Of a stretch of DNA of 64,000 nucleotides, positions 1 through 64,000 are shown piece by piece. Both the position numbers and the translations under genes were made by a program. Location of the stretch: assembly GCF_030144855.1 (NCBI RefSeq), contig NC_082725.1, positions 39,494,001-39,558,000 of the forward strand, given 5' to 3'. How positions within the stretch are numbered: position 1 is the first letter of the stretch; every line of letters begins with the position of its first letter. Source of the DNA: Hypanus sabinus (taxonomy: Eukaryota). Below the pieces are notes generated by a model. It was not told the DNA's origin and searched no databases. It was given only the letters and a program-made list of their open reading frames with translations.

Positions 1-1034
1 ACACAGGTGCCTCCCGGGCTACGTGCTACGCCCATTGCTGTTATCACTCTGCTCACACAGGACTGCATGGCCAAACGCTCAAGTAATCACATTGTCAAGT
101 TCGCCGATGTCACAACAGTGGCGGGGCTCATCAACAACAACGATGAGACGGCCTACAGGGAGGAGGTGGAAGAGCTCAAGGCCTGGTGCCAGGCAAATAG
201 TCAACAAGACAAAGGAGATGTTTATCAACTTTAGGAGAAATCACACCATTCACACCCCTCTTTACATGAGGGGCACAGCAGTGGAAGCTGCAAGCTGTTT
301 CAAATTCCTGCGAGTGCACATCTTGCACAACCTCGCAAGAGCCCAAAACACATCCTACATAATCAGGAAAGTACTTACACCAGCACCTCTACTTTCTAAG
401 GGGGCAGAAGAGAACTAGACTATGCATAGCTGTATTAACGTTATTCTACAGGAGCACAATAGCGAGCATCCTAACAGGCTACGTCACTGCAGAGTACAGA
501 AACGGCACTGCGGTGCACAGGAAGGCTCTACAACGGGTAGTCAGAACTACTCAACGCACCACTGGCACCAGACTACCCACCACCAATGGCATGCATGCAG
601 AAAGGTGCCTGAAAGTGGCAGTAACATCATGAAAGATCCCGCCAATCCTGCTCATGGTCTGTGTTTCTTGCTCCCGTGAGAAAGGCGGCAACGTAGCACC
701 CACGCCGGGAGCACCAGACTCAAAAACAATTACCTTCCCCAAGCAGTTAGGCGGATCAACAGCTCCACTCATTAGCCACCTGTCCACATCCCCAATACTA
801 CCATTTTATCTTCTCCTGTCAGTCACCTGATGTATAAACACTCCTGTGCCCAGCACAACTTTATGGACAAGCAATCAATATACATCTATAAACTACCTTT
901 TGCACAAATATAGTATTTATTGTGCTTTTTTTATTATTGTACTCTTATTGTGTTTTTCTGTGAGCTGCAGCAATGACTTTGGTTTCCTTTTCACTTGTGT
1001 CCTGGAAATGATATTAAACAATCTTGAACCTTGA
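1..1034 (+). mobile_element. Rex1/Babar-type LINE 3' portion, decayed
   Basis: Frameshifted motifs IVKFADVTTVAGLI, AYREEVEELKAWC and KTKEMFINFRR; (CTTGAA)-type tail. Confidence 0.85.
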
Positions 1035-1236
1035 GAAGACATAATTAGAGACAGCGCATTTAGGAGTTGGAATCAAGAGGCAAATCTTCGTGCAAGGGTG
1101 GCTGACTGCGAGAGCTCTTTTTTCATATGGAATGTGGATGTTGGGCTTCAAGAACTTTGTTCAGCATGGAGAGAGGGAGAACATCAATGAGTCTAGAGTG
1201 AGAAGTATTGAGATACGTAGTGAAACAAAAACAGTA

Positions 1237-1414
1237 ATTGCCAGAAACATACTTAAGGTCCGGCAGCATCTGTGAAAAGAGAAAGGGTTAATATTTTAGG
1301 TCAAAGATATTTCAACAAGACTAAGACATTAACATTTTCTCCTCAGACAGACGCTGCCTGATCTGAAGAGTGCTTCTGTGTTCCTTTCAGGTGTCCAGCA
1401 TCGCCTGCATTTTG
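1237..1414. mobile_element. Old inverted pair of Penelope 3'-end fragments
   Basis: ggcagcatctgtgaaaagagaaa..gttaatatttt is followed by its reverse complement-like ttaacattttctcct..cagacgctgcctgatctg. Confidence 0.55.
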
Positions 1415-1489
1415 ATTTTCTAAAATTATCCATTCTCACAAATTGGGACTGGTCAGGTACTGACATCAACAAACAATTGCAACAAGATA

Positions 1490-1730
1490 CCACCACTATC
1501 CAATATGAAAGTGGTGCATTCTCAACAGAGAGAGAGCGGGAGTTTGTAGGACGGGAGACAATATGGTGAAGTGGGGTTGAAAGACCAGCGAATCCTGTGA
1601 GTGTGGCAAAAGGGTGCAGAACATCGAACACGTTCTGCGCAACTGCCCACTCTCACCTGATTGAGCTGACACTGACCTGCTCAACATTAACCTAACAACG
1701 CTAGAGTGGCTGGCTGTCTGAATGAATGAA
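1490..1730 (+). mobile_element. Vingi/Ingi-like non-LTR element 3' end
   Basis: Translates to WCILNRERAGVCRTGDNMVKWG...SCECGKRVQNIEHVLRNCPL (C-terminal CCHC knuckle, with a frameshift); ends in (GAAT)n. Confidence 0.6.
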
Positions 1731-3042
1731 CCACCAACGTCTTTTGAAGGATATTTAAAACTAGCTTAAGTGGCCATGGATCAGGACGTGAGTAAAGTAT
1801 CAGAGCAAAACACACACCAGAGTGCACTCAAAATGCTCTACTCATTTGGTGGAAACTGGAAAACCAAAGAGCTTTAAATTTGCCCTTCTAAACTTGAGCT
1901 GTGACTGGAGAGACTAAATTTGTATCGTCCAACCATGGAAAAAGCTCTGCTGAGACAGATGTTAAGGCAAGGACTGAGGGCTACACTCAGAGGTACACTA
2001 GCACAAAATGGATTGTATTGAGTTTAATCAAATGATTCTTACAGCTGCATGAAGCTAATGTGCTAAAAAAATAACCTCTTGATGTAATGGATTTACAAAC
2101 AACCACCATTGGATACTAATCTTCTGAGAACTGCTTACATTGAAACTCTGTGAACTCTCTTAGAAAATCAAAGGGTGAAAAAAATGATGTTCTATTCATC
2201 AAATTAGAAGGAAACATCCAGTTCTGAATCTGACAAATATCACTCTTTGTCAACATCGTTTTAATGCAATCAACAAAAGGAGAAATCCGTTTTCATTTCA
2301 AACCCATTTTTTGGTAGGCAGGAGATGTGTTTTCTGTTCAGGTGCATAAAGCGAAATGGCTGGTAGAAGCCGATACATTAGCGACTTTGGCTCATGAGGA
2401 TTCATTTCACTCACCTCTGCAAATTGTCACAATGTGGAGGGCTTATTTGGTAAAACAATCAACAGACAAGTCAGGCACCATTATAACACCTGGGTCTTGT
2501 TAGAGTTGCTCCCACTGACCTCCTAAACAAAACAGCTCAGATAATAGTCCCCAGAACAAGACATGCGCACTGCAGTGGGCTTGCAATCGGTGAAGAGGAG
2601 AAGAAATGGAAAAAGGGGCGGGGAAGATTCAAGATGTCCTTCGAGGTAAAAGAAAGGAAGTTATTCCCAGCAGGTCCATTTGCAAATCAAAATCAATCGA
2701 AATTTACTTTCTAGCCTTACAGTTCCAAATAGCCCAGACTTGGTGGGGAAAGGGTTCATATCTCTCCTGCTAAAGTCTCAGGTTAAACCAGATTTCATTC
2801 GTGTCTGATCTGCATATTTAACCTGGACTTTCTCCACCTGGGGTGCAGTCCATGCACTGATTTTACAGGTTCGAATTGTAGGGGTGATATCAGAGTGGAA
2901 GAGAAGGTGATGCTCCATACCACTTTGTATATTCTACTAATCCAAAATTCTCTAAAGCAAGCTAAAATTGAAAGCTTCTTTCTAACAAAAAAGAAATCAA
3001 AGATTTAGTGGTAGGTAAACTGCACTCCTATTTCCTGAGTCG

Positions 3043-3829
3043 AGACCTTCGCCTGGTCAGGGAGAGTGAGGAGGTGATAGAGAGGAGTTACAGGCAGGTG
3101 GTCACTCCGGGGCCACAGGAGGCAGATAGGTGGGTCACGGTCAGGAAGGGGAAGAGGCAGGTACTAGAGAGTACCCTGGTGGCTGTACCCCTTGACAATA
3201 AGTACTCATGTTTGAGTACTGTTGGTGGGGACAGCCTTCCTGGTGGAAGTGACAGTGACCGGGCCTCCGGCACAGAGGACGGCCCTGTAGCTCAGAAGGG
3301 TAGGGATAGAAGAAAGAGGACCATAGTAATAGGGGACTCGATAGTTAGGGGTTCAGACAGGCGGTTCTGTGGAGGTGATCGGGAGTCCCAGATGCTAATT
3401 TGCCTCCCTGGTGCCAGGGTTCGGGACGTTTCTGATCGCGTCCAAGATATCCTGAAGTGGGAGGGTGAGGAGCCAGAGGTCGTGGTACATGTAGGTACCA
3501 ATGACATAGGTAGGAAAGGGGAAGAGGTCCTGAAACGAGAGTATAGGGAGTTAGGAAGGCAGTTAAGAAGAAGGACCGCAAAGGTAGTAATCTCGGGATT
3601 ACTGCCTGTGCCACGCGACAGTGAGAGTAGGAATAGAATTAGGTGGAGGATGAATGCGTGGCTGTGGGATTGGAGCAGGGGGCAGGGATTCAAGTTTCTG
3701 GATCATTGGGACCTCTTCTGGGGCAGGCGTGACCTGTTCAAGAAGGACAGGTTATACTTGAATCCTGGGGGGACCAATATCCTAGCGGGGAGGTTTGCTA
3801 GGGCTACAGGGCGGACTTTAAACTGGTAA
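3043..3829 (+). CDS. CR1 ORF1, SGNH/GDSL esterase domain (5'-truncated)
   Basis: Motifs VIGDSIVRG, CLPGARV, VVVHVGTNDIG and a degenerate DxxH block (DRLYLN) in ORF 3008..3829. The first ~12 codons of that ORF are probably flanking DNA. Confidence 0.88.
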
Positions 3830-3862
3830 GATGGGGGGGGCGGGAGACTATTTGAGGAAATT

Positions 3863-6847
3863 ATGGGAGAGGAGGTTAGTTCACCAGTAGAGGAAGTAAA
3901 TAGACAGTGTGTGAGGGAGGAAAGGCAGGTGATGGAGAAGGGATGCACTCAGCCCGAAGATGTAGGGGAGAAGAAAGAAAAGGATAATAAATTTGAATGC
4001 ATTGTTAGGGATGAAAAGAGAGGAGGGGGTGGAGAGTATCTTAAATGTATCTATTTTAATGCTAGGAGCATTGTAAGAAAGGTGGATGAGCTTAAAGCGT
4101 GGATTGATACCTGGAATTATGATGTTGTAGCTATTAGTGAAATATGGTTGCAGGAAGGGTGTGATTGGCAACTAAATATTCCTGGATTTAGTTGCTTCAG
4201 GTGTGATAGAGTAGGAGGGGCCAGAGGAGGAGGTGTTGCATTGCTTGTCTGAGAAAATCTTATGGTGGTGCTTTGGAAGGATAGATTAGAGAGCTCCTCT
4301 AGGGAGGCTATTTGGGTGGAATTGAGGAATGGGAAGGGTGTAGTAACACTGATAGGAGTGTATTATAGGCCACCTAATGGGGAGCGTGAGTTGGAAGAGC
4401 AAATGTGTAAGGAGATAGCAGATATTTGTAGTAAACACAAGGTGGTGATTGTGGGAGATTTTAATTTTCCACTCGTAGACTGGGAAGCTCATTCTGTAAA
4501 AGGGCTGGATGGTTTAGAATTTGTGAAATGTGTGCAGGATAGTTTTTTGCAACAATACATAGAAGTACCGACAAGAGATGGGGCAGTGTTGGATCTCCTG
4601 TTAGGGAATGCGATAGGTCAGCTCACAGATGTATGTGTTGGGGAGCACTTCGGGTCCAGTGATCACAATAGCATTAGCTTCAATATAATTATGGAGAAGG
4701 ACAGGACAGGACCTAGAGTTGAGATTTTTGATTGGAGAAAGGCTAACTTTGAGGAGATGCGAAGGGATTTAGAGAGAGTGGATTGGGTCAAGTTGTTTTA
4801 TGGGAAGGATGTAATAGAGAAATGGAGGTCACTTAAGGGTGAAATTATGAGGGTACAGAATCTTTATGTTCCTGTTAGGTTGAAAGGAAAGGTTAAAGGT
4901 TTGAAAGCACCATGGTTTTCAAGGGATATTAGAAATTTGGTTCGGAAAAAGAGGGATGTCTACAATAGATATAGGCAGCATGGAGTAAAGGAATTGCTCG
5001 AGGAATATAAAGAATGTAAAAGGAATCTTAAGAAAGAGATTAGAAAAGCTAAAAGAAGATACGAGGTTGGTTTGGCAAATAAGGTGAAAGTAAATCCGAA
5101 AGGTTTCTACAGTTATATTAAAAGCAAGAGGATAGTGAGGGATAAAATTGGCCCCTTAGAGAATCAGAGTGGTCAGCTGTGTGTGGAGCCGAGGGAGATG
5201 GGAGAGATTTTGAACGATTTCTTCTCTTCGGTATTCACTAAGGAGAGGGATATTGAATTGCGTAAGGTGTGGGAAACAAGTAAGGAAGTTATGGAACCTA
5301 TGACAATTAAAGAGGTGGAATTACTGGCGCTTTTAAGAAATTTAAAAGTGGATAAATCTCCGGGTCCTGACAGGATATTCCCCAGGACCTTGAGGGAAGT
5401 TTGTGTAGAAACAGCAGGAGCTCTGACGGAGATCTTTAGGATGTCATTAGAAACGGGGATTGTGCCGGAGGATTGGCGTATTGCTCATGTGGTTCCATTG
5501 TTTAAAAAGGGTTCTAGAAGTAAGCCTAGCAATTATAGAGCTGTCAGTTTGACATCAGTGGTGGGTAAATTAATGGAAAGTATTCTTAGAGATAGTACTA
5601 ACAATTATCTGGATAGACAGGATCTGATTAGGAGTAGCCAGCATGGATTTGTGTGTGGAAGGTCATGTTTGAAAAACCTTATTGAATTTTTTGAAGAAGT
5701 TACGAGGAATGTTGACGAGGGTAAGGCAGTGGATGTAGTCTATATGGACTTCAGCAAAGCCTTTGACAAAGTTCCACATGGAAGGTTAGTTAAGAAGGTT
5801 CAGTCGTTAGGTATTAATGCTGGAGTAATAAAATGGATTCAACAGTGGCTAGATGGGAGATGCCAGAGAGTAGTGGTGGATAATTGTTTATTGGGATGGA
5901 GGCCGGTGACTAGCGGGGTGCCTCAGGGATCTGTTTTGGGCCCAATGTTGTTTGTAATATACATAAATGATCTGGATGATGGGGTGGTAAATTGGATTAG
6001 TAAGTATGCCGATGATACTAAGGTAGGAGGTGTTGTGGATTATGAGGTGGGTTTTCAAAGGTTGCAGAGAGATTTATACCGGTTAGAAGAATGGGCTGAA
6101 CGTTGGCAGATGGAGTTTAATGCTGAGAAGTGTGAGGTTCTACATTTTGGCAGGAATAATCAAAATAGAACATACAGGGTAAATGGTAGGGCATTGAGGA
6201 ATGCAGAGGAACAGAGAGATCTAGGAATAGCAGTGCATAGTTCCCTGAAGGTGGAGTCTCATGTAGGTAGGGTGGTGAAGAAGGCTTTTGGAACGCTGGC
6301 CTTTATAAATCAAAGCATTGAGTACAGAAGTTGGAATGTAATGTTAAAATTGTACAAGGCATTGATAAGGCCAAATTTAGAATATTGTGTGCAGTTCTGG
6401 TCACCGAATTACAGGAAAGATATCAATAAATTAGAGAGAGTGCAGAGACGATTTACTAGGATGTTACCTGGGTTTCAGCACTTAAGTTACAGAGAAAGGT
6501 TGAACAAGTTAGGTCTCTATTCATTGGAGCGTAGAAGGTTGAGGGGGGATTTGATCGAGGTATTTAAAATTTTGAGAGGGATAGACAGAGTTGACGTGAA
6601 TAGGCTGTTTCCATTGAGAGTAGGGGAGATTCAAACGAGAGGACATGATTTGAGAGTTAGGGGGCAGAAGTTTAAGGGAAACACGAGGGGGTATTTCTTT
6701 ACTCAGAGAGTGATAGCTGTGTGGAATGAGCTTCCTGTAGAAGTAGTAGAGGCCAGTTCAGTTGTGTCATTTAAGGTAAAATTGGATAGGTATATGGACA
6801 GGAAAGGAGTGGAGGGTTATGGGCTGAGTGCGGGTAGGTGGGACTAG
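3863..6847 (+). pseudogene. CR1 ORF2 (APE endonuclease + reverse transcriptase) with one in-frame stop
   Basis: ORFs 3863..4252 and 4262..6847 are in the same frame and separated by TGA at 4250-4252. Motifs include YFNARS, GDFNFP, SDHN, KSPGPD, DFSKAFDKV, GVPQGSVLGP and YADD. Confidence 0.93.
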
Positions 6848-6989
6848 GTGAGATTAAGAATTCGGCACGGACTAGGAGGGCCGAGATGGCCTGTTTCTGT
6901 GCTGTGATTGTTATATGGTTATATGGAGACCCAAACAATTTTCCATTTCCTTTATGTCTGGATCCGAATTTGTCATGGAGTCAGTGTTA

Positions 6990-7320
6990 TAAAAAGATAT
7001 AGCATGGGAACACATCTTTTTGCCCATCATATTCAAACTGACTATCAAACATCCACTTATGCTCATCCTATAGCCGCATTCCATCCTCCCAACATACTTA
7101 TCAACTCCCCATAGATTTTATCATTCTGCTATGCAGTAATGGCATTTTACACTGGTCAATTACTCTAGCAACCCGCACATCCTTGGGATTTGATATGGAA
7201 GTGAAGCATGTGATGAAAACTCATGCAATCATAGAGAGAACTTGTAAACTCCATGCAGTCAGCACAGAGATAAGTCCCTGGTTGCTGGACTTCTGAAACA
7301 GCATCTGTGCTGACTGTGTT
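6990..7320 (-). mobile_element. Degenerate V-SINE/HE1-like tRNA-derived SINE
   Basis: Similar to the better-preserved copies at 16849-17112 and 58622-58866 (gagaacttgtaaactcc, ggtcaattactctagcaacccgcacatccttgggat). Confidence 0.55.
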
Positions 7321-8184
7321 CCTCATATAGTTTTCTGGATATTCAATGTGTTTACAATTCATGCCACAGTAGGCACTGTCATTACTAACATTAAAGAAAT
7401 GCAGCCAAACCTAACCAAAAGGTCTCTGAAAGCAATTTTGTGTTCAGTGCTTATGACGGAACATCTGGACATTCCACAGAAAGATGTTATAATCACCTTG
7501 AAAATCTACTGTCCTAATCAATCTTTCAATCGAAGAAAAGCATTTCATTTCTACGCATTAGTTCACCTCCCTGTGTTGACAGATGATATACACCAAGCTC
7601 ACACAACTCTATCTTGCCCTTTGAGAGAACCCCTTCTCAGCGCAACTTCAGCATAACAATTGGGCCTGAACAAACATTTTGATAGCGACCAAAGAGATAT
7701 CTGTGCACTTGGTCTCCCTGCAGCACAAGAGGCGGTATCTAAAAACTGAAGGAAGAAACAGTTAAGGAAATAGAAAGCATTCTCACACCGCTTGATCATT
7801 TCTAATTAACAAGTGGTGCAAGAAGCTCATTTATAGGGACCCAAGACTAAAGAGACAGAATTAGAAAACAAATAAATTGCAGCTGCCGATGGGATAGGAT
7901 TAATTTTTCCATCGATGCAAGATCTGAATGCTGACTGGTATTGGCCCATGTTTTAGCAGCATGAACTGCTTGCTCTCCATTATCAGCTCAACCACAGTGG
8001 CAGATGGTGTACACATGCACATGGAAACATAAATAAGGTGATCATTCTGTGCCCGTTTCATCACCATTATTACCCATCACTTGCTGAACCACCTCCTTAC
8101 TACACTAATGTGTAGCTTTTTTCCCCCCTGAATAACTGTTCATAACCAACAGCATTTTGATTCATCTTGAGTCGAGTGATTGAT

Positions 8185-9258
8185 GATATCTGCATCAGGA
8201 GGTTGAGGAGATTTGGTTTGCCACCTAAAACGGTCGAAAATTTCTATAAATGTACTGTGGAGAGCATTCTGACTGGGGGTGGGGGGTGGCTACTGCAGAG
8301 GATTGAAGTAAGCTGCAGGGAGTTTTAAAATTAGTCAGCCATTATGGGTACTAGCCTCTGTAGTGTCCAAGAAATCTTCAACAAGCGACACTACAGAAAA
8401 GTGGCGTCCATCATTAAGGGCCCCCACTACCGAAGACATGCTCTCCTATCATTGTTACCATCAAGGAGGTACAGAAGCCTTAAGGCACACACTCAGCGAT
8501 TCAGAAACAGATTCTTCCCCTCTGCCATCTGATTTCTAAATGGATATTGAACCCATGAACACTACTTCACTCCTTTTTTTCTTGATTACAAAGATGATGA
8601 GAGGCATTGATCGTGTGGATAGTCAGAGGCTTTTTCCCAGGGCTGAAATGGTTGCCACAAGAGGACACAGGCTTAAGGTGCTGGGGAGTATGTACAGAGG
8701 AGATGTCAGGGTTACGTTTTTTTTATTTTACGCAGAGAGCGGTGAGTGCGTGGAATGGGCTGCTGGCAACAGTGGTGGAGGCGGATACGATAGGGTCTTT
8801 TAAGAGACTTTTGGATAGGCACATTCAGCTTAGAAAAATAGAGGGCTATTGGTAAGCCTAGTAATTTCGAAGGTAGGGACATGTTCAGCACAACTTTGTG
8901 GGCCGAAGGGCCTGTATTGTGCTGTAGGTTTTCTATGTTTCTATGTTTTTAAACAAGAGAAAATCTGAAGTTGCAAGAAATCCAAGCAAGACACACAAAA
9001 TGCTTGAAGAACTCAGCAAACCAGGCAGCATCAATGGAAAAGAATGCAGTTGACATTTCGGACTGAAACCTGTGTGTGTTGCTTTTTTTAAAATTTCTGT
9101 TTTTGGACTACTTACCTTAATTTAACTATTTAAGATACATGCTTAGGGTAATTCAGGTTTTTCCTCCTAAATTTATCATGTATTACATTGTACTGCTGCT
9201 GCAAAATTAACAAATTTCTCAACATTTGCTGGTTATCTTAAAAATGATTCTGATTCTG
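8185..9258 (+). mobile_element. Rex1-type LINE 3' end interrupted by a CR1 3' fragment (8589-8945, +) and a Penelope 3' fragment (8951-9082)
   Basis: Rex1 motif LLSLLPSRRYRSLKAHTQRFRNRFFPSAI. CR1 motif KMMRGIDRVDSQRLFPR with a (TTTCTATG)n tail. The Rex1 UTR resumes and ends in (GATTCT)n. Confidence 0.8.
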
Positions 9259-9518
9259 TTTCCGATACTGATAGTCTTAGAACTGAGGTCTTTGCAAAGC
9301 ATGGTGTACATCTGCACACTACGTGTGGAAAACAGGTGCAAGTCCACAGCTAATAGACACCAGACTACAAAACAAGCAATCCAGGAAGTTTCCATAGAAA
9401 AATATGGTCCAGTGTCAAAATGAGCAGTGCATTTGACAGCTATAATTATCAGCTTCATTAAATTCTTTGGTGATGACATAAGATCACAATGAATAAGCAA
9501 GAAAATGATACAACTTAC

Positions 9519-9614
9519 CATTGTAGGTCACCCTCGGTTTGGTCAGGCACAGGACAAGGTGCAAGTCCATTTCTTCAGTGGAAACAAACTTTGAGCACAC
9601 AGGACATTTGAAAC
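9519..9614 (-). CDS. ZNRF2: Internal coding exon (probably exon 2) of E3 ubiquitin ligase ZNRF2, UBZ-type zinc finger
   Basis: Reverse complement reads ...ctctttttaaaccag|GT TTC AAA TGT CCT GTG TGC...ACC TAC AAT G|gtaagt. The exon is 96 nt, phase 1/1, and translates to (G)FKCPVCSKFVSTEEMDLHLVLCLTKPRVTYN. This matches the recalled ZNRF2 peptide (FKCPVCSKFVSSDEMDLHLVMCLTKPRITYN) better than ZNRF1. No other exon of the gene was found in the window. Confidence 0.93.
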
Positions 9615-9847
9615 CTGGTTTAAAAAGAGGGTGGAGAAAAAGTAATCAATTAAATTCAACACCGATGTAAATGAATGCAATTTGCACTTGACACAAGAAC
9701 CATTCCATACTTTAGCCCAGTCAGTGTGAGTAGAATATTTTTAGGTTCTGAAAAATTCGCTATCAGACAATGCAAATGAACACTTAGCTCCTGTGAGTGT
9801 ATAAGCTGTGGTTACTGAAAGCTAACCCCACTTAAAAAGCTGAAGCT

Positions 9848-10460
9848 GAAGGAACTCAGCAGGAAGGGAAACGAACTGTTGACCCTTCATCATCACTAGA
9901 GAGGAAAGGGGAAGAAACTAGAATTAGAAATCGAGAAGAAAAGGAGTATGGGCTGGCAGGTGACAGGTGAAACCAGGTGGGTGGGGGAGGGGGAATGAAG
10001 TAAGAAGCTGGAAGGTGATAGGTGGAAGAGGTAAAGGTCTAATGAAGGAGGAATCTGATAGGAGAGAACAGTAGAGCATGGAATAAAGGGAAGGAGAAGC
10101 AGCACCCGGCAGAGGTGATAAGCAGATGAGGAGAAGAGAAGGGATGGAAGGGGAACCAGAATAGTGAATAGAAAAAGAGAGAAGTGGGAGGATTGGAGGG
10201 GGGAAGCTATCAGAAGTTTGAGAAATCAGCATTCATGCCATCAGGTTGGAAGCTATCCAGGCAGAATATAAAGTGTTACTCCCTGAACCTGAGTGTGGCC
10301 TCATTGTGCCAGAAGAGGAGGCCAGGGACCAAGTTGTCATAACAGGAATGGAAAGTCAAATTGAAGTGAGTGGCCACCGGAAATCCAGCCTTTTGTGGTG
10401 GACAAAGCAAAGATGGTGGACAAAAGGGTCCCCCAATCCACGTTGGGTCTCACTGACATA
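9848..10460 (-). mobile_element. Penelope-like element 3' portion (GIY-YIG end + pyrimidine-rich UTR), decayed
   Basis: Homologous to 38547-39385 and to the reverse complement of 24545-25074. Confidence 0.8.
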
Positions 10461-11759
10461 TCACTTCAATACAGCTTGGTGAACAGAAGGTTCTAGAGAC
10501 GTCACATCGTCCTTAGCCATTACGTATCTGTATCTGTGGGTAGTACCGTTGACAACAACTTATGGAGTTGCTGCCTTTACAGCACATGGCTGGGGCTCTA
10601 TCCTGATTGAAGGTGTGTATGTGTTGTGTCACTTGCACTTCTCAATCCATTTTGTGGTGGTTTTTCTGGGTGCTCATGTAACCCATTCCTAACGTTAATT
10701 GGTCTCTGAAAATTATACGGTAAAATCCAGGAGAGATGATTGGAATATAAAGAATACCTAACAGGAAAATTAGGGGAGTAGGGTTGGGATTGGTCTGTGA
10801 CTGAGTAGACTCCACGGCCTTCAAAAGCATTATTTTGTGTCATAAGGAAAGATGAAAGAAAACATTTCTAGAATAGAAAATATTTAAACTTGTCACACTG
10901 CAATTGAGAGGTTGCAACGCTGCCTGGAACAGATGGCTGTAATTATAATGTGGAGCGTCTTGAGAGGTGATTATCAATATAAGTATAGGCACTGAAATTT
11001 AAAATATAAAAATAAGTGAGAATCTATGGCTTTAAAGTAGACATGGAATTGTTTTTATTTACCTTAGCTAAAAATCGACTTTGTCTCTTAACCACACTAC
11101 CTGAACATTACCTTGGCCTCAATTCCCACAGTCAATTGCCAATGGGTAGTTTGTCATTTATGCTACACGAGTTTCAGTACAAAGATTAATTATTTTCTCA
11201 AGGCCATGGAGGAAAAACAGCAGACCAGAATAAGTTTAGTCATATAACAAGAGCACACTTTAAGAGAGATTGTCAGTTGAATTTTCGACTCAGTTAATGA
11301 TTAATATTTTTATGTTTTACCAAGTAGAAACTATATGAACTTGAAACACATGGATTTGTTTATAAGAAGCACTCCCTTTATCTATAGTGGGTGATGCTAC
11401 TGTTAGCCAATCCTGTACTGACAGACTACTCGATAAATTTGCCTCTGGGTAAAAGTTTCAAATAGGTCCTAGAACTTGTGCAAAAAAAAATTCTCTGGTG
11501 TTATAGCTTGACCCCTAAGTGCTCCCTTTTTAATGGAGTTGTCCTCTTTGGTGAGAAAAGCATAGAAATTACAGAACTTTTTTTGCTTCCAACATGATCC
11601 AATAGTGCAAGCTGGATTTTGGCTCATCTGGTCAGGATCGAACCAATGTCACAGGATGAGTAAGGCTGATTCTCCAGGAGCTACACTCTATGAACACCAA
11701 TTACAATTCTCCTGAACGTTAATATTAAAAAACATTTCTCAGTAACATGGGCATAGATT

Positions 11760-12062
11760 AGATTCAAAATCCATTCCAGAGGCCTGGCCATTGCTTCAGT
11801 ATCAGAGGCATTTACCCAGGGCCTTCTCAGGTAGACATTAAAAAGCTGGTGATATTTCCCATAGAAGGCTGGATGCCTCCTCTGTATCTTGGTCGGTTGT
11901 TAGAGCAAAGTCAAATTACTTCTCATTTACTCACTCCCACACTTACAAATGAGTTGCCATGCCTCTCTACGTTATGACAGCACTACCTAGCAATGTCTAT
12001 GAATCACCTTCGAGACATCCTGAGGGCATGCAAAGATCTGCACAAATACAAGTTCATTCTTT
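11760..12062 (+). mobile_element. Degenerate DeuSINE (SacSINE1/AmnSINE1-like)
   Basis: ccttctcaggtagacattaaaaagct..gatatttcccatagaagg resembles the recalled Deu core. The 3' end gacatcctgagggcatgcaaagatctgcacaaatacaagttc resembles the recalled SacSINE tail. Confidence 0.55.
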
Positions 12063-12579
12063 ATTTATAATTCATGAATGTCACTGCTGTGAATGAGTTA
12101 TACAGGTATTTCAGAAAACGCAATAAATGTTCTTGCCTTTCCTTCACCCTCTGCAATGATGACCATAAAAGGCCTTTAATGTGGTACAACTCATAAATAA
12201 CAACTTAGAAAGCACCTGTAATGCATTAAAATATCCTAAGGCACATCCCTAGACACCAGAAAAATAGATATGTGGTGCATATTAGACTTTCGAAAGTCCT
12301 TCAATAAAGTACCACACAAAACTGCAGAGTATTGCATTATATGTGATATACCACTGCAAACTGGGGAGTCAAACAGAAAACGGAATGGGTATAATCAGGT
12401 CATTTTTTTGTTTTGGGTTGAGAGGCCATGAACAGTGGTGCGGGGGAGGGGTTGCATAGGGAGCCCATTAGCTCACAACCTATAATCAATAATTCGGATC
12501 CACTCATCTGGGTTTGCTGATAACTGGGAGTGTGGGCCTAAAGAAGGAAAGAGAGAGACTTTAGGGGGATAGAGATCGG

Positions 12580-14992
12580 TTAAATGAAAGGACATGGCCA
12601 TGACCCAGTATCTTTTTAGCAAAAGTACAGGTGCTGGAGAACAAGATTGAGGACCCAAGGACAAGATTGCTGTATTGGTAGGAAAAGAGGAATTGTTGCG
12701 TTCTGAATTTCATGGAGACATGGCTTATTCCAGACAAGCCAGTTACATCAGTAAGACCCGAAGGCTTCTCCATACACCATATGGACCGAACTGCTAGTTC
12801 AGAGAAGGCAGAAGCTGAGGGAGTACTGTGTTTCATGATAAACTCTGTGGTGCCCTGACACAACAGTCCTCTTACACTCTTGTTCACCCAACCCGGAACA
12901 TCTGAGAATTAATTTCAGATCACGCCAATGACGAAGAGAGTTCTCCTTTGTGATCCTGACTTCAGTTTACAGACCGCCAAAAGCAGGTAATAAAAGAAGG
13001 ACTGGATGGATTGAATGCCACAATTAGCAAACAAGAAAAGCCTACCCTGACACCTTTCAAATAATTGTCAGCGACTTCAATCAGACTTGCTTGAAGAAAA
13101 CTCTGCCCAATTGTCATCAACATATCACCTGTAGCACCAGGGTCTCATCAGTGGCATTCAGATCTGGCGACCAAGTTAAATATAAGAGGTCCAGGTACGA
13201 TCTCCAGAAAGCCATCTCGTGTGAAGTGGCAATTCTGGACCAAACTTGAATAACTGAACAATGCTCAACAGCTGCTTCAGGGCTTGAATCCCATCAGCTC
13301 CTAGGAAGTGAAACCAAGTGACATACTGTAGATGACAACAAGCCTTTGCTCCCAGATGGGCTCAATCTCTTTTCAGCTCACTTTGACCAATGGCACTGGG
13401 ATTTCTGTTGTCTAGTTGCACCTACGTCCACTATGAAGAAGTGCTTTAGGAGGGTGGTAATGAAACTCCTGCGTGAGAAGTGACTTGGATCTGTTTCAGT
13501 TTGCCCACCGTCACAACAGGTCAACAGCAGATGCCACTTCATTGGCTCTTCATTCAGTCCTGGAATATCTGGATAGTGAAGTTGCATACATCAGGATGTT
13601 CTTCATTGAACTAAGTTAGGCATTCAATAGTTTCATCCCCTCAGAACTAATCAATAAACTTCAAGACCTCGGCCTGAATACCTCCTTGTGCAACTTGATT
13701 CTCAATTTCCACACTTGCAGACCCTAGACAGTTTGGATTGGCAACAAATTCTCCCTCAGCACAGGTGCACCACAAGGCTGTGTGCTTGGCCCTCTGATCT
13801 ACTCGTTTTATATTTTTGATCTGAGGCTAAGTACAGCTCCAATGTCATACTTAAGTTTACCGATTATACCACTGTTGTCAGTCTAATCAGAAGTGGTGGC
13901 GTATCAGCATTTGGGAGAAAGATTGAAAATCAGGCTGAGTGTTGCCACAGCAACCACCTCTCACTCAACATTGGCAAGACCAAGCAGATGATTATTGAGT
14001 TCAGGAGGTGTGAAGTGACCTGACATATGTAATGAACAGAAGTTTTGAAAAATAGAGAAACACTTCATAAAGTGAAAATTGAAGATCTTGAATGTGTATT
14101 GAAAGAGTGGATTTGTCAGCATCAGAGTGAACATATTTTGCTTAACGGTGTGCTGATCGTGAAATAAGCAAAGCCGTATCATGACTAACTGAAAATTTAT
14201 TTAATTTTAAATTTTAGATAATTCATCAGTTTATCATGAAGCAGTGGAGAACTTCATTGATGAGTTTGAGAAGATCATCACTGATGAAAATCTAACAAGT
14301 GTACGATACTGATTGTTTTTATACCTTACAAAAAACCTAAAAGTAAAATACAAATACAGTATACTGTAAGCTTTTATCGAGACACAGGTAGAGACTGAAA
14401 GCCTGCCATTGGTGTTGCTCAATCGCTGATTCAGATATTCTCCCCATGCTGCTTTGCTGCTTTTGTTACCCTGCACACATTATATTTTCATTATTTTAAT
14501 GATACACAATTATTTTTGTTAATTACATATGTGTGCTGAACAAGTTTAAGACAAAGACTGCATACCAGTAGCACATAAACTTAAGAGACAGAAATGATGG
14601 CGAACCTAAACTATCTTACAATATATTCCAAAATCTGAAAAAATCTGAAATCTGAACTTCTCACCCCACCCCAAGCATTTTGGATAAAGGGTAGTCAACC
14701 TGCATTATTACTTTTTTGTTTGTCTTTCATTTTGTATTTACACAGTTTATTTCTTTAAATTTGGCTTCTTGGGTGTAGTCTTTCATCGATTTTATTGTGT
14801 TTCTTGTAATGACTGTGAATGCCTGCAAGGAAAGGAATCTTAGGGTTGTATATGGTGACATAAATGATCATTGATAATATAAAAAATGGAAAAGGCTTTA
14901 TAAGTAAAAAGTTTATGTAATACTTATGAATACCTTATCCAAATAAAAATAAAATTTAAAAAAAGAACATTGATAATAAATTTACTTTGAAC
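12580..14992 (+). mobile_element. Decayed Rex1/Babar LINE (endonuclease to 3' UTR) carrying nested insertions
   Basis: Remnants of FMETWL, GAPQGCVLGPLIYS, KFTDYTTVVSLI and LNIGKTKQMIIEFRR. 3' UTR at 14705-14992. Confidence 0.75.
14030..14702 (+). mobile_element. pogo/Tigger4(Zombi)-like DNA transposon relic, right TIR retained
   Basis: CENP-B-type HTH remnant EQKFKNRETLHKVKIEDLECVLKEWICQHQSEHILLNGVLI (with stops). The right end ccaaaatctgaaaaaatctgaaatctgaa..ccaagcattttggataaagggtagtcaacctg resembles the recalled Tigger4 end. Confidence 0.75.
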
Positions 14993-15058
14993 CTATCCTT
15001 ATCACTCCTCTTCCTCCTATCAGCGGCCCAGCTCTGATCCAGAAAACAACATATTATC

Positions 15059-16012
15059 GTGATTTTAATATATGACCTGGATGAGGAAGTTGAGGGATGG
15101 GTTAGTAAGTTTGCTGATGACACAAAGGTTGGGGGTGTTACGGATAGTGTGGAGGGCTGCAGAGGTTACACGCAGGACATTGATAGGATGCAAAACTGGG
15201 CTGAGAAGTGGCAGATGGAGTTCAACCTGGATAAGTGTGAGGTGTTTCATTTTGGTGGGTCAAATATGATGGCAGAATATAGCATTAATGGTAAGACTCT
15301 TGGCAGTGTGGAGGATCAGAGGGATCTTGGGATCCGAGTCCATAGGACACTCAAAGCTGCTGTGCAGGTTGACTCTGTGGAGAAGGCATATGGTGTATTA
15401 GCCTTTATCAACCATGGGACTGAGTTTAGGAGCTGAGAGGTAATGTTACAGCTATATAGGACCCTGGTCAGGCCCCATTTGGAGTATTGAGCTCAATTCT
15501 GGTCACCTCACTACAGCCAGGATGTGGAAACTATAGAAAGGGTGCAGAGGAGATTTACAAGGATGTTGTCTGGATTGGGGAGCATGCCTTCTGAGAATAG
15601 GTTGAGTGAACTTAGCCTTTTCTCCTTGGTTTGGCAGAGGATGAGAGGTGACCTGTCAGAGGTGTATAAGATGATGAGAGGCATTGATCATGTGGATAGA
15701 CTTTTTCCCAGGGCTTAAATGGCTAACACGAGAGAGCACAGTTTTAAGTTGCTTGGAGATAGGTACAGAGGAGATGTCAGGGGTAAGTTTTTTTTTAAAT
15801 GCAGACAGTGGTGAGTGTGTGGAATGGGCTGCCGGCGGTGGTGGTGGAGGCGGATACGATAGGTTCTTTTAAGTGACTCCTGGATGGGTACATGGAGTTA
15901 GAAAAATAGAGAGCTATGGCTAATCTTAGGTAATTTCTAAGGTAAGGATATGTTTGGCGCAGCTTTGTGGGCCAAAAGGCCTGTATTGTGCTGTAGGTTT
16001 TCTATGTTTCTG
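15059..16012 (+). mobile_element. CR1 LINE 3' portion, decayed
   Basis: Motifs SKFADDTKVGG, WAEKWQMEFN and ERVQRRFTRML, with a CR1 tail. Confidence 0.9.
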
Positions 16013-16634
16013 TCTATACCTGGATCAGTATTTCAGTGCCTCCTGTACCATTTCACTGATTGCTTTATAACTGATAGCAGTTGGTAACTGCAGTTAAACA
16101 TTAACAGTTTTAAATTCTGACTACCCTTAACTCTTACCAAGAAATGCCATTCACAGGTTCAATATTGATCAGAACTACCCAAGTCCAAGTCAGAAAGAGA
16201 GCTTAATGATAGATGCAGCCACATTTCTCCCTTCAGTTCCTTGTTGGATGACCACATGCAGCAACGGGAGAGACTCCACGGCCTTATGACCTTTGTGATT
16301 TACTCCAGGTATATCTGGCACAGGTTTAGAATTTCCATTCCAATACAATTTCCTGCCTGGAAGTTGATGAAGATAATTATTGTATTCTAATGTTTTAATT
16401 ATTTATTGGAAATTAATGCATCCTAATGAGCATTTAAATTGCTTTTTTAAAAATACGTAAGGCTATTTAAATTGTTAAATATTTTTGCAGAGAAGAGGTA
16501 TTTTCAAAAACCTTGCAATCCCTACTTAGTCCGTTGAGCCCTAATAATAAGTCTGTTCCAAGGCATCCAAAGCCACTTCTCCTCATCAGGAAATGGTTGC
16601 TCACCATCTACCCTATCAAATCTCTTTACAGTCA

Positions 16635-17300
16635 TAGAACATTGAACACTACAGAACAGAAACAGGCCCTTCAGCCCATCTAGTCCATGCCAAATCATTA
16701 ATCTGCTTAGCCTGATTGACCTGCACCTGGACCATGGCCCTCCATATCTCTCCCATCCATATACCTATCCAATTTTCTCTTAAATGTTGAAATTGACCGC
16801 TCATCTACCACTTGGGCTGGCAGCTTCCTACATGATGAGTGAAGAAGTTTATTTATTCATTGAGATACACTGCAGAGGAGGCCCTTCTGGCCCTTCGAGC
16901 CGTGCCACCCAGAAATCGCCCAATTTAATCCTAGCATAATCATGGGACAATTTTCAACGACCAGTTAAACTACCAACCGGCACTTCTCTGGACTTTGGGA
17001 TAAAACCCACGCGGTCACAGGGAGAACATACAAACTCCTTAGAGGCAGTGGCGGGAATTGAACCAGGGTCACTGGCACTTTAAAGCATTGTGCGAACTAT
17101 TACACTACCACGTCCTCCAGATCCCCCTCTCATATCCCCTTAAACATTTCACCTTAAGCCCATTACCTCTAGTTGTAAACATCTCAGTTAAATCACCTCA
17201 TAATATTCCAATCCACGCAGTCTAGTCTTGACATGTAAGCCTTTCAGCCTTGATGTCATGCTGATGAATCTGTGTAGCATTCTCTACAATGCTAATAGAT
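16635..17300 (-). mobile_element. CR1 3' end interrupted by a V-SINE/HE1-like SINE (16849-17112, -)
   Basis: CR1 tail catagaacattgaacactacag..acaggcccttcagcccatc. SINE core acccacgcggtcacagggagaacatacaaactcc with the tRNA B-box-like gggaattgaaccagggtc. Confidence 0.75.
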
Positions 17301-17554
17301 TCTTCTTGAGGGCCAGTGCCAAAGCATTTTAGTTGGAACCTCATCTGGGTGTTGTTGTTGTTGTTTTTTTTAAACAGAGGTAGTTCCTGCAGTTACTCTG
17401 TATTTGCGTTTCTCAATAGAAAGCTATAGTGAACTCCATGTGCCATGGCTTTGCCCACACACTTATTCTGCAAGTAGCTGTTTAAATATTCTGCTCCCTT
17501 TATATTATTCACTGTATTGCCAAATTCATTTTTAAGTACAAGATGACCAAAAAT

Positions 17555-18700
17555 TATAAGCAAAAGGAACAGAAATAGGCCATTTGGTGTGACTGCTCCA
17601 CCATTTGATCATGGCTGATTATTACCCCTCTCAACTCCATTTTCCTGCCTTTTCCCCATAACCTTTGATGCCATCACTAATCGAGAATCTATCAAACTCT
17701 GCTTTAAATAAACCAAATGAACTGGCCTTCACAGCCATCTATTGCAATAAATTCCACAGATATACTGCCTCTCGCTAAATTCTTCATCTCCTTTCTGAAG
17801 GGATGTCTTTGTATTCTGAGGCTGTGCCTTCTTGTCCTAGACTCTGCTACTATCAGAAATAATCTCACCACGTCCATGTATGCACCCCTTTCAATGTTCA
17901 ATTAGTTTCAATGAGATCCCACCATCCTCATTCTTCTAACTCAAACAAGTTTAATCCGAGGGCCATTAAATGGTCCTCTAACAATAACCCTTTTATTCCT
18001 GGGATAATTCTCATGATCCTCCTCTGGTTACTCTCTGATGCCAGTAAATCCTTTCTTAGCCCAAACCTGCTGAGTTCAAGAGACACGAGGTATTGTTAAA
18101 GGTATGCAAGACCTTAGTTAGACCCCACTTAGAGTATTGTGTTCTGTTCAGGTCACCTCACCACAGGAAGGATGTGGATACTATAGAGAGAGTGCAGAGG
18201 AGATTTACAAGGTTGCTGCCTGGATTGGAGAGCATGCCTTATGAAAATAGGTCGAATGAACTTGGCCGTTTCTCCTTGGAATGTTGAAGGATGAGAGGTG
18301 ACCTGATAGAGCTGTACAAGATGGTGAGAGGCAGTGATTGTGTGGATAGCCAGAGGCCTTTTCCCAGGGCTGAAATGCCTAACATGAGGAGGCACAGTTT
18401 TAAGATGTTTAGAAGTAGGTACAAGGTGAATGTCAGAGGTGAGTTGGTTTTTTTTAAAAACACACAGAGAGCGGTGGGTATGTGGAATGCACAGCCACCA
18501 ACAGTGGTAGAGGTGGATACAATAGGGTATTTTAAGAGACTCTTGCTAGGTACATGGAGCTTAGGATAACAGAGGGCTATGCAGTAGGGTAATTCTAGGC
18601 AGTTTCTAGAGTAGGTTACATGGTCACTGTGGGCTGAAAGGCCTGTACTGTAGATTTGTATGATTCTATAGTCCAAATGTGGTCTGCCCAATGCCTTAAA
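17555..18700. mobile_element. Minus-strand CR1 3' end with a plus-strand CR1 3' fragment (18071-18668) inserted into it
   Basis: The minus-strand sequence ccaaacctgct|...|gtccaaatgtggtctgcccaatgcc is split by a plus-strand fragment encoding LVRPHLEYCVLFRSPH..ERVQRRFTRLLPG. Confidence 0.8.
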
Positions 18701-19889
18701 AAGCTGTTTTTGTGTACATCCTTACCATCTTTTTCTGCTTTCTAACAAGCTCCTTACTTTCTCTTGATCAGTTACCACAGACTATGGTAGAATAGAATAT
18801 TCGGCCAAAAATGTACAAGTACAAATATCAGGTCCTGATACATGGTTTTAACCTGAAATGTTGACAATTCATTTTGATTTACAGATACTGATCCACTCAA
18901 TGAGTAACTCCAGGGGAACTTTTTTGTTGACCAGAACTTGGCAGTTTGTCTCTCTTACATTTAATTTGATACTTCATCGACATTCTATTTTGGTAAACAT
19001 GTACACTGAATCAGGTTAGGCCATTTTTTTGTTTCCTACCAAAGTCTTTAGGATACTTCTCAATATTCATTCATGGCTTCACCAGTTAAAGACTTGACCT
19101 CATCTTTTGTGGTGTACGTTTAGAGCATCACGTTCAAAGTCAGCACCACCTATATTTAAACATCTGGTCATAACTCTCACACATAATGTTCCAACAAATC
19201 ATATTGTAGTTGCTGTAACCTTTGATGTTATAGGCAGATTTTTAAGAAAGATGTGCAGAGGTAGTTGGGAGTGAGCAGAACCTCTTAGGAATCAACTGGG
19301 TTTTAAAATCTCTCGGAGCTGATAACTTGCTTTGAGCAAGGATAGTGATGCTGCAGTTTTTTCATAAAAGTGTTACACAAGGTAATGAGTGTTGTAAATC
19401 AGTATCAACAGGTCAAGTTTCTACTAAGCAAAATAATTTTTGAGTAGAAATCAAGAATAATGCTATAGATACTTTTTCAAAATTGCTAAACCTAGTGTGT
19501 ATATGGCTAAAGAAGAAACTGGTGAACATCTGAGTGAAGCCACACACTGATACATAGTATTTCAAACTGGTAGAAAGAAAGGTAACAGTAAGAAAATGGT
19601 AACCTAAAATAACACACACACACACACACACACCCCCCCCCCCCATGCTGGAGGAACTCTGCACACCAAGCAGTGTCAATAGAAAAGAATAAAGAGTCAA
19701 CATTTTTGGCTGAGATTCGTCATCAGGACTCATAAAAAATATAAATAAAACAATGGTTTTACAGAACCAGGTGCCAGCTTTGCTATTTGAGGTGAAGCTT
19801 AACACAAAGAGAATAAGAAACAATTTTGGGTAAGTGGCTCTCTGGAAATTGGGAGGTTAAATGATTCAGTACTGTAGTAATTGTTTTAG

Positions 19890-21660
19890 ACATGATAGAG
19901 CGGGAGGAATTAAAGATAAAGGGGTGGTATTACTTGGAAAACGTCACGGTAGTTATCAGTCAGGACAGAATGGAGGGCTCATCTACTGAGGCTTTATGGG
20001 TAGAGCTGGGGAGTAAGAAAGGTCTGACCACATTAATGGGATTGTATTATAGACCACCTAACAGTCGGTGGGATTTAGAGAAGCAAATTTGTAGAGAGTT
20101 TCTTATGTGCAAGAAAATTAAGGTTGTGATAGTAGGTGATTTTAACTTTGCACATAGTGATTGGGACTCCCATACTGTAAAAGGGCAAGATGAGTTTGCC
20201 AGATGTGTTCAGGAAAGTTTCCTGAATCAGAGCATAGAAATCCCAACTAAAGAGTGAGTGATAGTAGATCTCCTATTAGGGAATAAGACAGGGCAGGTGA
20301 TAGAAGTTGTGTTTGGAAACACTTTGCATTTAGTAAGAATAATGCCATTAGTTTCAAGGCAATTATGAAAAAGAGTAGGTCTGGTCCTTGGGTTGAGATT
20401 CTAAATTGAAGAAAGGCCAGTTTTAATGGTATCAGAATGGATCTGGCATGTATGGATTGAGATGGACTGTTTTCTAGCAAAGGTGCACTTGTTAAAAGGC
20501 AGACCTTAAAAAGTAAATTTGAGAGTACGGAGTTGTCAGAATAAAAGGCAAGGATAACAGGTTTAGGGAACTTTGGTTTTTGAGAGATATTGAGGCCCTG
20601 TTAAAAAAAAAGGAATGCATATAGCAGATAGACAGGCAGAAGCAAATGAAGTACTTGAGTACAAGAAATGCAAGAGAACACTTTTCTCTGGCACACAAGG
20701 TAAAGGAGAATCTCAAAGGGCTTCTGCAGATAAATTAAGTGCAAAAGGATAGCAAGGGACAAAATTGGTCCTCTGGATAACAGAGTGGTAATCTATGTGT
20801 GGAGCCAAATGAGATGGGGGAGATCTTAAACAGACTTTTTGCATCTGTATTTACTTGGGAAATGGACACATTCCTCTGCAGGTATGAGGAAATTCAGTGG
20901 CAAGATCATGGGTGCTATACAGATTACAAAAGAGGAGGTGTTTGCTGTTTTGAGGTAAATTAAGGTAGATAAATCCTTAGGGCCCTCGGAAGGCTAGTGC
21001 AGAAATTACAGTGGCCCTAGCAGACATATTTAAACACTCTTAGTCGTGAGTGAGGTGCTGGAGGATTGGACAATAGCTAACGTTGTTCTGTTGTTTAAGA
21101 AGGGCTCTAAAAGCAAGCCAGGAAATTATGGGCTGATGATCCTGACATCAGTAATGGGAAAGTAATTGCAAGGTATTCTCAGGGACTAGATGTATAAGTA
21201 CTTGGATAGTCAGGGACTGATTAGGGGTAGTCAACATGGTTTTGCATGTGATAAGTCATGTCTAAACAATCTTATAGAGACTTTTGAAGAAGTTACCAGG
21301 AAAGTTGATGAAGGCAAGGCGGTGGATGCTGTCTACATGGACTTTTGCAAGGCCTTTGGCAAGGTCCTGCATGGGAAATTGGTCAAGAAGGTTCTGGCTC
21401 TTGACATTCAAAATGAGGTAGTGAATTGGATTAGACATTGGCTTTGTGGAAGAGGCTAGAGAGTGGTTGTTGATGGTTAGCTCACTGACTGGTGGACGCA
21501 TGGTCGATTTTCAACATTTAAGGACATATGGATAGGTACATGCATGAGAGGGGTATGAAGGGCTAAGGTTAGAGTCCAGGTTGATAGGACTAAGCAAATT
21601 AATGGTTTGACACAAACTAAATGGGCCAAAAGGCCTGTTTCCATGCTGTGATGACTCTGC
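19890..21660 (+). mobile_element. Decayed CR1 ORF2 with internal deletion
   Basis: Motifs GLYYRPPNS, VIVGDFNF, QHGF and VDAVYMDFCKAF. The sequence jumps to the 3' UTR near 21500. Confidence 0.9.
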
Positions 21661-24544
21661 GAGTCCAGAGGTCTATGATGGATTGCTAGGCAAATGGATT
21701 GGGTCACAAGCAAAGATCAAAGTAATGGAGCAGGGTTTGAGAACTAAATGCTGTGGAGCCACTATACTTAGAGATTCTCTCATGTTGACAGGAAGCAACA
21801 TAGAACAACTCGATGGAAGCTTCTCCATTCTTTAAACGGGTATTCACAGCACACAAGATGACATCTCAGCCAATATACCAGTTCAATTCATGCCAGTTGC
21901 CTATTCCTTCTCTGGTGGATTATACACCAAACTGTGCCAAAGGCTACAGAGAGGTTGGAGAGTGTTAATAAACAATGGCCATAGGCGCACAGAGAAGGTT
22001 TGATACACAAAGTGATGTAATTGGAAAAGAGAAGTGGACTTAGCGCTCAGAGTAGTCAGCGAATAAATATAATGAAGAGAAAAGAAGTTGAAGTCTGGGC
22101 TATAGCTAATGCAGAGGAATGAGACAGAAAGATGAGTGAGTGAGTGAGTTCTTGTTAGGTTTGGGGGGTGGAAGTGTCAGGCAACTGGCTGTACAAAATA
22201 ATTTGGGGGTTTCAGTTTCAGTTGCCTATCCTGTAAGTGGACCACCAAACTTTGAATTCAGAAGCTTGGCCTTACTGCTCAAAAATGTGTTATGGGTTAG
22301 GTTTTTATTCTAGACTAATAAATATTTCAGAAAGGCAAGGATATTTCTTAGACCATAAATCAGACAGGCATTGGGAGATTGATTTTTCTTTACAGTAAAT
22401 TTCAATCTATTCCATATCACTATGCAATAGAAAATAGTTCCTGGTAATCTTACTTCAGCAGACAACCATCTCCAAAGCTATCCTGCCTTAACAATCCGTA
22501 ACATTCAGATTCCAAGTTCTTCCAGTGCCTTGTCCTTCAACCAGTAGCTTATTTCTGAGAGTGGCATGGTTCTGCATCTGGGGTTAGTCAGTGAAATTGG
22601 CAATTAAAATTCTACCACATATCTGAAACCTCCATCCCCCAGGGCTTATATTGCTTTCAGTGGGAAGCATCATTTTTTTCTCTGGAATCTGGTTAAACAC
22701 CACTCCCTATCTTAAGCTAATCATTTTTGTTAACAATGTCAATGAGATCTGGCTATTAGATCAATTACACATTGCCTGCCTGACAAAGACCAGAAAATCT
22801 GTGGATGCTGGAAATCCAAAGCAACACACACAAAATGCTGAAGGAACTCAGCTGGCCATGCAGCACCTTTGGAAAAGAGAAAACTATCCACATTTCGGGA
22901 TGAGATACCCCGTCAAGATGTGTCAGGTCCTTTTGTGTTAAACTTAACCCCAAAGCAAAAACAAAATCAACCCAATGTTTGGTAGAGGCTACAAGACAGA
23001 GAATCTGATACTGTGCTGTGGTCCTAGGTGACATAATCACCAAAAAGGTGTGGTGGGGAAGGAGTACAATAGTTAAGTGATGGTCCACATATTGATGAGA
23101 AATTAATCCATGAGACACTCACAATGGAGATATCTGGGTGAAGGAAAATACAACCTGGTGGGCCAATTAACAAAAAATAATGAATAGTAATTATTGAAGG
23201 GGGAATAATTTGGCCAGCCAAAATAAAATGTGTTCAGCTATCTCTCTCAATAGAATTACTTAAGTTCAACCAAATAGTTTCCTGCCAATTGCAAGCTGTG
23301 AACACTACTCATTGGACATTGAGTAAGGTCAATTCTATAAAGCAATTAAGAAGTACCAATGGTATGCACAGAACAGTTTGTATTTACTACCAATTAAAAC
23401 AACTCACACTAAAAACCCCAAGGTTCTTTCGAGGGCAGGGGAGAATATATGAACAAACAAAGAAGATAAAGACATCAATCTTGATTATAGGTAAAGCAAT
23501 CAAGGTTATTGAACCTATTTATTTTTCCATAAATAAAAAGAAAGAAAAAAGTGATAAAGAAAAATAGTGTTCTATGTCTGAGCAAATTAAGAAAACAAGG
23601 ATGGAAACACCAGAGATGGAAATTTGAAGAGTTGGCAGCCATATACAAATACACTGGAGTAAGTGTTAGATGTTGGGCCAAAACATGGAGCAGATGCAAG
23701 GCAATTATAAGCTTGTTATTTCATGGTGGAATTTGAGTACAACACAGATCAGTGTCCAGAAGGAGATCAAGGCTGGATGAGGTCAGATTTGGCATAAAGC
23801 AGGGCAGTTTCCTTTCTGTGGACTAATTGGAATTTATGCACCTTGCAAGATAAGGGGCAAAGATAAGCAAAATCGTGGATGCAGCAATTAATGTAGTAGA
23901 CCAGGCTTCAAAATGATGTTTAAGCTTGAGTGGAACAGTTTTTATGTAATGCTTTGATTTATCAGAACCTTTATTTCCAGCTGTTTATATCATACAGCAT
24001 TCATCCTTTCATTTTATCTCCCAATGAAGCCACATTGATGTACTCTTTCCTGAAACACTTCCCTTTTTAGTGAATATTTTTCTATCCTTAATGTTGCACA
24101 CTAGTGTTTTGCCCATTTTGTCCTATTTGTTACAACACAGATGGGTGCCTCAGACATAGTTTTAACCTTAACAATTGCCTTCTACAAATAGTCCAATCAA
24201 CACTTGCAGAACAGCCAGTCATTTCACTAAATTCAGTCCTACCACATAGCAAAGATCAATACATCAATATGTACTGTGAATTTCAACTCATGCCAAATCC
24301 CAGTCACCACCCATTCCAACATATTCCTATTTGCACTGCCTTTTGTCAATGATTAACTTTAAGATTCACAGACTTCTATAATCCCCCTATGATCATCTCT
24401 CTCATTTCTGTAACTTTCATCTCTAAAACCCACCAAGATCTTTGTAATCCTTCAATTTTAGCTCTTGCACATCTTCCAAATTTCATTCCATCAATGTCAT
24501 TTGTCCCCCGTGATTGCATGGCTTAAACTATAGAACCTTTTAAT

Positions 24545-25074
24545 TCCCTTTCTGATATGCCTATCCATGGCCTCCTCTACTGTCAAGATGAAGCCACACT
24601 CAGGTTGGAGGAACAACACCTTATATTCTGTCTGGGTAGCCTCCAACCTGATGGCATGAACATTGATTTCTCTAACTTCTGTTAAGGCCCCTCCTCCCCT
24701 TCTTACCCCATCCCTTATTTATTCCCCCCCCCCTTTTTTCCTCTCTCTGCCCCTCTCACAGTCTTTGCCTGTTCTCCATTTCCCTCTGGTGCTCCTGTCC
24801 CCCCTTTCTTTCTCCCTAGGCCTCCTGTCCCATGATCCTTTCCCTTCTCCAGCTCTGTATCCCTTTTGTCAATCACCTTTCCAGCTCTTAGCTTCATCCC
24901 ACCCCCTCCGGTCTTCTCTTATCATTTTGGTTTTCCCCCTCCCACTTTCAAATCTCTTACTATCTTTTCTTTCAGTTAGTCCTAACGAAGGGTCTCAGCC
25001 TGAAACGTCAACTGTGCTTCTTCCTATAGATGCTGCCTGGCCTGCTGCATTCCACCAGCAATTTGTGTTTGTTG
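24545..25074 (+). mobile_element. Penelope-like element 3' end (endonuclease C-terminus, UTR, mutated hammerhead)
   Basis: Translates to HGLLYCQDEATLRLEEQHLIFCLGSLQPDGMNIDFSNFC*. A pyrimidine tract follows, then cctaacgaagggtctcagcctgaaacgtc. Confidence 0.88.
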
Positions 25075-25334
25075 GTTCAACCTTTTAATAACTAGCTTTT
25101 AATTATTCTTCTGATCAACCATAGAATTTGGTTCCATAATGCCATTGGGAAGGATATTAATGGCAACCAAGCTCAAGGATGGTATTTTTAAAATGGAAGT
25201 TACTGTGTTGCTTGACTCAATGAGCCAATGGATAACCTTGTTGAATTCTTCATCTATGTATTACTTTTGTACTCACATCTCGTATTATTGCCATTCTGTT
25301 CTAATTGGATGTTCTTCTATTCTGAGGCTAAGCC

Positions 25335-25600
25335 TTCTGAATAAATGAGACTCCCTTTAGAACAGAAATGAGGAGGAATTTCTTTAGTCAGGGAGCAGTG
25401 TATCTGTGGAGAACAAGTCATTGGGTATATTTCAAGAGGTTTATAGGTTTTTTATTAGTAAAGGCATCAAAGATTACAGGTGGAAGGCAGGAGAAATGGA
25501 TTGAGAAGAAAAATAAGACAATCATGATTGAATGGTGGAGCAGACTTGATGGGTCAAATAGCCTGAATCAGCTCATATGTCTTTTGGTCTTGTCTTATTA
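25335..25600 (+). mobile_element. CR1 3' end fragment
   Basis: EMRRNFFSQGAVYLW motif and a CR1-type UTR. Confidence 0.7.
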
Positions 25601-26727
25601 TTAGATATTTTCATTTAGTAGTTAATAGCCCAAGATAGGAAATAGGAAGAAATAAATCCAAAATAAAATAAATCGCTATTGATTTAAACAGCCCGTTATT
25701 TAATAAAGTTGAGTGATTCTTTTTTAATCACACCAGTCTCATGATGAAATAAAACCTTATGTGCTGAATTTAAAAATTCTCCTACTGACAATATTCTTTC
25801 TAAAGGATTAAGAACTGATTCCTTTCATTGGCATGTTCAATACAATCAAGGTGCTTTTCTTGGGCTAAAAGTGAAGCTGCAAGCTAGCTTGGTGTGGGGA
25901 GAATGTTAAATCTAAAGACCTTGAACTAAAGGCTAAAAAGCAAAACAAAATTCCTCAGAGTTGTACCTTTAATATATGTTACTTTGCAATGCTTATCTAA
26001 CTCAGCAGAGGTCCAAGTAAGTAAACACAAAGATCTAAACCAGATGCCTTGGCAAGATGTTCCAAGAACATTGTTCTTGGAGAAGTAATCCTTGCACTGC
26101 AGCTCTCCTCATTTTACATTAATATTTGTTGTCATGCTACTTGCATCAAATTAGAATTATACAATATCCACAAAACTTATCAACTTGTAAATACTTGTTG
26201 CCCTGTCAATAGGGAACGTTTGCCCAAATCTGCACCCTTTTTTCATCCCAACTGTAATCCTCCTGATGAAAAAGAGGTTTAGGAGAGCACACAAGGCTCC
26301 TCACCTGGCCTGAACAGTACTCTAAATCTCTCAATCTAAACATTTCACTTTTTAGAAGCATGTGAGATGGCCTGGATGAAGGGTCATGACCTGAAATGTC
26401 CATCGTCCATTTTCCTCTATAGATGCTGCCTGACCCACCAAGTTCCTCCAGCATCTCATGTGCTGCTGCAGATTCCAGCAAGTACAGCCTCGGTCTGTGA
26501 TCAGAAGAGAGATAGTTGATGGTGGATGACCTACTGAACAGTCAGGGAGGGTGCTTGGAGATCATGGTCTGAGAATGGATAACAAGGCTCTGAGAATTTT
26601 GGATGGGAAGGCAATGTTGTAAGTATTTATCTTTTGTTTCCCCATTTTGACGGCTCATGTTTCTCTAGTGCTGGCAGCAACTACCTCAAGACAAACAATC
26701 CATTTACTAACAGTCAAATACGAGTAA

Positions 26728-29040
26728 AAGTTGGATCTTGCTTATACAAACATCCCCGATGCTTACCGGACAGATCCCCACCCCCACCTCGGTTACTCAG
26801 ACCACACCTCTGTTATGCTAATCCCAGCATACAGACCGCCCGTCAGGCGCTCCAGACCAGTTCAGAAGCAGGTGAAAACCTGGCCAGCAGGAGCCATCTC
26901 TGCTCTTCAAGACTGCTTTGAGCACACTGACTGGCACACGTTCAGGGAGGCTGCAACCGATGGCGACTCTACCAACTTAGAGGAGTACACAGCATCAGTG
27001 ACCAGCTACATCAGCAAGTGCATTGATGATGTTACTCTGTCCAAGACCATCACTATACGTGCCAACCAGAAGCCATGGATGACCGCAGAGGTGCGTGCGC
27101 TGCTGAGGTCCCGCGACTCCGCCTTCAGAGCAGGCGACAAGGCAGCTCTAACAACAGCAAGGGCCAAACTGTCCCGAGCCATCAGAGGGGCAAAGCGTGC
27201 ACATGCCCAGCTAATCCACAGCCACTTCCAGGACAGTGGCGACACGCGGCGCATGTGGAAGGGCATCCAGGGCAACATCACCTGACTGTGCGGGTGATGC
27301 CTCCCTCCCAGATGTGCTGAATAACTTCTACACCTGGTTTAAGGTGAAAATGACATGGCGGTGAGGAAGTCCACCCCTGCTACAAATGACCATGTGCTGT
27401 GTCTCACCGTGACTGACATGAGAAGAACCCTGTGCAGGGTCAACCCACGGAAGGCTGCTGGACCAGACAACATCCTTGGTAAAGTGCTCAGAGGATGTGC
27501 AGACCAGCTAGCAGATGTTCTCACTGACGTCTTCAACATCTCCCTGAGCAACGCCACCGTTCCAACAAGATTCAAGGCCACCACCATCGTCCCCGTGCCA
27601 AAAAAGTCTTCAGTGTCCCACCTCAATGACAACCATCCCATTGCACTCACATCCATCATCATGAAGTGTTTTGAGAGGCTTGTCATGAGGCATATCAAGA
27701 CCCTGCTGCCCCCCCCTCACTGGAACACCTGCAGTTAGTGTAGCGTCCCAACCGTTCAACAGATGACGCCATTGCCACCACCCTCCACCTGGCCCTAACC
27801 CACCTGGACAAAAAGACACATACGTTCGGATGCTGTTCATAGACCTCAGTTCAGCATTCAACACAATCATCACTCAGAAACTGATTGGAAAGCTGAGCCT
27901 ACTGGGCCTGAACACCTCCCCCTGCAACTGGATCCTAGACTTCCTGACTGGGAGACCTCAGTCAGTCCGGATTGGGAGCAGCATCTCCAACACCATCACA
28001 CTGAGCACAGGGGGCCCCCCAGGGTTGAGTGCTCAGTCCAGTGCTGTTCACTCTGCTGACCCACGTCTGTGCTGCAACACACAGCTCGAACCATATCATC
28101 AAGTTCGCCGATGACACGACCGTGGTGGGTCTCATCTGCAAGAACGACGAGTCAGCTTACAGAGAGGAGGTGCAGCGGCTAACGGACTGGTGCAGAGCCA
28201 ACAATCTGTCTCTTAATGTGAACAAAACAAAAGAGATGGTTGTTGACTTCAGGAGGGCATGGAGCGACCACTCCCCGCTGAACATCGACGGCTCCTCGGT
28301 AGAGATCATAGAGAGCTCCAAATTTCTTGGTGTTCACCTGATGGAGAATCTCACCTGGTCCCTCAACACCAGCTCCATAGCAAAGAAAGCCCAATAGCGT
28401 CTACACTTTCTGCGAAGGCTGAGGAAAGTCCATCTCCCACCCACCTCCCCATCCTCATCACATTCTACAGGCATTGTATTGAGAGCATCCTGAGCAGCTG
28501 CATCACTGCCTGGTTCAGAAATTGCACCATCTCGGATTGCAAGACCCTGCAGCGGATAGTGAGGTCAGCTGAGAAGATCATCGGGGTCTCTCTTCTCTCC
28601 ATCACGGACATTTACACTACACACTGCATCCGCAAAGGAAACAGCATTATGAAGGATCCCATGCACCCCTCATACAATCTCTTCTCCCTCCTGCCGCCTG
28701 GAAAAAAGGCTCTGAAACATTCGGGCTCTTACGACCAGACTATGTAACAGTTTCTTCCTCCAAGCTATCAGACTCCTCAATAACCAGAGCCTGGACTGAC
28801 ACCTTGCCCTACTGTCCTGTTTATTATTTATTGTAATGCCCGCACCTTGCGCAGTCCAGTGTAGGTCTGTAGTCTAGTGTAGCTTTCTCTGTGTTGTAGT
28901 TTTTTTTTACGTAGTTCAGTCTAGTTTTTGTACTGCTTTATGTAACACCATGGTCCTGAAAAATGTCTCAATTTTACTATGTACTGTACCAGCAGTAATT
29001 GTCAAAATGACAATAAAAGTGACTTGACTTGACTTGACTT
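26728..29040 (+). mobile_element. Rex1/Babar LINE, 5'-truncated and frameshifted
   Basis: Motifs [40 protein letters not shown] and [20 protein letters not shown] followed by a (GACTT)n tail. Confidence 0.92.
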
Positions 29041-29841
29041 GGAGGTTATTTTGCTTGCACTTTGGTGGGCCCTGATCTTTGAGTGAAGTGCGGCCACCAG
29101 CCTTGCCGGTCAATTTTGGATCTTGTGAGGTAGAACATCTAAGTAAATCTAAACAGCCCAATTAAACTCCCAACATTTTTATGATTGATATTCAGTGTAA
29201 AGCTGGTAAAAAAAATTGACCAGCTACAAACGGAGCCAAAAAAAACCCATTAAGGATGAAAATTATTTCAAGCATTGTCAAAGTATTGAACTTTTAAACC
29301 TAAACTTTAGGTTGTGCATACATCATTTACAATCAATGCCATTACCCTGAAGGCAGAGAGGTTTACTGCCCTTCCAACTGAAGCTCTGATTGACCAATCA
29401 TTTGGAACCTCAATACAGTGATCATTCCCTCAAGTGAATATGTTGTGTCTATTCGTTTGGCTATGACTGCCTGCCTTGCACATATCTCTGGCACTGTATA
29501 GTACTCATCCTGTGTGTATTCAAGGCAGACTTACAAATTTAATCCTCAAGCACTAAAGCAAAACCAATATATAAACACTTCCTTGCAAAGATTCTACCCG
29601 CCAAGTCTTCAGTGCTGACTAATGTACCTATCTGCAGATGTTATTTACTGTTGATTCCATCACGTGATAGAGCAGACCAAGATAGTGACTAATGATTATG
29701 CAGTCAATTAGCACTCACAAACAACACAAGGACACACACAGTGATTCAATAGTGATTCAACAGCATTTTAAATTTGATGGATTAGAGCAAATGCATCTGT
29801 ATTTTTCCTTGAACCCACAAGTTGTTCTGACTGGGAAATTG

Positions 29842-30407
29842 CACACAGTGGCCACCTTATTAGGCACCTCCCGTACCTAATAAAGTGGCCACTGAGGTTA
29901 TGTTTGTGGTCTTCTGCTGCTGTAGCCCATCCACTTCAAGGTTCAACATGTCACACATTCAGAGATGCTCTTCTACATACCACCGTTGTTACGCATCGTT
30001 ATTTGAGTTACAGTCCCCTTCCTGTCAGCTCAGAGCAGTCTTGCCATTCTCCTCTGACCTCTCTCATGAACAAGGCATTTTCACCCACAGAACCACCATT
30101 CAATGAGTGTTCTCTTTTTGTTTTTCCACACCATTCTCTGTGAGCTCTGGAGAACGTTGTGCATGAAACTCCTAGCTCAGCGGTTTCGGAAATATTCAAA
30201 CCATCCTGTCAGACACCAACATTCATTCCATGATCAAAGTCACTCAGCTCACATTTCTTCCAATTCTGTGTGTGCTGAACAGTTGAACCTCTTGACCTCA
30301 CGTCTGCATGCTTTTGTGCACTCAGTTGCTGCCACGTAACTGGCTGATCAGATATTTGCATGAATGCATAAGTGTACAGGTGTACCTAATCAGGTGGCCA
30401 CTGAGAG
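29842..30407 (-). mobile_element. Tc1-like non-autonomous DNA transposon
   Basis: TIRs cacacagtggccaccttattagg / cctaatcaggtggccactgagag+TA. The interior is the reverse complement of the transposase 5' part seen at 47630-47780. Confidence 0.85.
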
Positions 30408-31220
30408 TATTGTCTGGATCCAAACCATGGGATTCCTTCTCTGGCAACACTTTGATAGTATTTATCATCCAAGGATTGCAGCATCCAAGTCAACAGCTCA
30501 ACACCACCTTCCCAAGGCAGTAAGGAAAGAATGAGTAAGACATGTTGCCCTTTCAGGTGAAGGCCACGTCCTGAAAATGAATAAAGTCTTCTTTTGTATA
30601 TTTGTGACCCAACTGGTCTACTCTGAGTCGTACAGCAAGCACAGTCTCTGGTCCTATATATAGTATATTTATTGTCAAGACCATGTTAGTGTCATTCATT
30701 TTCACTGTTTTATGTTTGTTGAGCATTGAACGTCTTTGAGAAAGAATAACTAGGTTTACCAAGGGCTACTATTCAAACACTTACTGGTAACAGAATGGTT
30801 AACTAAACACTGTGACAATGAGTAACATCTTTCAGTGTACATCCCCACTGAAAATCATCACCGTGCAATTTGTTGGAGACCAAAGGACTGGCAAACTCTC
30901 AGGATAAATTCAAGTTCAAGTCTACTGTAATTCAACCATAGACATGTATGTATACCACGAAATGAAACGATATTCCTCCAGACCAGGGTGCACAATGCAG
31001 TATCAATATGACCAAAGATTAACATTTAGGATTTTTGTATTTGGGTTAAGATTTTGAGGCAGCTTATTTCTTGGTATGCAACTTTAAAACATTTTCATGG
31101 CTTTTTGGATGAAACCCAGCAGAAATCTTCTGGGCTGGGCAAGGCTGACCTAATAGTCAGTACTTCTAGGAATCCACAAAGATCGAGTTGCATGGATCCA
31201 AGAGCTCTAGAAAATAGAGT

Positions 31221-33068
31221 ATATAACCATATAACCATCACAGCACGGAAACAGGCCATCTTGGCCCTCCTAGTCCGTGCCGAACCCTTAATCTCACCTA
31301 ATCCCACCTACCCGCACTCAGCCCATAACCCTCCACTCCTTTCCTGTCCATATACCTATCCAATTTTACCTTAAATGACACAACTGAACTGGCCTCTACT
31401 ACTTCTACAGGAAGCTCATTCCACACAGCTATCACTCTTTGAGTAAAGAAATACCCCCTCGTGCTTCCCTTAAACTTCTGCCCCCTAACTCTCAAATCAT
31501 GTCCTCTCATTTGAATCTCCCCTACTCTCAATGGAAACAGCCTTTTCACGTCAACTCTATCTATCCCTCTCAAAATTTTAAATACCTCGATCAAATCCCC
31601 CCTCAACCTTCTACGCTCCAATGAATAGAGACCTAACTTGTTCAACCTTTCTCTGTAACTTAATTGCTGAAACCCAGGTAACATCCTAGTAAATCGTCTC
31701 TGCACTCTCTCTAATTTATTGATATCTTTCCTATAATTCGGTGACCAAAACTGCACACAATATTCCAAATTTGGCCTTACCAATGCCTTGTACAACTTTA
31801 GCATTACATCCCAACTTCTGTACTCAATGCTTCGATTTATAAAGGCCAGCGTTCCAAAAGCCCTCTTCACCACCCTATCTACATGAGACTCCACTTTCAG
31901 GGAACTATGCACAGTTATTCCTAGATCTCTCTGTTCCTCTGCATTCCTCAATGCCCTACCATTTACTCTGTATGTTCTATTCGGATTATTCCTGCCAAAA
32001 TGTAGAACCTCACACTTCTCAGCATTAAACTCCATCTGCCAACGTTCAGCCCATTCTTCTAACCGGCATAAATCTCCCTGCAAGCTTTGAAAATCCACCT
32101 CATTATCCACAACACCTCCTACCTTAGTATCATCGGCATACTTACTAATCCAATTTACCACCCCATCATCCAGATCATTTATGTATATTACAAACAACAT
32201 TGGGCCCAAAACAGATCCCTGAGGCACCCCGCTAGTCACCGGCCTCCATCCCGATAAACAATTATCCACCACTACTCTCTGGCATCTCCCATCTAGCCAC
32301 TGTTGAATCCATTTTATTACTCCAGCATTAATACCTAACGACTGAACCTTCTTAACCAACCTTCCATGTGGAACTTTGTCAAAGGCTTTGCTGAAGTCCA
32401 TATAGACTACATCCACTGCCTTACCCTCGTCAACATTCCTCGTAACTTCTTCAAAAAATTCAATAAGGTTTGTCAAACATGACCTTCCACGCACAAATCC
32501 ATGCTGGCTACTTCTAATCAGATCCCGTCTATCCAGATAATTATAAATACTATCTCTAAGAATACTTTCCATTAATTTACCCACCACTGATGTCAAACTG
32601 ACAGCTCTATAATTGCTAGGCTTCCTTCTAGAACCCTTTTTAAACAATGGAACCACATGAGCAATACGCCAATCCTCCGGCACAATCCCCGTTTCTAATG
32701 ACATATTAAAGATCTCCGTCAGAGCTCCTGCTATTTCTACACAAACTTCCCTCAAGGTCCTGGGGAATATCCTGTCAGGACCCGGAGATTTATCCACTTT
32801 TAAATTTCTTAAAAGCGCCAGTACCTCCACCTCTTTAATTGTCATAGGTTCCATAACTTCCTTACTTGTTTCCCACACCTTAGACAATTCAATATCCTTC
32901 TCCTTAGTGAATACCGAAGAGAAGAAATCATTCAAAATCTCTCCCATCTCCTTCGGTTCCACACATAGCTGACCACTCTGATTCTCTAAGGGGCCAATTT
33001 TATCCCTCACTATCCTCTTGCTTTTAATATAACTGTAGAAACCTTTCAGATTTACTTTCACCTTATTT
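31221..33068 (-). mobile_element. 5'-truncated CR1 LINE, same young subfamily as 3043-6926, open RT frame
   Basis: The 597-aa ORF 31298..33091 is almost identical to the C-terminal part of ORF 4262..6847. The 3' UTR and tail are also the same. Confidence 0.95.
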
Positions 33069-33609
33069 ATGAAAAAAATCAAATCAAGCACAAGATTGCT
33101 TGAGCCATCATCAATTGCTTACATAATAATGAGGAGGAGATATCTGTGGTATGAAATGTCTCAGCATCTTCTAATCTGGGAAAAAAACATACTGTGACCA
33201 TTGTTGTTCTGCCTCTAAAGGTGCTGTTTGCTTGACATGCAGTTTGTTTTGTATAAACATCACTTCTTGCTCATTAGCTCTTTTTATTTCCCGCGCAGGT
33301 TAGTCTTTCATTGAGGTGCGTTCAAAGTAATCTATAGTGTGAGGCTGGAGGACATTTAGACCCAGAGTAGTTAAGAGAGGCAAACTCTTGGCCTGAAGAA
33401 AGCCAACAAGTTTAACTTTAATGCAGCCTCAAACACTGGGCTCATTGGTTTTCCAGCCAAACTTGTAAATTATCTCTGATCTCTACTACATAAAAACTGA
33501 CAAGCTGCATCTGGTGTGGGAGCAGCTGAGCATCAACCAGCTAAGATTAAAAAAGCTAAGGTCATAAGGGTCTCCCTACCATCTATTGGGGATATTAATA
33601 GGAATCTAT

Positions 33610-34885
33610 GAACCTCAGCCTTAAGCACACCCAATGACTAGGCCTCCACAGCCAACTATGGCAATGAATTCCACAGATTCAGCAGCCCCTGGCTAAAGAA
33701 ATTCCTCCTCATCTCTGTTCTAAATGGTTGCCCCTCTATTCTGTGCCCTCTGATCCTGGACTCTCCCACTACAGGAAACATCCTTTCCTCATCCTCTCCA
33801 TCTAGGCCTTTGATAGGTTTCAATTAGATTTCCCCCTCATTCTTCTAAATTCCAGCCAATAGAGGCCCAGAGCCTTCAATCACTTCTCATACGATAAGCT
33901 TTTCATCCCCGGAATCATTTTTATGATTTCCTCTGAGCACAAGGGGCCCAGAACTGCTCACAATACTCAAGTGAGGCCTCACTATTGCTGTATGAAACCT
34001 CGGCATTACATCTTTGCCTTTATATTCTAGTCCTCTCGAAATGAATGCTAACATTGCAGTTCCCTTCCCCAACCCTGACTTAACCTGCAAGTTAACCTTT
34101 AGGGAATCCTGCACAAAGTCTCTCAAGTCCCTTTGCACCCTAGATTTTTGAATTTTCTCCTTGTTTAGAAAATAGTCTAAGCTTTTATTTCCTCTACCAA
34201 AATGCATGACTTGGATTGTATTCCATCTGCCACTTCTTTCCCCATTCTCCCAATCTGTCTTAGTCCCTCTACAACCTCACTGCTTCCTCGACACTACCTG
34301 TCCCACCACCTATCTTTGTATCATCTACAAACTTGGCCACAAAGCCATCAATTCCTTCATCCAAATCACTGACATACAGTGTAAAAAGAAATGGTTCAAA
34401 CACCAATCCCTGTGGAACACCACGAGTCATTGGCAGCCAATCAGAAAAGGCTGCCTTATTCAAACTCTTTGCCTGCTGCCAGCCAGACAATGCTCTATTC
34501 ATGCTAGTATATTTTCTGTAATAACATAGGCTCTTATCTTGCTAAGTAATCTCATCTGCAGCATCTTGTCAAAGGTCCCCAGCCAAACCAAGTGAACAAC
34601 ATTCAATTCTCCTTTGTCTATCCTGCTTGTTGTTCCCTTAAAGAATTCCAACAGATCTGTCAGGCAAGATTTTCCCTTAAGGAAACCATGCTGACTTTGG
34701 CTTATCTTGTCACACGCCTCCAAGTACACTGAAACCAAATCCTCAAGAATCAACTCTACATTCTTCACAACCATCGTGGTAAGGCTAACAGGCTTATAAT
34801 TTCTGCACTGCCTCCCTCACTTCTTAAAGAGTGGAGTGACATTTACAATTTTCCAGCCCTCTGAAACAATGCCTGGAACTATCGA
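33610..34885 (-). mobile_element. Decayed CR1 RT region and 3' end
   Basis: Motifs QHGFLKGKSCLTDLLEFF, GVPQG, AKFVDDTKIGG and MHFGRGNK. Confidence 0.88.
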
Positions 34886-36929
34886 ATTTTGAAAGACCAT
34901 TACTTGATGATCAAAAGAGAAACCAGAAAAGATCTCAGGCTGTCTTAGGCCTACAGGGCCACCCAAAATGGCTGCGAATGTGCAGCAGAAATTCCAGTTC
35001 CCACACTTTTAACAGTGCTGGAATCAACTTATCCTTGATGGGGGTTGATGTATGTGGGAATTGAGAGTTGTTGTACCATCCAGGCTGAGAGCTAAAGTGT
35101 TGGAGGAGCTACAGTACATGTCAGTTATCTAGGCATGGTCAAAATGAAAGGGTTGGGTCATAGCTTTCACTGGTGGCCTGGAATAGATTAGCAGATAGAG
35201 CACCTTATATTAATAGATGACCCCTTCACTCACCGACTGATGCTAGCAGCTCCTGTTCACAAATCCAAACCCTCTGCCACAACCACAAAGCCACCTAGAT
35301 CTCACTCTTCCTGTTACCTACTCTTTTATCTCATCCACAACCTCTGGTTTTATTCTTCCCAACCCTACCCAAGACTTTATCGGTACAGACCAGGTCCTAT
35401 TCAAAAGGTCAGGCTACATCTGTGAGAAGAGAAACAGAGTTGGCATTTCAGGTCAGCGAACATTTGGTCATGAGATCTTTTTGGCCTTTCTGGGAAAGTA
35501 GGTTTCATTCACAAGACAAAGATCACTTTATTAATCTTTCTGTAGTACAAAATCTTCACTATTGCCCTGCTGTTATCTCATAATGTTTGAGATAATTGAG
35601 TGCACCTCTTGTACAATACGATAAGACTCTTAACCTCAGAATCTACCTTGTCATGGTCTTGCATTTTATTGTCTTACCTGCACTGCACTTTCCGTGTAGC
35701 TGGAGCACAATACTCTGCATTGATATTGCTTTTCCCTTGTACTACATAAATTTTTCACAGTATCTTGGTACATATGACAATAAAAAACAATTTGGGAAAA
35801 AATGACATAAATAGTAACATAGTGACACATAAGGCATGCTCCATAAGGAGGCCTCTGACAAACTGCATGAAGCTGACCATCTTCATGCAAGGAGAAAAGT
35901 AGGCAAATTGTATAATAATTTAGTTTCAAACAAATACACAGTCCAGCATTGTCATTTTTATTTAAAGATGTTACCCACAGGGACTTCCTAAGCAAGTTCA
36001 TACACGGCAATGCTACTGCTAAAGAGAATAACAAAAAAACATAAGGGATTTAAATCTGAATGAACTGTGTTGCTCTGTTCTCCTCAGGACACAGCAACAT
36101 TCCGTCTGTTCCTGTTTCTACCCTCCTTTCACTAGTCATGAAAATACAAAAAATATTGACCTTTAACTTTGTTTCAAAAAGAAAGTGCAAGCACTGAGCT
36201 CAAGTGGATATTAATAACTGAGAAAATCCCTAACCCAAACTACAATGCTCTTCTGTCACCACTTCCCCAAAGTACTTTACATGCAAGTAAATGGTACATA
36301 AGTGCAGTCATTTAGATAGTTCATCCAAGACTGTCAAAAAGTATACTTATTCCATAATCCGCTGCATTTTTGCCCAACTAGTTTATCTGTCCTTTCTTCA
36401 AGGTACTCAAGCACGTACTGTCAAATACAATTCAGCTCTTTCTAATTATTTTATCCTTATCCAAACATTTAGTACTAACAATGCAAAAATGTCCTAAACA
36501 ATCTGTAAGCCTAATTAACACAGTCTCGCATTCTTAATACCAACACCACCTTGCCCAATAGTGCACGGCAACTCTCAAAAAGAAACTGATATTAGGAGTT
36601 TAAAATGAAATGTAGAAATGTTAAAGAGCTGTATGATCTTGTTATCAGATCATCGGGTTCTGAGGCTGCATTAGTTTTGTTCCCATGCTCTAAAAAAAAT
36701 AGAAATCATTACAGAGTAAAGATCATTTCACAAATGATCAAATAGGCAAAATGGAAAATCACAAAGAGCAGAGAAAAATAGAGAACTTCCCAAAGGATGG
36801 TGTAATCATGAACAAAATAGCATGCAACCTGACATCACAACCTAGGTGTGATGAGGCTGTAATTTTATTTGTCCTCACCAAACCTGAAGGAAATTGAATT
36901 CAGCTAAGGACTTCTTTCAATTTCTAATA

Positions 36930-37988
36930 CAATGGATTCCATTAATTGGGACCCTTTGGGACCATTACATTTTGGCCCAATTAAGTGACTGACTTAATTA
37001 GCCGAAGGTTCACGAAAATAGTTAAAAATGTATGGAAAAGCCAAAATGCCAATATGTTTTTAGATTAAATGCAGAACAAATTAGAACACTAGTGATACTA
37101 CAAGTCATTTTCTGTCATATCCAATGATGACAGGAAACCTGTGTGGAAGAGCTGTTAAAAGTTGAAAAGCTGAAGCACAGGGGTAGCTCCACTCTCCCGG
37201 CCTCGGAAGTCCGGGTCCAGTGCTACAACTGGGGTCTTCCTGGTGACGATGTCTTCTTCTGTGCCTCATCATGCTCTTCGATCTTCGATGTAGAACTGCC
37301 TTCCTGGCTGTTGAAACACTCTGTAGATTGTCAGTTGCTCAGTCCATCAGAGATTACTTTGCATGCTGGGATATGCATGCCCCTATCTCACTGGGGTACG
37401 AGACCCACCAGCTACCCCCCACCTGGTTTAGCCTGCCTGTCAAAGTGGAGTACCAGGATGTGGCCGCTGTCTCGTGCAAACAAATTACTTGGACTCACAG
37501 GTGACAGCAGAGGGCCGATGGGGACCAAAGGTAACATTCAAGATGACTGTTAATATCTTCAAATTCTTTGTAGTTCCTAATTTGTTGAAGTAGTGAATTC
37601 ATTTTGTTTTCATTCCCAGCTGTTTCTGGCATCTCCAAGTCTGACTGCCTGAAAACAAAGTGAGCAAAACTGCTCAGAATTGTCTTACTGCTCATTTCTC
37701 GCTGACTATCAGTGAGAAAGATCACGGTTTTTTGAACCCAAACATGTGCAGCTGGCGCTATTTACAAACTGTTTGCTCTAAGCATGATGTAGTGTCTAAT
37801 GGCCTCACAAGTGCACGCGACTGGCACTAGTTGGAAAATGTTCAGCACAGTCTCCTACCCTAATTAACTGTTCCTAATAAACGAAGGGAATCCTGGCTAT
37901 TTTCTCAATTTGTTTTTGTTCTTTCAGAGTTGGCCCTAATAAATAGCTGCGCTGATTAACCGATGGCCCAATTAACCAGAATCTACTG
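36930..37988 (-). mobile_element. pogo/Tigger-like non-autonomous element, copy 1
   Basis: TA-caatggattccattaattggg ... cccaattaaccagaatctactg-TA. Transposase C-terminal remnant IFLTDSQREMSSKTILSSFAHFVF in ORF 37495..37725. Confidence 0.82.
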
Positions 37989-38546
37989 TATTTCTTGTGA
38001 AACATAAAGGGATGAAAGCAAGCAAGCTGAGCAAAGGACTGTGACTATACGAATAATAGAAGGAAAATAAATATGAATGGACAAGAGAACTATTAAAAAA
38101 AAGTAAAAGACAGGAACTGGACAAGGCACCTCACAAATATAATGTGAGCCCAGCATTTTACTGAGCCTCAGGCCAAATAGGAATTTGGTAAACTCAACCT
38201 CACTGAGGAGGGCATTTGTATGATAGGAGACCACAGGAGAAGCACAGGGTCATTCGGACAAGCTCGTCTGAATCTGTGCATGTTGAACCAAATTATATGA
38301 AATAAGTGAAAAAGAAGAAAAAATAAAATGAATGATCTTCCAGTTTCTACCTTCTGAATTCTGACCAGTTTTTTTTTGAAAGCATGCAGTTCTCGCTGTG
38401 CACTATCACAAGCATAAGTTTAAAGGCACTAATCCAGACATTTCAGAAAAAAATAAAGGCTGATTTTTAATTCTAGCTCTTTGCACTTACTCCCTTCTTT
38501 TCAAAGGGCAAATATTTCTCACTTCCCAAAGTCAATCAGCTAAATG

Positions 38547-39385
38547 CAACAAAAATTCTGTAGATGCTGGAAATCCGAGCAACACACACAAAATGCTGGA
38601 GGAACTGAGCAGGCCAGGCAGCATCTATGGAAAAGAGTACAGTCGACAGTTCGGGAGGAGACCCGATGGCAGGACTGAAGAAAAAAAGCTGAGGGGTCGA
38701 TTTAAAAGGTGGGGGAGGGGAGAGAGAAAACACTGGTGACAGGTGAAACCTGGAGGGGGAGGAGGGATGAAGTAAAGAGCTGGGAAGTTGATTGATGAAA
38801 GAGACAGAAGGCCATGGAAGAAAGAAAAAGGGGAAAAGTGATGGATGGGGAAGGAGACAAGGTGAGGGAGGGAAAATGAAATGGGAAATGGTGAAGGGAG
38901 GGGGTGCTTGCATTACTGGAAATTTGAGAAATCGATGTTCATGCTGTCAGGTTGGAGGTTACCCAAACGGAATATAAGGTGTTGTTCCTCCAACCTGTGT
39001 GTGGCCTCATCATGACAGTGGAGGAGACCATGGACAGACACATTGGAATGGGGATGGGAAATGGAATTAGAATGGATGGCCACTGAGAGATCCCGCTTGT
39101 TCTGGCGGACGGAGCATAGCAGCTTAGTGAAGTGGTCTCCTAATCTACGATGGGTCTCACCGATATACAGGAGGTCACACCGGGAGCACCGAACACAGTA
39201 AATGACCCCGACAGACTCACAAGTGATGTGTCACCTCACCTGGAAGGACTGTTTGGAGCCCTGAATGATAGTGAGGGAGGAGGTGCAGGGGCAGGTGTAG
39301 CACTTGTTCCACTTGCAAGGGTAAGTGCCAGGAGGGAGATCAGTGGGGAGTCATATGGGGAGCAATCCCTGTGGAAAGCAGAACA
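38547..39385 (-). mobile_element. Penelope-like element with recognisable GIY-YIG endonuclease and Cys-rich linker (Neptune-type)
   Basis: The minus strand translates to PCKWNKCYTCP...TCESVGVIYCVRCSRCDLLYIGETHRRLGDHF...RLEEQHLIFRLGNLQPDSMNIDF, followed by the UTR and a decayed hammerhead. Confidence 0.9.
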
Positions 39386-39599
39386 TGGGGAGAGAATACA
39401 TTCCCTCCCATCCCAGCCACCTCAATAACCACGGCACTCTGTGCCATCTGCTTTATAAATAGGAATCTGCTCCAGTACTCCCAGTGAGAGTAAAACTGGG
39501 ACACAGCAGGGGTGCCAATTCATAAAATTTTACTGCCAGAACCAATTCATCATAGGAGCACTTTTAATTTGTACTTAACGCCAGGATGGATTTTTTCCT

Positions 39600-39980
39600 T
39601 GACCAGTACTGTACCCCAGCATCTTACAGTCACAGATCTGCTCCCACCATTTCTATATCACAGCATCTCACCATGACAGACCAGTTCTGTAGGCGCCACC
39701 TTACAGTTACAGACCATTTCTAACCAGTTCTGTATCCCAGCACCTTACAGTGATGGACCTGTGCCAACGAGTTCTGTACCCCATCATCTTGCAGTTACAA
39801 CCTTGTGCTCCTGGTTCTGTATCCACATTGCAGTCACAGAGCAGTGCCTACTAATTTTGTACACCAGTGCTGTACTGTGATAGACCTATACCCAGCTCTT
39901 TCATTGCACTGTGTTATAACAGTATTATACACAGTTTGTACAGTGACAGACCGATGCTCATAGTTCTGTACCATCAGTGG
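39600..39980. repeat. Degenerate ~44-bp minisatellite, about 8-9 units
   Basis: Recurring unit approximating accagttctgtaccccagcatcttacagtgacagacctgtgccc. Confidence 0.8.
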
Positions 39981-40534
39981 CTGAAAATATCTGTGTGCAC
40001 AAATGGCTGAGTTTCCTACAATACAACAGTAACCACACTTAAACAAAAGCTCTACTGACCATCAATCTTGCAGAAGCTCTGAAATCAGGGAAGATGTTAT
40101 CAATTTGTAAGTTTTCTACTTCTTTCATTGGCCGTTATCCAAGGATACTCAGACATCGCCTGAGATCCTCTCTGCGCCTCATGGATCTGTTGCGTTTAGT
40201 CCATTGAAAGTGAATGAGTTTCAACCTCTGTCACCAAGGAGATTTCATTCCATCTAACGTCTAATACTCCTAAAAATAACCCCAATTTGGAAGCCTAGTG
40301 AGGATGATTGACAGATGGCGATGCAGTTTACACAGTCCGTCAGCTGCTCTTGTTTTCAATACATCGTGCAACGGCATTGTTTGCAGTCAATTAGAACCGC
40401 GAGAATGCTGCGCAATGTACAAATTATAAAAGGCAGCACTGCTTTCTACTCGTGCAACATGTGTCTTTGCAGTCAGATGGTTATTAACTACAGCACAAAA
40501 AAAACTTGAAATTGTATTATATTGTTCACCCTAT

Positions 40535-40765
40535 AGTAAATCCAAATGCTTTACAACAAATGAAGTACTTTTGAAGCACAGTTACTTCAGTAATGTAGAT
40601 ATTGAGGGATCCCATTTGCAATAATCAGTTCCCAAATGATTAGTCAATCAGCTTTAATGATGTTGATGTGGGATAAATACTATGCAAGACTATTCTCTTC
40701 TTTGACCAAGAATCCACCTGGAAGGGTAGAAATCTTAACGTCTCATTGAAACAGCACTTTCCACA
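40535..40765 (-). mobile_element. Degenerate DeuSINE (SacSINE1-like)
   Basis: ccaaatgctttacaacaaatgaagtacttttgaag...tgatgttgatgtgggataaatac...ccacctggaagggtaga..ttaacgtctcattgaaa resembles the reverse complement of the recalled Deu core and tail. A plus-strand tail fragment lies at ~39985-40120. Confidence 0.65.
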
Positions 40766-40855
40766 AGAACCTCCCTTGGTTAACACACACAAAATGCTGG
40801 CGGAATTCAGCAGGTCAGCTAGCATCTCTAGAGGGTAACAACCAGTGGACGTTTC

Positions 40856-42190
40856 AAGTTTATTGTCAGTCAACCAGTTACACGTATACCACCAAATGAA
40901 GCAGTACATACAACTCACACTCAGCACATAAAGTAATATTACCATAAGTAAGTTAACAAATAATATATTCTAGATGATTGACATTTAGTGTAAAGTGCAT
41001 TTACCACATAAGTGTACTTACCACACAAATTTTAAAAACTAAACAGTATAATGCTACTGGCGTTTCATATGTGATGAGGCCCGGGAGGTGGCAGGGAGTT
41101 CAGTAGTCTCACAGTCTGGGGTAAGAAGCTGTTTTCTGTCCTAACAGTCGTTGCCCTAATGCTATGATACCCCTTGCCTGATGGTGGGGGGAGGGGGTCC
41201 AAAGAGATTGTTGGACAGATAGGAGGGATCATTGACAATGCTAAGTGCCCTGCATAAACAGTGCTCTTGATAAATAACTTGGATAGGTGGAAGAGAGACC
41301 CTAGTGATCCTCTCAACAGTCCTCACAATTCTTTGTAGGGTTTTGTAGTCAGGTGCCTCACAATTCCCGTACCAGATGGTGAAACAGCCGGTCAGGACAC
41401 TTTAAAATGGTGCTGCTGTTAAAAAATGGTTAGAATGGTGGGTGGAGGGGCTCTGGTACTTTCATTTACCTCAGTATCCTCAGGAAGTGCTTCCTTGACC
41501 AAAGGGGGTAGTGTTGAGGGTCAGGTGAAATTGTTCCTTAAGTGCACTTCCAGAATCTAGGTGCTCCCAACTTACTCCACTCCTGATGTGCAGTGAGGAG
41601 TGATCACCCACACCTTCCCAAAGTCCACTATCCACACTGAGACTCAAGTTGTTTTGCTTGCACCATTCGACCAGCCTCTCTCCTTGTCTCTGTACACCAT
41701 CTCACCATTGTTATTGATGAGAACAATCACTGTCGTGTCATCAGCAAACTTGATGAAGTTGAGCTGAATTTGGCAGTACAGTCCTGTGTCATTACATGGA
41801 GCATGTGGCCCTTGGAGAGCGTCAGAGCGCAGCGCGATGGATCTAGAGATGCTGCTGCCAACTCAGATTGATTGTGACCAATGTCAGGAAGTCCAAGATC
41901 TAGTTACAGAGAGAGGTGTTGACACCCAACGAGGGCAGTTTACCCGCCAGCTCCTGAGGAACGATCGTACTAAATGCCGAGCTGAAGTCAATAAACAGCA
42001 TCTTGGTGTACGAGGCATCATTTTCCAGGTGGGGCAGGATGGAGGGGAGGTCAGACCCAGTGGCATTGTCAGTGGACCGATTTGAGCAAAATGGTAAGAG
42101 TCTAATGTAGCATAAAGATGGGATTTAATGTGACCCATAACAAGCTGCTGAAAACACTTCATTATTGTTGAGGTCAGTGCTACTGAATTT
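40856..42190 (-). mobile_element. Decayed Rex1/Babar LINE
   Basis: Remnants of [25 protein letters not shown] and ENSFLPQTVRLLNS. Confidence 0.82.
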
Positions 42191-42739
42191 AGTCATTAAG
42201 ACAGAGACGCCTCATCAGGACCTCCTTTGGTTCTCGTTTAATGATCTCCAGCTCTTCACTTTCCAACTTGGGACATGAAGACAGCATTGGCTCAAGGCTG
42301 AGTGGTCCAGCATCAGGGAAAGTTCTAGCCAGTATCTCTACTTTCCCCCCCCCCCCCCAATAAGACTGCAGATCTAAAGAAAGATCGTTCAATTCTGTTT
42401 GCAGAACCAGCACCCATTTTGTTATTTTTCAAAGTACATTGTTGATCCAGTGAACACCTTAGATGAGGTTTGGGGTCAGGCTCACACCAAGACCAAAGTC
42501 CTTGTTTTGAATCAAAGCCAAATTTTAAAGTAAGTAATTGCTGAAAACAAATTATAAGCAGTCAGTTAATAAGCAATGCATCGTCATTGTCCATCTCAAA
42601 AATGTTACACAACTATAGATACAGATCAGTATTGACAGAGGAATATAGGCCTGGTCTTTCTTTGTAGCAAGAATATACCTTGGCTTAATATACTTTCTGC
42701 AGTCCTGTGCTGGAGTAAGTAGTTCCCCCACACTCTCCA

Positions 42740-43220
42740 CCTCCATCCTCCCAAGCATCTTTGATCACTTTAGCTTTATTTCACAGGAATACAGGCACCA
42801 TGCTGCTTTCCCTTATACTTTAAACATTTCGGCCCTGAGAACAGAGTTTTTTTGTCATTGAAAACTATATACAACTTACTATATCTATATGTCAGTATTT
42901 TTATTTGTTCTTTCCATTGAAGAACAATTTCTTTAACACTTTCTCCAAATCAAAAGGTGTAACTATGGGCACTTACAGACGGCCCACGCTGTGCCTAACA
43001 ATTTATGAGGTCAGCAGACAGTCTATTCTTTATTCTGTTAAGTAGCTCCCCCTCACAGATCTTCCTAGTTTTCTAGTAGATCATCACTAGATCGAATGGT
43101 GTTACTTCACATGCTCAGAATAAATTCCAAAAAAATATCAATATCCACACAGCTCTCACATTCACACAATCCATCTCTCAGTATTCTCTTCATTTTCTTC
43201 AGCTCTGTTTCCATCTCAGG
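42740..43220 (+). mobile_element. Very old Penelope-type RT remnant
   Basis: tttctccaaatcaaaaggtgtaactatgggcact resembles FLQIKGVTMGT (the PLE RT GxAMG motif), with a frameshift. Confidence 0.5.
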
Positions 43221-43221
43221 G

Positions 43222-43510
43222 ATAAGAAGATAAGAACTTAAGAAATAGGAACAGGAGTTGGCCATCTGGCCCATCGGGCCTGTACTGTAATTCAATAAGA
43301 TCGAGGATGATCTGGCCATGGACTCATCTCCACCTACCTGCCTTTTCCTCATGACCCTCAGCTCCCCTGCTATGCAACAGTCTATCCAACCTTGTCTTAC
43401 TGAGGTAGCCTCCACTGCTTCACTGGGCAGAGAATTCCACAGATTCACCTCTCTGCGAAAAGCAGTTCCTCCTCTTCTCCTTCCTAAATCTACTCCCCTG
43501 AATCTTGAGG
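43222..43510 (-). mobile_element. CR1 3' end
   Basis: VNLWNSLPSEAVEATS motif and a (ATAAGA)n-type tail. Confidence 0.8.
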
Positions 43511-44033
43511 ATAGGTTAGCTGCAAAGGTCCATTACAAGCTTACAAAGAACACGGTTTCTCCATCTGTTGGAGAGTGTTTTCTGCACTTCTACTTCAGAT
43601 TTCCAGTGATTCTTTCTTAATTTTCAAAACCCCCAACTAATCTGTTAATGCCTAGGCCAAACCAGGCATCTAGCTGTCAGATCACAAAATGTTATTCCTG
43701 TGTTTTGTGAGATAGCCGATTGATCTAGTTCACTTTTTGTATCGGAGGCATGGGGTATTGGGCAAACAGTAAAGCCAGGCTGCAGTCGTGCTACGCCTTG
43801 CCCTGATCAATGAGTCAAATGCATTGGAGGATTCTTAGTTGATTCAGAACCCAATGTTACTCAATTCTGTTGGTGCAGAATGCTGAGCGCCAAAACAGCG
43901 CGATGAGTTCATGATGTATGTCTGATGTTGCCAGATTGAGTATCCAGGAAATAAGGTTTATCTCCAGGGCATGTCTACAAACTTGCTCAGAAGTAAAAAT
44001 CACTGGAGGATTAAAATAATTGTTTATTTCTAC

Positions 44034-44831
44034 TGTTATGAATGCACCACAGCTCTGAGGGGCCGAAGGGGCGAGGGAGCCCCCTCCTTTGTGAGAATCG
44101 CAAGAGCATTATTGGGTTGGCTCAGAGGACCCAGGAAATGAGAGAGACCTGGCCATTGTATCCTGGAGACCATGTTTGTGGATTGGGGACTATGCTACGT
44201 GCATGCCCTCGGGCAAAGTGGGCTGGTTGAGAGAGAGATTGCATCATCCCAACCTGATTGACATCTGAGACCCCGTGAGGAAGTATAAAAGAGGGTCTGG
44301 GGCAACAACCCCTTCAGACGCACCAGAAGAAACACTAACGATCCCGTAGTAGCAGGAAGCCATTTGAAGGAAGTCACATGCGATCGATTCCGTTGCTGGA
44401 ATCGGTGACTGGAACCACGGAAACCAGCATTTAGCTAACAACGGGGAATCCCGCTCCCCTGACTCAACGGATTTGCTTCATAAAAGACCCAGGCAAGTTT
44501 CTTTTCTCACCAATCTCTCTCTCTCTCCAACAAGTGAAAACCCAGCGGTCCCCCACCCCCCCCCCCCCCAAAAGGCTGAAGCCTGCCGGAACTGAGTGAC
44601 TTTTATATTTCCATCGGACAATATATTATCCCCTAGACAAATGATCGAGCTGTTTCTTATTGATGGTCATTATTAGATTGAGTAGTGAAGACGTATATTA
44701 TCTGAATGTTTGTATTAATCATATTTTTGTGCCCCTTCATAAATAAAGACTTACAAAAAATAGTACCATCAGACTTCAACGGACCTCTCTATCTTTGCTG
44801 GTAAGTGATCCAGTTACGGGATTTTGTAACA
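44034..44831 (+). mobile_element. Solo LTR (798 bp), Gypsy- or ERV-type
   Basis: Termini TGTTA...TAACA. 4-bp TSD CTAC at 44030-44033 and 44832-44835. Internal TATAAAA at ~44284 and AATAAA at ~44742. Confidence 0.85.
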
Positions 44832-47333
44832 CTACAAATACATTTTTAAAAACTTGAGGCTGGCACACCCAATCAAGTAGTAAAATAATCTGCTTCTTTT
44901 CCAAGTGGGTGAATGAAGATGGATGGCGGGTCTGTTGGAATGTGAGGAAGGTACAACAGATAGTTAATGATTGGAGATGAGACACCACATGATGGAATTC
45001 ATCCAATCAGAGCTGGCAACAACCATATGCCTCTCTATATCTTTCATACTCCATCGCAAGTGGCCTTTTAAGGAAAATGACCAGGAAAGAAAGGGGGGGA
45101 GGGAGGGGTAGGGGGAGGAGGAGGAGGAGGAGGGAAACCTACTCTTATATCTTAGACCTTAGCTGGTTCAGCAGCTATGTGAGGAGTTATTGGTATGAAT
45201 GCTGTAGAAAGCCAAGTTTCTCAAAGGGTCCTCCCCATTGTATCTTAAGTCTTTAGAAGGGAGAGTCAATGGGATAATGAAGTGCAATTATAACAATATT
45301 TCCATATTGGTTTATTATTGTCACATATACTGAGATAGCGGGAAATCTCAATTTTGCATACCATCCATGCAGCTTATTTCAAAATGCAAGTACTTTGAGG
45401 CATCATTTGGGAAAAGTAATGAAAATAGAACTAATAGAAAATAGAGTTCCAGTTACTTTTATAGAGAACATGTCGTGCGGTCAGGCAATAAGGTGGAAAG
45501 GCTATGATGAGGTAGATAGTGAGGTCAAGGGTCCATCTTTAACATACAAAAGATGCAAGAGTCTTATAACAACAGGGCAGACGCCGTCCTTGGGCCCAGC
45601 AGTGTGCGTTATCAAGCTTCTGCCTGGTGGAAGTGGGGAGAAGAGAAAAGGTTCAGGGTGGGAGAGGTCTTCCATTAAGCTGGCTGCTTTTCCGAGGCAG
45701 AAAGTAGACCCAGTATCCACTCACAAGAACAGAGTTGCAAAGGAGAATAAAGACAGGAGAAAACAATTTGAAAGTATTGGGAATCATTTTCAAACTGTTT
45801 GCAATGTAGGAGCAATAGTGTTAAACACTATTTAATGACTGCTTAAACTGAGTTTCTGGCACAAGTGGTTGAGTGCACAGCAACCTGTGAATACTTGGTT
45901 TTCTCTTTTGTCTGGCTCTCAGCCTGCACCAAAACGCCAGCCACAGACCTGCGGCCTTCCCCGGGATACAAAAGCCAATGACCACGACTGGATGGAAAAC
46001 AAGTTGGATGTGGAGGAGATTAATATGGATATGACAGAGCCAACTGGCTAACAGCTGGGATCAGGATTAGAATTTAAAAAGCACAGGAATGTGAAATGCT
46101 TAAGAAGCATTTTCCTGAAAACAAAAAAAAGAAAGCATGTTACTAATCAGTCTCCAATCAGCTCCACATAACAATTACTCACAGATATTAGATGGGAAGT
46201 GAACTTCAGGAGAGGCATATCGTTAGAAAAAATTACATAATTTATCTAGTTGTTGCACTCATCAGGAGCACCAAAGAGATCAAGTGAAATATTCAGCCTT
46301 CCATCAAAAACGCAGCTAGCAACTGCTCGTGAATATCTTCTATTAACTGTCAGTGCGGCACCCATGACAAAAGGTCAAGATCAGTCCCAGTGATTACTCA
46401 ATAACGCTGGGCCAAGCAGCCCTAGCAGGTTAACCATGTTAATCCTCCAGATTTGGAATCAGTTCTCAGCTCGGGAATATTGACAAAGCCTATGTGGAAC
46501 AAAAAGTGTCAGTATATATTTGTACAAGGGGTGGCTGTGTCCAGCAGCGCTCCTGATTGCTTGATATTGCACTGCCGAGTGCCATTCATTATAGCACTCT
46601 TGGCCGTGGTTTTCTGTACACTCACGGCTATAAACCCACTGTGCCTTAAAAAGACATTATGTGGTTCTGTACTGCTGTGCTGGAACCCTGCCACAAATCT
46701 GTGTCCTCTACTGCAACCCTACAGGAGCGAAGTTGTTTTGTCATTTCAGTAGTGAAAGCGATCTCATCACCCAGGGCTGAGGGCGGAGTGAGCACCGGGG
46801 TATCTTGCAGGGGCTGCCTGCGAGGGCCAGCTCGATGCCGTAGCTCGGCAGCGAAGGGCCAGGGTCTGCGGCAGGCTCCCAGCACAGTGCAACCCCGCCT
46901 GCGATGGAAGGTGCTGCCACCCTGTTCACGATGCATATTCACTTTCCAGGGTCAGGAAGCATTTTTGCTAAATTCAGCTTTTTTTCCCCCAGATTTATTT
47001 ATCACACGTACATCAAAATTTAGTGAAATGCACTGTTTGCATCAACAACCAGCTCACCCAAGGCAGCCTGCACATTTTTTTAAGCAAAGCAGAAGACGTT
47101 GTTCAAGATTCAAGATGTTTGTTGTCATTTTTTTTTAACTCGTGTTGCTAACCATCCTCTTGAGAAGCATCGCTAGGCAGGCCCAGAAAGTGACCCAACT
47201 GAGACTGAAAATTTATCAAAAGGCACAACATTGCTTGTGAACCTAAGGGTCACGCCATCTGATCTGATCAATGCTGTTGTAAAAATATCACATGCATTTG
47301 AGGTTATCACTAGGTGAATGGTTAAAAAAAATA

Positions 47334-48007
47334 CACACTGTGGCCGCTTTATCAGCAAACACGAGGAAATCTGCAGATGCTGGAAATTCAAACAACACAC
47401 ACAGAATGCTGGTGGAACGCAGCAGGCCAGGCAGCATCCATAAGGAGAAGCGCTGTCGACGTTTCGGGCCGAGACCCTTCGTCAGGACTAACTGAAAGGA
47501 AAGATAGTAAGAGATTTGAAAGTAGGTACACCTCCTCGTTAATGCAAATACCTAATCAACCAACCATGTGGCAGCAATTCAATGAATAAAAGAGCGCAGA
47601 CGTGGTCAAGTTGTTGTTCAGACCAAACATCAGGATGGGGAAGAAATGTGATCTAAGTGGTTTTGACTGTGGAATGATTGTTGGTGCCAGACTGAGTGGA
47701 TTGAGTATCTCAGAAACTGCTAATCTCCTGGGATTCTCACGCACAACAGTTTTCAAGAGTTTATAGAGAATGGTGCAAGAAACAAAGAACAACAACAAGC
47801 GGCAGTTCTGTGGATGAAAGTGCCTTGCTAATGAGAATTGTAGGGCGAGGTTACTGTTATCTCCCTTTCAGCTTCAACTAGTCAGGACAATGGCCAGACT
47901 AGTTCAAGGTGACAGGAAGGTGACAGTAGCTCAAATAACCATGCATTACAACAGTGGTGAGTGCAGAAAAGCATCCAAGGTATACCTAATAAAGTGCCCA
48001 CTGAGTG
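47334..48007 (+). mobile_element. Tc1-like non-autonomous element whose left TIR is split by a Penelope fragment (47356-47523)
   Basis: TA-cacactgtggccgcttta|..|taggtacacc ... tacctaataaagtgcccactgagtg-TA. Transposase N-terminus MGKKCDLSGFDCGMIVGARLSGLSISETANLLGFSRTTV. Confidence 0.88.
47455..47488 (-). ncRNA. Minimal type-I hammerhead ribozyme motif, intact core
   Basis: Minus strand reads GTC CTGACGA A GGGT CTCG GCCC GAAA C GTC GAC: stem I GTC/GAC, core CUGAnGA...GAAA, stem II, palindromic ACGT in place of stem III, and a GUC cleavage triplet. Confidence 0.8.
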
Positions 48008-48675
48008 TAAATATTAGAATTCACTACGGTTAGGGCAGGTGTTACAGAGTCTACTCCTCAGCCTCAACACAGAAACAATCTCTTCCCTGAGCCTTCAGTT
48101 CGTTCAACTGCAGCTTATCGGTATGGTTTTCTAGCTTGTACAGATTATAATTCTACAATGGACTTCCAGCTACTAGAATAATTCCTTTAAATAAATGTGT
48201 TTCAGTTAAACTCAAATAACTTCCTTAATCTGCTTTGTTAGCTGGAAGTATCTCCTCCTTGGTTGCGAGGGTGACTCACCACTTGAAATGATGATTCTTG
48301 ATAGCTAAACCCCTTCAGTAAAGTGCCTATGGCTGATAATTAAATTAGTCTTGGAATTATACTTTTATATATTATAATCTCCCTAAAGTGAGGATAATTA
48401 TAGACAGCTATAAAATTTAAGGACTTGGCTGAAGTTTAAGACTCCAGGACTCAATATCATCACAGTCACTGTATGACTGCTTGGCCCTCCTCAGCCTTGA
48501 CATTTCCCTATGATAACACCTTAGCTCTCAGCTGCTACATCACCTTGCTTCAGCACACACACCACCAGCCTGCATTGCATTGGTGGGACATACCAGAACA
48601 AACCATTTTAATGCTGCAAGCATGCCACGAGGCAGGAAAAGACGATGCTGGGTGTTGCCACACTAGGTTTGTCAT

Positions 48676-48725
48676 CATCAGTAAAACCATCAGTAAAATC
48701 ATCAGTAACACCATCAGTAAAACAT
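48676..48725. repeat. 12-bp tandem repeat (CCATCAGTAAAA) x ~4
   Basis: catcagtaaaaccatcagtaaaatcatcagtaacaccatcagtaaaac. Confidence 0.85.
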
Positions 48726-50325
48726 CTCTCTCTACAATGCACAATGTGACCCCCCCCCCCACCCCCCACCTCCATTTCCATTAGAGCTGTCATTCCTGGA
48801 AACACAACCTGAGCAAGAAGTCACTACAAACGGTTGTTCAAAGCCATTCCCGAGTATAGACTATAGAAGAGTAATTATATTCCTCAAAGCCACGAGTCAT
48901 ATTTCCATTTTAAAGGACCTCTCATCTGCCTTTCTCAGCCCTCCCACCATCTGCTTGTAACCCCTTTCTCTGCAGAACGAGATTTCCCTCTGCATTCTGA
49001 ATGAGGGGGCTGTGTTATCACAATGCCCCCAATAATGATGTTTATTCCTTTAAAGCAGTAATGTCATCCACGTCCAAATGGTAGAGGATTATTTTACAGA
49101 CAGGAGGATGAATTTGTAATATTAAGCACATCAAAGTCTTAAAGCGGAGGAGGAGTCCATTTTGTCTTTTGTACATGTGATGATTGCTTGAAACATTTGT
49201 CATGTTAATCTCTCAGCCATGTTCTTCCTGTTCCCCTCTGGGATGTTATGAACTTTTGCATGCAACAGATAATGAGTGTTGGTTTGATTCGTTATGTAAT
49301 TCTCATGTCACAGCTCTCCTGACTTTGCCAGAACCAAGCCACATCTTGTTAGAATGATAGTTTGAAGTTCCTGTGCGCTAACCAAACAATTACAGTGCTC
49401 GGCGCTTTGACCTAAGCTAACAGTGTTAGATCAGACAATGAAGCACTTATCAGATGGATATTTCAAGCAAAGGAACACCTTTGAAGGAACACAGATGATA
49501 TTTATTAAACATAAGACTGCCTGTAAAGAAATATCAGCTCTTATTTTAAGAAAAGCTGATAGACTTCAGAATGGTGGAATTTATTGGGAATTTATCTATT
49601 CTTTCCTATGTATACTGAATGAAAGAGTAAGCTTATTTCCAAAAGTGTAGGGGATGGAGAAATGGCCCTCTGCTTCTTAACCTCCTTTAATCTGCACAGT
49701 CATTTGAACATGTACATAATATCGAAATAAGTTCATAGCAGCTTTCAATGCAACACATTCAGTCAACAGGGTCAGGAACATGGGTAACAGAAGCTGACCA
49801 TTCAGTCCCTCGAGACCACTCCATTGTTCAATCAGATCATTGGTGATATGCTCTGCAACTCTAATCACCTGCAACATGATTCTCACACCCAAACCAAACA
49901 GAATGTATTGATCAAATGCTCAGTCTCCTTTCAAAACAACCAGCAACTAACTTATAGAGAATTAATAGCTTTCCAATGTTCAACTGAGTTTATATATTTC
50001 AATCCCTGGACAAGAAATAAGTTCAAGGAGTAAGAATAATTTGATGGAGATAAAGAGCTTGTAGTGTTAAAAGTTTTGATTTTGCAGTGAGCCAATATAC
50101 ATTGTGTAATCGAACTCAGAGCCTTTAACTATTATGGGCTTCGATTCACTGATGGGAGGGTCGAGAAGAGTCCAAGTCTAGCGCTAGATTTAGCATTGAG
50201 GAAAGTGGCAACTGTCCAGGAGACTCCAGCTGTCAAGCACCACAATCCTTAGTTGATCATGTGCACAACCCCCACCTCCCTCCCCCAATTAAACCAACCT
50301 GGTTCAAAAATGAACTTGCCTCTTA

Positions 50326-50775
50326 AACATGCCCATTATGAGAATAGGTTGAATGAACTCGGCCTTTTTTCCTTGGAGCGACGGAGGATGAGAGTTGACC
50401 TGACAGAGGTGTATAAGATGATGAGAGGCGTTGATTGGGTGGATAGTCAGAGGCTTTTACCCAGGGCTGAAATGGCTAGCATGAGAGGACACAGTTTTAA
50501 GGTGCTTGGAAGTAGGTATAGAGGAGATGTCAGGGCTAAGTTGTTGTTTTTTTTAAAAACACAGAGAGTGGTGAGTGTGTGGAATGGGCTGCCAGCGACA
50601 GTGGTGGAGGCGAATATAATAGGGTCTTTTAAGAGACTCCTGGACAGGTACATGGAGCTTAGAAAAATAGAAGGCTATGGGTAGCCCTAGGTCATTTCTA
50701 AGGTAAGGACATGTTCGGCACAGCTTTGTGGGCCAAAGGGCCTGTATTGTGCTGTAGGTTTTCTATGTTTCTATA
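50326..50775 (+). mobile_element. CR1 3' fragment
   Basis: YENRLNELGLFSLERRRMRVDLTEVYKMMRG...; (TTTCTATG)n tail. Confidence 0.9.
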
Positions 50776-52669
50776 TTATGCAGCAGCAGCAGACTAATTC
50801 TGTTGGCTGCATTGTAATCCCTGTCAGTCCAAAAATGCAAAATACTATATGCAAATAGCCAGTGATCACATTACAGTAAATGATCCTCTGTTGTAAACAT
50901 TACATAAACAGAACCTCATTGGAGCCCATATAAATATCAGGCAACAAAGTAATAATGCAACATAATAAAGATTCTTCACGTACTCCCATTGTTAAAACTA
51001 CAGCTACAAATGTGCATGTAGAAATGTATTCACATCAAGTCCAAAATAACTCTTTTCAATTTCCAAAACAATGTATTTGAACTTGCACTTCCTACCAGTC
51101 CCCCATCATCCAAGTGCAGACCAACTCTAATTGACTACCAATGTGAGGGTTCGACCATTTAAAATTCAACTTGCTCTGTTAAGTCACACCCAGATGCTCT
51201 GCAAGTATTATTTAGTCTTTGGAGGGACAACTGCATAGCTGTCTTAAATTACGGCCAAATCCTTTGATTGATTTCACACACCAAAGTGGTAGAAATGTGG
51301 GTCTCTCTTCTACAAACAGGTATTATTGCCAAGTCAACAGTGAATGGCAATCACAGGATTGGGATGTGGGAAGGAAGATAGGCAATAGCTTTAGGCCAGA
51401 GATCAGAGAGGTCATTTATGTTTTGTCTGTAATGGTTTGTGCTGTTTCGGAGAAAAATTAAGTTTCATCCAGGTATACCCTGGGTATATATGCCAGTGAC
51501 AATGTACTTGAAATTGAACTTGACTTCACTGTGCAGCAAGTACTATTCAGTAAACTAATTATGTTTGCCCTGTTCCTTCTTTCCTCGCTCTTATTCTGGG
51601 ATATTGTCATTCATCTAGTTTTTGTCTTGTGCACACCCAATCTTTCGGAACTCTTTAAATCATGACAGTACCTTTATCCAGGCTGCAAGTGACAGAATAT
51701 CCTCTGAAACCTTTCCATTTCTCTATCCTCCACCAGAATACTCCTCAAAAACTATTTTATCAAGCATTTACTCAGCTATCTTAACATTTCATTATATGGC
51801 TAAGTGTGAAATTATGAAGTCTTATGCATTATCTTGGAATATTGCACAACGCTGGTATCAATGCAGAATGTTGCAACAGCTCAACAGGGCACTAAACAAT
51901 TTATGATAACAAACCAAAGTCGGGTTAACAAGCGACATTGGGCAAACTTAAGGAAATTAAATTTTATCTAGACAAGGTACATTGCTCAAACAGGATATTC
52001 ATCTCTTTGTCAGTTTTACCGTTCAGTTACACCACAGGTCACATGTAACTCAACTCTACTTTTCTAGTCCACATACCTTAACAACTTTATTATTAAGAAA
52101 ACGCATACCAGATTTTCTGCTGCGTGTGTGAAGAAAAATATTTCTGGCCACAGTACTAGATTGATTCCTCAAAATTAAGAGAGTCTTATGATTAGCAATT
52201 AAGCCCACCTTAGGCCTGGTGCATCTGGAGTTTAGAAGAACTAGTGACAAGCTCATTCTGAGGGGAGTTGGCAGGGCAGATGGTGAGAGATGGTTTCCAA
52301 ATACTGTATATTGGAAATAAAGAACTGGAACTAACCCCAAACCCAACACATCTTACCCACTTTCCCTTCCATGTCTGCTAGCAGCGTCTTCAGTTGCTTT
52401 GGCTCTACTATCTATAACTTCCTCCTAAACCCGTCCATCTCTTTTCTTTTCCTTCAGCCTACCAAAGTCTCTCCAAAAAGCACCTCTTGATAAGGAACCA
52501 TTTTAACTAGAAATTTGTTTTCTTAACTTTCCATGTAGAAAAATCTCCCAGGAGCTTGGCTTATGTTAGAAATGCTGTACAAGTTCAAGTATTTTGGTTT
52601 ATAGTAGCCTTTAAAAGGACAAACATACATGTGGTCTCCAGATGAAACAGAGAATTTTAAGAACAATTA

Positions 52670-55600
52670 CAGTAGATTCCGGTTAATTGGGCGCATCGGG
52701 ACCAGTACATCTTGGCTCAATTAACTGAGATTTCATGTAAGTAGTTCAAGTATAAAAAGAGCCAAACTATTGTTAACTAAATAATAAATTATATATTAAA
52801 ATAGAAAAAGAACAAATTAGAACACTACCAATACTAGTACAAACAAGCTGGATGAACTCAGCAGATCAGGCAGCATCCGTTGAAATGAACAGTCAACGTT
52901 TCGGGCCGAGACCCTTCGTCAGGAATAATAGTGGTTGTTTGTTATATTCAATGATGACAGAAAACCTGTGCAGGAGAGTTTTTGAAGTGGAAAAGCTGTT
53001 GCATTAAGGTAGTTCCACTCTTCAAGTTCCAGTCGTTCAAGTAGATATCACAACTGGGGTCTGTTGTGTATTTAATATTTCAGTGATATTTGAGTAATCT
53101 TGTAAATATATTGTTTGGTTAAGCATTCTTTGTTGTTTATATAATTCATTATGGTTATATGTAAAAATACATGAACTGTATGCGTCATGATGCAACCACA
53201 TGATATGTGTGCACCTCGCTTAAAGAACAAACTAATACTTGCATCTCTCTGCTCTCGTTTCCCTTTGAATTAGTTTAGCGTTTTAAAGTTACTAAACATA
53301 ACAGTGGTGGCAGGGCATTTTTAACCAGAGACTGTTACTGGCCTGTTGAAGTCCAGGGAGACATTCGAGTTAAAAACAAGTGCAGCGAGGAATGACAAGT
53401 GAAAAAAAAATCAGCTCAGCACATGCAGAAACAGTCGAGTTAATAAAAAGGCTTTAAATAAAAGAATTCATGAGTTCATAAACAGTGAGTGTCAAGTGAT
53501 AATAATCAAATAAAAACAGCAGAAAAGGCTGGCTACATTGGAAAGATTGATGTGTTTGATTACACAATGGGTAACTGACTCATGTATACAGAGATAATTG
53601 AACAGTATTTTTAAGCAAATGGAGTAGCCAATGAGAAACAAATTTTGCTGAGTGCATCAGGTTTAAAGGCATATAGTTTGCATAGAAGTTTAACTGCTCC
53701 AACTAAACCAGTCAAAATGAACTATGATGATATTGTGAAAGTAATGCTGGAACATTTAGAACTGAAACCATTGTGGATTACAAAATGTTTTAGGTTTCAT
53801 AAGTGGAATCAAAAGCAAGTGGAGTCCATTTTAACATATATGGCTGAATTAAAGAGATTGTCTGAGCATCGTCAGTTCAGTAATAGGCTTAATAATGTAC
53901 TGAGAGCTCATTTAGTTTGGGGAATCTTACAAGAATGCATTCAAAAATGGCTCCTAACTGAAGCACAACTTATATTTAAAAGAGCAGTTGAAATAGCTGT
54001 ATTAATGGAAGCTGCAGATAGAGGTGCACTTGCATTGCAGAAAGGAATGAAAGTGAGTGTGAACAAAATTGCAATATTTAAACAGAAACTAGCCTGGCTG
54101 AACAAACTTTATTACCATTGTGGTAGAGGCTCACATTCACCAGTCCAATGTAGATTTCAAGGTGAAACTTGCAGAAAATGCAATAAAGTAGACACATACA
54201 AAGAGTATAATGGGCAGACAAAAATAAATAGCATGCACAGGGAAAAGAAAAAGTTTAAAAAAAGTCAAACTGCATTTTCAAAAGGAGCACTAATCTACAT
54301 GGTGTTATGAAAAATCTGATAATGTTGTAAGTGACACAGGACTGTGTAGCCTTAAGATTAATAATGTGAAAACTAACAATATAGCTGATGCCAGAAATGA
54401 ATGGCAAATTAATTAAAATGGAATTAAACAATGGCTCAATCAAGAGAAAATCTGCAGATGCTGGAAATCCAAGCAACACACACAAAATGCTGAAGGAACT
54501 GAGCAGGCCTGAGAGCATCAATGGAAAAGAGTACAATCAACATTTCATGTGGAGAGGAGGAGAAAGGTGTCCAGAGCTGTCAACCACTTCCTGCAGTCTC
54601 AGAATCAACTCTGACAACCACCAAAGAGACCCAAGGACCTGAAATTGTTTTCACAGCTGCAAGTCGCACCTGCCAAGTAGATTGATCCCCCTTGTCAGGA
54701 AAGGCCTCATCTTACAAGAGTAAGAAAGCTTCCACTCTGATTAAATCATAAGAACTGAATGGAACAATTTAAAAATTGACAATGCTGTGGCTGTCTATGT
54801 TGAAGTGCATTAGATAGTATACTGTGTATATGGTTGAGATGCATTCTTTATTGAGTTGGAGCTTATAGCTAAATAGGGAGGAGTGTTGTATATTTTATAT
54901 TTGGATAACATTGTAAATATATTGTTTGATTAAACATTCCTTTTTGTTTCTATAATTCATTACGGTAATGTATAAAAATGTGTATTGCATATGCAATTAT
55001 GCTCCCATGTGATATGTGCACACTTTGCTTAAAGCAAAGAACAAACTAAGACTTGCATCTCTTGGCTCTCTTGTTTTCCTTTGAATTAGTTTAATGTTTT
55101 GAATAGCAGGGTCTCCTCCCTGGTTGCAGTAGATGACCATGACTACTTCTGTGTCTCGTCATGCCCTTCGCTCTCTGTTGCAGAACCACCTTCCTGGGCA
55201 TTGGATCTCACGGTCTGGTCTTTGCATGATTGGACATGCACGTCCCTATCTCACCAGCATATCAGACCCACCCCTACCCTTGTCTCATTTAGCCCACCTG
55301 TTGAAGTAGTGTACTAGGACATGGCTGCTGTCACAAGCAAACATCTACTTGGATTCACCGGTTGCACCTGAGTGATCTCAAGGTGGTTGTTGATAACTTC
55401 AAATTCTTTGTAGCTCCTAAATTGTTGAAGTAGTGAAATCATTTCATTTTCACTCCTGGCTGTTTCTGGCATTTCCAAGCCTGAATGCTTGAAACCACGG
55501 TGACCGAAACAGTTCCTAGTTGCCTAACTGCTTTATTTCCTCCCAACAATGGCAGACAAAAATCATTGCCTTTTGAACACAAGCACACGCAATAGCCACT

Positions 55601-55708
55601 ATTTTAAAACTGTTCACACTAACTGTGATGTAAGTGTCTAATGGCCACAGAAATGCACATGCGATGCTAGACCCAACTAACCAATAGCCAATTATTCAGG
55701 ATCCACTG
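52670..55708 (-). mobile_element. pogo/Tigger-like non-autonomous element, copy 2, expanded by nested insertions
   Basis: TA-cagtagattccggttaattggg ... ccaattattcaggatccactg-TA. Collinear with 36930-37988 once the insertions are removed. Confidence 0.8.
53062..55108 (+). mobile_element. Internally deleted Ty3/Gypsy LTR retrotransposon with both LTRs
   Basis: LTRs at 53062-53303 and 54884-55108 (TG...CA), PBS-like tggtggcag at 53305, PPT agggaggag at 54875-54883, 5-bp TSD GGGTC (53057-53061 and 55109-55113). Gag remnant with CCHC-like HCGRGSHSPVQC..CRKC (ORF 53645..54310) and protease start NGKLIKMELNNGS. Confidence 0.9.
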
Positions 55709-56009
55709 TACCGTCACTGATTATGCTCATAATGCAGGAAATGCAGAAGCCAATTATACCCACAGCAAGATCCACAAATGGACACCCATCACGATAGTTA
55801 TTACCAACGTACACTGTTTACTCTGTAGGCTTCGCATAAGCAAGGAATTTCATTACACCCATGTATATATGACAATAAACTAATCTGAATGAGCTTTTTA
55901 GAGGATTAGCTGTTGGCTGGAACACTGCAGTAAAACATCTTTTTTTAATCACACATTTTATGCCAATATTAGTTTAATGTGTCATGTGAGAGATGTTACT
56001 TCATCAAAT

Positions 56010-56420
56010 CATGGAGCATTAGAGCATGCTGACCATGTGCCAAGCTGAGTTAGTCCCATCTGCCTACATTTGGCCCATATACTTCTAAACCTATCCATCT
56101 CCCCACCCAAATTTCATTACTTTAGAAGTTTTTTTTTCTGGCATTGTCCCCTTTCCTTTTCAGTCCTGAGGAAGGGTCTTGGCCCAAAAAATTGCCTGTT
56201 TGTTTATTTCCATAGATGCTGCCTCATCTGCTGAGTTTCTCCAGCATTTTGTGTTCTATCATTTAAACATTCTGTATTGCCGCTACTACTCATTCCATCT
56301 ACCCACCATCTGCTGTGTGGAAAGCTTGCCCTCAGATCCCCTTTAAGTCTTTCCCCTCTCACCTCAAATCTATACTGTTTTTCGTTTCCCCTGCCCTGGG
56401 AAAAAGATTCCATTACCACT
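56010..56420. mobile_element. CR1 3' end (-) interrupted by a Penelope 3' fragment (~56110-56255, +)
   Basis: CR1 ERLKGDLRASFPH remnant. The insert cagtcctgaggaagggtcttggcccaaaa..agatgctgcc is a decayed hammerhead. Confidence 0.7.
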
Positions 56421-57974
56421 CTCTGACATCTGACAGCACAGTTCAATCCCCATACTGCAATGAGATCAAAGGCCTACATTCTAATGCTTAACATGTAGAG
56501 AGAGTGTCAGAGGTGAGAGTACTACCCACTAGGCTCAAAGCAACATCTATTCCAGATGAACCAAGCACAAACCAAAACCCGTTAGAGTAACTGACCATTC
56601 TTATTTATATGGAGTGAAATAGCTTACTTATTACATTGATTATTGTATTTCACATTAAAGTTCAAACAACAGTAAACACAGATAATGTTCAGTCTCCTAC
56701 TTTGAAAAGACAATTAATTTAACCCAGATCATTAAAGGGAGCTGTGGCGCAGTAAATGATGGCAAAAATAAACAAATAGTTATTTCAAAGTAATTCAGTA
56801 TTTTTAGCGTTTTAGCTAAGATGTGCAATGAGGTGGAATGAACCAGAATTCTAATCCGTTCACAGTCAATGCTAAGTTGGACATATTCCTGGAGATGACA
56901 TCTATGTCCACTTGCCACTAACCACAGTACCAAGTAGTTTCTGCTTTAACCACACTGTCCCTAAGCTCTGGTTTGTGGTCACCCAAGGCCAACTGCTTTC
57001 ATACCAATTAAAAAGTCAGTAAAAAATTGTTTTTACTGTCCTCTATCTATTCAATAAATTTATAACTCCTGGTGTAAAAGGGAGCAGAATGCTATACAAA
57101 GGCCTTGGGAAATGCAAAGACCCATGCTACCATACCTCTAAAGTTCCATGCTTCCAAGTTTGGAAAGATGATTGGAAATGGGAAGAGAAATAAGATGAAC
57201 CTGTTGCTCAAAAGCAAATATGCAAAATGGACGCTGTTTAACATGAATAAGAATTCCTCCAAAGCCAACCTACTCCAAATTAAAGTACTTCCTCTGGCTC
57301 CAATGCTGGTGCAGTTACGACTGATCCTAACAATCTCAGAAGAAATACCACAGTTAGACTATATTAATTATTAATAAACATCAATTATTTTTACTGGCAT
57401 GCACATTATGTGGAAACACATCATATAGCAGGACGTCACTTAAACTAAGTGGATCAACACTTCAAGAAGTGAACAACAAATTTAACTGGCTAAGTGTGGG
57501 TTTGAACCACTGTTCTTGAAAAACCTGAAAGCATACGTCTTGCCAGTTCTTCAAATCTGTCCCGTGCCATGATATCTGGAAAATCACAAATAGAAATACC
57601 CTGTTCTGTCATACCTTGCAGCTATGAAATCAAGTTGGAGAGCCAAAGGGAAAGCTCACAGTTTATTAGAGAAGAAAAAATACTGGAACGTTCCTATCCT
57701 ATTCCCATGACCAATAGAAAACAGCGCAGGTCACATTGACAAGTCTGCTGATGTAATTTTTCACCAAAACGAACCACCACAGAAATGGTCTCAAGCACGC
57801 ATACTGTGAGTATTTCGACACTTTTCCCCAGTACAGAAATTTATCACAAGTTTCTCAGAATTCCACCAAGACCTTTGCTACAAATGGCTGTAAAAGATTC
57901 TCGACATCAGAGGGTAGGAAATTCTCTCTTTTTCAGCCCAAATTGCAATCAAAACCAAATCACCATTTCAGGAT

Positions 57975-58920
57975 CACAAGAGTCTGCAGATGCTGGAACA
58001 AAGCTGAGAAGACAGCGTTTGTAGAGACTAAGGGATAATTAATGATTTGGGTCAAACGCTGCATCAGATTGAGAGTGTAAAGGGGAGATAACTTGTATAA
58101 AAAGGTGAGGCAAGCACTTGTTGGGTCCAGGTGATGAGGGGCTGATGGGCAGATAGATCCAGGTAGAGGTGTGAGGGTGGAGACAACATCAGAGGCTGGG
58201 GGGTGATGTGAAGGCAACAAAGGACTGCAGAATACAGAATTTAATAAGAAAGGAAGGTCATGAGTAGAACCAGATGAGGAAAGAAAAATGGTGGGTGCAG
58301 AAGGACTATGGGATAAGGGACTCAGCTCATTGTCCATTGGGTGATGGAGAAATTGAGTGAGAGGGAGAGAAAACAAATTGGGTAAGAAGGCTGCGAACCT
58401 AATCTGCAGCCCTTTGTTGTTTCTTCCCAGCCTTGTCACTATTTCAAGCATTCACCGAACTCCATTTGCCCACCAACCCCCACCTCATCATATCCACCAG
58501 TTCCTTTCTAGCTCCTACCTCACCACACCCCTTCCTCCTCTTACACTTGCTTCCTCTCCCTTATGCTCTGATTTTGATGTGGGGACCTGACCTGAGAAGT
58601 CAACTATCCTTTAGATCCTTCAATGTAGAGACCTACAGCAAGGTGACAGGCCCTTCCAACCCAAGGAGCCCATATACACTCATGTGACCAATTAACCTAC
58701 TAATCCGTACGCATCTGGAATGTGGGAGGAAACTGGAGCACCAGAGGAAACCCACAAAGTCACAGGGAGAGCACACAAACTCTTTACAGCCAGCAGTGGG
58801 AATTGAACCTAGGTCACCGGTACTGGAATAGCCTTATGCTAACCGCCATGTTACCATGCCAACCCCAACAGATGCTGCCTGGCACACTAAGTTCTCCCAG
58901 CAGCTTATTTTGTAGCTCAC
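57975..58920. mobile_element. Old inverted pair of Penelope 3' ends; the plus arm is interrupted by a V-SINE (58622-58866, -)
   Basis: The minus arm starts cacaagagtctgcagatgctgg. The plus arm ttttgatgtggggacctgacctgagaagtcaact..|SINE|..cagatgctgcctggcacactaagttctcccagc follows. Confidence 0.65.
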
Positions 58921-59554
58921 CGTTCCATAGTATGGTGATGCAGCTCTGTTGGTGAACCTGTAAACTAGAGGCTCGGGATAATTAGTCTAGGGTGAGGGTT
59001 AAAATGCGATAAAGGCAGTTTTTACAATGGGACTTTAGTTGAAATAAATGAGCAGATTAAATAATGCAAACCTCTCTTTCTCATAGCATCCAGGAATTAG
59101 AAATACGTAGCTTGCAGTCTCGCTATCAACACTCACATCACAAGAACAAACTTTTTTTTAAAGTAAATTCAGTAACTTCCAATGAGAATCAATATAAATT
59201 AGAAATACTTCACCACAGAAAGCATTTGTGCATTTTTATACCAAAGTACCATGTACGTGCAAATACTTATGAACAAGCCTGTATAATGGAATCTATAATG
59301 ACAGGTGACAAACATGTGACTTAATATGTTTGCTCCAACACACCAGATGTGAAAGAGAAGCATCTCTCAAGTGAGCAAATTCATCCAACATCACTTCTTT
59401 TTGGAAATTCTTGCTTGTTGCTGGGAGACACAAAAATACAGATTATTTAACTGAATCCATTACATTCTTGAATTTTTTAAAAAAACAATGGATTGTCAAT
59501 GCTTGGCCATTCATGACATTCCATCTGCCAAAAGCTGAATTTCCCAGTGAACAG

Positions 59555-60215
59555 CCGTTCTCATTTCTATCCCCATTCTTGTAATGACATGTCAGCCCAT
59601 GGCCTCCTTTTTTGCCATGATGAGGCCATTCTCAGGGTAGAGGAGCATCACTTCACATTCTGTCCATGTAGCCTCCAACCCTGATGGCAAGAACATAGAT
59701 TTCTCCTTTTTCTCCCTCCCTCTTCTTCTATTCCCCACTCTAACCTCTTCTCCTCAACTGCCTGTCACCTTCCCCGGTTGCCCATTCTTTTTCCCTTTCT
59801 CCCACGGTCCGCTCTCCTCCCCTGTCAGATTCATTCTTCTCCAGCCCTTTACCTTTCCCTTCCATTTGGCTTGATTGATCACCTTCTAGCTATCCTCCTT
59901 TCCCTTCCCCCACCTTTTTTTTATTCTGGTGTCTTCCCCCTTCCATTCCAGTCCCGAAGAAGGGTCTCAGCCCAAAACATCCATTATTCATTCATTTCCA
60001 CAGATGCTGTCTGACCCTGCTGAATTCCTCTCGCATTTTGTGTGTGCTGCTCTGGATCAAATGAAACTGATGTTTTAGGAATAACAATCGCCATCTTGAA
60101 AGATCATGAACTTGAAACAGCAAATCTTTTTCTCTCTCTACAGATGTTGCGTGGCTTGCTGATTACAACACTCCCTGGTCCTTTTTATTAGATACTCAGC
60201 ATTTGCAGTATTTTG
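59555..60215 (+). mobile_element. Penelope 3' end (59555-60057) followed by a second, older terminal fragment (60095-60215)
   Basis: HGLLFCHDEAILRVEEHHFTFC remnant, pyrimidine UTR and decayed hammerhead cagtcccgaagaagggtctcagcccaaaacatc. Confidence 0.8.
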
Positions 60216-61960
60216 CTTTAGTGTTGTTTAAGTATTATCTGGTGCTCAAACACTGTTTGTGTCAAAGACAGTGATGTATCTCTTGTATTACAATAGACTG
60301 CCCAGTGTAATTGACTGTTATTTTCCTTATGTTAAATGAAAAACACCTTTTCAAAAAAAACAATACCCTGCATTATCTAAACAGTTGAAATTGCAAGTTG
60401 AACTTCTGTAATGAAGTCCCTATGCATGATCCATTTGTGATCATCGGCATTTGCTGCCGTTGGATGCTCTCAAATCAATAACCAGCTTCGACTTGCAGGT
60501 CAATATTCAGACTTCAGCTGCATAACGCCATAGCCAGTTTCTCTTAGTCCCTTAAGTACTTTGATGGATTCCATCTGGTCCCGATTGTGTAATACGAAAG
60601 CAAATATTTGATGTTTATATGGTACAAGACTTTTAAGTTGCATCCGATTTATCCCTTTCCTCATCTCCTGCATCAGTTTTTGCTGGCGACACAAGAAACA
60701 GTAGGTGCTGGAGTGCAGAACAAAAAAAATATTAACTTCTGGAGAAACTCAGTGGGTCAAGCAGCAAATGTGGGTTAATGTTTCAGGCCAAGTCCAACAT
60801 CATGACTGAGAGTGTAGAGGGAAGTCTTGCCAGAGTGTGGATCCTGAGGATCAGATATTCAAGTGATCTGTCTTCCAGCAAGAAAATTTGACTATCCAGC
60901 CAAGCATGTTGCAACTTCACGAGTTGGCCAAATTCTCCCTCAACTGCCGTTCTGCCAGGACATCACAGCTCGATTGCGATTAGGATGAATTGTTCTTCAC
61001 ACTCCAGAAATACACCCCTCACTGTCCAACCCACACTCTTTAGACCAATATTTGTAATGCACTTGGTTCTGTCTGCTTCTAACGCGAATATATTCAGAGC
61101 ATCTGGACAGAGAGATCAGGGTACCTCATTTTATATAGCCTTTTGCTGTTATCACATTTCAATGCTCTGGGAGAATTTAAACAGTTATACCCCAGTTCAT
61201 CCTAAGTTGTATTGCAGTCAATGAATTTGGAGTGGTCTCTGAGGGAGTGGAGAATGGATGAATGATCTTTTGCTATTAGTGTTCAAGTCAGAACCCATCA
61301 ATTATTCAAAAAAATACAGCACTAACTCCATACATACACAAAGTTGGTTGCCATTACAGATTTTAGGAACATTTGACAGCTGTGGTTTGACTCTGAATCA
61401 TCAACTGCAGCCATGAAATTAGCTGCCAAACAAACTTTCCTGCCTTAATTGCTTCAGAACTATAGGGCTTAAAAGTTGCCTGCAGGACGGCAACTGTAGA
61501 AACTGCTCATACATTTCAGAATGGTGGAACTACAGGTTCCACTCGTTATCAACACAAACAGTCCAGCAGCAGACTTCCGCGCTCTGCCTCTCACCACCAG
61601 TCACAGCCAGCTACATGTTATGTTGAGAAATAAGCAGCAAGGGCAAAAACAACACAATTCTTGCAACCAGCTTGGCTTTGTCCTGTACCTGCATACAATT
61701 CCAAAAGCACTCAAATAAAAGGTTCTCTTTAAAGTATGCTGGGTGCTCTCCCCACTTCAGAGAAAAGATAGAACTTGCATATATACAATATAACACCCAT
61801 CAAAATTGCAAGATGTATTATTGACTATACCTGTGAGTGTATCGTTGCAATGTACGCCAATGTTCAGCCATAAAGTTCAAAACAACAATAACATAAATGA
61901 CACAAATAATTTATGTGTGGGCATCACTGGCAGAGGCTTCGCAGTAGTGAATTTAAAGAG

Positions 61961-62286
61961 CAAACACAAGGAAATCTGCAGGTGCTGGAAATTGAAGCAA
62001 CACACACAAAATGCTGGTGGAACACAGCAGGCCAGGCAGCATCTATAAGGAGAAGTACTGTCGACGCTTCGGGCCGAGACCCTTCGTCAGGACTAACCGA
62101 AAGGAAAAATAGTAAGAGATTTGACAGTAGTGGGGGGAGGGGGAAATGCAAAATGATAGGAGAAGACCGGAGTGGGCGGGAATCGGTTAGTCCTGACGAA
62201 GGGTCTCGGCCCGAAACGTCGACAGCGCTTCTCCCTATAGATGCTGCCTGGCCTGCTGTGTTCCACCAGCATTTTGTGTGTTGTTG
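61961..62286. mobile_element. Young inverted pair of Penelope terminal repeats
   Basis: 61998-62100 is the near-perfect reverse complement of 62183-62286. Confidence 0.9.
62190..62223 (+). ncRNA. Minimal type-I hammerhead ribozyme motif, intact core
   Basis: gtc CTGACGA a gggtctcggccc GAAA c GTC gac; predicted cleavage after 62220. Confidence 0.8.
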
Positions 62287-62594
62287 TTCAAATAATTTAT
62301 GTAGTAGTTCTGGTTAAGAATTATCCTAAATCTCAAGGAAAACTCTTTTCAATAACAGCTTTTCCTCCATTTATTCAACTTCCAAGATCTGAGCATCATT
62401 GGCAATGCCAGCATATATTCTTCATCCCTAGTTGGCCTTGAAGTTGTGATGGTGAGCTGCTATTTTGGGCCACTGCATCCTTTTGGTAAAGGTATTTCCA
62501 CCAGGTTGCTGGACAGCAAGTTCCAAAGTCGTAAAAATCAAGGACTCAACATGCATTCCAATTCAAGATGGTGTGTAACGTAGAAAGAAACTAG

Positions 62595-63226
62595 CACGAG
62601 AAATTCTGCAGACGATAGAAATCCAAATCAAAATATACAAAATGCTGGAGGAACTTGGCAGGCCAGGCAACATCCATGGATATGGACAAACAGTAATGTT
62701 TCCGGCCAAGACCCTACTTCAGGACTGGCTAAAGAAAGTGAGGTGGTCAGGGCCAAGGAATTGAAATCCTTTGAGATCGAGAGCATGATGCGGCAGGTGT
62801 ACGTGGCAATGGACAGATCCAAGAGGGATTGAAAGGAGTCGAGGTATGCCGACACAAGTTTAGTGGGACAGGAGCAGGTAGAATCGATTGGCCTAGCCGG
62901 ATAGTCAGGTTTATGGATCTTGGGTAGGAGGTAGAAAGGAGCAGTGCGAGGTAAAGGAACTGTGAGGTTGGTGGCAGTGGGTGGGAGATCTTCAGAGTAG
63001 ATTAGGTTTGTGCTGATGTGAGAGACTGTGGCCTGATAGTCTGGAGTGGGGTCATTTTCTTTTTTTTTTGTAATTTATTTTTTTATTGAAGTTCATCAAA
63101 CAAACATTTCCATAAGATGTATTTCAGACATTGTACGTATATATCATATAATCATATATAATCACAAAATCTCCACGAAGTATTTATTTCAAAGGGTAAG
63201 TAAGAGGAGGTGTCTGAGAGCTGGAT
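62595..63226 (-). mobile_element. Penelope element relic: terminal repeat joined to RT fragment, with a poly(A)-tailed insert at ~63055-63186
   Basis: The minus strand translates to DPTPDYQATVSH..PRTAPFYLLPKIHKPDYPARPIDSTCSCPTKLVSAYLD (PLE RT motifs LPKIHK/RPI). Confidence 0.85.
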
Positions 63227-64000
63227 CAATTCCTTTCCTGATTTCCCCTCAGTCTAGCTCGAGCACTTTAATTAACTGGAAAATCTCCCTTCCTGTATCC
63301 TCAGCTCAACTAATTTACTGTTTGCTTCATAGGTAAGGAAGCCTAACAAAACACGGCTAGATCTGCAGCCAAGTTGAGGGCACTCTCACAAAACTATGAT
63401 TAAAGCAATGCAGCTTTCCAGATGCATTTGGGATAGGTTAGTGTGTGGGAAAAAAATGATTATTAAATTCAGAGGTAGTTGTTATCAGAGGTGAATGTGA
63501 TCCTTGACAGCATATTGAAAATTCCCCAGCTGGCAGAATTAGCAGATATAAACCTGTATGCTTTGCAAGTGAAATAAGCCTCCCTGTTCTGAAGCAAACA
63601 AAGCATTGATAAAAGGTAGATAAAGAATATATACCATTGTGGCTATTTCAATACTCACATGCTTTAGAAAGGTACATCACCAGAGATTGTAGGGAACAGC
63701 AAAAAGATGAGCACTAAAGGAAAAAATTCCGAATTTCCCATCATTCCCATTATGCAAAAAGAGCCAAGTGACGACCAGCATACAGAGGAAATGTTGATAA
63801 TGTTTAATGGAACAGTGGTTGACTTAACAAAAGTAAAACCACTGATTGTTGTCAATGAAAGAGAATTACATAGTCATGACATTTGAGCTTGACCCTGGGC
63901 ACAGTGTTACACTAGTTAACCAGAAGCAATGTACAGCCAATGAGGTGGGCTAGCTAAATCTGAAAACCCATACACGTGAAAGCATTGAATTAGTTGGAGT

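Follow-up and report, generated by a model that had tools for sequence, protein, structure and literature searches.

Minimal hammerhead ribozymes (min-HHRs) in the ends of Penelope-like elements have been known since 2014. These elements are defined by the combination of a reverse transcriptase (RT) and a GIY-YIG domain (PMC4209133, PMC11167929), and an unpaired nucleotide is a hallmark of their hammerheads (PMC4209133). A single min-HHR showed no cleavage, and dimers and trimers showed low cleavage, mostly at non-physiological Mg2+ (Cervera & de la Pena 2014, PMC4209133). A review states that Penelope hammerheads need dimers and act at very low rates (PMC6765202). The hammerhead of the Poseidon element of Anolis cleaves only when the element protein is added (Frangieh et al. 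2024, PMC11167929). In that system cleavage is dispensable for insertion in vitro, and no RNA-seq reads start or end at the hammerhead site (PMC11167929).

Hammerheads of this ancestry also occur as vertebrate non-LTR retrozymes, which derive from Penelope terminal repeats and include one from a cartilaginous fish (bioRxiv 10.64898/2026.07.22.740005). About 44% of related hammerhead-bearing copies in Xenopus are intronic, their depletion being only modest (bioRxiv 10.64898/2026.07.22.740005). The ultraconserved HH9 and HH10 hammerheads of amniotes, found in introns of RECK and C10orf118 (cited in PMC10761166), are single-copy and orthologously conserved, with a closed helix III and loop-loop contacts, active as monomers and detected by Rfam. 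Here we describe a minimal hammerhead motif carried in sense orientation in an intron of a ray ZNRF2 gene and compare it with these systems.

Layout of the motif and its place in ZNRF2

The window, by which we mean the whole 64-kb stretch analysed (C39:39494001-39558000), contains a minimal type-I hammerhead motif at 47455..47488 on the minus strand, referred to below as the 47k motif. Read directly from 47488 to 47455, the minus strand is GTC-CTGACGA-A-GGGTCTCGGCCC-GAAA-C-GTC-GAC, with all hammerhead core nucleotides intact. The motif opens with the 5' strand of helix I, GUC (47488-47486), followed by the core box C3-U4-G5-A6-C7-G8-A9 (CUGACGA, 47485-47479), an extra unpaired, bulged A (47478) and the helix II hairpin GGGUCUCGGCCC (47477-47466). 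In this hairpin GGGU pairs with GCCC around a CUCG tetraloop, giving three G-C pairs and one U.G pair, with G10.1-C11.1 among them. G12-A13-A14-A15.1 (GAAA, 47465-47462), C15.2 (47461) and G16.2-U16.1-C17 (47460-47458) come next, and the 3' strand of helix I, GAC (47457-47455), pairs with GUC at 47488-47486. The conserved catalytic set (C3 U4 G5 A6 N7 G8 A9, G12 A13 A14, A15.1-U16.1 and H17) is thus complete between 47485 and 47458 on the minus strand. The scissile bond is predicted to lie between 47458 and 47457. The preliminary description of this DNA had given the same string and placed the cut at the same bond; the string matches our reading exactly, and the bond agrees with the position of C17 in it.

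Helix I of the 47k motif is only 3 bp long (GUC/GAC), and A15.1-C15.2-G16.2-U16.1 are contiguous, forming the palindrome ACGU with a loop of zero length. As no loop separates A15.1 from U16.1, helix III is impossible in cis and could form only between two copies. Two strands can be drawn as a nested double hammerhead in which helix III has 4 bp and the helices I, each of 3 bp, are intermolecular. The 47k motif therefore lacks the canonical layout of three helices in one molecule, helix III not being closed, and has what distinguishes min-HHRs: the core boxes, the absence of helix III and loop 3 and a palindromic 15.2-16.2 segment. Its CUGACGA-A-GGG...CCC stretch conforms to the min-HHR features given in PMC4209133, as does the earlier assignment to a minimal hammerhead without helix III that carries an ACGT palindrome. 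The motif is a member of the min-HHR class and not a canonical, monomer-competent hammerhead.

Compared with the min-HHRs of metazoan Penelope-like elements (PMC4209133), the 47k motif shares the CUGANGA and GAAA boxes, the lack of helix III and loop 3, a position in the terminal region of an RT/GIY-YIG element and a genomic distribution of thousands of copies, mostly solitary and truncated, with some close inverted pairs. It differs in having a helix II of 4 bp plus a tetraloop, whereas that of the Schistosoma families is 7-8 bp, and in having a helix I of only 3 bp. The ray family is also nearly uniform in our sample, with one helix II, while the families described there are highly variable, and its host is a cartilaginous fish, a group absent from the sampling of that paper. 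In PAc, the Poseidon element of Anolis, the motif and the beginning of the reading frame overlap, and cleavage has been shown to require the element protein (PMC11167929); here the motif lies ~300 nt past the stop codon, in a 3' fragment. With HH9 and HH10 the 47k motif has in common a type-I core in sense orientation within an intron of a protein-coding gene, but it belongs to a multicopy repeat, lacks helix III and has no Rfam match. The vertebrate non-LTR retrozymes are likewise hammerhead-bearing and related to Penelope terminal repeats (bioRxiv 10.64898/2026.07.22.740005); they are tandem units yielding circular RNAs, in contrast to the single 5'-truncated tail of an autonomous element found here.

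The host gene was identified through its exons. A 96-nt zinc-finger exon at 9519..9614 on the minus strand (FKCPVCSKFVSTEEMDLHLVLCLTKPRVTYN), bounded by an AG acceptor and a GT donor, has 68% identity to the ZNRF1 zinc finger (PDB 5ywr_B) and 84-94% identity to source-named ZNRF2 proteins of Lissotriton, Labeo and Anarhichas. When the genome was searched with the Lissotriton ZNRF2 protein, the ZNRF2 matches, this exon included, all fell on the minus strand of contig C39. Exon 1, encoding residues 1-164 in one open frame, lies at C39:39607574-39607978, ~98 kb upstream on this strand, and residues 194-237 and 225-249 match C39:39442916-39443047 and C39:39439472-39439546, respectively. From these positions, 9615-64000 of the window falls inside the ~104-kb intron 1, with the hammerhead in sense orientation. 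This homology identifies the host as a ZNRF2 orthologue with transcription from the minus strand; the zinc-finger exon and exon 1 bear out the gene, strand and sense intronic placement first proposed. A paralogous ZNRF-type gene, probably ZNRF1, occupies C36:22458789-22558277 on the plus strand, with zinc-finger and RING exons over ~100 kb.

The Penelope-like element tail and its copies

A 1.1-kb query around the site was compared with the genome, and 29 other loci were oriented and compared mutually, making 30 copies in all. Similarity of the 29 loci to the query (95-98% identity) is confined to the interval from 47525/6 to 47354/5, which delimits a 173-bp unit at 47354..47526 on the minus strand, the 5'-truncated, 3'-terminal fragment of a Penelope-like retroelement. 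Its 3' end (...GTGTTTGC) lies at ~47355 and its truncation point at ~47526, within 1-3 nt of the span of 47356-47523 reported before. All 30 copies have a common 3' end (...GATTTCCTCGTGTTTGC, ~47355 in the window), and their 5' ends fall at varied positions from -1 to past -1199, counted from the start of the 47k copy. A shared 3' end with variable 5' truncation indicates a retroelement copied from its 3' end and, together with the many dispersed copies, is what a Penelope-like insertion presents.

The longer copies supply the identity of the element. Five of the 30 extend at least 1.1 kb upstream and run uninterrupted into an RT/GIY-YIG frame. In one of these longer copies (L009/L031) the hammerhead strand is open for 390-470 residues, and the frame combines a reverse-transcriptase-like C-terminal half with a GIY-YIG-like block (LYIGET...R..EH). 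The frame stops ~260 bp before the 173-bp unit. In this decayed copy the Pfam GIY-YIG match is sub-threshold, scoring 17 bits (E 0.007-0.009) where the curated cut-off is 22.6. A protein search with the element frame returned 520 relatives, with E down to 1e-220 for the best, which come from rays and sharks; the best-scoring belong to Hypanus sabinus, Mobula hypostoma, Rhincodon typus and Chiloscyllium punctatum. Many further relatives in other animals (E ~1e-130 to 1e-143) carry PF00078 (reverse transcriptase) and PF01541 (GIY-YIG). The tail is contiguous with the frame in the longer copies, and the hammerhead thus sits in the terminal region of an RT plus GIY-YIG element, as min-HHRs do. The 47k copy is the last 173 bases of a dead Penelope-like element; the common 3' end, the variable 5' ends and the frame of the longer copies confirm it as the Penelope terminal fragment that it had been called.

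The motif belongs to a very abundant repeat family. In the 64-kb window the general descriptor CTGANGA-N6-30-GAAAC finds 3 sites where shuffles predict 1.33, which is not significant, and all three are one identical 25-mer, at 47461-47485 (-), 52898-52922 (-) and 62193-62217 (+). Across the 4.04-Gb genome the exact 34-mer occurs 3,336 times (1,690 forward, 1,646 reverse) and its reversed control 0 times, which marks it as a member of such a family and not a chance match. The 27-nt core, allowing up to 2 mismatches, has 48,944 genomic copies, or ~1 per 83 kb, again with 0 in the reversed control. Sampled 31-mers of the 173-bp tail are shared to 47-87% with public runs bearing 13 organism labels, an observation that points to near-identical copies of the element in many related species.

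Eleven fragments of the element tail lie in the window, between 8951 and 62726, where ~0.8 core-bearing copies would be expected at the genome-wide density; the excess may reflect a local insertion preference or merely uneven repeat density. Eight are in gene-sense and three in antisense orientation, giving no sign that sense copies have been purged. An older, diverged gene-sense copy at 52847..52928 on the minus strand (81% identity; the 52.9k copy) has an identical core, a GUU cleavage triplet and a 2-bp helix I. This copy lies 5.4 kb nearer the 5' end of the transcript, and no other candidate partner within this intron retains an intact core. A possible reading of the 47k and 52.9k copies as paired terminal repeats of a single full-length element was rejected, because the homology of the 47k copy ends at 47526, no element frame lies between the two and they belong to diverged subfamilies. 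Further along, an inverted, fold-back pair of tails consists of a gene-sense arm at 61959..62130 (-), 92% identical to the 47k copy and carrying GAAGC (A15.1 to G), and an antisense arm at 62183..62288 (+), in which the exact 34-mer is intact and which lacks about the last 35 nt before the usual 3' end.

Other repeat material surrounds these tails. Four fragments of the element reading frame occur in the window, at 39359-38916 (-), 24539-24679 (+), 10395-10213 (-) and 59529-59712 (+). A G+C-rich stretch at 26700-28750 (+), with a GC content of 0.50, is neither an exon nor a CpG island and holds a run of open frames that, with translations judged by eye, resemble a LINE-type reverse transcriptase.

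A second block, downstream of the hammerhead at 47395-47445 (-), reads GGATGCTGCCTGG..CTGCTG.GTTC..CCAGCAT; across diverged subfamilies its conservation is comparable to that of the ribozyme core. Its counterparts in other copies are parts of 52847-52900 and 62225-62275, and it holds a short inverted repeat, ATGCTG/CAGCAT. This block may be a part of the element RNA that is recognised for internal initiation of reverse transcription.

Decay of the copies and competence for cleavage

The 47k copy is young, as first described. It averages 95.4% identity to the 29 best copies, differs privately from at least 80% of them at 2 of 173 positions and keeps all 8 of its CpG dinucleotides, the maximum of the set (median 6). 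CpG positions make up 9% of sites in the copy set and account for 25% of differences, 55 of 58 of which are transitions. Catalytic positions are hit as readily as others, as in CTGACAA (G8 to A), GAAATG and GAAACA (15.2/16.2) and GTCAAC. Within the window the hammerhead segment is intact in the 47k copy and, on the plus strand, in the 62.2k copy. The 62.1k copy has one core change (GAAGC, A15.1 to G) and the 52.9k copy an altered cleavage triplet (GUU), and the segments at 24.9k, 38.6k, 22.9k, 62.7k, 26.4k and 9.0k are heavily mutated. Judged by these patterns, decay after insertion is neutral, core positions included, and the 47k motif owes its intact state solely to a comparatively recent insertion.

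The 27-nt core of the 52.9k copy is identical to that of the 47k copy, with flanks diverged to ~81% or less, which suggests constraint in active lineages and not covariation. One helix II sequence is present in ~165 kb of sequence, where element-borne motifs differ by decay mutations only; the sole pair-preserving change in helix II in this sample is U.G to U-A through CpG decay. With a single helix II variant present, compensatory covariation of the helices was absent from the ~165 kb.

Hammerhead models, which the preliminary description had put forward as a check, do not recognise the motif. With the five hammerhead models of Rfam 15 (Hammerhead_1/3/II/HH9/HH10), there was no match at the gathering score in the 64-kb window, nor at E<=10 with permissive filters in 2 kb. 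This outcome is expected of a motif without helix III, and it counts against canonical membership, not against membership of the min-HHR class.

Predicted folding energies are also unfavourable. In a 61-nt context the monomer has a minimum free energy of -14.1 kcal/mol, against -7.8 for the hammerhead-compatible fold with helices I and II. For dimers, we modelled a double hammerhead in which helices I and III are intermolecular and each molecule cuts the other. Two 47k copies in this nested form reach -14.5 kcal/mol; as two free monomers they score -28.2, and their best dimer -34.5, which puts the active fold about 14-20 kcal/mol behind its competitors. For the heterodimer of the 52.9k and 47k copies the corresponding values are -12.4, -24.8 and -31.7 kcal/mol, and the 47k core acting on the 52.9k site would have a 5-bp helix I and a 4-bp helix III. 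By nearest-neighbour energies, which omit hammerhead tertiary contacts and were calculated with no known dimeric hammerhead as a positive control, competing folds exceed the active double hammerhead in stability by about 12-20 kcal/mol. These modelled energies weigh against activity of the 47k motif, short of excluding it. In the 173-nt element RNA, helix II is absent from both the minimum-free-energy and the centroid folds, and stability does not exceed that of shuffles (z = -0.73).

Public runs matching a 5.9-kb stretch or the 173-bp unit were all assembled contigs, which do not reveal RNA ends, and none was recorded as RNA. Four of these runs were compared with 46900-48000. Only a large, DNA-like run covers the unique flanks at 47085-47343, which three possible RNA runs leave uncovered; the repeat portion has very high multi-copy contig depth, and no position was reported at which molecules start or stop. 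Loose contig ends at 47455 occur in the DNA-like run too, and they therefore reflect subfamily divergence just past the motif and not cleavage. A 363-nt contig of run X1 (organism A) matches 47024-47376, spanning the unique 3' flank and 22 nt of the element; the alignment (~95-97% identical) contains 8 substitutions and 10 gap letters. This contig hinted at an insertion shared with a related species or present on a divergent haplotype, a reading that we set aside because the 22-nt bridge is too short.

Competing explanations and wider meaning

We hold with high confidence that the 47k copy is a dead, 5'-truncated, 173-base Penelope-like insertion and that its hammerhead is a passenger, most likely without consequential cleavage of ZNRF2 pre-mRNA. 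The last 173 bases of an element inserted in sense orientation into the ~104-kb intron 1 of ZNRF2, bringing with them the element's own minimal hammerhead without helix III, a type that active lineages seem to keep. Its presumed role in such lineages is the processing of tandem element transcripts, where, from the published evidence, it would work as a double hammerhead with help from the element protein. In a solitary intronic copy the motif would be a passenger, decaying neutrally like thousands of its siblings, and it is most likely inactive in vivo. The preliminary description stands as to sequence, element, age, gene and strand. Its further proposal, that the motif could cleave its own pre-mRNA and so affect co-transcriptional processing, does not find support: the active fold is disfavoured, decay is neutral, sense copies are not avoided, identical copies number in the thousands, and in the literature monomers are inactive and dimers weak (PMC4209133), with cleavage dependent on element protein and no RNA ends at the site in vivo in the Anolis case (PMC11167929).

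It is nonetheless worth considering that the motif could be weakly active in nascent ZNRF2 pre-mRNA, cleaving intron 1 at low frequency and leaving output little changed or unchanged, although we regard this as unlikely. The route would be ACGU pairing with the 52.9k sense copy or with other transcripts, possibly aided by a Penelope-element protein or chaperones. The 47k core has all its catalytic nucleotides, and the identical core 5.4 kb upstream on the same strand makes a trans double hammerhead formally possible, with the 5-bp helix I and 4-bp helix III of the heterodimer at one of its two active sites; low dimer activity (PMC4209133) and protein-assisted cleavage (PMC11167929) are both on record for the class. 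The other half-site, however, would have a helix I of only 2-3 bp, the 52.9k partner carries a GUU triplet, and the deficit of about 12-20 kcal/mol in stability, the lack of RNA-seq ends at the Anolis site (PMC11167929) and the neutral decay all argue against even this modest activity. It is tempting to go further and imagine that a trans double hammerhead of the 47k and 52.9k copies, or activation by the element protein, cuts intron 1 co-transcriptionally whenever the family is expressed. We give this very little credence; if true, ZNRF2 output would be coupled to transposon activity, as would that of hundreds of genes with intact sense copies.

Two other origins for the motif fare no better. 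The 173-bp unit might be a short, non-autonomous, hammerhead-bearing retroposon, either retrozyme-like or a SINE-like derivative of Penelope terminal repeats. Such vertebrate retrozymes have been described, one from a cartilaginous fish included (bioRxiv 10.64898/2026.07.22.740005), and many sampled copies end within ~340-560 bp upstream; but no single start is shared by the 30 copies, whose 5' ends range from -1 to past -1199, five copies run into the RT/GIY-YIG frame as 5' truncation of an autonomous element predicts, and the ZNRF2 locus holds no tandem array, which together make this origin very improbable. Co-option of the motif as a conserved regulatory ribozyme of ZNRF2, in the manner of the intronic hammerheads of amniote RECK and C10orf118, is suggested by position alone, in sense orientation within a long first intron, and we judge it extremely improbable. 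The motif is one of 3,336 identical copies, its copy differs from its siblings by only about 1-2%, the stable helix III and loop contacts of co-opted intronic hammerheads are absent, the Rfam models HH9, HH10 and Hammerhead_1 give no match, and neighbouring sense copies in the same intron have decayed. Overall, the chance that the 47k motif has a consequential regulatory role appears very slight.

We therefore return to the passenger reading, under which the 47k motif is an ordinary repeat feature, probably without effect on ZNRF2. In itself the finding is of little import, being a well-described repeat feature with thousands of copies in the genome. Its wider value lies in the material that the family offers on whether minimal hammerheads cleave in vivo and on the possible cost of intact sense copies within introns. 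With at least 3,336 identical copies, this genome provides good statistical power for a comparison of orientation and intactness.
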